A DNA stretch of 64,000 nucleotides from the human T2T-CHM13v2.0 reference genome, Homo sapiens: the NCBI RefSeq assembly GCF_009914755.1, contig NC_060935.1. One strand, 5' to 3'. The number at the start of each line of letters is the position of its first letter. Position 1 is the stretch's first letter. The translations under genes and the position numbers were made by a program. This document shows positions 1 through 64,000 of the stretch, piece after piece. Under the pieces are notes generated by a model. It saw only the letters and a program-made list of their open reading frames with translations. It had not been told where the DNA came from and searched no databases.

Positions 1-2351
1 AAGGTCTATCCTCTACTCCCCCTTCTCTGGGGTGAGGATAAGGCAGCAACCATGTCAGGGAAGGCAGCTGGCCATTGGAAAGGGGGCTGAGCTGCCTCAT
101 GTTCCCCACCTGTGCCCTGGAGCCTTGCCAGCAGGCTTAGATGAAGTGATGCGTTTAATATGCCTGGAGCCGGGCCTAGCATGAGGCATAGGCTTAATAA
201 ATGGCAGCTTCTATTGTCACTGGATGAGAAAGAGCAGGAGGAAACAGAGTTCCTGTCTCTGGGGATCTCTAGTCTGACAGGGACTTCAAGGAGCTCCCTA
301 ATCCAAAGACATTGGAGACATGGCCCTGACCCTGGGAAGATGGGGGAGTGGGGTGGATGGAATTTGAGGGTAGGATGAGCTGATTGAAGGGATGAGGGGA
401 AGACTCACCTAGAGACATGCCACAAACAAGTCTTGGCTTAAATGTTACCTTCTTGGTGAGGCCTTCCCTGAGCATCCAATCTATAAATGCTAATTCCTCC
501 CTTCTCCTGCCTCCCTACCTCCATCCCCTGCCTTGTTTTTCAGTAACACCTTAACAGATGATTCTGATATATTTCACTTACTTAAAAAAAAAAGTCTTTT
601 GTTGTTGTTCTTGCTGCATCTTCAACTGAGGCCCACAGCTCCCGCTGCCCTCAGCCCTATCTTAGAGCTCTCCCTGAGTCTGGATTCCTGTAACCACCTC
701 CTTCTCTTTCCTCTTCAGTCCTAGGGGTGGTAGTGATGCCCAGGTGCTTTCAGCTCCAGGATACCTCACAACCCCTGTGGTTTCCCCACTCCCTGCCCAT
801 CTCTGAATAGAGCCTTCTTGAATTATCCATATGAGATGGCCATCTTCTTCCTGCAGGACCTGGCTGGCACAGAAGCCCACTTTCTCTGCTCCTACAGCCC
901 CTCGGGCTTTCCTCTCACACAGCACTTACCATTCTGTGTTACAATTGTCTCCTCTATCGGTTGACTCCACACCTAGAACATAAATTCATTGAGGGCACTA
1001 AGCCATTCCCAGCACCAAGCCTAGCACAGAGGAGATCTTAGTAAAAATTTGTTGAATATATGAGTGAGTGAATAATGGTCATGAGAGGGAAGATCCCTAG
1101 GAATTATGTTATCAGAGAAAGCTTCCAAGAAGAGATAGAACCTGAGAGAGCCTCAAAGGTCAGTAGGAGACTTTTTCAACCTCTGGGCCAAACCTTTCCT
1201 CTGAGCATCGAACTCCCATATCCAACAACCTCCCTGATGTCTCTGTTTGGATAATGTGGGGACTGGGACTCTTGACTTCTTTCCCTTTCACTTTCCTATG
1301 TCTCAGTCAATGGCACCATCATCCATCCAGTTCCCTGTTTGTTTTCTTCATAGAACTCAACCCAATCTTCTGTTTATCTGTTTGGGGCCTGCCTTTCCCA
1401 TTGGACTGGAAGCGCTATGAGAACAGAGACCAGTTGTTTCTTTTCCACCTTGGTATCCCTTGAGTTACATCTTGATTTTTCAGTAACGCCTAACCAGATG
1501 ACTCTGATATATTTGATGTTCCTAACTTAAGGTCTAGGAAGTGGGGGGAAAATGTTGAGAGGTAGGGTGAGTGTGGATGGTACCTGTCAACAGTTTCAGA
1601 AGACTGGGTCACCAGGGGGAAATGCAGTGTGACTCACAGAGGAAGTTTCACAGTCACATCAAGTTACTTTATTCTATTATTCATGAGGAGCCCGTGTCTG
1701 TGCCTTCAGGGTCTTATCTCCTCCTGGCTTGTCAGTTTGGTCCTTAATCCCTTGCATTCCCCAAATCTGAAATGCTACAGCCCAGAAATCAGCTCGTTCC
1801 CTCTTCTCTATCCCCTCTTCTTCTCTCTCTTCCAAATCCCTCTCTAAGGGGAGTGCTACATCCTTCTCACTGATGTGTTTATGAGGTGTCTGAAGATGTG
1901 CGTCTCATTCTGATTCCAACAGCAAATATTCATCTTTGGCGGAACTACTTGTCCTCTCTGGACCTGTTTCCCTCTCTGCACAGGATGGTGTGAGACTGTC
2001 TCATCTCTAGGGCTCCTGCCAGATCTGACCTTCTTCAAAACTCAGCCTTGTGGGGAGGGTCAGGCACCACACCACAGTTCTTAGCTTGGACAGGTATGGT
2101 GGCTCTTCATAGTTGCAAAAGCATCTTCACTCTTGCTGTCTCATTGGGTCCTTTGGAGTCTAGACTGGAGTTCAAACAGTGGACTTGCCTCTAACTACAT
2201 GAATTTGGGCAATTTCTTCTTCTGAAACTCAGTTTCCTTTTCTGAAAACAGGGTCAGTAATACATCCCTGTGGATTTGTTATTTGCTGCAAATATTGTGC
2301 TTAGAACAGCTCTGGACCCTCGTGAGTTGGGCTGGAGAGAGGCAAGTGAGG

Positions 2352-2659
2352 GGCCGGGCACGGTGGCTCATGCCTGTAATCCCGGCACTTTGGGAGGCTG
2401 AGGCGGGTGGATTACCTGAGGTCAGGAGTTCAAGACCAGACTGGCCAACATGGTGAAACCTATCTCTATTAAAAATACAAAAAATTAGCCAGGCGTGGTG
2501 GCGGGCACCTGTAATCCTAGCTACTTGGGAGGCTGAGGCAGGAGAATTGCTCAATCCCAGGAAGTGAAGGTAGCAGTGAGCCGAGATCATGCCATTGAAC
2601 TCCAGCCTGGGCGACAGAGCAAGGCTCTGTCTCAGGGAAAAAAAAAAAAAAAAAAAAAA
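2352..2659 (+). mobile_element. Alu (AluS)
   Basis: GGCCGGGCACGGTGGCTCA start, dimeric body, poly-A, TSD ~AGGCAAGTGAGG. Confidence 0.95.
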
Positions 2660-4231
2660 GATAGGCAAGTGAGGTGGAATTGAGCTGAATACCAATAACT
2701 CAATAACTCCTCCCAGGTTCCCAGCATTTTGCAGGGCTTAGCATACCCCGTCCATCCTCTAACTGTGGATTAGGGCTGTGCGTCACCAGGGTCCAGGTAG
2801 GAAACAGATGGCACCCTGAAAATGGGTAATTCAGAGTGTGGCGAGGGCTTAGGAAATCAAGACAAAATAGTGCAGTATGTCTGGCTAGCAACAGTGAGGA
2901 TGAAAACTACCTGGGCTGACAGGGCAAGGGGAGGAAGGGGTTACTGGAACTCAGAGAGGGCAGTGGTGGGGAGGGCATCTCGGCTGGAGCTGTGGCCTTT
3001 GGTAGAGGCTAACCTCTCGCAGGGAGAGAGCCAGGGGAACAAGCACCTTTCCCTCTCTCCCCTCCCATCCTGTGGTCTTCTACCACTGCCTCCTGTTGGC
3101 TCAACCCAGTTGGAAGCTCCAGAGTCAGGCGGCCTACTGTGGGTGGAGAAGGGTGGTGAACCCATGAAGGGACATGTGGAAGGATCCAGCACAGGCAGTG
3201 CATCTGTCAGATGAGTAGGGTCCTCCCCTGATCCTTTTCAGCGTGCTCCAGGCAAGGGGTGGGAGGAAGGAGTAGAAGAACTAAGGAATGTGGGTGGAGG
3301 ATGCGAGCTTGGGTTTTCACCCCAGAAAGGAGCAGGAGGGGACAATCTCAGTTCCTCAAATATCCACATACTCTCTGTCATCTTCAGGCCTTTGCCTATG
3401 CTGTTCTCTCTGCCTGGAACATACTTCCTCCTGGGGCCGGCTAACTCACCCTTAGATGCTACTTCCTCCCGGAAATCTCCCCTGCCCTAAATTAGATGCC
3501 TTTGTCTGTGTCCCCTGACTGCTCCCATCCCACGTATCTCCCCTTTTTCATATGTATCATCCTTGTGTAAGTCCCTGTTCTTGGGCAGGGTACAGTCTGA
3601 TATGGGAAGAATGGCCCTGACTGCATGGAAAATGTTGCTCTCACTGGGAGAGCCCCTAGTCCAAGAGGGAGCAATAGATGAAGCAGCCCCTGGGGGGATC
3701 AGAATGCTGTTTGGTTTTTGGTGCTTCTAATCTTCTACCTCCAAAGTCATCAATGTTTAGAAAACAAGCAACAGATGTGGGTGTCTTTACTGGAGGTCTG
3801 GCTGAACCTACAGAGAAGGAGGGATTCCCTAATTCTTCTTAGTGATAAGAGACCACCTGGATGGTGCTGACACAGGCACAAGCCAAGAAAGGGGTCAGCC
3901 AAGGATCATCGGCCCTGGGACCTGGGCCAAGTCACTGCCCCACTTTGAGCCTCTGTGTTCCTCACTTGCACAACAATCTTGGTCCTGCAAACCTTGCAGT
4001 GTTCCAAGGAGCAAATGGACTCACAGCTGAGAAGGCACTTTGAAAACCATGAAATGCTTATTATTGCCTTCCCCTCAGACCAGGAGCTCCTGGAAGGAGG
4101 GGCTGTACCTCAGATGTTATGCATATTTGTTATCCCACCTAAGTAAATAGGATAGTGTGGCAGCAAAACAAAACAAAAACAAAAAGTGTTGACACTGACT
4201 TAAGCTTTGTTTTTAGAAGAATGTGTTTGGG

Positions 4232-4620
4232 GCTATCTTGGATTCTCCCAGAAGCAGGCCCTGGGACATGGATTTGAGTACAAGTGGTTCATGTGTGACG
4301 TGATCCCAGGAAACACAATTAGAAGAGTGGTGAAGTAACACAGGAGTGAATGGAGCCTTTCATAAGGTGTACCCTTAGCAAGCTTAGCCCTGCTAGGGAA
4401 CCCTAGAGGCCTGGGTAGAACACACATCCAGAGTTACCCCTCATTAGAGGCAAGGGGGCTAGGGGAGTCAGTCATTGGCTGAGGGCTGCTCGGGGGATAT
4501 GAATTCTCCAGCATGTCCAGCCTGACACATGGGTTGACAGCCCCGGTCCCTCCAAAAGTCCTGAGAAAAAAGGTACAGATGCTGGCAGGTGGAAATAGAC
4601 ACTGAAATGTCTATTTCTCT
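4232..4620. mobile_element. Old ERVL-type LTR fragment (LTR33-like)
   Basis: TTCTCCCAGAAGCAGGCCCTG...GGATTTGAGTACAAGTGGTT...GATCCCAGGAA resembles ERVL LTR starts; subfamily uncertain. Confidence 0.45.
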
Positions 4621-4629
4621 TCTTCTTCT

Positions 4630-4937
4630 TCTTTTTTTTTTTTTTTTAAGACAGGGTCTCACTCTGTCACCCAGGCTCCAAGCTGGAGTGCAGTGGTGAT
4701 GATCTTGGCTCATTGCAGCCTTCACTTCCTGGACTCAAGCAATCTTTTTGCCTCAGCTTCCCAAGTAGCTGGGACTACAAGTGTACGCCACCATGCCCGG
4801 CTAATTTTTGCATTTTTTGTAAAGACAGGCTTTTACTACGTTGCCCAGGCTGGTCTCAAACTCCTGAGCTCAAGTGATCCTCCTGCCTCAGCCTCCCAAA
4901 GTGCTGATATTACAGGATTGTGCCACTGTGCCCAGCC
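4630..4937 (-). mobile_element. Alu (AluJ)
   Basis: poly-T then reverse Alu body; TSD CTGAAATGTCTATTTCT / CTGAAATGACTGTTTCT. Confidence 0.93.
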
Positions 4938-5139
4938 TGAAATGACTGTTTCTAACAGATATTTGAAATGGCACTGAAATGGAAGGGCCAGGCAAATATA
5001 CATGGAGCACCTAAAACACCTGCTATAGTCTGGGGCAAGATAGGCACTTGAGTTCCCCAGATTAGCTTCACACTTCAGAGACTCTCATGCTTCTTATTCT
5101 GCCTGGAACACACCATGTCTTCTTATCTATCCCACAATT

Positions 5140-5650
5140 CTTATCTTCTGAAGCCATAGTGGACATCTGATGTCTTGGCCTTCCCAGAATTCCTTCTTTT
5201 GGGAATAGAACCTCTCTTTTCCTTTTGGGGAGTCACCCTTCCCTCTCTTGCTCTCAGCCCATATGGTTCAGGTGGGGCTAAGCCCCATCTGTTTGTTCCA
5301 AGAGGGTCATGACGCTCCTTGGAGTGATGATTTATCCAGAATCCTTCCTGGGCCTTAGGCTGAATGTATACGGAAGTAAGGGTGGCTAAGCTATAGAATC
5401 TAAGTGTGGTGTGACCAACAGCCATCTTTGGCACCACACAGGAGAGAGTGAAGCCAATTCTGAGGTCAGCAGAGCTAAGGAATAGAGGAAGAAAAACCAA
5501 GTCCTGATGCCATTGTTTGAGTCCCTGGATCAATCTGTGCCTGAAGTCTATCCACAGACTTTTCAGTTATGAGATCTAAAATATTCTCTTTTCACTTGAG
5601 CTAGTTTGAGCTGGGTTTCCTGTTACCTACAACCCAAAGTCCTCACTAAT
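5140..5650 (+). mobile_element. MaLR LTR (MLT1J/K-like)
   Basis: CCCTGGATCAA...TGCCTGAAG...CTTTTCAGTTA...GCTAGTTTGAGCTGGGTTT...CAACCCAAAGTCCTCACTAAT, a typical MLT1 3' end. Confidence 0.6.
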
Positions 5651-6850
5651 TCAGTGTCACTTTGAGCCTTTTCTGCCCTCATCCTCCCTTTTAAGACTTA
5701 GTACTTCTTTTATTTCCCCACAGTTCCCTATGCAAGCTTCTCTCAGTGTGTATAACACTTTACTGCATGTGTTTGTTTACAGGTGTGTCTTCTCTACAAG
5801 GCGGTGAGCTCCTTGAAGATGGACCAAGTTGGATCCATCTCTGTCCTCAGGGTCCAGCACAGGCTGGAACCTGGCCAGACCATACCATACATGTTATCTT
5901 CAAGCTGCATAGATTAAGGGCACATTAGCCAATTGGAGCCTATGGAGATGAGGGCAGTGGTGTGGGGTCTGGAAGCCATGAAGAACATAAGAATAAGGAA
6001 TGTTTAACTTGAAGTAGAGACCACTTCTGAGACAATCCATTCTCTGATTCCACAGACTGTTTCTGGGTGCCTCCTCTGTGGGAGGCCCGGGACTGGGGGC
6101 TGAAAAGGCCATGGATGACACAGCTATAGTCCCTGCCTGGGGAGCTCACAGTCTGGTTGGGATCGGGCATGGAAACAAGGAACTATAATAGAGTGTGGTC
6201 AGTACCACTAGAAAGGGATGTAGGGCATGGCCAGGGAAGTCCTCTTAGTGCAGGGGGGCAGAATTATGACAATGTTGGTGGCACATTTTAGCTTTGAGGA
6301 GTAACTTTCTAACAATCAGAACTGTGCAAGAATGGAAGGCTGCCTCAGGAGGCAGTAAGTGTTCTGTGTCTGGAGGTGTGTGAGCAGGGCTGGGACAACC
6401 ACTTAACAGACTGGATATATATTTTTTTCTTTTTTATCATTTTATTTTCAAATTGTCTATGTCTTTTAATGTTAAAGTACGTTTTTTGATAATAACATAT
6501 AATTGCTTGCATTTATAAAAGGTCAGCAAATGCTGCCTTTTCATGAGAGTATTTAATCCATTTACATTAAATTAGTGTTTCATGTTTGGATTTATCTGTC
6601 ATGGTGTTTGATTTCTATTTCTGTTTTCAGATTTTCATTTCTCTACCTTTAGTTGGAAAATTATTCTTATTCAATTTTATCTCCTATGTGAATTATCATT
6701 ATTAATTTAATTTGTGTCACCGCTATTGAATTTCTGCTTATGTCCATTTGACTTATTTTTGGTGGTTGCTGTATAGATGCATACGCATCTTCTTTTTATC
6801 ATAGCCTGCCTGCCAAAAATACTCTAGTACTTACGAATATAAGAATTTTG

Positions 6851-7464
<614 letters not shown>

Positions 7465-7574
7465 TAAAACAGTATACTTCTAAATACCACCCTTCTATCT
7501 TCATGGTTATATACTTTACATTCATATATGCTATAAATTCCACATTATGTAGTATTATTTTGACTTTATGGTAG

Positions 7575-8220
<646 letters not shown>

Positions 8221-8735
8221 TTTTTAACAGACTGGATGTTGATGTTTATCAACAAAGAGGACCAATGTGGAGGCTGCAGGGAATTCCTCACAATAAGACA
8301 AGCCATTAAAGCTCTGCTTCCTTCTGTATGTCAGGTACTGGGATATTAAGACAAAAACAAAAATAAAAAAGAAACAATCTCTGGCTCACAGTAGAAAAGC
8401 TCACAGTTTACAGAAATTTTTAAAATGTAACACTATGGCCTGATACCAGTGTCTCTTGAACTAGAATAATGTACAGACCCCCCTTTGAAAGGAAAAAAAA
8501 TTATTGGGTTACTCATTGTTGACTTAATCTAAATATGTTAAAATTTAAACTCAATATAAATTCCAATGTATGTAACTGTAAAAGCAAATCTTTTATATAA
8601 ACAATTTTTATTCAGTACAAACATTGAATATGAACAAAACTAAAAAATGAATAAAATGCTAATAACAACACCGCTGCTGCTGCTGGTCATGATGAGTTCT
8701 TTTGAGCTCATCCTGTTGGTTTTGTAGAAATATTC

Positions 8736-9030
8736 TGGCTGGGTTAGGTGGCTCACGCCTGTGATCCCAGCACTTTGGGAGGCCAAAGTGGGTGGATCGT
8801 TTGAGCCCAGCAGTTTAAGACCAACCTTGACATGGCAAGACCCTGTCTCTATAAAAAATACAAAAATTAGCCGGGCATAGTGGCACGTGCCTGTAGTCCC
8901 AGCCACTCAGGAGGCTGAAGCGGGAGAATCACCCGAGCCCAGGAAGTCAAGGCTGCCGTGATACAGTGAGCCGTGATTGCGTCACTCACTGCACTGCAGC
9001 CTGGGTGAAAAAGTGAGACCCTATCTCTAA
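8736..9030 (+). mobile_element. Alu (AluJ)
   Basis: Alu body with J-type features (GAGCCCAGG, AAGGCTG). Confidence 0.9.
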
Positions 9031-9540
9031 AAACAGAGAAAGATTCCATCTGGTAAGTGAAGGAGGGATGATAGAATCTAATAAGAGAATGCATCTAAGA
9101 AATGATCATTACAAAAAAGAGAGAGAAAAAAAAAAGCCTAGTATTACATCCCTCTTGCTGTAAGAACACACTACCACCTAGCAGGAGACATGAAAAAGAA
9201 AAAAAATCATACCTGAATCAGACCAAGCCTCAGGAGCTACCTTTCAGTGTTCAGGAAATAGAGGAGATAGAGAGACACATGAAATAATACCAGGAGGACA
9301 CGATGAACAAAATCTGGACTGTGGAAAACTTGATAGGACAAACATCTGTTTCCTCAACAAATAACAAGAGGAGCAAAGATAAAAAGATGGAGGAGGAACT
9401 TACAGATAAAAAAAGACTTAAGAGACATTTGTGAGACACATGAACCAAATACAGTGTCCAGATCTTGTTTGGATCCTGATTTGAATAAAACAACTAAAAG
9501 TAAAGAAAAAAGCAATTGGAGAAATGTGAACATTAACTGA

Positions 9541-9912
<372 letters not shown>

Positions 9913-10115
9913 AAGAGTATTTATCTTTTGGGAATACATACTGAAATATTTCTGAATGAAACAGTATATTTGTTATTCGCGTCACAATAATCCAGGGGGA
10001 GGCAGGAAGTGGGTACCAGTTTAGATAAACTTATCTGGCCATGAGCTGAGGATGGCTTTAGCTGCATGACGGTTCATTATTGTATGTTTAAAATATTTTA
10101 TAATAAAAAGCTTTA

Positions 10116-10420
10116 AGGCCAAACACAACACCTGTAATCCCAGCGCTTTTGGAGGTGGAGGAAAGAGGATTGCTTAAGGCCAGAAGTTCAAGACCAGCCT
10201 GGCAAAATAGCCAGATTTCATCTCTACTTTGAAAAAAAAAACACAAAAAAAATTAGTTAGGCGTGGTGGCACATGCCTAGCTAGTCCTAGCTACTCAGGA
10301 GGCTGAGGTGGAAAGATCACTTTAGCCCAGAAGGTCAAGGCTGCAATGAGCCATTATCATGCTGCTGCACTCCAGCTTGGGTGACAGAGTGAGACCCTGT
10401 TTCAACAACAACAAAAAAAG
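10116..10420 (+). mobile_element. Alu (AluJ, diverged)
   Basis: Alu body with (CAA)n/A tail. Confidence 0.85.
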
Positions 10421-10439
10421 TCTTTAAAAATAAAAAAAG

Positions 10440-10558
10440 ACACTTGTCTTTCAAGTCGCCCACTTGGCCCTCTTCCAAGTGTACTTTCCTTCCTTTTGTT
10501 CCTGCTCTAAAGTTTTTTAACTTTCATTCCTGCTCTAAAACTTGCCTTGAAAAAAAAA
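10440..10558 (+). mobile_element. MER41 LTR fragment (R region) with poly-A
   Basis: CACTTGTCTTTCAAGTCGCCCACTTGGCCCTCTTCCAAGTGTACTTTCC...CCTGCTCTAAAACTTGCC then an A tract. Confidence 0.7.
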
Positions 10559-11298
10559 TGAAAAAGCTTTCTAAGGTGCTGGAAATTTAAAATGCAGGCA
10601 TTACATCATTATATTGCTGACAGGAGTATAAATTGGTATAACTTTTATGGAAGGCAATTATGACAATGTCTACTAAATTTAAAGTACACATATCCTTTGA
10701 CTCAGAAAACCATTTCTAGAAATGCAGCCTCTGTACTCACCATGTATGAAACACACACAGACACACATACACACATACATGCACACAAATTCTCATTATA
10801 GCTTTGTTTGTAAAAGCCTAAGATTAGTAATAAACTAAATGTCCTCAATAGAGACTAAATAAGTCATGGTAAATCATTCAATGGAATACTACATAGTCAC
10901 TAAAAAGAATGAGGATGCCCTTTATAAACTGGTCTGAAACAATCACCCAAGTGCAAGACTGTGCATAGGGTATGCTACTATATAAAAAAGAATGTGTATA
11001 GTCATGTGTGCTTATATATGTATAAAATAACTCTGAAGTATATAAATAAGACACTTTTCATTATGTAGCCCTCCAGGGAAGGGATCTGGGTTTACAGGGG
11101 AGAGGGGGAGGAGCAAGACTTACATTTCAATGCCACTATTCTGCACCTTTTAAATTTTATTCCATATGTATGGATTATCTCTATTAAAAATTGATCAAAG
11201 TTAAAAAAATTAAGGCATTCAAAAATATAGTTATAAAGACTAGGAATGTGGGAAAATGTTTGTAGCATGATATTTGGTTTAAAAGAGTACACAGAGAG

Positions 11299-13178
<1,880 letters not shown>

Positions 13179-13707
13179 GTATACAAAATTTTGTCCACAT
13201 ATTAGAAGTACATAAAAATATGTCTGCTCATGATCAAATACTGAAAACACACATCAGTGAAAAGGATTGTGTTAGATGTGAGTACAAGTTTTTTTAACTT
13301 TATAGATATTATAAAATGGTATGATAATATTATAAAAATTTGGTTGAAAAATCAGATTTAGATTACAAAAATCTGGCTTCCATGGGAGTTTTCAGAGAGA
13401 GACTTTTTAAAAAATCACTTAATAAATCATTTATTTGTAAATCAGCACGTGTAGTATAAAGAACCTAAGAATTTAGACAATTTTAATAACCCATAAGCAT
13501 GTTGATTCTATTTGCAGATTTAAATTTTGTATAAATAGCAGTCATTGCATACATACATCTTAACTGTACTTTGTTTATAATCACATTTATGCTACCGATA
13601 CTCCTCAGAAAAAAACAGATTCTACTTGGTTCTAGCTGAAGTATTATCAACTCCAAATAATGCTTTGAGGACCTCCAAAGGTAAAGTACTAATCCCTTTG
13701 GCCATTT

Positions 13708-13710
<3 letters not shown>

Positions 13711-13739
<29 letters not shown>
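13711..13739. repeat. (GA)n microsatellite
   Basis: about 14 GA units. Confidence 0.95.
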
Positions 13740-13744
<5 letters not shown>

Positions 13745-14189
13745 AAGCAACAATGTACGCTTAGTAAAGCTGCTATGCAAAATTACCCCTCAGTCCTATT
13801 CTAAGCTTACAGTTCAGTTGATTTTATTGTCCTCACCTAAGTATATACAATTCACATATGGGAGAAAAACACTAAATCAAGATGATTATTTTCACTATTT
13901 TGCTTAAGATTCATATTTAAATATAAATCAAGAAGTTAATCTACAGTTTGAGACATACTTTTTACATTAGAAATGTTTTTTAAAATGTTAAACTGATACA
14001 TAATTGTAAATATGGTGTATGTACTGTTTCACACACAATGTGTGTCGATCAAATCAGTGTAATTAGCATGCCCATCAACTCAAACATTTATCATTTATTT
14101 GTAGCAAGAACATTCAATACATTAACTGTACTCACCCTACTGTGCAATAGGGCATCTGAACATATTCCTCCTAATTTAACTTTGTACCC

Positions 14190-15532
14190 ATTAAAAGTGG
14201 TTTTGTGTGCAAATAACAGACAGATGTTCTACCCATACATTGTTTTCCAAAATTATTGTGTGGCTTTTTAAAAGAAAACCACACAACAAATTTTAAAAGG
14301 CACTGAGATAACATCTGCTTCTAGATCACTGCTAGGCTCGAAAAATAAAGCTTGTTCTACCAGGAATCACAAGTTAGAACTGAGTATTTGCCAAAGCAGA
14401 AATTATATAGTGTCAGTCATTTCAGGCAAACACTATTTGGCCCTCATCCCCAATTATCTGTCAGAACAATTAAAACAGGTCAAAAACAGTCCAGCATAAC
14501 TGGGCTTCATTATATAAGGCCATTTTGTTCTAAGATGCTAATAAACCAAAATAAGAAATACTAAAATCAAAATAGAAGATATTATTTGAGCTATTTTCAT
14601 ACAAACTGTTGGTTCCTTATATCCTCCCTTCTATAACAATAAAAGGCATATTTTACTGCAAAGAAAATTTTACTTTATATATATCACTAGCCATAAATTT
14701 TTGAATGTCATTAATTACAGAAATGTTGCCTAGTACCATTAACCAAATAGCATAACCATTTTATGCCCACATTTCACTTCCATATTTACAAACATATCTA
14801 TCAGTAAAGAGTTAACAATGAGATGCAATCTAACATCCATATTGTCTGATGTTTTGTAGACAGCAATGTAGATGATTTTTTAATCACCTTTCATTTGAGT
14901 GACCTTATATAAAAAATAAGTCAATAATTTAGAGGTTCTAAGTCTCCAAAGGAGATTTTCAAATGTAAATATAGAAACGGTTATAGACAATGAGATTTTT
15001 AGGAAACCTCTTCCGTGTCTGCATCCTGTTATAACTGTTGTATCACCTTTTCTTCCAGCTGCTTTCCTTTGCCTGCAAGAGGTGTCAAGATGAGTTTTGC
15101 CTGACTTCTTTGATGTCCTGAACTTTCTGTAGTCCTTTTTTTTCTTCAATTTGTTCATTATAAATTTAGCTTAGCATTTGTTTGATCTTTTCAACTGTCT
15201 TCATTGCATCAGTAGTTTTATTCCATAGTTCTTGCCGGTATTTGACAGGCTCATTTCTGTATTTTTCAAATTCAAATGAATTACCCACTGTAAGCTCATT
15301 ATTACCAGTTGCTTTACAAAATGCTTTAGTCCACCTAATCTTTCCAGAATTGCGCTTCTTTTAAAGTTTTTATGCCATTTGTATTTACACAATCTGAACA
15401 CCTTGCAATAGCTGCAGATGAACATCATGATGTGGTCAGGGTAGATGGGCCCCAAAGAAACTAACACTTCTTAGTACACATGCTGAGCTCGCATGGGCCT
15501 CCACTGACCACACATGGAGCTTGAGAGGAAGT
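14190..15532 (-). pseudogene. RSL24D1 (ribosomal L24 domain containing 1) processed pseudogene; CDS remnant 15481-14999
   Basis: [31 protein letters not shown] and MNKLKK match RSL24D1 [31 protein letters not shown] / MNRLKK. 5' end CTTCCTCTCAAGC, early TAG and frameshifts, no introns. Confidence 0.9.
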
Positions 15533-15996
15533 CAAGAGCTATCTTGGAATTCCACATTCTGACCCTGTCATTCTTGAAAGAAAATGATGCATAATTTCTG
15601 AATAATTCAGAAAGAACATATAATCTTTCCAGTTAGTTTTTAAATAGTTCTGTTTATCAAATTTCTGAATTAACTTTTCTGAATTCAAGGGTTTCTAAAA
15701 CTAGCCTTAAGCAACATTCTGAAACCTAGGCTGGGAACCATGTAACCCAGCCCAAGAAGGTACTTTAAAGCGTCTTCGAGTTGTTTTTCAACCTAGGGGA
15801 AACAATAGATTCCGTTAAATCCTGAAAAGGATGTTTTTGTGTGTGAAAAATGGCCTGATACACTAGGTTAGACTCAGGAGGCTTTAACAAGTTTTGTCTT
15901 ATGGGTAAATGGTGGCGATTTTCACAGATAACATCATTACTCCCATCCCTTACTATGGTTTATACAAAAGAGGCTGGAGAATAAGTACATTTTTAC

Positions 15997-16114
15997 AGCC
16001 AGGTGTGGTGGCTCGTGCCTGTAATCCTACTTAGCACTTCGGGAGGCTGAGACAGGAGGATCTCTTGAGCCCAGGAGTTCGAGACCAGCCTGGGCAACAT
16101 AGGGACACCCTGTC
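15997..16114 (+). mobile_element. FLAM/Alu monomer truncated before its tail
   Basis: GCCAGGTGTGGTGGCTCGTGCC...GACACCCTGTC abutting the TSD. Confidence 0.85.
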
Positions 16115-18067
16115 AGAGACTTTTACACAAAGCGAGGTGCCTGATACCTGATCACGCTGCCAGAGCTGGCTCTGTTCAGTTTCCTGCCAGCCTCAGTGGG
16201 GGAACAAGACACTGGACTAGTAACTGCAGTTGGTCACGTCCTCACCCTCAGCACTCATTCACCAGACTCTGGACAATCTGTTTATTTTGAAGAAAAGACT
16301 CTGAACAAACAAGAAGAGGCTTTTTCAAAGGAGGAAAGCCAGGGTGTTAAATATCCTCCTTCATACGCTCAGCTTCCTTCCTTAAGGAAAGGCCCCAGTG
16401 GGAAACCGGAGGTGGGATCTGTCCAAGCAGGAAGGAGAGCCAGGAACCCACAGCAGTAGCCTGACCTGATGCCACAGCTAGACCTCAGCCTAACTCTGGC
16501 CTCCTGTTCTACATCCTCCTGCTTTGCCTACCCACTGACCACCTGTTCCTGGGGGCTCCTCCTGCAGGCCTGCCTCACTTGCCCTTCAGAGCCCACACTG
16601 GGAGCCCAGACTCACCCTGCCCTTATCAACAACATGACCTCTCACAAGGCACTTGGCCTTTCGGAGCCTTGGTTTTCTCATCCATAAAATAACCTTGCCT
16701 ATCTTGCCGGGTTGCCAGAGGAAGAGACTGCCAGAGGATGAGACGGTCATAATGTCCCATTCTGTGTCCCTGCACCACTTATTCTCTACTTCTCGGTCTA
16801 CTTGGCCTACTCCTCCTTGCCAGCCTGTGCCTCACACAGCCTATGTCTCACATTTATCAGTCCTCTGCTCTCCTCTGTTAGAGCTTCTGCACCTAAACCT
16901 TCACTCATCCCACTCATGCTCCAGACCCAACTGCCTCTTGGCTCTCTCTGCTTGCCTCTCCCATGAGTATCTCAAACTTGATTTATTAAAAACTGAACTC
17001 ATCATCTTCCTCTCCAAACTTGATCCTTATCTGGTGTTCTCCATCCCAGCAGTATCTTTAGCATCCATCCACCCAGCTGCTCAAATAAGAAACCTTGACT
17101 CTACCCCAACATTCATGGATAGCAGCAGCAGTGGCAGGAGCAGCAGCAGCCATTTTCTACCAGGTGGCCTGGGAAATAGAGAAAGCTGGACTGAAGCGAG
17201 ACAAAATGAAGCAAACACATGCCACAAAGCATGACAGAGAGTGGGAGGGAAAAGACTACCTAAGTTCCTAAAGAGCTTCACACTCTGGTTCTGTTCTTCA
17301 GCTGCTGCCTTACTCTTGGATTCTATGAGACTCCAGTACCTTTTCCAATAACCCCCACCCTTGTTCTTTTTTTTGGCTTATGTTAGAATTGGGTTTCTAC
17401 ACTTACAAATATAAGAGTTCTGATTAATATAAACAATTACATTAGTTATAGCAGGCTAGGTTGTGCTGTGACATGTAAGTGGCTGAACTCCAATGCATGT
17501 CCATCGTCAGCAGGGGGCTCTGATCATTGCAGTCCCTCAGGAAGCAGCCACCATCTTCAGTGTTGTTGGTCACTGTTCCAGAGGGAAACTCTGAAGGGCC
17601 TGGCACCAGCTAGTCAATGCTCCAGCTCAGAAGTGACATGCCACCTCCATTCATAAATTAACCAAAAGAAGTTAACCTTGCTCCTACTCACCCATGTTGG
17701 GGCCACAAAGCACAATCCTGCCATGTGTCCAGAAAGCAGAGAGCCAGAAATATTTGGTGAAGATTAAAAACTATCATATATTTTCTGCTGCCTATTCTGT
17801 GCCAGGCCCTGAGCCAGGGGCCAGGGACACAGGAATGAGTAAGTCATGGCCCTTCCTTAAAGGGCTCCCCATGACTACGATATAAAACCAATACTGTGAT
17901 GGGTCCACTGAGACTCTGCTGTGTCTCAGAACAAGGAAATGTCTAGATTAGGGGTCACCAACTCGAATGCCTACAGGGGCCAGGAAGCTAATGTCAACAA
18001 GTGGAGGAAGAGAGGGGAGGTGCTGCAGGTAACTGGAAAATGCAATTTTAAAAACATACCTGCTTCT

Positions 18068-18297
18068 GGCTGGGCATGGTGGCTCATGCCTGTTAATTCC
18101 AGCACTTTGGGAGGCCGAGGCGGGTGGATCACCTGAGGCCAGGAGTTCAAGACCAGCCTGGCCAACATGGTGAAACTCTGTCTCTACTAAAAATACAAAA
18201 ATTAGCTGGGCATGGTGGTGGATGCCTGTAATCCCAGCTACTTGAGAGGCTGAGGCAGGAGAATTGCTTGAACCCAGGGCGATAGAGTGAGACTCCG
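18068..18297 (+). mobile_element. Alu (AluS) with right-arm deletion, (CA)n tail
   Basis: GAACCCAG joins GGCGATAGAG, skipping ~50 nt of the right arm. Confidence 0.9.
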
Positions 18298-19819
18298 ACA
18301 CACACACACACACAAAACAACAACAAAACCGTACCTGCTTCCAATCATCAGGCAGATGGCCCAATGTTTCCAGATCTCTCTAATTTTCATGAGAAGCCAG
18401 AAAACCAAATTTTTACATGACAATTTCCCATTTTTTAAATGTTGGCAATTACTAAACTTAACCAGATACATACACACATACATAAAATCCTGTAAGCCTA
18501 AGAGAACACATCTGCAGGCCAGCACCATGAGGGCCAGTTTGTATCCCCCAAGTCCAGCACAGGAAGCAACAGTTTCCTGTACTCTGTGCTGGTCTGTCCA
18601 CACCAAGACTGCTGTGCTCAGCCGTGAGCGCTGCACCTAATGGGACACACATGAGCCGGGGCTGGTCCACAGACAGATGGGCAGGATGGGAGGAGACTTT
18701 AAATAGTTCAATTCCCCTTAATCGATATTTTCAAATAGCGTTGTGTATGTCAAGCCCAGTGCTACATGCTGGAGATGCAGAAGGAAACAAGGCAGAAGCA
18801 GCTCTACTCTTGCGGAGCCTATTGCCTTGAGGGGAACTCAAAGGATCTGGGGATAATTTCCCTGGAGAAGGCTCATGGAGGACAGACGGTAATAATAATG
18901 ATAAGATTTACTGAGCTTTTACTCTGGGCCAACATTACCCTCAATGCTTTACCTATAATTATGTCATCTAATTCTTACCACTATCCTTGTTTCATGTAAT
19001 GAAACTGAGGTTCAGGAAGGTCAAGCAAATCAGCCACTACAATTGTGTACAGATTCTCTATGGTCCAGAAGAATGGAACAGGCTGTCAAATGAGAGCACG
19101 TACTTAAGAGGCTAACACAGTATGACCATATGTGGCAATAAATGAGTGCTGAGTACATGTCTATTTCTTTTCCAGTCTCTGGAAGCATTCAAGAACAAGT
19201 TGTATGGTCATTTGTTAGGGTTGCTAGAGAGGGAGGCTGAGTATCAGATAGGTAGAAACACTGTGCACAGCCTTCCATCTATGAGAATCTAACTCCACTT
19301 TTCCTGGAATAATTATTTTCCTTTTTGGCAATAATAACAAAGTAATTATCAATGACTCCTCACTTCCACACCCCTACAACAGCAGCAGTAGCCCTGTGGA
19401 TGGGAGACTAAGGCCCAGGAAGAATATGGACCAAATTACAGGTGATAAACCATCAATCAAGTAATACTGATGGAATGTCCATGACACGTAAACCATATTG
19501 TTCCAAGCTCTAAATCAGTGTGCACAGCAGGAAAAGAGCATGAGAAAGGGGCTTATACCTAAGACTCAGTACTGGCTTTGGCATTAATTTACTTTGACTT
19601 TGAGAAGGTTTTTCCTAAGCCTTGCTTTCATCTCTTTACAATGAGGGGGTAGGAATATACCTCTAAAGTCCTTTTCAGCTTGAATAATTGATATAAATTA
19701 TTTGCATTAAAAAAAATCAGACCTCAGATGTAGGAGGATTCACCTTTCTTCCTAGAAGCCAGTGAGACCACAGAACCCTGGGAACTCAAAAGGACTTTAG
19801 ATGTGAGAATGGTCAGTCC

Positions 19820-20255
<436 letters not shown>

Positions 20256-20361
20256 TTTAAGGAGAAACTGAAGACCAGAGAGTAAATGACTTTTCCACAG
20301 AGCCAGAACTGGAACCAGGGTCCCCTGACTTCTCATTCGAGGCTCTTTCCACTCTTAATAG

Positions 20362-20872
20362 GCTGTGGTGGCCATTCTTCAAGATGGCCCCTAATAATCC
20401 TCACCTTCTGTTGCCCTAGTGAAGTCCCTTCCACACTGAACAGGGCTCATCTGTTAGAAGACTACAGAAATGCCTGTGTGACTTCTGAGGCTGGGTCATA
20501 AAAAACATTGTGGCTTCCAGCTTGTCTCTCTTTGGCATGACTTGCTCTAGGGGAAGCCAGTTGCCCTGTCATGAGAACAATTAAGCAACCCTATAGGGAG
20601 GTCCACACGGTAAGGAACTGAGGCCTCTTGTCAGCAACCATAACCAACCACGCAAGTGAATGCACCATATGGAGCGCTGATCCTCCAGCCCAGCCAAGCC
20701 TTTGAATAAGTGCAGTTCCAGCTGACATCTTAACTGCAAGTTCGTGTGAGACCCTAACCTAGAAACACCCAGCTAAGCTTCCCCCAAATTCCTGACCCAC
20801 AAACGAGATAATTAATGTTTACTGTTAAGTCACTAAGTTTTGATGATTTGTTACACAGCAACAGATAATACG
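20362..20872 (+). mobile_element. MaLR LTR (MLT1F-like)
   Basis: TGTGGTGG start ... TTAAGTCACTAAGTTTTG...TTGTTACACAGCAACAGATAATAC end. Confidence 0.7.
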
Positions 20873-21227
20873 CAGCCTTACAAATTTAGAGGTCTCATAT
20901 AAGAAAAACTCACTTCTATCTTTGGCATTTGTACAGTGTGAGAAATTATTCTTATCCTTCCTCCAGTCTTTGGCCTAGCTCAGGGTAACCCAACTAAAAA
21001 CTGCTAAATTATCAAACTTGGGGAATCAAACCCAGGAAGGTAAGATCCCATTTTATTCTTAGAAGGTTCTTCCCTTTTCCCTTTATTGCAGAAAGAACCC
21101 AGGTCTCTTGAGAATGAAAAAGCACTACATCACATCACCTTCACCTGGGCCATTCAGAGATTTGATTCCCACAAAATCAAAGGAACTAGAGCCCAGAATT
21201 GCTCAGTTAGACACAGTATTGAGGAAG

Positions 21228-21288
21228 CAACAATCGAGAAATGACAATCTATGACATCAACAATCGAGAAATAACAATCTATGACATC
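21228..21288. repeat. 30-bp tandem duplication
   Basis: CAACAATCGAGAAAT(G/A)ACAATCTATGACAT x2, one mismatch. Confidence 0.95.
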
Positions 21289-21568
21289 TGAATTTCTCTG
21301 AGACACTTCTGTCAATAGCAGTGCTAATGTTTTATATAGCATGTGTTGCTTTTCACAGTATTGTCACATCTAGTATCTCTGAGGTAGGTGGGAAAGATAT
21401 AAATAAAACAGGATACATATGAAAATAGTGGCTCAGAGCTCATGGTATGTCCTTAGTTTCATGATCAGTGAATGACAGGCCAGGTCTAAAATCTGGGTTT
21501 CAGTAGGTGACTCAAGTCAGACTTCATGCTTCCCAAGGCAGGAGCATCCTGGCTGTTATGAGTACTCT

Positions 21569-21820
<252 letters not shown>

Positions 21821-22058
21821 TTAGAGTAGATACCCTCCACTCTCCGGGCTTTGGTGTCCCTCTCAGGGCGATGAGAAAACTGGATTAGATCACCGGTTTT
21901 CAAATTTTGTTTCTGGAGAAACAAGGGATTGTACTCAGATGGGAAAAGGAAACAAATGAAAGGAAGGGGTGCGTGGCTTCAAGACAGCTGCACTCATCAT
22001 GAGGATTCCAGGAAATGTCTTTTAACAGATTCCAATACTTAAAAAAAAAAAAGCTTGG

Positions 22059-22418
<360 letters not shown>

Positions 22419-22519
22419 TCACTTCTCTTGTCTCTCCCTTCACAGAAATGCGTGTTGGACTAGATGTGAGGAGCCTTCTGCTTCTGAATATACGATATCT
22501 GAAAAGGGGCTTAAAAACT

Positions 22520-23412
<893 letters not shown>

Positions 23413-25603
23413 TTACATTCTTACAGCAGACGATAAGTATTTTAAGTATTAAGTAAATAAGGTTATTTCACGTATAAGGTGTTAAATGCTATGAAAAGAA
23501 AAATAAAACAGGGTAACGTGGTGTGTCCTGTGTTGAGCCCCTGGGGGACGCAAGAGGGAGATTAGCTTGCCTACAAGGTTATTGGTGGAGGTAGGGAGAA
23601 CTTAAAGATCAGCACCTGTAAGAAAGTGAAGGAAGCAGGAATTTGTAGGCAGAGGAAGAAGTTGGCCTGCAAAACAGTTGCAGCAGAGGCCTTGACCAAT
23701 CCCAAGGCATGCTTGGAGCCTAGGATGACCCTTCAGAGTAGTTCCACATTAAAGCAAGGGGGCCAGAAACTCTTATCCTTGCATTGACCAGTCATGGATA
23801 CAGGCTACACCTGGGGAGGAGCTGTGATTTTTTTTTTTTTTTTTTTTTTTTTTGGCAAGACTGCTTCCCTCGGTGGAGGGCGGCCCCCGGAGAAGGACTC
23901 AGTTGTGAATCATCAGTAACCAACTCCAGAAGCTGAGGGAATGACTGTCTAGGCCCTGAGGGGGTGTCTGGACCACAACATCAGCTATGTTGCAGTTAGA
24001 GTATCATTTAAACAAGTCTGAATTCAATGAATTTTTACTGAGGACTTTTCAGACACCATAGGTGTCTGAAAAACATTTCATAAACATAGACATAAAGATC
24101 CTAAGCAAATATTAGCAAATCAAATCCAGCAATTTATAAAAGGATTAATACATCATGATGAAGTAGGGTTTATCCCGGGAATGCAAGGTTGGTTTTGCAT
24201 TCTGAAATCAAACAATGTAATTTACCTTAAAAGAGAAAAGCCTTCATTGGAAGAAATAATAAAAATTTTTTTTAAAGAAAAGCTATGATTATGTTAAAAA
24301 ATACAGATAAATCTATTGGCAAAAATAAACACCTCTTCTGACCAAAATACTTAGCAATCTAGGAATAGAAGAGAAATTTTCCAGTCTGATGAAGGGTTCA
24401 AATTATCAATCAGGGTTTGGACAAGAGAAATCACATATGTACTATTTTAATTAAATGTTTTATTTGAGAAAATTGGACACTCATATGCAGTTGTAAGGAA
24501 TAATATGGACAGATTATATGTACCCTTTACCCAGCTTCCCCCAATGGAAACACCTTGCAAAACTGTAGTACAATATCACAACCAGGATACTGACATTGAT
24601 AAAGTCAAGATGCAGAACATTTTCATCACCACAAGGATCCCTCATGTTGCTCTTTGTAGTTACACTGCTTCTTAATTCCTGGCAAACGTCTGTGTTGTAT
24701 AGATGGAATCATACAGAGTGCAACCTTTTAGAATTTTTTTTTCACTCAGCATAATTATCTGGAGACTCATCCAAGTTGTTGCATGTATCAATAGCGCATT
24801 TCTTTTTATTGATGAGTAGTAGTCCATAGTATGAATGTACCACAGTTTGTTTAGCCATTCACTCACTGAAGAACACCTGGGTTGTTTCCAGTTTTCAGAT
24901 ATTCTGAGTAAAGGTACTGTAAACATTTGTGTACAGGTTTTTGTGTGAACTAAGTTTTCATCTCTCCGGAATAAATGCCCAGGAGTGCAGTTGCTGGGTT
25001 GCATGGTAGTTACATGTTTCGTTTTTTAAGAAACTGCCAAAATGCTTTCCAGAGCGGCTGTACCATTTTACATACCCACCACCAGTGTATGAATGATCAA
25101 GTTTGTCTGCATCCTCATGAGCATTAGCTTTTATTTTAGCCATTCTAATAGGTGTGTGGTGGTGTCTTATTGTGATTTTAATTTGTATTTCCCTATTGAC
25201 TAATGATGTAAGACATCTTTTCATGTGCTTATCTTCCATGTGTATATTCCCTTCAGTGAAATGTCTGTTCATGTCTTTTGCCCATTTTCTAATTAATTGT
25301 TTTTCGTACTGTTGAGTTTTGAGATATCTTTATATATTCTAGATATTAGCCCTTTGTCAAATATGTGCTTTGTAAACAGTTTCTCACAGTGTATGGCTTG
25401 TATTTTCATCCTCTTAACTGTATCTTTTGCAGAGCAAAAGTTTGTCATTGTGATAAGGTCCAATTTATCCACTTTTCCTTTTATTGATGCTTTTGGTTTA
25501 ATAACTCTTTGCCCAGCCCTAGATCCTGAAGACATTCTACTGCCTATTTTTTTAAAGATTTTTTATTTTACATTTAAGTCTATGATACATTTTGAGTTAA
25601 TTT

Positions 25604-25974
<371 letters not shown>

Positions 25975-26083
25975 TGAATTGCTTTTATGCCTTTGTCAAA
26001 ACCAGTTGGACATATTCGTGTGATCCTATTTCCAGTTTCTGTATTCTGTTCCATTGATCTATGTGTTTATTCCTCTACCAATA

Positions 26084-28082
26084 CAGGCTGAGCATCCGTA
26101 ATATAAAAATCTGAAATCTGAAATGCTCCAAAATCCTAAACTTTTTGAGTGCTGACATTATGCCACAAATGGAAAATTTCATACCTGACCTTATGTGAGT
26201 TGCAGTCAAAACACAGGTGCACAACACCCAGTTCATGCAACATCCCCAATGGGAAAAAAGACCCCCCCAGCTCTCTTCTGCTGCAGTTTTTCTGCTCACA
26301 CCTGGATTTCCCCATGCATTCCCACAAAAAGTAATTAAATGGCATGCGTGCAGGCTGGACACGCCAACAACAGGTTTCCCACAATGCCCCACATGGGGCC
26401 AAGACCTGTGTGCATTACTCATTGCATTTTTTTGCTTATTCTCTGCTGTGTGGTATAAATATATTGTTGAAAATGTCAAAAAGACCTAAAGATACCCCTG
26501 TGAATATCAGTGATAAGAAAAAGAGGAAGCATTTATGTTTATCTATAGCACAGAAAGTCAAGTTGTTGGAGAAACTGGACAGTGGTGTAAGTGTGAAACA
26601 TCTTACAGAAGAGTATGGTGTTGGAATGACCACCATATATGACCTGAAGAAACAGAAGGATAAACTGTTGAAGTTTTATGCTGAAAGTGATGAGCAGATA
26701 TTAATGAAAAATAGAAAAACACTTCATAAAGCTAAAAATGAAGATCTTGATCGTGTATTGAAAGAGTGGATCCGTCAGCGTCGCAGTGAACACATGCCAC
26801 TTAATGGTATGCTGATCATGAAACAAGCAAAGATATATCACAATGAACTAAAAATTGAGGGGAACTGTGAATATTCAACAGGCTGGTTGCAGAAATTTAA
26901 GAAAAGACATGGCATTAAATTTTTAAAGACTTGTGGCAATAAAGCATCTGCTGGTCATGAAGCAACAGAGAAGTTTACTGGCAATTTCAGTAATGATGAT
27001 GAACAAGATGGTAACTTTGAAGGATTCAGTATGTCAAGTGAGAAAAAAATAATGTCTGACCTCCTTACATATACAAAAAATATACATCCAGAGACTGTCA
27101 GTAAGCTGGAAGAAGAGGATATCAAAGATGTTTTTAACAGTAATAATGAGGCTCCAGTTGTTCATTCATTGTCCAATGGTGAAGTAACAAAAATGGTTCT
27201 GAATCAAGATGATCATGATGATAATGATAATGAAGATGATGTTAACACTGCAGAAAAAGTGCCTATAGACGACATGGTAAAAATGTGTGATGGGCTTATT
27301 AAAGGACTAGAGCAGCATGCATTCATAACAGAGCAAGAAATCATGTCAGTTTATAAAATCAAAGAGAGACTTCTAAGACAAAAAGCATCATTAATGAGGC
27401 AGATGACTCTGAAAGAAACATTTAAAAAAGCCATCCAGAGGAATGCTTCTTCCTCTCTACAGGACCCACTTCTTGGTCCCTCAACTGCTTCTGATGCTTC
27501 TTCTCACCTAAAAATAAAATAAAATACAGTGTACAGTAACCTTTTAGTCAAAACAGCATCATACTTGGAAACTGAAAGCCTACTGTTATTTGTTATTGTT
27601 GCTTAACAGCTGATACAGGTATTCTGGTGACACTACTGTGCTGGCTTACTTAACCTGAATACACTATTTTTTTCGTTGTATTACTGGTATGTCATTTTTT
27701 TTACTGTTAAGTACTTATGTGTGAATAAGTGTAAAAAAATGATTGCTTATCGGTAACATATAAATTCAGAATCAGGAATGATGGTGATGCCAAACAATCA
27801 CAGATCGTCCACATGGGTGGCGGAGATGTTAACACCTTTGCTTTCTGATGGTTCAGTGTATCCACACTTTGTTTCATGCCAAAATTATTTAAAATATTGT
27901 ATGAAATTACCTTCAGGCTATGTGTATAAAGTATATATGAAACATAAATGAACTTTATGTTTAAACTGGGATCTTATCCTCAAGCTATCTCATTGTGTAT
28001 GTGTAAATATTTCAAACTAAAAAAAAAAAAAATCTGAAACACTTCTGGTCCCAAGCATTTCAGACAAGGGATATTCAACCTG
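26084..28082 (+). mobile_element. Tigger4 (Zombi) pogo-family DNA transposon, internally deleted, both TIRs present
   Basis: TA|CAGGCTGAGCATCCGTAAT...AAATCTGAAATGCTCCAAAATC on the left; ...GGTCCCAAGCATTTCAGACAAGGGATATTCAACCTG on the right (reverse complement CAGGTTGAATATCCCT); host L1 resumes after 28082. Confidence 0.88.
26473..27522 (+). CDS. Intact 349-aa Tigger4/Jerky-like transposase-derived DNA-binding protein lacking the DDE domain
   Basis: MSKRPK...KKKRKH (NLS); LSIAQKVKLLEKLDSGVSVKHLTEEYGVGMTTIYDLKK (CENP-B N/psq HTH); LDRVLKEWIRQRRS..PLNGMLIMKQAK..STGWLQKFKKRHGI (Tc5 HTH); A at -3; open upstream to ATG 26344 (392 aa). Confidence 0.75.
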   Translation: MSKRPKDTPVNISDKKKRKHLCLSIAQKVKLLEKLDSGVSVKHLTEEYGVGMTTIYDLKKQKDKLLKFYAESDEQILMKNRKTLHKAKNEDLDRVLKEWIRQRRSEHMPLNGMLIMKQAKIYHNELKIEGNCEYSTGWLQKFKKRHGIKFLKTCGNKASAGHEATEKFTGNFSNDDEQDGNFEGFSMSSEKKIMSDLLTYTKNIHPETVSKLEEEDIKDVFNSNNEAPVVHSLSNGEVTKMVLNQDDHDDNDNEDDVNTAEKVPIDDMVKMCDGLIKGLEQHAFITEQEIMSVYKIKERLLRQKASLMRQMTLKETFKKAIQRNASSSLQDPLLGPSTASDASSHLKIK

Positions 28083-28238
28083 CCCTGCAGTCTTGATTAC
28101 TGTAACTGTATAATAAATCTTGAAATCAGGTAGCCTGATCCCACTTTATTTTTTTCTCAAAATGGTTTTAGTTATTCTAGTTCCTTTGCCTTTCCACACA
28201 AATTTTAGAATGATATGTATGTCTAAAAAATACTGTTG

Positions 28239-28589
<351 letters not shown>

Positions 28590-29529
28590 TTAAACTTTTA
28601 TATCAACTTGGGGAGAATTGACATATTTGCTACATTGGGTCTTCCAGTCCATGAACACAATATCTCTCACCATTTATCTAGATCTTCTTTGACTTGTTTC
28701 ATCAGCACTTTGTAGCTTTCAGCACACACATCATGTGTGTGTTTTGTTAGATTTATACCTAAGTATTTCACTGTTTTTTGAGTGATTGTAAATGGTATTT
28801 AAAATTTCTGTGTCTGCTACAAGTATATAGAAATGCAGTTGATTTTTTGTGTATTTATCTTGGGTCCTACTTTTTGCTAAACTCACTCATTAGTCCTATG
28901 AGTTTTTTGTAGATTCTTTAGGATTTTCTATGGAGACCATCATGTCATCTGCAAATTGGGACAGTTCTATTTTCTTCCTTTCTGATGTGTATGCCTGTAA
29001 TCCCCCCCCCCCCTTTTTTTTTTTTGCCTTAGAGCACTGACTAAAACTTTAGTACTATGTTGAATAAGAGTGGTAATAGCAGACATCCTTGCCTTGTTTC
29101 CAGTCTTGGAGGGAAAACATTCAGTCTTTCACCATTAAATATAATGTTAGCTATAGGTTTTTGGTAGATGCTTTTTATCAAGCTGAGGAAGTTCTCCCTT
29201 TACTACCATTTTTCTCAGAGTTTTTATCATGAATGGTGTTGAAATTTGAGAAAACTTTTTTTGTACTGATTGATAGAATCATGGTTTTTCTTTAGCCCAT
29301 TAATGTGTACATTACATTGACTGATTTTTGAATGATGACTAGCTTTGCATAGCTGGAATAAATCCCAGCTGTATAAATCTTTTACTACTTTGTTGCATTT
29401 GATTTGCAAATATTTTGTTAAGGATTTTTTGCATCTAAGTTTATGAGGGATATTGCCTGTAGTTTTCTTTCTTTTGTACTTCTTTGCCTGATTTGAGTAG
29501 AAGGGAAATACTAGTTTCATTAGATGAAT

Positions 29530-30305
29530 TTTTAAATCTTCAACTTTTAAGTTCAGGGGTACGTGTGCAAGATGTGCAGGTTTGTTACATGGGTAAAATT
29601 GTGCCATGGTGGTTTGCTGCACAGATCATTCCATAACCTGGGTATTAAGCCCAGCATCCATTAGCTGTTCTTCCTGATGCTCTCCGTCTCCCCACTCCAC
29701 CCCTGATAGGCCCTGGTGTGTGTTGTTCCCCCACCCCATGTGTCCATGTGTTCTCATCATTCAGCTCCCTCTTGTAAGTGAGAACATGTGGTGTATGGTT
29801 TTCTGTTTCTGCGTTAGTTTGCTGAGGATAATGGCTTCCAGCTCCATCCATGTCCCTGCAAAGGACATGATCTGGTTCCTTTTTATTGCTGCATAGTATT
29901 CCATAATGTATATGTACCGCATTTTCTTTATCCAGTCTATCATTGATGGGCATTTGGATTGATTCCACGTCTTTGCTATTGTGAATAGTGCAAATGAACA
30001 TACATGTGCATGTATCTTTATAATATAATAATTCATATTCCTCTGGGTACATACCCAGTAATGGGATTGCTGGGTCAAATGGTATTTCTGCCTCTAGGTC
30101 TTTGAAGAATCACCATACTGTCTTCTACAGTGGTTGACCTAATTAACATTCCCACCAACAGTATAAAAGTGTTCCTTTTTCTCTGCAACCTCGCCAGCAT
30201 CTGTTATTTTTTGACCTTTTAATAATCACCATTCTGACTGGCATGAGATGGTGTCTCATTGTGGTTTTGATTTACATTTCTCTGATGATTAGTGATGTTG
30301 AGCTT
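29530..30305 (-). mobile_element. L1PA/PB 3' fragment
   Basis: ORF2 C-terminus remnant (FTIAKTWNQSKCPSMIDWIKKM...MSFAGTWMELEAIILSKL) plus 3'UTR. Confidence 0.88.
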
Positions 30306-30834
30306 CCCCCACCCCCCATTTATTTATTTATTTAAGAGACAGGTTCTCACTATGTTGCCCAGGCTGGTCTTAAACACCTGGCCTCAAGCTATGGGCACTT
30401 TAAAAGAACGTGTATTCTGCTGTTCTTGGATGCAGTGTTCTATAAATGTTAATTAGAATCAGTGGTTAATGATGTTGGTGAGTTGCTCTATATCCTTGCT
30501 GATTTTCTGTCTCATTGTTCTACTGGTTGTTGAGAGAGGGGTGTTGAAGTCTCCAACTGTTGTGGATTTATGTATTTCACCTTTGGATTCTATAAGTTTT
30601 TGCTTCACATATGCGTCTCTGTTGTTTGATACATACACATTTATGATTGCTATGTCTTCCTGGTGAATTGACCCTTTTATTATTATATAGTGTCCTTCTC
30701 CATCTCTAATAATTTTCTTTCCCCTCAAGCTTACTTAATCTGATAATATTGTAGTCACTCTGCTTTCCCTTGGTTAGTTTTGCATGATATATCCCTTTTT
30801 ACCCTCTTACTTTCAACCTGCCTTTGTTGTTATA

Positions 30835-31425
30835 CAGTCACATACCAGATAATGATGTTTTGGTCAACAACAGACCACATGTATGATGGTGGTCCCATAA
30901 GGTTATAATGGAGCTGAAAAATTTCTGTTGCCTAGTGACAACCTGATGATTCTGATGCTGTGTAGGCCTAAGCTACTATGTGTATGTCTTAGTTTTAACT
31001 AAAAAATTTTAAAAATTTTTAAAAAATAAAAAATTTAAAAATAGAAAAAAGCTTATAGAATAAGGATATAAAGAAAGAAAATATTTTTATACAAGTATAC
31101 AGTGTGTGCTTTAGGCCATTATAAAAGAGTCAAAAAGTTTAAATATTTAAATGTTTATAAAATAAAAATGTTACAGTAAGTTAAGGTTAACTTGTTTTTG
31201 AAGAAAGAAATATTTTAAAGGTAGTGTAACCTAAGTGTGCAATGTTCACACCTACAGTAGTGTGCAACAATGTTTTAGGCCTTCACATTCACTCACTGTT
31301 CACACACAGACTCATCCACGACAACTTCCAGCCATGTTAAGTGCCCTATATACCACATTTTTACTCTCCCTTTACTATGTTTTGATATGTTTAGATACAC
31401 AGATACTTACCATTGTTTTACAGTT
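30835..31425 (+). mobile_element. Tigger3 (Golem/MER7) fragment
   Basis: TA|CAGTCACA...GTCAACAACAGACCACATGTATGATGGTGGTCCCATAAGGTTATAATGGAGCTGAAAAATT. Confidence 0.8.
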
Positions 31426-31904
31426 TTGATGGTAGTGTAAAATGTTTACATTGTTTTGATGGTAGTGTAAAATGGCACAAACACTTTCAGAAATGATCTG
31501 GCATTTCTTATAAAACTAAATATACACTGACCCTATAATTTAGTTTTAATCCTAGGAATTTACTCACAGTAAATGAAAACACTTATACCACAAAAACGTT
31601 TGTATGACAATGTTCACTGCAAATTTATTACTAATACCCTAAACTGGAAACTGCTGAAGTATCAATAAAATAATGGATATACAGTGGTATTTTCATGAAA
31701 TGGAATATTACTTAGCAATTAAAATGGACAAATTATGAGTTTCATAGTGTGTGGCTCACAACAGTCTCAAGTACTATGACTAAGCTAAGCACTTCATGAA
31801 TTTTATCTTACTGAATCCTTCTAGCCTTATGAGATAATCGCTATTATTATTGACAAGTGCTTTGTGTTTATTTTCTTAACTTTTACTACCTTCTGAGGTA
31901 GCAT

Positions 31905-32605
31905 CCTCACACACACTGGTGTACAGAAATACAATTTAATTCTGATGCTGACCACCCAGTGTTGGCATTGGACTCCACAGGTTTAATGGCACAATCCCCA
32001 GTAAAACTATTTTCACTTCAGATGCCAGCTGCATTTTGGGGGGTCCCTAAGCCACCTGTGCTTTTGACCCACTGGCTGTAAATTCAAAGTTTCACATGAC
32101 CCCCTAAGGTACAATAATTTTCTAGAATGACTCACAGAACTCAGGAAAGCACTAATGATACAAATCAGGACCAGCTAAATGAAGATCCACATGGGTGGAG
32201 TCTGGGAGGGTTCTGAATGGAGAGCATTCATGACCTCTCCCCATGGCATTACCCTCCTAGCACACTGATGTGTTCACCACCTGGGAAGCTCTACTGAGCT
32301 TTGGTGTTCAGAGTTTTTATTGGGGTCTCATTACATAGGCATGATTGGATCATTGGTCACATGACTGGACTCAATCTTCAGTCCTCCTCCTCTCCTAGGA
32401 GATTGACCCAACCCTCTAATTACATTGTTGGTCTTTCTGGTGACCATCCTCACCCTGTGTCATCTCATCAGTTAGCATAAACTCAGGTGTAATCTAAGGA
32501 GCTCATAAATAACAAAGACACTCCTGCTACTTAGGAAGTTCTAAGGGTTTAAAGTCTCTTTACCAGAAACCAGGGACAAAGGCCAGTCAAGTTATTTATT
32601 ACACA
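31905..32605 (-). mobile_element. MER21-like LTR
   Basis: AATTCTGATGCTGACCACCC...CACAGGTTTAA...CACTTCAGATGCCAG...CAGGGACAAAGGCCAG. Confidence 0.6.
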
Positions 32606-32649
32606 ATAGGTAGGCACTATTATTATTATTTTATTTAATAGAGACAGGG

Positions 32650-33005
<356 letters not shown>

Positions 33006-34662
33006 TCAACCAATTCTCCCACTGCAGCCTCCCTAAATGTTGGAATTACAAATGTGAGCCATCATGTCTGGCCAGTAGGTAGGTGTTATTATTGTCCTCA
33101 TTTTAGAGGTAAGTAGGGACCTATATTGATTGCTCAAAGTTACACAGTAACTAACAGAATTAGGACTGGAACCTAGGTATGTCTGAATACAGTCTTGCTA
33201 TTCTCTACTATATATATATTGTCTGAAAGTTATTGCCACATGCTATTTATTGAATGAATAAATTGACAGGAAAAGATCACAGGTGATTCTGAAATTTCTA
33301 CCTTGTGGGAACTGAGAATGATCAAGGCCCTTTTGAGAATTTCATTGATGCTAGATACATTTATATTTGTAGATCCTATCCCATATTAAAGTCTGTCTGT
33401 ATCCCACATCAAGTATTATTTTTTTTGCTGAAAAAAATATTGAAAGGATTTAAAATTTTTTTTCTTTAGAAATCATTTGGCTACATGCACTCTAGTCATT
33501 ATAGGATTTGATTTCATGGCAATTGCAGTGCATGGGTGGAATGTTTCCAAAGTGAGAAACATGAACTTACAAATTATTTTCAAATGTAATAAAATGTTTA
33601 TAAATACCAGTGTATTACTTCAGTACAGCCTAAGCTGCTATAACAAAGAGACTTCTTAGTACAGTGAGAGTACAGGACTGGTACACAGGCTTCCACCTCA
33701 GCATCCACTCCAGCTCTTGCCTTAAGGTCTGCATCACAGGGACAAAGCAGCCACATTGACAATGACAAACAGCATCCTTTGCACAGACTGCAGTGCTAAT
33801 GTGCCCCCTGGAGTTGTCCATAGTAGTAGCTCTCACAAGTGTGTAGGGAGAAAGATGAAGAGCTCATCCCCTACTGCACAACCAGAAGTGGCAGGTATCA
33901 CTTGTACTCACTTCCCATGTTCAGAACTTAAGTCACATGACCACATCTAGCTTCAAAAGAGTCTGGAAGTATAGTCTTTTACTAAGTGACCCTTGCACCT
34001 ACCTAAAACCTAGTTCTACTTATAAAGGAAGAAGGGGATATATAGTAGTCACTATCATAATTAAATTGCATAAACAAGTAATGAAATCGGTATAAATTTA
34101 TGTTGGTAGACATTTAATTGAAAGTTTATTGCTTTTGACTTTATAGTTTTCTGTATTTTAGTTGTGTTTAAAAAAAAAAGTGGGAGGGTTGTTCTTAAAC
34201 ATTTTTTTTTTAGGCCCTTGAAAAGTCTGTCAGCTCCAAGTGCTGTGTCTAATGGATACAAAATCTCTGTGGATCATGAGGCCACTAACGAGAGAAGGAA
34301 TGCAGGGCGGCTGTGATTGCTCTCTGCTTGGTCCCCCTTCTGGGTAGGAAGGCAGCCCTTATGAAGCGGGTAGGCTAGATTCAGTATGCAATTTGTGGGG
34401 CTAAGGGAGTGTGGACACTCAAACAAATATTAACTGATCCTTATGTAGCTGGGGTTATAGTCCGTGGGGCTGAGGGTGGGACAGGAAGCAGGGAGAGGAG
34501 GGGAGAAGGGAATAACAACTAGAATGAGACTCAGGGCCAAGAAATTGGTAAGGAAGACAAAATAACATGAACAAACATGCACAATGATAGGTTTCAGAGC
34601 AGATTATGAAAGTCATTGTGAGTCATCGGTGGTAGTACTGTTGTTTAAAAAGAAACAGTGTC

Positions 34663-35014
<352 letters not shown>

Positions 35015-37344
35015 TTACACAAGGTCCTGCCTGAGGACATCTACAGTTTATAAATAAATATGTCCAAAGTGGGGAAAGTAACTCAAATGACCTGTTTCCT
35101 ATAGAAAATGCTCCAGCCCGAGAACTGTCCTGACATGAAGTAGGAGCCATTAGCAGGGAGGCCGGAAATCTAGGTTTATGTTCGGCCTCTATCACTATTT
35201 GAGAATGTGAGCTCCTTTGGAGTAGGTAATGCATAGTTTCATCTTTGGATCCTCACCTAGCCTAGTGCCTGGCACTTACTAAGTTCTTAGTAAATTCTTA
35301 CAGAATCAATGAACAATTTGTTAAATAACTTGCTGTGTATCCTTGAACTGAGACGTTTTACCAGGGGTCTTAAACCTAAAAGGAAACAGTGGGTCAAGGT
35401 GGCGTCCAGGTCCCTAGTGACCTCAAATTTTCAGGATATGAGGACTGATATTTGGCTACTGTCACACTAAGAAGTGCACCTCATAGCATGCAAAATCCAA
35501 TCTGAACTCAACCCACACGTCTCAGCTCAAAGACTGCCTCCTCCACAATGCCTCCCCTACCCCTTCCCTCAACAAATTGTGCCTCTGCTGACACTCTTCT
35601 ACCTTGGTTATTCTCAGTTGAATTCATTACCTTTCCTTACCCCCTCAGGCCTGTGACCTGAGAACACAGAGTAAAAGCTAACACTTAGGTAGAATTTACC
35701 ATGTGTCAGGTGCTCTAAAGGGCTTAAAATCGTCAGTGCATTTAATATCTTGATGTACCAGAAAGTAGGTGCTTTGATTATCCTCATTTCAGACATGAGA
35801 AAACTGAGGTACAGAGTGAGTAACTTTCTTACCATTAGGCTGGTAGTGAGTGGCAGGGACAAGATTCAAATCTGGGTAATAAGTCTACAGAGTCCTTAAC
35901 TAGTTCCCTGTCTTGTTCAACTTTAAATACCCCATAATAAACATCCCATGGTCAGCCCATAGTAGGTGTGCAGTAAATGTTTGCCAAATAAATGAATAAG
36001 CAAATGCAGTAAACTAGGAAGCAGGATATCAGAAGGGCATGGAGTTTCCCTGAATACCCATGTGCCTGTTGGGCCTCTCGGGCCTCTCAAACCTTTCCCC
36101 AACATGTTGAGTTAGTTTGTTGGTCCATCCATCCACTCACTTGTCCATCCATCCATTCAATGAATAGTTACTGTCCTAACCCACCTCCCCACCATCCCAC
36201 ATTGGGACCAGGGATACAAAACTGAATTGGCACAGACAGAGATGGACTTATTCACAGTCAATGGCAGTCCAGCATCACATAAGCTACACAGAAGACAGAG
36301 CCACTAACTCTGCCCAGGCAGGGTCAGAGAACACTTTTTAGTCTATGGGACAGAGATTCGATCTGGGTTTTAAAAAATCTGTCTCCAGGTCCCTGGTAGG
36401 CCAGGGTCCTCCCTGACCCCAGCCCATATAGCTGGAGACAGAACAGCCTGTCCTTCCAGCTGCTGGCTGCAAACTTGCCTTGGGGAGTCCATGGCTCTGT
36501 CCATGGTCTGAATCCTGGTGCTCTTGTTGGCTGCCATGCCCCTAGATTGAGCCATATGCTTTGGACCCTGGTTCTGAGTGTTGACCCTGAGCCTTTAGTG
36601 CCAGGCTCACAGCCAAGCATAGCCCACTTGCCAGATCCTTTCAGGTCTCTCCCTTTTAGCTGGGGGTGCGAGGGGCGGGGTGAGGGTGGGAGGACGTATG
36701 GCATATCCCTAGGCATGTGCTAAGATACAGACCTGGGACCTCTCAGTTACATGATTGCCAGTTTCATTGACCCCTTCCTCAGCCTCTAAGGAAATTCAGG
36801 CCAGACTAAGAAAGGACTCAGGCTGGAGCAGGTCCCTGAGGGCTCAGCCACACTTGTGTATACTCTGCCTGTCAGAGCTGGCCTGGCCACAGATATCATC
36901 TAGGTCCCTGCCTACCCTGAAGCTCTGGAATGGGCATACATTGAAGGAGGCAGACCTGGACTTCAGGGCTCTTGATCCCAGTCTGACGTTCGTTCCACTA
37001 CAAAAAGGGGGTCTGGAATTCATTTTCAGTAATGAAGCCTTTCTCCATGAAATCTTAACCATTATATAAAGCAGAACAGGTCTGCCTGAAGCGAGTTAGG
37101 GCATCTAAAAGATCACCATCTTGGCCTCTGCCTTCCTGTCTCAGCCTTTAAGTCACTTCTAATAAACCTGTCTTATTTTTTACCGTTAGATCTCAACAGG
37201 GGAAGTTGGTCCAGTGAGGTCCTAAGCCCATGCAGAAGTGGCAGCTACTTCCCTCCAGCCTGTTTCACCCACTTCCTTCACCTTCCTCACTACAGCCAGA
37301 GACCTTTAAAAAACCCAGGTGTGTCTTTGCTACCCTCCAGTTTA

Positions 37345-37645
<301 letters not shown>

Positions 37646-38228
37646 AAACACCAGAAATAAACAAATTCATTTATCCAACAATATTTACACAAGGACTATT
37701 ATATTCATTGTACTTCTAGCTCCTTTCATTGTGGCAGGAATTGAAGTAGGAGCTAGAAGTGCAATGATTATAACAGTCCTTGCCTGTTTGTGGTGGTAGG
37801 GGAGCCAACAAACCTGGTGACAATAAAATAAATTACTAGACAGAGTCTGGTGATAGAGCCTAAAACAGGAGCGTGGTCTGAGGAGGCTGAAGGACAAACC
37901 AGTGCCATCCAGGAGAAAACCATTCAGCCAGAGAGAAGAGCCCATGTTAAGGTTTAGGGTGGCAGCTTTAGGAAAACAGAAGGCTCAGTGATGGTGCTGT
38001 GAAATGAGGCCAGAGAGATGCACAGAGGCCAGGTCATGGAACACCCTAAAAATCACTTCCAGGTTGTTGGTCTGCATCTTAAAGAGCAAAGGGAATGCAA
38101 TTGAATGGTTTTAAATAAGATAGTGACACAATGCCATTTTTGTTTTAAGATCAAGCTGGTTGTTATGTGGAGAACAGGCTTGAGGAAGGCAAGAGTAAAG
38201 GCAGAGAGGCCTATTAAGAAGACATTGT

Positions 38229-38587
<359 letters not shown>

Positions 38588-38984
38588 CTAAGTATGGGTA
38601 CTGTGTGTTCCATACACCTAACACTCCTTCTTCCAACCTTCAGGCCCCAGGGAAACACTTTCCCACATATCTTGCCCTACATCCTCAAAACAAAAAATCA
38701 TGTATTTTACATAGAGTAAAATGCTCACATGTAAGTGCCTAGTTTGAGGAGCTTGCACAAGTGTATACACCTCTGTAACCACCACCCATTCAAGCATGGG
38801 TAGAGACCATTTCCATCATTTCCACCACATGACTGTGTCTAAAGTTCTGTGGGTTGTGCTGCTGTTCACACCAGAAACAGCCACTGCTCTCGAGTAAGGA
38901 AAGCAAGTGAGTGGCAGAAGCTCTTGGGTAAGAAAAGCACACATCAATTAATCCTGTGAAGTCTTTTCTCTCACATAACATGAA

Positions 38985-39690
38985 TGCCTAATGGGGTATC
39001 ATTTTCCAGAAAAGCATTGTCCATTTTCTTGCTTCTTTTTGTGTTCCGATTTGTAGTTTTGGAGGAATTCAGGAATGGCTTACTATTTGCAATAGTTGCA
39101 TGTGGCAGCTCATTAATATTAAACAATATTAAACAACTCATACTACTCTAATATTGTAGTGTAGGTAGGTCTAGTTGTAGACCTACATATACATGATATT
39201 GATTCTTTATGGACTTAGCTACTGTGTTAAGGAATGATGAAAATTATTATATGAGTGGTAGTGATTTATATGATGAAATAAAAATAGAATGTATTATACG
39301 TATTTACCATTTTATAAATCTATTTTAACATATAAATATAGTTTGTATTGTGTAATTATGTGTTCCTATATTTGACCATAATATATAAAATTCATGCTAC
39401 TTTTAAAATCTAATGTTACTTTAAGATTTTTATTGACAATCCCTGTTGCTACTGCCTTAGCAGAGCAAACTTTCCAAATTGAAGTCAATGCCAAAAAAAA
39501 ACCTCTAAAACTTACAGTGTCCCAATAAAGGTTATTTTGTTTTTGACCTTATTGTCCAAAATTTATGAAATATATAATTATTGATGAACCATATATTCCC
39601 TTTTACTCATATATTCCTGTCCATGAGCCATTCCTTTCCATGACATCCATTAAATTCAGTCATCTTTGATATTTTGCTTACTTTCAATAA
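38985..39690 (+). mobile_element. Ancient hAT (Zaphod/Tip100-like) transposase remnant
   Basis: 39421 onward reads LRFLLTIPVATALAEQ-(frameshift)-FSKLK, like the hAT dimerisation motif; boundaries approximate. Confidence 0.55.
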
Positions 39691-42674
39691 AAAGTACCAT
39701 AGAAGTTGGTGCAAGGTGGAAGACTAGAAGGTCCCACCAATTGTCCTCCCTGCAGGAACAAGAAATTCAACAACTATCTACACAAAAAACCACCTTCACT
39801 AGAACCAAAAATCAGGTGAGCACTCAAAATACCTGGTTTTACTTCATATCATGGAAAGAGACACTGAAGAGGATAGGAAAGACAGTCTTGAGTTGCTGAT
39901 GCCACCCCTTCCCCATTGCCGCTGCAGAGAAATCTATGTGCTTTGGAGACAGCACAGCAATTGTGAGACTTTACATTGAATTCAGTGCTGCCCTCTCACA
40001 GCAGAAAGCAAAACCAGGCTGGGCTCAGCTGACATCTGCCTATGAAGGGAGCATTCAGACCAACCCTAGCCAGTGGGGTATCACCCATCTCAGCAATAGG
40101 AACGTGAGTTCCAGGAAGCCTCACCACCATGGGCTGAAGTTCTCTGGAGCCTAATATAAACTTGAAAGGCAGTCTAGGCCACAAGGACTACAAATCCTAG
40201 TGCTGAGCTGGGCTTGGGGGGCATGACATACTTAGACATCAGCAAGGGCAGCTAAGGGACTGTTTGTACCACCCCGCCCCACTGCCAGGCAGCATATCCC
40301 CTGGCTCCAAAAGAGACCCCTTTCTCCTGCTTGAGGAGGGAAGAGTAAAGAGGACCAGCTCAGCCACAGCAAGATAGAGCATTGGTCAGAGTTGTGAGAT
40401 CCCCATTCCAGGCCCTAGCTCCTGGATGACATTTCTAGACACACCCTGGGCCAGAAGGGAACCTGCTGTCTTGAAGAGAAGGACCCAGTCCTGGCAGCAT
40501 CCATCATCTGCTGACTAAAGAGCCCTTGGTCCCTGAATAACCAGCAGCAGTAACCATGTAGTACACACTGTGGGTGTTGGGTGAAACTCTGAGACTTGCT
40601 GGCTTCTGGTGAGACCCAGCACCTTCCCAGCTGTGGTGGCCATGGTGAGAGACTCCTTCTCCTTGATAAAAGAAGAGGGAGAAGTAAGGGGATTTTTGTC
40701 TTATAGTTTAGATACCACCTTGGCCACAGTGGGGTAGAACACCAAGCGGGCTCTTGGGGTCCATGATTCCAGGCCTTGGCTCTTGGACAGCATTTCTGGA
40801 CCTGCTCTGGGCCAGAGGGAAGCCAACTGCCTGAAGGGTGAGTCCCAGGCCTGAAAGCATTCACCATAAGCTGATTGAAGAGCCCTTGCGCCTTAAGTGA
40901 ACATTGGCAGTAGCCTGGCAGTAGTCTTTGCTGGCATGTGGTGGTGGTGGCCACAGGGTGAGACCCGTCTGCCTGTGGAAAGGGAAGAGAAGAATGGGAA
41001 GGACTTTGTCTCATGGTTTGAGTACCAGCTTAGCTACAATAGTGTAGAGCACCAGGTAGACTTCTAAGATCTTTGACTCCAGTCCCTAGCTCCCGGATGG
41101 CATCTCTGGACCTGCCTGGGGCCTGGGGGAACTCACCACCCTGAAGGGGAGGACACAAGTCTGGCTGGCTTCATCACCTGTTAATTGTAGAGCCCTAGGG
41201 CCTTAAGTGAACATAGATGGTAGCCAGGTAGTGGTTACAGTGGGCCTTGGGCAAGACTCAGTGCTGTGCTAGCTTCAGGTCTGATGCAGCCCAGTCCCAG
41301 TGGTAATGGCCACAGGAGTGCTTATGTCACCCAACCCAAGCCCCAGGCAGCTCAGCACAGGGAGGGAGACTCCATTTATTTGGGAGAAAGTAAGGGAAGA
41401 AAACAAGAGTCTCCACTTAGTAATCCAAAGAATTCTTCCTGATCATATCTAAGACCACCAAGGTGGTATATTTATGAGTCTGCAAAAACCACAGCATTAC
41501 TGGCTTGGGGTGTTCCCTAATGCAGATAGGGTCTAGAACAAAACACCCAAATCCTTTTGAATACTTGAAAAGCCTTTGAATACTTGAAAAGAACAGGTAC
41601 AAAAAAGCCCAGGTGGTAAAGGCTATAAGAAATACCTAACCCTTCAATTCCCAGACACTGATGAACATTAACAAGAATCAAGACCATCCAGGAAAACATG
41701 ACCTCACCAAACAAACTAAGGCACCAGGGACCAATCCTGGAAAAACAGAGATAAGTGACCTTTCAGGCAGAGAATTCAAAATAGCTGTTTGGAAGAAACT
41801 CAAAGAAATTCAAGATAACATGGAGAAGGAATTCAGAATTCTATCAGATAAATTTAACAGAGAGATTGAAATAATTAAAAAGCAGAAATTCTGGAGTTGA
41901 AAATGCAATTGGCATACTGAAGAATGTGTCAGAATCTCTTAATAGCAGAATTGATCAAGCAAAAGAAAGAATTAGTGAGCTTGAAGATAGGCTATTCAAG
42001 AGTACACAGTCAGAAGAGATGAAGGAAAAAGGAATAAAAAAATGAATCATGCCTACAAGATTTAGAAAATAGCTTCAAAAAGGCAAATCTAAGAATTATT
42101 GGTCATAAAGAGAAGGTAGAGAAAGAGATGGGGTAGAAAGTTTATTCAAAGGGATAATAACAGAGAACTTCCCGAACCTAGAGAAATATATCAATATCCA
42201 AGTACAAGAAGGTTATAGAACACCAAGCAGATTTGACCCAAAGGAGACTACTTCAAGGCATTTAATAGTCAAACTCCTGAAGGTCAGTGATAAAGAAAGG
42301 ATCCAAAAAGCAGCAAGAGAAAAATAAATAATATACAATAGAGCCACAATACAACTGGCAGCAGACTTTTCAGTGGAAACCTTACAGGCCAGGAGAGAAT
42401 GGCATGACATATCTAAAGTGCTGAAGAAAAAAAAGAACTTTTACCCTAGAATAGTATATCTGGTGAAAATATCCTAAAAGCATGAAGGAGAAATAAAGAG
42501 TTTGCCAGACAAGCAAAAACTGAGGGAATTCATCAACACCAGACTTATCCTACAAGAAATGCTAAAGGAAGTACATCAATCAGAAAGAAAAGGATGTTAA
42601 TGAGCAATAAGAAATCATCTGAAGGTACAAAACTCACTGGTAGTAGTAAGCACACAGAAAAACACAGAATATCA

Positions 42675-43048
<374 letters not shown>

Positions 43049-43565
43049 TCAAAAATAATAACTACAACAAGACATAGACAATACAATAAGACATAAAGAA
43101 AAACAACAAAAAAGTTTAAAAGTGGGGAGATGAAGTTAAAGTGTAGAGTTTTTGTTAGTGTTCTTTTTGCTTGTTTGTTTATGCAATCAGTGTTAAGTTG
43201 TCATCAGTTTAAAATAATGGGTTATAAGTTAGTATTTGAAAGCCTCATGGTAACCTCAAATCAAAGAACATACAGTGGATACATAAAAAATAAAATGCAA
43301 GAAATTAAATCATACCACCAGAGAAAATCACCTTCACTAAAAGGAAGACAGGAAAGAAGGAAAGAAGGAAGATAAAACTACAAACAATCAGAAACAAATA
43401 ACAAAATGGCAGGAGCAAGTCCTCACTTATCAATAATAACATTGAATGTAAATGGACTAAGCTCTCCAACAAAAGACACAGAGTGGCTAAGTGGTTAAAA
43501 AAAAAGAAAAAAAATCATCTGTTGCTTACAGGGAACACACTTCACCTATAAAGATATACATAGAC

Positions 43566-43787
43566 CAGGGGTGTCCAATCTTTTGGCTTCCCTGGGCCAC
43601 ATTGGAAGAAGAAGAATTGTCTTGGGCCACACATAAAATACGCTAATGCTAATGATAGTTGATGAGCTAAAAAAAATTACAAAAAAACCTCATAATGTTT
43701 TAAGAAAGTTTATGAATTTGTGTTAGGCCATATTCAAAGCCATTCTGGGCCACATGTGGCCCTCGGGCCGTGGGTTGGACAAGCTTG
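43566..43787 (+). mobile_element. MER30 (hAT-Charlie MITE) in L1 ORF2
   Basis: CAGGGGTGTCCAATC...GTTGGACAAGCTTG; 8-bp TSD ACATAGAC/ATATAGAC. Confidence 0.9.
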
Positions 43788-46700
43788 ATATAGACTGAAA
43801 CTAAAGGGATGGAAAAAGATAACTTATGCAAATGGAAACCAACAAAGGGCAAGAGTAGCTACATTTATATCAGACAAAATAGATTTCAAGACAAAAACTG
43901 TAAGAAGAGACAAGGAAGCTCTCTGTACAACAATAAAGGGGTCAATTCAGCAAGAGGATATAACAATTGTAATTATACATGCACCCAACACTGGAGCACT
44001 CAGATATATAAAGCAAATATTAGTAGAGCTAAAGAGAGAGATAGACCCCAATACAATAATAGCTGGAGACTTCAACACCATACTTGCAGCATTGGACAGA
44101 TTTTCTAGACAGAAAATCAACAAAGAAACATCAGATTTAACCTGCACTATAGACCAAATGGACCCAATGAATATTTATAGACCATTTCATCCAATGGCTA
44201 AAAAATACATATTCTCCTCCTCAGCACATGGATCATTCTCAAGAATAGACCATATGTTAGGTCACAAAACAAGTCTTAAAACATTTAAAAAAATAAAATT
44301 AAGCATATTCTCTGACCACAATGGAATAAAACTAGAAATCAATAATGAGGAATTTTGGAAACTATACAAACACATGGAAATTAACTTGTATGCTCCTGAA
44401 TGATCAATGGGTCAATGAAGAAATTAAGAAGAAAATTGAAAATTTGATGAAACAAATGGTAATGTAAACATGACATACCAAAACCTATGGGATACAGTAA
44501 AAGCAACACTAAGAGGGAAGTTTATAGCTATAAGGACTTACATCAAAAAAGAACTAAAGATCAGAGCTGAAGTAATTGAAATTGAAATTGAAATGAAGAA
44601 AACAATACAAAAGATCAATAAAACAAAAGGTGGATTTTTTGAAAAGATAAACAAAATTGACGAACCTTTAACCAGACTAAGAGAAAAAGAGAGAAGACCC
44701 AAATAAATAAAATTAGAGATAAAAAAGGGGACATTACAACTGATGCTGCAGAAATTCAAAGGATCATTAGTAGATACCATGAGAAACCATATGCCAATAA
44801 ATTGGAAAATCTAGAAGAAATGAATAAATTTCTGGACACCTACAACCTACCAAGATTGAACCATAGAAATTCAAAACCTGAACATACCAATAACAAGTAC
44901 CGAGACTGAAGCCATAATAAATCTCCCAGCAAAGAAAAACCCACAACTCATTAGCTTCACTGCTGAATTCTACCAAACATTTAAAGAACTAATATCAATC
45001 CTACTCTGTTCTGACAAATAGAGGAGGGAATACTTCCAAATTCATTCTATGAGGCCAGTATTACCCTGATACCAAAACCAGACAAAGACACATCAAAAAT
45101 AAAAATAAATAAAGCTACAGGCCAATATCACTGATGAATATTGATGCAGAAATCCTCAGCAAAACACTAGCAAATCAAATTCAATGACACATCAAAAAGA
45201 TCATTTATCATGACCAAGTGGGATTTACCCTAGGGATGCAAGGATGGTCCAATATATGCAAATAAATCAGTGTGGTACATCATATCAACAGAATGAAGGA
45301 CAAAAACCACATGATCATTTCAATTGATGCTGAAAAAGCATTTCATAAAAATAAAAAAACTCTCAAAAAACTGGATATAGAAGAAAGATACCTCAACATA
45401 ATAAAAGCCATATACAACAGACTTGCTGCTCATATCAAACTGAATGGGGAAAAACTGAAAGTCTTTCCTCTAAGATCTGGAACATGACAAGGATGCCCAC
45501 TTTCACCACTGTTATTCAACATAGTACTGGACATCTTGGTTAGAGCAATCAGACATGAGAAAGAAATAAAGAGCATGCAAATTGGAAAGGAGGAAGTCAA
45601 ATTACCCTTATTTGCAGATGATATGATCTTTTACTTGGAAAAACATAAAGACTCCACCAAAAAACTATTAGAACTGATAAACAAATACAGTAAAGTTGCA
45701 GGATACAAAATCAACATACAAAAATGGATAGCATTTCTATATGTCAACAGTGAACAATCTGAAAAAGAAATCAAGAAAGTAATCCCATTTACAATAGCTA
45801 CAAATAAAATTAAATTTTATTTGTGCCCTTTGAAACTAACCGAAGAACAAAAGGAATTAACCAAAGAAGTGAAATACGGTTGCAATGAACACTATATAAC
45901 ATTGATGCAAGAAATGGGAGAAAACACCAAAAAATGGAAAGATATTCCATGTTCATGGATTGGAAGAATCAGTATTGTTAAAATGTCCATACTACCCAAA
46001 GCAATTTACAGATGCAATGCAATCCCGATCAAAATACCAATGCCATTCTTAACAGAAATAGAAAAAAACAATTCTAAAATGATTATGGAGCCACAAAAGA
46101 CCCAGAATAGCCAATGCTATCCTAAGCAAAAAGAACAAAACTTGGAGGAATCACATTACCTGACTTCAAATTATACTACAGAGCTATAGTAACCAAAGTG
46201 GGATGATACTGGAATGAAACAGATACATAGACCAGTGGAACAGAATAGAGAACCCAGAAATAAATCCATACATCTACAGTAAACTCATTTTTGACAAAGG
46301 TGCAAAGAACATACATCGGGGAAAGGACACTTTGTTCAATAAATGGTGCTGGGAAAACTGTATATCCGTTTGCAGAAGAATGAAACTAGACCCCTATCTC
46401 TCATGACATAAAAAATCAAATCACTAAGACCTCAAACTATGAAACTATTAAAAGAAAATATTGGGGAAACTCTCCAGAACATTGAAGTGGGCAAAGATTT
46501 CTTGAGTAATACCCCACAAGCACAGGCAACCAAAGCAAAAATGAACAAATGGGATCACATCAAGTTAAAAAGCTTCTCCACAACAAAGGAAACAATCAAC
46601 AAAGAGACAATCCCATTGAATGAACCCCATTCTGTGGGTTGTCTCTTTGCAAACTATCTGTCTGACAAAGGACTAATAACTAGAATATATAAGAAGCTCA

Positions 46701-47679
46701 AATAACTCTATAGGAAAAAGTCTAATAATCTGATTTAAAATGGGCAAAAGATCTGGATAGATATTTATAAAGGAAAGACATATAAATGGCAAACAGGTTT
46801 ATGAAGAGGTGCTCAACATAATTGATCATCAGATAAATGCAGATCAAAACTACAATGAGATATTATCTCACCCCAGTTAAAGTGGATTTTATCCAAAAGA
46901 CAGGCAATAACAAATGCTTTTGAGGATGTGAAGAAAAGGGAACCCTTGTACACTGTTGGTAGGAATGTAAATTAGTACAACTACTATGGAGAACAGTTTG
47001 GCGTTTCCTCAGAAAACTAAAAATAGAGCTATTATACAATCCAGCAATCACGCTCCTAAGTATGTTATCTAAAAGAAAGGAAATATATAATGAAGCGATA
47101 TCTGCACTCTCATGTTTATCGAAGCACTACCCACTATAGCCAAGATTTGGAAGCAACCCAGGTGTCCGTCAACACATAAATGGATAAAGAAAACGTGGTA
47201 CATATACACAATGGAGTACTATTCAGCCATAAAAAAGAATGAGATCCTGTCATTTGCAACAACATGGATGGAACTTAAGGTCATTATGTTAGGTGAAATA
47301 AGCCAGGCACAGAAAGACAAATATCACATGTTCTCACTTATATGTGGGATCTAAAAATTCAAACAATTGAACTTACGGAGATAGCAAATAGAAGGGTGGT
47401 TACTAGAGGCTAGGAAGGGTAGTTGGGGGTAGAGGGGAGGGAACTGGGGATGGTTAATGGGTATAAAAAACAGAAAGAATGAGTAAGGCCTAGTATTTGC
47501 TAGCACAACAGGTGACAATAGTAAAAAATAATGTAATTGTACATTTTAAAATAGCTAAAAGAATATAATTGGATTGTTTGTAACAAAAAGGATAATGCTT
47601 GAGGTGATGGATACCCCATTTACCCTGATGTAATTATTACACATTGCATGTCTGTATCAAAATATCTCATATACCCAAT

Positions 47680-47835
47680 AAATATATATACTTACATGTA
47701 TTTCATATATACTTATATATATTCATAAATATATGCTTATATTTATATACATATAAATATACATATAAGTATATATAAATACAAATATATAAAAATGTAT
47801 AATATATAAAATAAGTATATATAAATATATATATC
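47680..47835. repeat. (TA)-rich low-complexity expansion in the L1 3'UTR
   Basis: degenerate ATAT runs. Confidence 0.9.
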
Positions 47836-47877
47836 TACTATGTACCCACAAAATTTAAAAATTAAAATTAAATTTAA

Positions 47878-48063
<186 letters not shown>

Positions 48064-48464
48064 TAGTTGTTGGTGAAAGAAGTCAGACACAAGAGTACAT
48101 ACTGTATAATTCCATTGATGTGAACTTTTAGAACATTGATATGAATAGGCAAAACTAACCTATAGTGACAGAAATTAGATGGGTGGTTGCCTGGGGTGAA
48201 AGGGAGGGGAAATTGATTGCAAGTAGGCATGAGGAAACTTTCTAGGGTAATGGAAATATTCTGTATCAATAACTGATTGGGGCAGTGATTACACAGATAT
48301 ATACATTTGTTAAAACTCCTCAAAGTATGTACTTAAAGTATGTGCATTTTGCGGTATGCAAATACACCTCAGTACCTCAGTAAAGTTAATTAAGAAGACT
48401 TTATCTTTTTGTGTGTGTTTTTAAATGTTTTTTTCTTTTTCTTTTCTTTTTGGGAAGACTTTAT

Positions 48465-48770
48465 CTTTTTTTTTTTTTTTTTTTTTTTTTTGAGACGGAG
48501 TCTCGCTCTGTTGCCAGGCTGGAGTGCAGTGGCAATAACCTCGGCTCACTGCAACCTCTGCCTCCTGGGTTCAGGCGATTCTCCTGCCTCAGCCTCCCAA
48601 GTAGCTGGGACTACAGGCGCATGCCACCACGCCCAGCTGATTTTTGTGTTTTTAGTAGTGACAGGGTTTCACCATGTTGGCCAGTATGATCTCAGTCTCG
48701 ACCTCATGATCCACCTGCCTCAGCCTCCCAAAGTGCTGGGATTACAGGCGTGAGCCACCATGCCAGGCTG
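48465..48770 (-). mobile_element. Alu (AluS)
   Basis: TSD GACTTTATCTTTT. Confidence 0.93.
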
Positions 48771-51442
48771 ACTTTATCTTTTAATAAATAATTTATTTAA
48801 CTTGATGTGTAACTTTTAAATATTTAGACTTATCACATGTGGGCCCTACTGTATTTCCACCCTGGGCCCCAAGGATAATGCCTTGGTTTCTTGCAGGAGT
48901 AGGTAAATGACAGATGCTGGTGCCATTTACAGAGATGAGGAAAGCCCAGGAGGATTAGGCTTCGTCGGGGCAAGGCTGGTATTCAGCTGGTGCATTCCAG
49001 GAGTGCAATACTGATTAAAAAAAAAATACCTCTGCTGCTCTGAGCCTTCTTGCCACCAAGCTACCTGGCCCTCACCCTGGGATCCTCAGATCCTCCCACT
49101 CTCCAGCAACTAAATGGTTAATACCTGGCACATCACTGGCACAGTAATGGGTCTTCAGGATGCTGATCCAAATCCAGGGGAACTTGCTAGTGCCTGTAAC
49201 CCTCAATATTTTAAATGTCACCTCTGATAGAATTGGGGAAGGAAGCATGTGAGTCAAAGGTTTATGGCTAGAAGTTGAAAGGGGAGGTCTGAGCTGGAGA
49301 TGGAGCTTGTTGACTCTTGTTGCCTGCGGAATCAAGTCCAAACTCCCTTAGGTTGGCCCTGCAGTTCCCTTAGGTTATCATTCAGCTTCCACGTGACTCC
49401 CTCCAGCTCCCTGCCAGGATCCCTGATCACTCTGTGTTCCAGGACCCACTATTCCCTCTACCTGGAATGCCCTTTCATGTCTTCTCCACTGGCCACCCTC
49501 CTTTTTGTCCTTCAGGGCCATCTCGCATATCTCTGCCTCCTGAGGCCTCCCACCCTGTTTTCCATGGCTCCTCCAAACAGAGGACAGCACGCTGCCTTGT
49601 GCATCTCTGTTTAGATCCCTGCTTTCTGCACTAGGCTGTGAACTCCTCCCGGTCAGGGACAGGGGCTGGTGGCTCTCTGGGCCAAGCAAGGCCCTGGCAT
49701 GGAGCAGTTCTAGTAAATCTTAAAGGACTAGATGGTGAGGCAGCATCCTGACTGGATTTACCACAGCCCCACCCTCACTCCATGACTTCTGTGCATGTGG
49801 AAGTCACAAATTTAGACAGACTAAACTTGGTCTTCTTGAAAGAATAGGCTCTTTAACAGCAAAGACCACTCTTTCCACATCACTTCTTGCTCTTTCACAG
49901 CCTGAGAAAAAGCACACAAATGCAAAGCAAGGGTGACCCTGGTCAGGCAGAATGGAATTTCAGCCTGGAGTCTTGTGAGCTGAGTGACCTCAGAGAAGTT
50001 GCTTCACTTTTCTGAGCCTCAGATTTCTCAGGTGAGAGAATGGAGATAACAGTACCTGCTTCACGAGGTGGATGTGAGGACTGAATGAAATAATGTGTAT
50101 AAAAGTGTGTCAGGGAGAGGGGAGAGGGAGAATGAGGGTTATTGTTTAATAGGTACAGAGGTTCTGTTATATTTTATATGATAAAAATATTCTAGAGATG
50201 AATAGTAGTGACAGTTCGTAGCAATGTGGATATACTTAATCCCACTGAACTGTACACTTAAAAAGGTTACAATGATACATTTTATGTTGTGTATATTTTA
50301 CCACAATAAAAATAAATTAATACGCTGAATGAAAGATCTTCCCTCATTGTCCCCTGCCCAAAAAGGGTTCAGCATGGTTCCAGGTACACAGCAGATGATC
50401 CATATGTCTGAGCTTCCTTCCTCCTCCCTTCTGGATTTCTCTCCACCTGGGTTCCAGGGCCATGGCCAAGAGGCAGGATGAGGGAGAGCAGGACGGGTGT
50501 CAGGAGCGGAAGTGATTAAATGTTGAACGAGGATATGGTGTTTGTGGGGTCAAAGCCAGGACTGCCCTCTGGAAAGCCCAGGCATGAGGAGGCGAGCTGC
50601 CTCCCCGCCTGAAAGGAAGAAGGATGTCCGGGGGTCAGGGATGACACTGGTGTTTTTGGCCATGAGAGAGAAGTAAGATATCTAAATTAAGGAGGAAAGG
50701 CAGGCGGGAGTTGCAGGATGTCTATGTTGGCCTACGTTGCAAAAATAAATGCATCTAGAAATAAATACATACGTAAATAAATAAGTACAGATTTTTTTAA
50801 AGACCTCAACTCCACCTTCTTGCTCTATTTCACCAAGGACAAGGGCAGTATAATAAGCTGAGAAGGGAAACGAGATTGTAGATTCCGGCTGCTATGGGGA
50901 AATTACAAATGAGGTCTGACGCTATCTTTGTTTCTTTTTCATTATGAAAAATACCTTGCCTGACATGGGCACCCTGCCACCATTGGGAAAACCGTGAGAA
51001 TCCAGTTTGTTCCCAAAACACTGCCATGGGGAGCTGAGGTCACAAGGGAACATTGCTTTTCCCCAAGGCAACTGTGACCAAAAATAAATAAATAAATGAA
51101 TAAATGATAAATAAACAATGTCCTGGAAGAAACACTGAAGTGGATATCAGGGCACATGGCTTCTGGCCTGGTGTGTTCACATCCTAGCTGGGTGACCTGG
51201 GACACGTCACCTTCCCTCTCTGCACTTCAGCTGTTTCATCTGCAGAATGAGGGGAGCCACCAGATGACCTCTGAGGGTGCTTCCATCTCAGATAATATCT
51301 CTAATACTCATGATTCTAGGATATACTCTTTTCAAGCCCTTGAAAGAACAATGGGAGTTGGTGAGGAAAGAAAATGCTGAGCTGGATGGTGGAACTGACT
51401 GTCTCAGAGTTGGAAGAGAATCTGAAAGATCACCCAGCCCGC

Positions 51443-51495
51443 CCATCCATCCATCCATCCATCCATCCATCCATCCATCCATCCATCCATCCATC
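51443..51495. repeat. (CCAT)n tetranucleotide microsatellite
   Basis: about 13 perfect units. Confidence 0.97.
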
Positions 51496-52566
51496 CGTTT
51501 ATCCATCTACCCACTCAGTATTCCTACTTGAGCCTGGCTCTGTGTAGGGAAGTGAGGACCAAAAATGGATCAGACTCATTCCTTACCTTCCTGGAGCTCT
51601 CAATCTAGGGAACCTGGGGGTGAGGGAGGAAGGTAACTGAGTGATTATGTTACCAAGGGCTATGAACTGGGGTCTGAACATGCAGGGTATGGTAGGGGTG
51701 CAGCGTGGGTAAGACCTGCTCAGCTTGAGGAGGCCAGGAGAGGCTTCCAGATGAAGAATCTACTCAATAAGTAGAAGCTCTTCAGGTAGAGAAAAGGGGA
51801 AACAGCAGAACAGCACATGCACAAGTGCTGCTGTATGATGAAGTCATTCCAATCCCAGGGCACCAACGTCCTGCCTTACAGCAATTCAGGTAAACACATC
51901 CCAGGGTTTTGGAAATGATTAGATTAGAGTTTCTCAGACCTGGGACTATAAACCCCTCAAGGTTAATAAATAAATATATTGTGAGGAGCCTGAAATGTGT
52001 CTGTGAAAACTTCTAAATGTTATGTTTCATTTTGATGGTAATCCAAACAAAATCAGCATGTTCTGAATTGTCTGGAAGGCTACCACCTGCCATGGCATTT
52101 GGACACTGACTTTGTGTTTCTGATCACTTTGAAGCCAGATAGTGCTTTACGTTCATTGTTATAGCCCAACCAAGGAAAATAGAGGTGGGCTTAATGTAAA
52201 TGATACTTCTATGCCAAGTAAAAGTCAAATGGGGACTTGGTGCACGGTCAAAATGAAGACTTTCCAGGAGTTTGACCAGAGAAGCACAGTGGGAGCTGCC
52301 TGCAGTCTACAGTGCTCTGGGTGTGCTGTACTAAAAAAGCCTGTGCCATAGCAGTCTGCCCCATACTCAGGCTTCAAATGGCAATTTAACTTCAGTAAAA
52401 CATCTTCTGGCATACTAAGTTAGAATGTTTGTTTGAATTTTATAGGGTTAGTAATTGTGTTTATTTTCCATTTGTCTTGGTTTAGAGTTACAGAACAGCT
52501 ACTAGCATAAGGAATTTATACTGAGTTTTGTGCTTGTAAGTATACAAGTGATATTAAAATAATTTA

Positions 52567-52870
<304 letters not shown>

Positions 52871-53334
52871 ATTTAAGTCAACTTTGGGGTGAATCTGTAA
52901 GAATTTTGAACAGGGGCACCTCCATTACTTGAGTTTGAGAAACATGCTGTTAGTTGCTTGGTTAGCAATCCTCATTGTTTATAGAGTCTCTTCCTTTAGT
53001 TTAATGGGAGTCCTTCTTGCTGCCACCTTAGGTCAAAATTACCTCCAAAAAGAAGAACCATAACCTATTATCATATAGCTAAAAAAAAAAAAAAAGTGCA
53101 CAGGGCCTCTAGGAGGTAACTGCATCTTCCAGGGTTAGGCACAGCTGACGTGTACTTTACCACTTTCCACTGCCCCCCAACATACACCCTCTGCTGCAGC
53201 CATGTGGTTGATACCTTAGCAGGGTTCACTAAACAACTTGGGTAAAGTTCTTAATCTCTCCAAGCTCCAGTTTACTAATCTGTAAAACAGTCATGCTAAT
53301 AATACTTTACTTCTCAGGGTTGTTGTGAATATCA

Positions 53335-53675
<341 letters not shown>

Positions 53676-55359
53676 TTAGAATAGTCACCATTAACACTAG
53701 ACACATTTCCTACTTTCTTTCATTTAATCCTCCCAGTAAGTCTACACAGAGATAGTTTATCCCAATTTTGTAGCTCAAGAAACAAGTTTAGAGAGGTGAA
53801 GGGAGTTTGTCAGATAACTGAACTGAGATTCAAACCTAACTCTCAAACACGCAAACTGCCTTTGCTGTGACCATTGCACACACATTACTCATGCCCTGCC
53901 AGCTTCACCTGTGAAAATATTGCCTGCCTTTTAAGACCCTTACCGGAATTAAGCTCTCCTCCTGCGTGTTCATTCATACCTTTTGCTTGGCCTCGTGGAT
54001 TGCAGGAATTTAATCTAGCTTTGCCTGATACAGGGTCAATTTACCCAGGACACACCCTTTTCAGGGGGTGAAGGATGAAGGCAAATTATCAGAGGTCTGG
54101 GAACAATCAAATGAGTCCCCACCCAGTGAAGTCACCCACATCCAGAGCCTCTTCCCTGAAAACCCCCACCACTCCTTTTCCTTAGCCAGATCCCCAGGGG
54201 CTCACTTGGGTGTTTATTAAATTGAATGAAATGAATGGAGCCAAGAGATCTGGCCTCCAACCCCTGTCCTGCAAATACGGTGTCTGATTTGAACAAGTCA
54301 TTTTGCCTCACTGAGTCCCACGCTCTGGAAAATGCAGTAGGGGGATGTGTGGATTGGGTGCTTGGTGAAGTCCTACCAATCTTTAACATTCTATGTCTCG
54401 AAAGCTGTAGCAAAACATCAGCATGAGACTTGTGGCCAGATTAAGTTTCTTGGAACAGGGTACTTCCTGAGATTATTTTAGTATATGTTCATACATTGTA
54501 GCAAGAAGGGGGAAAATGGACATTGAAATCAAAGTTTACCATAGTTATTTTGTCTTCCAGGGAATGTCATATTCGTCAGTAAAGACAAGATTTTTTTTTC
54601 TAAAAAACACCACAGTCAGCTTTTTTGTATGTGGAAAGTGAGCCTGAGAATCCTCACTCTTCTTTCGGTGTAATTAAATTTTTTTATGATTCCATTTTAT
54701 CTCCTTTGTTAGCTTATCAGCTAGAATGCATTGTTTTGTTTTGTTTTTTAATGCCCTGGACTAGAAGTCTTTATTTTATTTTCTTTTTTTGTATCATTGA
54801 AAGTTTCAATTTGTTATAAAATCATAAAAATAATCCAGATCCATTAAACATCAGAATAATATGTCAACATGTAACATACATTAAGTATAAGTATAGGTTA
54901 ATTAACTTTAGGCTGATTGGTACATACATCCAAAGCTTTGAGTTGTCTTCCTCAGAGTCATATGATTAAACACAGTGGCTCTAGAAGCCACTGAAGTCAA
55001 GACAAGGAGACCTAAATGGGCTGTGATCTGAAGCCCCACACCACTGCATTTCTTATTTCTATGTGTTTGCTTTTTTAAAGAACAACAACAAAAATTCCAA
55101 AGAGCATAATGCACTGACATTCAATAATGTCAATTTTACAGATGAAAAAATTGAAATTTAGAAAAGGCAAAGACTCACCTCCTTGCCTAGGTCATGACCA
55201 GCTAGTGGTACCTACATGTGTAGCCATGTATGTTTGCTTTCCCCTTTAACCTTTTTGCCAAATGAATTACCCTAGATTCACATTCATTTTATTATTGACA
55301 AGTAGTCACGTTCTGTAAGAGATCCTGATGGTTGTCCTCTATAACTTTTCCTTGAAATA

Positions 55360-55650
55360 TAGTCATGTACTGCGTAATGTTTCTGTTACTGACAGACCAC
55401 ATATGTGATGATACTCCTAAAATATTATAAAACCTACCATATTTTAATTGTACCTTTTCTATGTGTAGATGTGTTTAGATAAATAAATTCTTACATTGTG
55501 GTAAAATTACCTGCAGTATTCAGTACAGTAACATGCTGTACAGGTTTGCACCCTAGGAACAATAGGCTATTCCATCTAGCATAAGGGTATAGTAGGCCAT
55601 ACCATGTAGGTTTGTGTAAGTGTACTTTATTATATTTGTGTGCCTAATTC
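55360..55650 (+). mobile_element. Tigger3a-like MITE lacking its right end
   Basis: AGTCATGTACTGCGTAA...GACAGACCACATAT...CAGTAACATGCTGTACAGGTTTG...GGTTTGTGTAAG. Confidence 0.75.
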
Positions 55651-55655
55651 TCTCT

Positions 55656-58891
<3,236 letters not shown>

Positions 58892-59089
58892 TCACAGTCT
58901 AGGTGACATTATGCCATTTCACATACAATATAAGAATTGTAAAACAGGATACTTCCATTTCTCTTCTCCAGCCCTTTGTGTTTATGCTTTCACACATTTT
59001 ATTTTTGTTAAATAGTTAATTTTCTGTTATGGAAAAGTAAATAATAAGAATTCTATTATATTTACCCAGATAGATAGCATTTCTGGTGA

Positions 59090-59395
<306 letters not shown>

Positions 59396-59752
59396 TCTGG
59401 TGTTCTTCGTTCCTCTGTATAGATTCATATTTCTGTCTGGTATCATTTTACTTCTTGCAGAAGAACTCCCTTTAGCATTTCTTACAAAGTTTGTCTCCTG
59501 ATGATGAATACTTTAGTTTTTATATGTCTGAAAACAACTTTGTTTTGATTTCTTCAAATGATATTTCCATAGAAACATCATTTTGGGTATAGAATTCTAG
59601 GCTCACAAGTGTTTTTTTCGTTGTTGTTGTCCAATATCCTTAAGATGTTGCTGCACTGTCTTCTCACTTGCATTGTTTCCAACAAAAAAACAATCAGTTG
59701 TCATCATTTATTCCTTTGTATGTAATGCCTTTCTTCTCTGGCTGCCGTCAAG

Positions 59753-60980
59753 ATGGTCATTTGCTGCATAACACACTGCATATACAATGGTGATTCCATA
59801 AGATTATAATGGAGCTGAAAAATTTCTGTCACCTTGTGAAAACTTTCTATCACTTTATCCTATCAATGATATGATGTCATGGCCATCATAATGTTGTAGC
59901 ACAATTACTTTTAAAAAAATGAATTTAGAGTAACCTAAGTGTACAGCGTTTATAAAGCCTACAGTAGTATACAGTAATGTCCTAGGCCTTCCTATTTAAT
60001 CACCACTCATTTACTGACTCACCTAGAGCAACTTTCATTTCTGCAAGCTCCATTCATGGTAAGTGACCTATACAGGTATACCATTTTTAAATCTTTTTTT
60101 TGAGACAGGATCTTGCTATGTTGCCCAGGTGGTCTTGAACTCTTGAGCTCAAACAATCCTCCTGCCTGAGCTTCCTGAGTAGCTGGGATTATAGGCATGC
60201 ACCACTGTACCTGGCTCCATTTTTTAATCTTTTACATATTTTATGCGGTATTTTTACTATACCTTTTCTATGTTTAGATATATTTAGATACACAAATATT
60301 TACCTTTCTATTACAGTTGGCTACAGTATTCAGTACAGTAACATACTGTGCAGCTCTATAGCCTAGGAGCAATAGATATACTAAGGGAGGAGACCACCCC
60401 TCATATTGTCTTATGCCCAATTTCTGCCTCCAAAGAAAGAAAAAATAAAAACTAAAAGGCAGAAATGAAATCCACAAGCAGACAGCCCAGCGCCACACCC
60501 TGGGCCTGGTAGTTAAAGATCCACCCCTGATCTAATTGGTTATGTTATCTACAAATTCCAGACATTGTATAGAAAAGCACTGTGAAAATCCCTATCCTAT
60601 TTTGTTCCGATCTAATTACTGGTACATGCAGCCCCCAGTCACGTACCCCCTGCTTGCTCAATCGATCGTGACCCTCTCACGCGCACCCCCTTGGAGTTGT
60701 GAGCCCTTAAAAGGGACAGGAATTGCTCACTTGGGGAGCTCGGCTCTTGAGACAGGAGTCTTGCCAATGCCCCTGGCCGAATAAACCCCTTCCTTCTTTA
60801 ACTCGGTGTCTGAGGAGTTTTGTCTGCGGCTCGTCCTGCTTCAATACCACGTAGTAGAGGTGTATAGTAGGCTATACCATCTGGGTTTGTGTAAGTATGC
60901 TCTATATTTATGCAACAAGGAAATCACCTGATAACACATTTCTTAGACTGTATCCCCAGATTTAAGTAACGCATGATTGT
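59753..60980 (+). mobile_element. Tigger3 (Golem) derivative interrupted by a FLAM and LTR2
   Basis: ...CCATAAGATTATAATGGAGCTGAAAAATT ... GTATCCCC..TTAAGTAACGCATGATTG|TA end. Confidence 0.8.
60382..60843 (+). mobile_element. Solo LTR2 (HERV-E/Harlequin)
   Basis: TAAGGGAGGAGACCACCCCTCATATTGTC...AATAAACCC...CTCGTCCTGCTTCA; 4-bp TSD ATAC. Confidence 0.88.
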
Positions 60981-61198
60981 ATTTTCTCTTTATCACTGAT
61001 TTTAATAATTTGGCTGTGATGTGACCGGTACAGTTTTCTTCATGTTCCTTGTACTTGGTGTTTGTTGAGATTTTTGTTCCATGGGTTTATAATTTTAATC
61101 ACATTTGAAAAAATTTCAGCTATTATTTCTTCAAATATCTCTTCTGTTGCCCTCTTTGGGGGCCTCTTCTTTGGGGACTCCAATTACATGTATATTAG

Positions 61199-61520
<322 letters not shown>

Positions 61521-62749
61521 ATTAATAATATTCTTAATTCATTTTTATTTCTGTATTTCTTTTTTGTATGGCTTATATTGCTAAAATTTTAAATTAATGA
61601 ATCTTTTCTTCTGCTGGGCTTAATCTGCTATTAATCCCACCAATGTGCCGGCATAGACATTGAGGTTTTCATTTGTAAAAGTTTGATTTGTATCTCTTTT
61701 ATGTTTTCCATGTTTCTATTTAACTTTTGAACATACGGAATAAAGTTATAATAACTATTTTCAGATCCTTCTCTGATAATTCTAACATCTGTGTCAATTC
61801 TGGGTCAATTTCAATTGGCAGATTATTCTCACTTTGAGTCATGGTTTCCTGCCTCTTTGCATGTCTCCTAACCTTTAATTAGATGTCAGACACTGTGATT
61901 TCTGCCTTCTTGAGTGCTGGATATTTTTTAATTTCTATAAATAATCTTCAGCTTTGTTTTGGGATACAGTTTGATCCTCTTGGGTCTTGCCTTTATGATT
62001 TTTAAGGTGGGTCTAGAGTTGTGCTCATTCTAGGGATAATTATGTGCACTACTGAGCCAATACCTTCCTGATTCTCCATCCAGTGAATCATGCCCTGTGA
62101 AACATGTTTTTCCAGTCTGGCTGGTGGGAAGAGACACTATTCCTGGATAGCGCTGAGCATCGTCACCTCTAGTCCTTCAGGATGGTTCTTTCCCTGGCCT
62201 TGGTAGTTTCCTCACACATGCACACTGATCATTAATCAACTGAAAGACTCAAGTAAGACCTTCTGAAGATCTCTGGAGTTCTGTTTGGGTGAAGTTCTCT
62301 CTCCTCTCTGTATGGTGCCCTGTGAATTATTGTTGCATGTTACTACTGATGAATAAGGAAGAGTATTTATTAACATGTATTGAGCAGTTACAATTTCTGA
62401 ATGAGGAAACTAAGCTAAGAGAAGTTAATTAATTTGTCAAAGGTCATTACGAGAGAGGCGGTCTGTCTCTAAACACCCACATCTTTAATCATTAAACTGT
62501 ACTGCCTTATCATGTATTTAATGTGGCATTATTTCCTTATCTTTAGGAAAAGCTGATATTAAATCTATGGTCTGGTTTATAATCAACGGCAGGTTAGAAT
62601 AGAGAAAATTTAATGATTTAAAAAACTGAGCACAGAGAATAAGAGAATATGAGATCAAATGTGTCACTTAACGATAAGTGTCACTAACATTTATCAAGCA
62701 CTTATTCAGACCAGGTGTTTTTTTGAATGCTCTGCATTGCACCACATAT

Positions 62750-63162
62750 TTGTATTAGCCTGTTCTTGCTGTAAAGGAATACCTGAGACTGGGTAATTTA
62801 TAAAGAAAATTGGTTTATGTAGGGTCTTGGCTCTGCAGGCAGTACAGAAAGACGGTGTTAGCATCTGCTCCTTGTAAGGGCCTCAGGAAGCCTTCAATCA
62901 TGGCAGAGGGTGAAGGAGGAGTAGGCATATCACATGGCGAGAGCAGGAGCAACAGAAAGGGGATGTCCTAGACTCTTTTAAACAACCAGATCTCGCATGA
63001 ACTAACTGAGGGAGAACACACTTATCACCAAGGGGATGGTGCTAAACCATTCATGAAGGATCGGTCCCCGTGATCCAATCACCTCCCACTAGGCCCCACC
63101 TCCAACATTGGGAGTCACATTTCAACATGCAATTTGGAAGAGACAGACATCGAAACCACATC
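62750..63162 (-). mobile_element. MST/THE1-type MaLR solo LTR
   Basis: TGTATTAG...AATACCTGAGACTGGGTAATTTATAAAG...CCCACTAGGCCCCACCTCCAAC...AAACCACATCA. Confidence 0.85.
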
Positions 63163-63165
63163 ACT

Positions 63166-63760
<595 letters not shown>

Positions 63761-64000
63761 ATGCAGCTGTGATAAGTGCTGTGACACAAGAAACAGCAGG
63801 AGATGGTAGGAATGCAGAGGGAGGCACCTAATCCAATTGGAATAGTCAAGACGTGGCAAAATGCTCCAAAGGAAGAGATTCCTGAACTGAATGTTAAAAG
63901 ACATGGGAAGTTAGGCACTGGGAGAAGGCTAGAGGCAAAAGAGATCATGGAGCTCAAAGTGCAAAGTAGCGAGAAAGTCTGGAGTGGTATAAACTAAGAA

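What the first reader, a model, noticed from the sequence alone, without database searches (positions are those of the whole stretch)
26960..27010. Clean in-frame excision of the DDE catalytic domain
Seen: after the second HTH (KFLKTCGNKASAGHEATEKFTGNF) the protein runs straight into the acidic tail (SNDDEQDGNFEGF). The pogo catalytic motifs (YNxDET, LLxDN, QPxD) are absent, and the element is ~2.0 kb, shorter than an autonomous Tigger. Inference: one frame-preserving deletion near 26988 left a bind-but-not-cut protein. It could have been a dominant-negative repressor of Tigger4 (compare P-element KP) or raw material for a transcription factor.
Basis: partly seen in the sequence, partly recalled or inferred. 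Interest (0 to 1): 0.75.

Follow-up and report, generated by a model that had tools for sequence, protein, structure and literature searches.

The report
Tigger-derived gene without its cutting domain
Exon 2 of the "non-coding" RNA LIPT2-AS1 is an old Tigger transposon that lost its DNA-cutting domain in one in-frame deletion, leaving a 349-residue DNA-binding protein that primates have kept intact; it has already been proposed in print as a coding gene.

Summary
Window 26084-28082 (+) is a 1999-bp Tigger-type element. Its 349-codon ORF (26473-27522) has both pogo-type HTH domains and no DDE_1 domain.

Compared with 29 other human copies and 13 DDE-bearing relatives, one gap of 708 bp (235-236 codons) is missing. 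It sits at 26985-26988, in frame, at a 2-3-nt microhomology, and removes the whole catalytic core. No other scored copy in T2T-CHM13 crosses this junction.

The ORF is not a chance survivor:
- Neutral copies carry about 14.6 disabling lesions per 1047 nt; this copy has none.
- The HTH region has N/S 1.5/7.5 against 535/223 in controls (p = 0.0015).
- Orangutan, marmoset, lemur and galago proteins share the junction.

Transcription starts at the LIPT2 bidirectional CpG-island promoter. The splice acceptor is the first CAG of the transposon's terminal repeat.

This is not new in outline. A 2024 preprint and 2025 paper already call LIPT2-AS1 a Tigger-derived, DDE-less, likely coding gene. New here are the anatomy of the deletion, selection resolved by domain, and DDE-less relatives in rodents and pika. 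Those relatives have a different junction and are linked to SMIM8.

A KP-like repressor origin is plausible but untested. "Tigger4" could not be checked.

The parts
22813..23406 (+). LIPT2-AS1 exon 1. It is non-coding for this ORF and lies head-to-head with, and overlaps, LIPT2 exon 1 in a CpG-rich promoter.
   Evidence: Annotation supplied with the finding. GC is 0.71 at 22500-22999 and 0.60 at 23000-23499. In-frame stops upstream of the ORF in exon 2 mean exon 1 cannot add coding sequence.
23407..26086 (+). Intron. The donor is GTAAGC at 23407. The acceptor AG is 26085-26086, bases 2-3 of the transposon's terminal CAG.
   Evidence: Sequence read at the annotated exon ends.
26082..26083 (.). 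TA next to the left end, the expected half of a TA target-site duplication. The right flank (28083-28084) reads CC, not TA.
   Evidence: Four other copies align from 26082, so they also carry TA before CAGG.
26084..28082 (+). Internally deleted Tigger-type (pogo superfamily) DNA transposon copy, 1999 bp.
   Evidence: Alignments to other human copies start at 26082 in 4 of the 9 that begin near the 5' end; 26077, 26081, 26099 and 26115 also occur. They end at 28073-28083 in 19 of the 20 that end near the 3' end, most often at 28082 (6 of 20); one ends at 28090. The right-end pattern ends at 28082. The first look found 4071 candidate relatives of the element in the genome, of which 40 were scored.
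26084..26099 (+). Left terminal inverted repeat (degenerate).
   Evidence: 12 of the first 16 bases pair with the reverse complement of the right end. The repeat finder missed it because it is imperfect.
28067..28082 (+). Right terminal inverted repeat.
   Evidence: The terminal 70 nt has 2006 first-look candidates genome-wide; 40 were scored, 39 of them other places, all at >=87% identity.
26344..26472 (+). In-frame upstream extension of 43 codons from an upstream ATG. Probably not the real start.
   Evidence: Relatives, including DDE-bearing ones, start at MSKR/MPKK, which is 26473 here. Marmoset P0004 is annotated with the extension.
26473..27522 (+). ORF of 349 codons plus TAA, about 40.0 kDa.
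26515..26529 (+). Basic stretch KKKRK (residues 15-19), NLS-like by inspection.
   Evidence: K17, R18 and K19 are nearly invariant in alignment A1. Its function is inferred.
26521..26676 (+). CENP-B_N helix-turn-helix (residues 17-68).
   Evidence: Pfam E 3.2e-7. An alignment profile matches CENP-B(1-129) 1HLV at E 1.5e-8. The AF2 model matches 1HLV_A by Foldseek at E 8.7e-6, TM 0.73.
26737..26925 (+). HTH_Tnp_Tc5 helix-turn-helix (residues 89-151).
   Evidence: Pfam E 1.1e-14. pLDDT is 66-92 over residues 21-150.
26985..26988 (+). Deletion junction, inside codon 172 (TTC). The TT at 26986-26987 is shared by both sides, and the consensus has GTT on both sides.
   Evidence: Other copies stop or start here.
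26986..27237 (+). Acidic, probably disordered region (residues 172-255), the transposase's own post-DDE segment.
   Evidence: 22 D+E against 6 K+R, pI 4.1. pLDDT is <50 for 153-187 and 223-261. It aligns in frame with the post-DDE part of DDE-bearing relatives. The amino-acid change rate equals that of neutral copies.
27265..27453 (+). Conserved C-terminal helical hairpin (helices 265-281 and 287-327).
   Evidence: pLDDT is 71-85. Residues 256-320 are 70-84% identical to human in lemur, galago and Glires. The region is conserved as far as a damselfly protein. No Pfam, PDB or Atlas family matches.
27400..27423 (+). QMTLKETF (residues 310-317), a degenerate PIP-box-like motif.
   Evidence: Q310 and L313 are nearly invariant, and F317 is present in 9 of 11 rows. 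The motif fits only part of Qxx[I/L/M]xxF[F/Y] as quoted in PMC5371812. This is a lead only.
27943..27948 (+). CATAAA, a possible weak poly(A) signal 23 nt before the annotated transcript end at 27971.
   Evidence: Read. That this hexamer works as a signal is recalled, not tested.

Best explanation
This is a domesticated Tigger (pogo-superfamily) transposase gene that lost its catalytic core.

Shown:
- A roughly 2.7-kb Tigger copy lies about 2.7 kb downstream of the LIPT2 CpG-island promoter, in the antisense direction to LIPT2.
- One 708-bp deletion between short microhomologies (GTT/TT) removed codons about 173-408 of the transposase. That segment holds all three catalytic motifs and the whole Pfam DDE_1 domain.
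- The deletion fused the bipartite CENP-B-type DNA-binding region in frame to the transposase's own acidic segment and C-terminal helical hairpin.
- The annotated transcript starts at the bidirectional promoter, splices from a GTAAG donor into the first CAG of the terminal repeat, and carries the complete ORF in exon 2.
- The DNA-binding region has been almost frozen since insertion, while the linker around the junction drifts freely.

Inferred: the 40-kDa protein enters the nucleus and binds sequences like its family's terminal repeats, which occur at thousands of places. It cannot cut them. It acts as a sequence-specific DNA-binding factor, such as a regulator or chromatin tether, and the C-terminal hairpin serves as a protein-contact or pairing module.

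Whether the deletion happened at this site or just before insertion is open.
For: Domains:
- Two HTH domains and no DDE_1.
- Profile match to CENP-B(1-129) 1HLV at E 1.5e-8.
- The AF2 model has pLDDT 66-92 over residues 21-150 and matches 1HLV_A at E 8.7e-6, TM 0.73.

Deletion:
- 709 consensus columns against 1 in this copy.
- A single frame runs through the flanks and the missing piece.
- The gap is 235-236 residues in 13 of 13 DDE-bearing relatives and encloses DDE_1.
- The Sciurus DDE+ protein aligns to residues 1-173 and 408-552 on adjoining DNA in one open frame.
- 29 of 29 other loci carry the DDE segment. The window has no such hit in the element; the best chance hit anywhere in the window has E 0.43.

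Uniqueness: only this locus spans the junction. In one search, 40 of 101 candidates were scored. In one search, 29 of 29 were scored.

Selection:
- 0 disabling lesions against 14.6 expected, P about 4e-7.
- With CpG-type changes excluded, the HTH region has N 1.5 / S 7.5 against 535/223 in controls, Fisher p 0.0015. Per-codon amino-acid change is 0.012 against 0.196.
- The HTH region is 93-99% identical to human in nine of the ten species compared (orangutan, marmoset, lemur, galago and five rodents) and 91% in the N-terminally incomplete pika protein.
- The same junction is present in Pongo, Callithrix (named LIPT2-AS1 by NCBI), Lemur and Otolemur proteins.

Expression anatomy: plus the supplied annotation.

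From print (passages read), PMC12679747 and PMC11601488 report:
- 3-5 discriminating peptides, some from frontal cortex.
- Ribosome-profiling support, cited to Van Heesch et al.
- Coding conservation across primates.

Precedent: 8 of 13 human Tigger-derived genes share a CpG-island bidirectional promoter, for example TIGD1-EIF4E2 (PMC2777200).
Against: - Over the whole ORF, N/S (35.5/18.5) does not differ from neutral copies (1551/561, p 0.28). Residues 152-255 change as fast as neutral copies (0.229 per codon in both). The C-terminal domain test is underpowered (3/3, p 0.17).
- The non-coding parts of this element are also less diverged than other copies (K 0.110 and 0.097 against 0.184 and 0.138). 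Part of the low divergence is therefore not protein-level selection. It could reflect a late insertion, a slow local rate, UTR constraint, or bias from anchoring alignments on this copy.
- The paper says most peptide matches come from cancer cell lines. [quoted passage not shown]
- RefSeq still files the gene as a lncRNA.
- The 5' leader is long, with upstream ATGs.
- No DNA from other species could be read here. Synteny of the primate proteins, and codon-level dN/dS between species, were not tested.
- DNA binding, nuclear location and any target are inferred only.
Confidence: 0.72

Rival explanations
1. KP-type repressor. The deleted element arose while the family was still jumping. It was kept because its protein blocked the family's transposase, either by occupying the terminal repeats or by poisoning transposase assemblies. 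This does not exclude a later host function.
For: - The architecture matches: an internal deletion removes catalysis and keeps DNA binding.
- The HTH region is nearly identical to the family consensus, so the original specificity is probably kept.
- This copy is the least diverged of those compared: 0 of 19 copies (5' part), 1 of 22 (3' part) and 0 of 29 (ORF) are as close to the consensus. That fits a late origin in the family's life.
- Small deleted P elements encode repressors such as the 207-aa KP protein. Reference titles say KP dimerises, binds P-element DNA and inhibits transposase in vitro (PMC7776569, passages and reference list read).
Against: - The family has been dead for tens of millions of years. 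Copies carry about 14 disabling lesions per 1047 nt, yet the frame stayed open in all five primates sampled. Repression alone cannot explain that.
- KP-type elements spread to many copies. This junction is single-copy in the human genome.
- No assay of any kind was run.
Confidence: 0.25
2. The deletion did not happen at this locus. A DDE-less, non-autonomous derivative was mobilised in trans and landed here. A sibling landed next to SMIM8 in the ancestor of rodents and lagomorphs.
For: - The element keeps both terminal repeats.
- DDE-less proteins of Sciurus, Urocitellus, Marmota, Callospermophilus, Octodon, Perognathus and Ochotona are 64-72% identical to the human protein and cover 80-99% of it. 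Their best human match is this locus: 89% and 72%, against <=77% with stops for the other copies.
- Five of them are named SMIM8 isoform X1. One transcript-like contig (P0033) fuses the HTH part in frame to SMIM8.
- Their left breakpoint lies only about 3 codons from the primate one.
Against: - Their junction differs on both sides (EKFI|EEVDI-type) and lacks about 43 further residues.
- No second copy with the primate junction exists among scored human matches.
- No remnant of this family lies within 60 kb upstream or 10 kb downstream of the start of human SMIM8 coding exon 1.
- The two amino-acid states shared by primates and Glires against the consensus (V10, K218) are polymorphic among decayed copies: 5 of 22 and 6 of 25.
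- The tree leaves primates and Glires unresolved.
- No Glires DNA could be read.
Confidence: 0.25
3. Neutral relic. The ORF is open by luck, the peptides reflect aberrant translation in tumour lines, and any function of LIPT2-AS1 lies in the RNA or in the act of antisense transcription.
For: - RefSeq calls it a lncRNA.
- Most peptide matches come from cancer lines.
- Whole-ORF N/S is not significantly below neutral, and the linker drifts.
- The non-coding parts are also little diverged.
Against: - P(0 lesions) is about 4e-7. Even with the 4071 first-look candidates, far fewer than one such copy is expected.
- The deficit of amino-acid changes is specific to codon position and domain.
- The frame is open with the same junction in five primates, and DDE-less relatives are open in seven Glires species.
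- The paper reports peptides from frontal cortex.
Confidence: 0.06

Closest known systems
LIPT2-AS1 / UniProt Q8TB74 as described in the PeptideAtlas audit (PMC12679747, 2025; preprint PMC11601488, 2024)
   Same: This is the same locus and the same ORF. The authors already state that it is Tigger-derived, lacks the DDE domain, is conserved across primates, has 3-5 peptides, and that the true start is 51 codons upstream of Q8TB74. That start is 26473 here.
   Different: The passages read do not describe any of the following:
- The missing domain as a single internal in-frame deletion, with the transposase's own C-terminus retained.
- The junction or its uniqueness.
- The retained terminal repeats, or the splice acceptor inside one of them.
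- Selection resolved by domain.

The authors list rabbit, mole-rat and beaver relatives as DDE-bearing. They do not mention the DDE-less, SMIM8-linked relatives in Glires. Their supplementary figures S10 and S11 were not seen.
KP repressor of the Drosophila P element
   Same: It is an internally deleted, non-autonomous transposon whose shortened protein keeps the DNA-binding end and lacks catalysis (PMC7776569).
   Different: - It belongs to a different superfamily (THAP domain rather than CENP-B/Tc5 HTH).
- KP is multi-copy and acts on a live family. This junction is single-copy, and the family is long dead.
- Repression was not tested here.
Pogo/Tigger-derived host genes (CENPB, CENPBD1, JRK, JRKL, TIGD1-7, POGK, POGZ)
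   Same: - The N-terminal CENP-B_N plus HTH_Tnp_Tc5 pair is the same.
- The mode of expression is the same as for TIGD1-EIF4E2 and 8 of 13 human Tigger-derived genes: a shared bidirectional CpG-island promoter (PMC2777200).
   Different: - Gao et al. [quoted passage not shown] This gene has none.
- Their screen discarded sequences flanked by terminal repeats and built its trees on the DDE domain, so it would have missed this gene.
- Both terminal repeats are still recognisable here.
CENP-B DNA-binding domain (PDB 1HLV)
   Same: The bipartite helix-turn-helix fold is the same: profile E 1.5e-8 over residues 19-146, and Foldseek E 8.7e-6, TM 0.73, rmsd 3.9 over 137 columns.
   Different: - Only 20% identity.
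- The Pfam CENP-B dimerisation domain is not detected (no hit at E <= 1).
- The target sequence is unknown.
DNA-binding-module domestications of Tc1/mariner transposases (Drosophila CG4570, cag, toy)
   Same: The host keeps the DNA-binding module and drops catalysis. This is one of two pathways proposed in PMC13548663 (abstract read).
   Different: - Those are insect genes from a different superfamily branch.
- Here the post-DDE C-terminal module is kept as well.
- The loss can be traced here to one deletion.

Membership tests
pogo/Tigger DNA transposon copy | [quoted passage not shown] | tested here: met
   Pfam E 3.2e-7 and 1.1e-14. Fold match to 1HLV.
pogo/Tigger DNA transposon copy | DDE_1 catalytic domain with the D,D,D/E triad | tested here: not met
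   No DDE_1 at E <= 1. The gap covers DDE_1 and the three motifs of relatives. The domain was lost by deletion rather than never present: 29 of 29 sister copies have it.
pogo/Tigger DNA transposon copy | Terminal inverted repeats and a TA target-site duplication | tested here: inconclusive
   The ends coincide with those of other copies, and 12 of 16 terminal bases are inverted repeats. TA is present on the left only; the right flank is CC.
pogo/Tigger DNA transposon copy | Many dispersed, decayed copies in the same genome | tested here: met
   4071 first-look candidates, 40 scored, at 68-89% identity (74-85% for the long matches). 2006 candidates for the terminal 70 nt.
   No Dfam, Repbase or RepeatMasker library was available. 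The papers read do not name the family.
Domesticated transposase gene | Open frame kept far beyond neutral expectation | tested here: met
   0 lesions against 14.6 expected, P about 4e-7.
Domesticated transposase gene | Purifying selection on the protein | tested here: met
   Met for the HTH region (p 0.0015). Not significant for the whole ORF (p 0.28) or the C-terminal domain (p 0.17). Between-species codon tests were not possible.
Domesticated transposase gene | Single-copy orthologues at the same locus in related species | tested here: inconclusive
   Proteins with the same junction occur in 4 other primates, one of them named LIPT2-AS1. Synteny could not be checked here. The paper reports conservation in a 470-mammal alignment across primates.
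Domesticated transposase gene | Transcribed and translated | not testable with these tools
   The annotated transcript, plus peptides and ribosome profiling, are reported in PMC12679747. None of this was re-examined here.
KP-type transposon-encoded repressor | Internal deletion that removes catalysis and keeps DNA binding | tested here: met
KP-type transposon-encoded repressor | Inhibits transposition of its own family | not testable with these tools
   No assay was run.
KP-type transposon-encoded repressor | Self-association of the shortened protein | not tested
The model shows a C-terminal helical hairpin at pLDDT 71-85, which does not show pairing.
Host-transposase fusion gene | Host-derived coding exon joined in frame to the transposase part | tested here: not met
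   In human, in-frame stops lie between the exon 2 start and the ORF. One Glires contig does show an in-frame fusion to SMIM8 (P0033).
PCNA-binding pogo transposases (PIP box) | C-terminal Qxx[I/L/M]xxF[F/Y] | tested here: inconclusive
   QMTLKETF at 310-317 has the Q, the L and the last F, but T where the first aromatic should be.

The most novel reading that the evidence does not exclude
Two lineages domesticated the same dying Tigger family independently, in the same way.

- Primates kept a copy beside LIPT2 that lost the DDE core by a 708-bp in-frame deletion.
- Rodents and pika kept another copy beside SMIM8 that lost it by a different, larger in-frame deletion of about 279 codons.
- Both retain the frozen DNA-binding region and the C-terminal hairpin.
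- Both coexisted with a conserved DDE-bearing relative, which is a frameshifted pseudogene in human (C10:90.58 Mb).

This would mean recurrent selection for a bind-but-not-cut Tigger protein. It may have begun as a KP-like brake and then been retained as a host factor that reads thousands of Tigger ends.
Probability: 0.35. Interest if true: 0.75.

Novelty: new member of a known kind. Interest (0 to 1): 0.5.

Why it matters
Catalogues of pogo-derived vertebrate genes list 12 members, and all of them retain the DDE domain (PMC7386202). This locus would be a further member and the first to drop the domain. The loss can be traced to one identifiable deletion, so it is a rare case in which the step from transposase to DNA-binding protein is visible in the sequence.

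The gene is still filed as a lncRNA in RefSeq. The evidence here adds independent evolutionary support to the proteomic case for calling it coding.

Because its DNA-binding region is nearly unchanged from the transposase, the family's thousands of terminal repeats are a ready-made set of candidate binding sites. That makes its function directly testable by ChIP or CUT&RUN.

If the rodent and pika genes prove to be an independent event, this would be a clear example of convergent domestication.

Tried and rejected
1. The repeat finder did not report the terminal repeats. They are too degenerate for ungapped seeds, so I aligned the ends directly.

2. My first element end (28083) was off by one. 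The pattern search fixed it at 28082.

3. C-terminal domain:
- No Pfam family, including the CENP-B dimerisation domain, at E <= 1.
- No PDB sequence match.
- The Atlas gave only unnamed arthropod clusters.
- Foldseek hits other than 1HLV have E >= 0.15.

4. Whole-ORF Nei-Gojobori omega (0.50) is close to that of decayed copies (mean 0.60), so it is uninformative. The signal only appears by domain and with CpG-type changes removed.

5. Search for amino-acid states shared by primates and Glires but not the consensus:
- Eight candidate positions were found.
- Six are consensus artefacts. Four of these are CpG decay (R to H at 94, 101, 103, 104). At all six the outgroup does not carry the consensus residue; it carries the derived one at five (38, 93, 94, 101, 104) and Q at position 103.
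- The other two are polymorphic among decayed copies.

6. The tree did not resolve primates against Glires.

7. Human SMIM8 neighbourhood (70 kb): no remnant of the family.

8. My MAFFT consensus changes frame inside the acidic low-complexity stretch (about residues 245-257). I take this as a consensus artefact, because the DDE-bearing proteins show the same break there.

9. A splicing origin for the gap is rejected. The gap is in genomic DNA, and the retained TTTCAG does not fit removal at the nearby AG.

10. Tools and files that were not available:
I therefore did not see whether the 13 Tigger-derived genes of PMC2777200 include this locus.

11. The family name could not be assigned.
Full report
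**What is there**

The + strand carries an ORF at 26344-27522. Its conserved start is the ATG at 26473, giving 349 residues.

Pfam finds CENP-B_N (residues 17-68, E 3.2e-7) and HTH_Tnp_Tc5 (89-151, E 1.1e-14). It finds no DDE_1 even at E <= 1.

The ORF sits in a repeat. Other human copies align from 26082/26084 to 28082, so the element is 26084-28082, or 1999 bp. TA lies on its left flank and CC on its right. Twelve of the first 16 bases are inverted at the other end. A whole-genome search with the element gave 4071 first-look candidates. Forty were scored, at 68-89% identity (74-85% for the long matches).

**The deletion**

- Every other copy stops matching at query position about 871-901 and resumes at about 897-908. 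That corresponds to window 26986/26987, with extra DNA in between.
- Nineteen copies hold both halves. Aligned with this one, they have 709 majority columns where this copy has one base, so the net loss is 708 bp, or 236 codons.
- In my own consensus the Sciurus DDE-bearing protein P0017 aligns as one frame from residue 1 to 479. The human protein aligns to the same frame on both sides of the gap.
- Thirteen DDE-bearing relatives have 235 residues (8 of them) or 236 (5 of them) inside the gap. In P0017 the gap is residues 174-408 and the Pfam DDE_1 match is 219-399. The YNADET, LFLDNCSAH and QPCDQG motifs lie in the gap.
- A tblastn search with that segment hits 29 of 29 other loci. It finds nothing in the element; the best chance hit anywhere in the window has E 0.43.
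- The consensus reads ..AAG TT|T GCC.. on the left and ..ATG TT|C AGT.. on the right. This copy reads ..AAT TTC AGT... The join therefore lies in a GTT (now TT) microhomology inside codon 172.
- One event is the simplest reading. Nested successive deletions cannot be excluded.

**Is the junction shared?**

A 120-nt query centred on the junction matched end to end only at its own locus. The 39 other scored matches (40 of 101 candidates scored) begin at query 53-68, so they cover the right half only.

A 90-nt left-weighted query matched end to end only at its own locus. The other 28 matches (29 of 29 candidates scored) end at query <=71, which is window 26987.

**Is the open frame chance?**

In the part homologous to the ORF, the 29 other copies carry 250 frameshifting indels and 94 stops in 24,612 aligned nt. 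That predicts 14.6 such lesions per 1047 nt. The best copy has 6.7, and this copy has none. Poisson P(0) is 4e-7.

Against the consensus, with CpG-type differences removed:

| Region | This copy N / S | Controls N / S | Fisher p | Amino-acid change per codon (this copy vs controls) |
|---|---|---|---|---|
| HTH, residues 17-151 | 1.5 / 7.5 | 535 / 223 | 0.0015 | 0.012 vs 0.196 |
| Residues 152-255 | 22 / 3 | 485 / 166 | 0.16 | 0.229 vs 0.229 |
| C-terminal domain, 256-320 | 3 / 3 | 303 / 98 | 0.17 | 0.05 vs 0.20 |
| Whole ORF | 35.5 / 18.5 | 1551 / 561 | 0.28 | 0.109 vs 0.212 |

The constraint is therefore on the DNA-binding region and probably on the C-terminal domain. The segment around the junction is not constrained.

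One caveat applies. The non-coding parts of this element are also closer to the consensus than other copies are (K 0.110 and 0.097 against means of 0.184 and 0.138). Zero of 19 and 1 of 22 copies are as close. This could reflect a late insertion, UTR constraint, a slow local rate, or bias from anchoring the alignment on this copy.

**Other species**

The protein search returned proteins with the same junction:

| Species | Identity to human | Length | Note |
|---|---|---|---|
| Pongo | 97% | 349 aa | |
| Callithrix | 91% | 385 aa | named LIPT2-AS1 by NCBI |
| Lemur catta | 81% | 349 aa | |
| Otolemur | 77% | 335 aa | |

Their junctions are shown.

It also returned DDE-less proteins from Sciurus, Urocitellus, Marmota, Callospermophilus, Octodon, Perognathus and Ochotona. 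These are 64-72% identical to the human protein. Their junction differs (EKFI|EEVDI-type) and lacks about 43 more residues. Five carry the NCBI name 'small integral membrane protein 8 isoform X1'. One contig-derived protein (P0033) fuses the HTH part in frame to SMIM8.

The squirrel protein's best human match is this locus: 89% over residues 1-169 and 72% over 167-303, with no stops. Other copies reach <=77% and contain stops.

Human SMIM8 lies on another chromosome (C6:88545905-88549135). I found no remnant of the family in the 60 kb upstream or 10 kb downstream of the start of its first coding exon.

The HTH region is 93-96% identical between human and the six rodent and strepsirrhine species compared, and 91% in the incomplete pika protein. 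The C-terminal domain is 70-84% identical and the acidic part 32-76%.

Only two amino-acid states are shared by primates and Glires against the consensus, V10 and K218. Both are polymorphic among decayed human copies (5 of 22 and 6 of 25), so they are subfamily variants rather than shared history after insertion.

The tree puts the DDE-less proteins and the human-copy consensus in one clade (support 100/99). That clade is separate from the DDE-bearing gene clade (100/99). Primates and Glires are unresolved.

Whether the Glires gene is an independent event or a moved sibling cannot be settled without Glires DNA.

**Expression anatomy**

- Exon 1 (22813-23406, from the annotation) lies in a GC-rich block shared head-to-head with LIPT2 exon 1. 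GC is 0.71 and 0.60 in the two 500-nt windows.
- The donor is G|GTAAGC at 23406/23407.
- The acceptor AG is bases 2-3 of the transposon's terminal CAG, so exon 2 begins at 26087.
- In-frame stops between 26089 and 26343 mean exon 1 adds no coding sequence. In human this is not a fusion gene.
- The annotated end at 27971 lies inside the element, 23 nt after a CATAAA. The idea that this is a signal variant is recalled, not tested.

**The protein**

- The AF2 model was built from 49 aligned sequences. Mean pLDDT is 63 and pTM is 0.31.
- It is confident for residues 21-150 (pLDDT 66-92) and for two C-terminal helices, 265-281 and 287-327 (pLDDT 71-85).
- It is below 50 for 153-187 and 223-261.
- Foldseek's only significant PDB match is CENP-B(1-129) bound to DNA: 1HLV_A, E 8.7e-6, TM 0.73. 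This agrees with the profile search (E 1.5e-8).
- Residues 172-255 are acidic, with 22 D+E and pI 4.1.
- The C-terminal hairpin has no named family. It is nevertheless conserved as far as a damselfly protein.
- It ends in QMTLKETF. Q310 and L313 are nearly invariant. The motif resembles the PIP box only in part. A review says the PIP box of pogo transposase is conserved in Tigger (PMC5371812, passage read).
- The terminal 70 nt of the element has 2006 first-look candidates in the genome. Forty were scored, 39 of them other places, all at >=87% identity. Candidate binding sites are therefore abundant.

**What is known in print**

The PeptideAtlas audit covers this gene (PMC12679747, passages read; preprint PMC11601488, passages read). 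It already states that LIPT2-AS1 is Tigger-derived, lacks the DDE domain of JRK, is conserved across primates, has 3-5 discriminating peptides including some from frontal cortex, was reported in a ribosome-profiling study, and starts 51 codons upstream of Q8TB74.

Searches for 'LIPT2-AS1' (4 papers), 'Q8TB74' (1 paper) and 'SMIM8' with 'transposase' (0 papers) found nothing further.

Gao et al. 2020 list 12 pogo-derived vertebrate genes and state that all retain the DDE domain. Their screen discarded sequences flanked by terminal repeats (PMC7386202, passages read).

Kalitsis and Saffery 2009 found 8 of 13 human Tigger-derived genes in bidirectional CpG-island pairs, with primate-specific TIGD1-EIF4E2 as the example (PMC2777200, passages read). 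Their gene list is in a supplement that I could not open.

KP is described as a 207-aa repressor encoded by small deleted P elements (PMC7776569, passages read).

A 2026 paper proposes separate DNA-binding-module and catalytic-module routes of Tc1/mariner domestication in Drosophila (PMC13548663, abstract read).

**Verdict**

The observation and the 'one in-frame deletion' inference hold. The object is a domesticated, DDE-less Tigger gene, expressed through the LIPT2 bidirectional promoter. Its existence and its lack of a DDE domain are already in print.

New here are the deletion anatomy, its uniqueness in the human genome, the domain-resolved selection, the splice acceptor in the terminal repeat, and the DDE-less, SMIM8-linked relatives in Glires.

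The KP-like reading remains a plausible origin story without a test. The family name 'Tigger4' is unverified.

Noticed in passing
L038 = G000:C10:90575668-90579552 (match at C10:90576738-90578052, - strand): A full-length copy covering residues 1-552, broken across three frames. It is 58-92% identical to DDE-bearing 'jerky-like' proteins of Sciurus, Tupaia and Propithecus. Those proteins are 81-96% identical to each other across rodents, tree shrew and a lemur. The next-best human match to the squirrel protein reaches only 59%. This looks like a conserved DDE-bearing Tigger-derived gene of Euarchontoglires that is a unitary pseudogene in human.
   Followed up: partly
Proteins P0007, P0009, P0011, P0012, P0015, P0016, P0026, P0033 (no window coordinates): Rodent and pika proteins with the two HTH domains and the C-terminal domain but no DDE. 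Five are named SMIM8 isoform X1. P0033 is an in-frame fusion of the HTH part to full SMIM8, which makes it a candidate host-transposase fusion transcript in Glires.
   Followed up: partly
Proteins P0041 (Pristiophorus), P0037 (Trichuris suis), P0046 (Chiloscyllium): Further relatives lack most of the DDE core, each with a different breakpoint. Two of them still keep the first catalytic motif region. They may be deletion derivatives, alternative isoforms or gene-model artefacts.
   Followed up: no
window 26344-26472: An in-frame upstream ATG would add 43 residues. Marmoset P0004 is annotated with a homologous extension that differs by an in-frame indel.
   Followed up: no
window 27400-27423: QMTLKETF lies at the end of the long C-terminal helix. 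It is a degenerate PIP-box-like motif whose Q and L are nearly invariant from insects to mammals.
   Followed up: partly
window 26084-26472 and 27523-28082: The non-coding parts of the element are the least, or nearly the least, diverged from the family consensus among the copies compared. No explanation was established.
   Followed up: partly
preprint PMC11601488, Discussion: [quoted passage not shown] In my alignment the human, orangutan and lemur proteins are all 349 aa and end at the same place, so I could not tell what this refers to.
   Followed up: no
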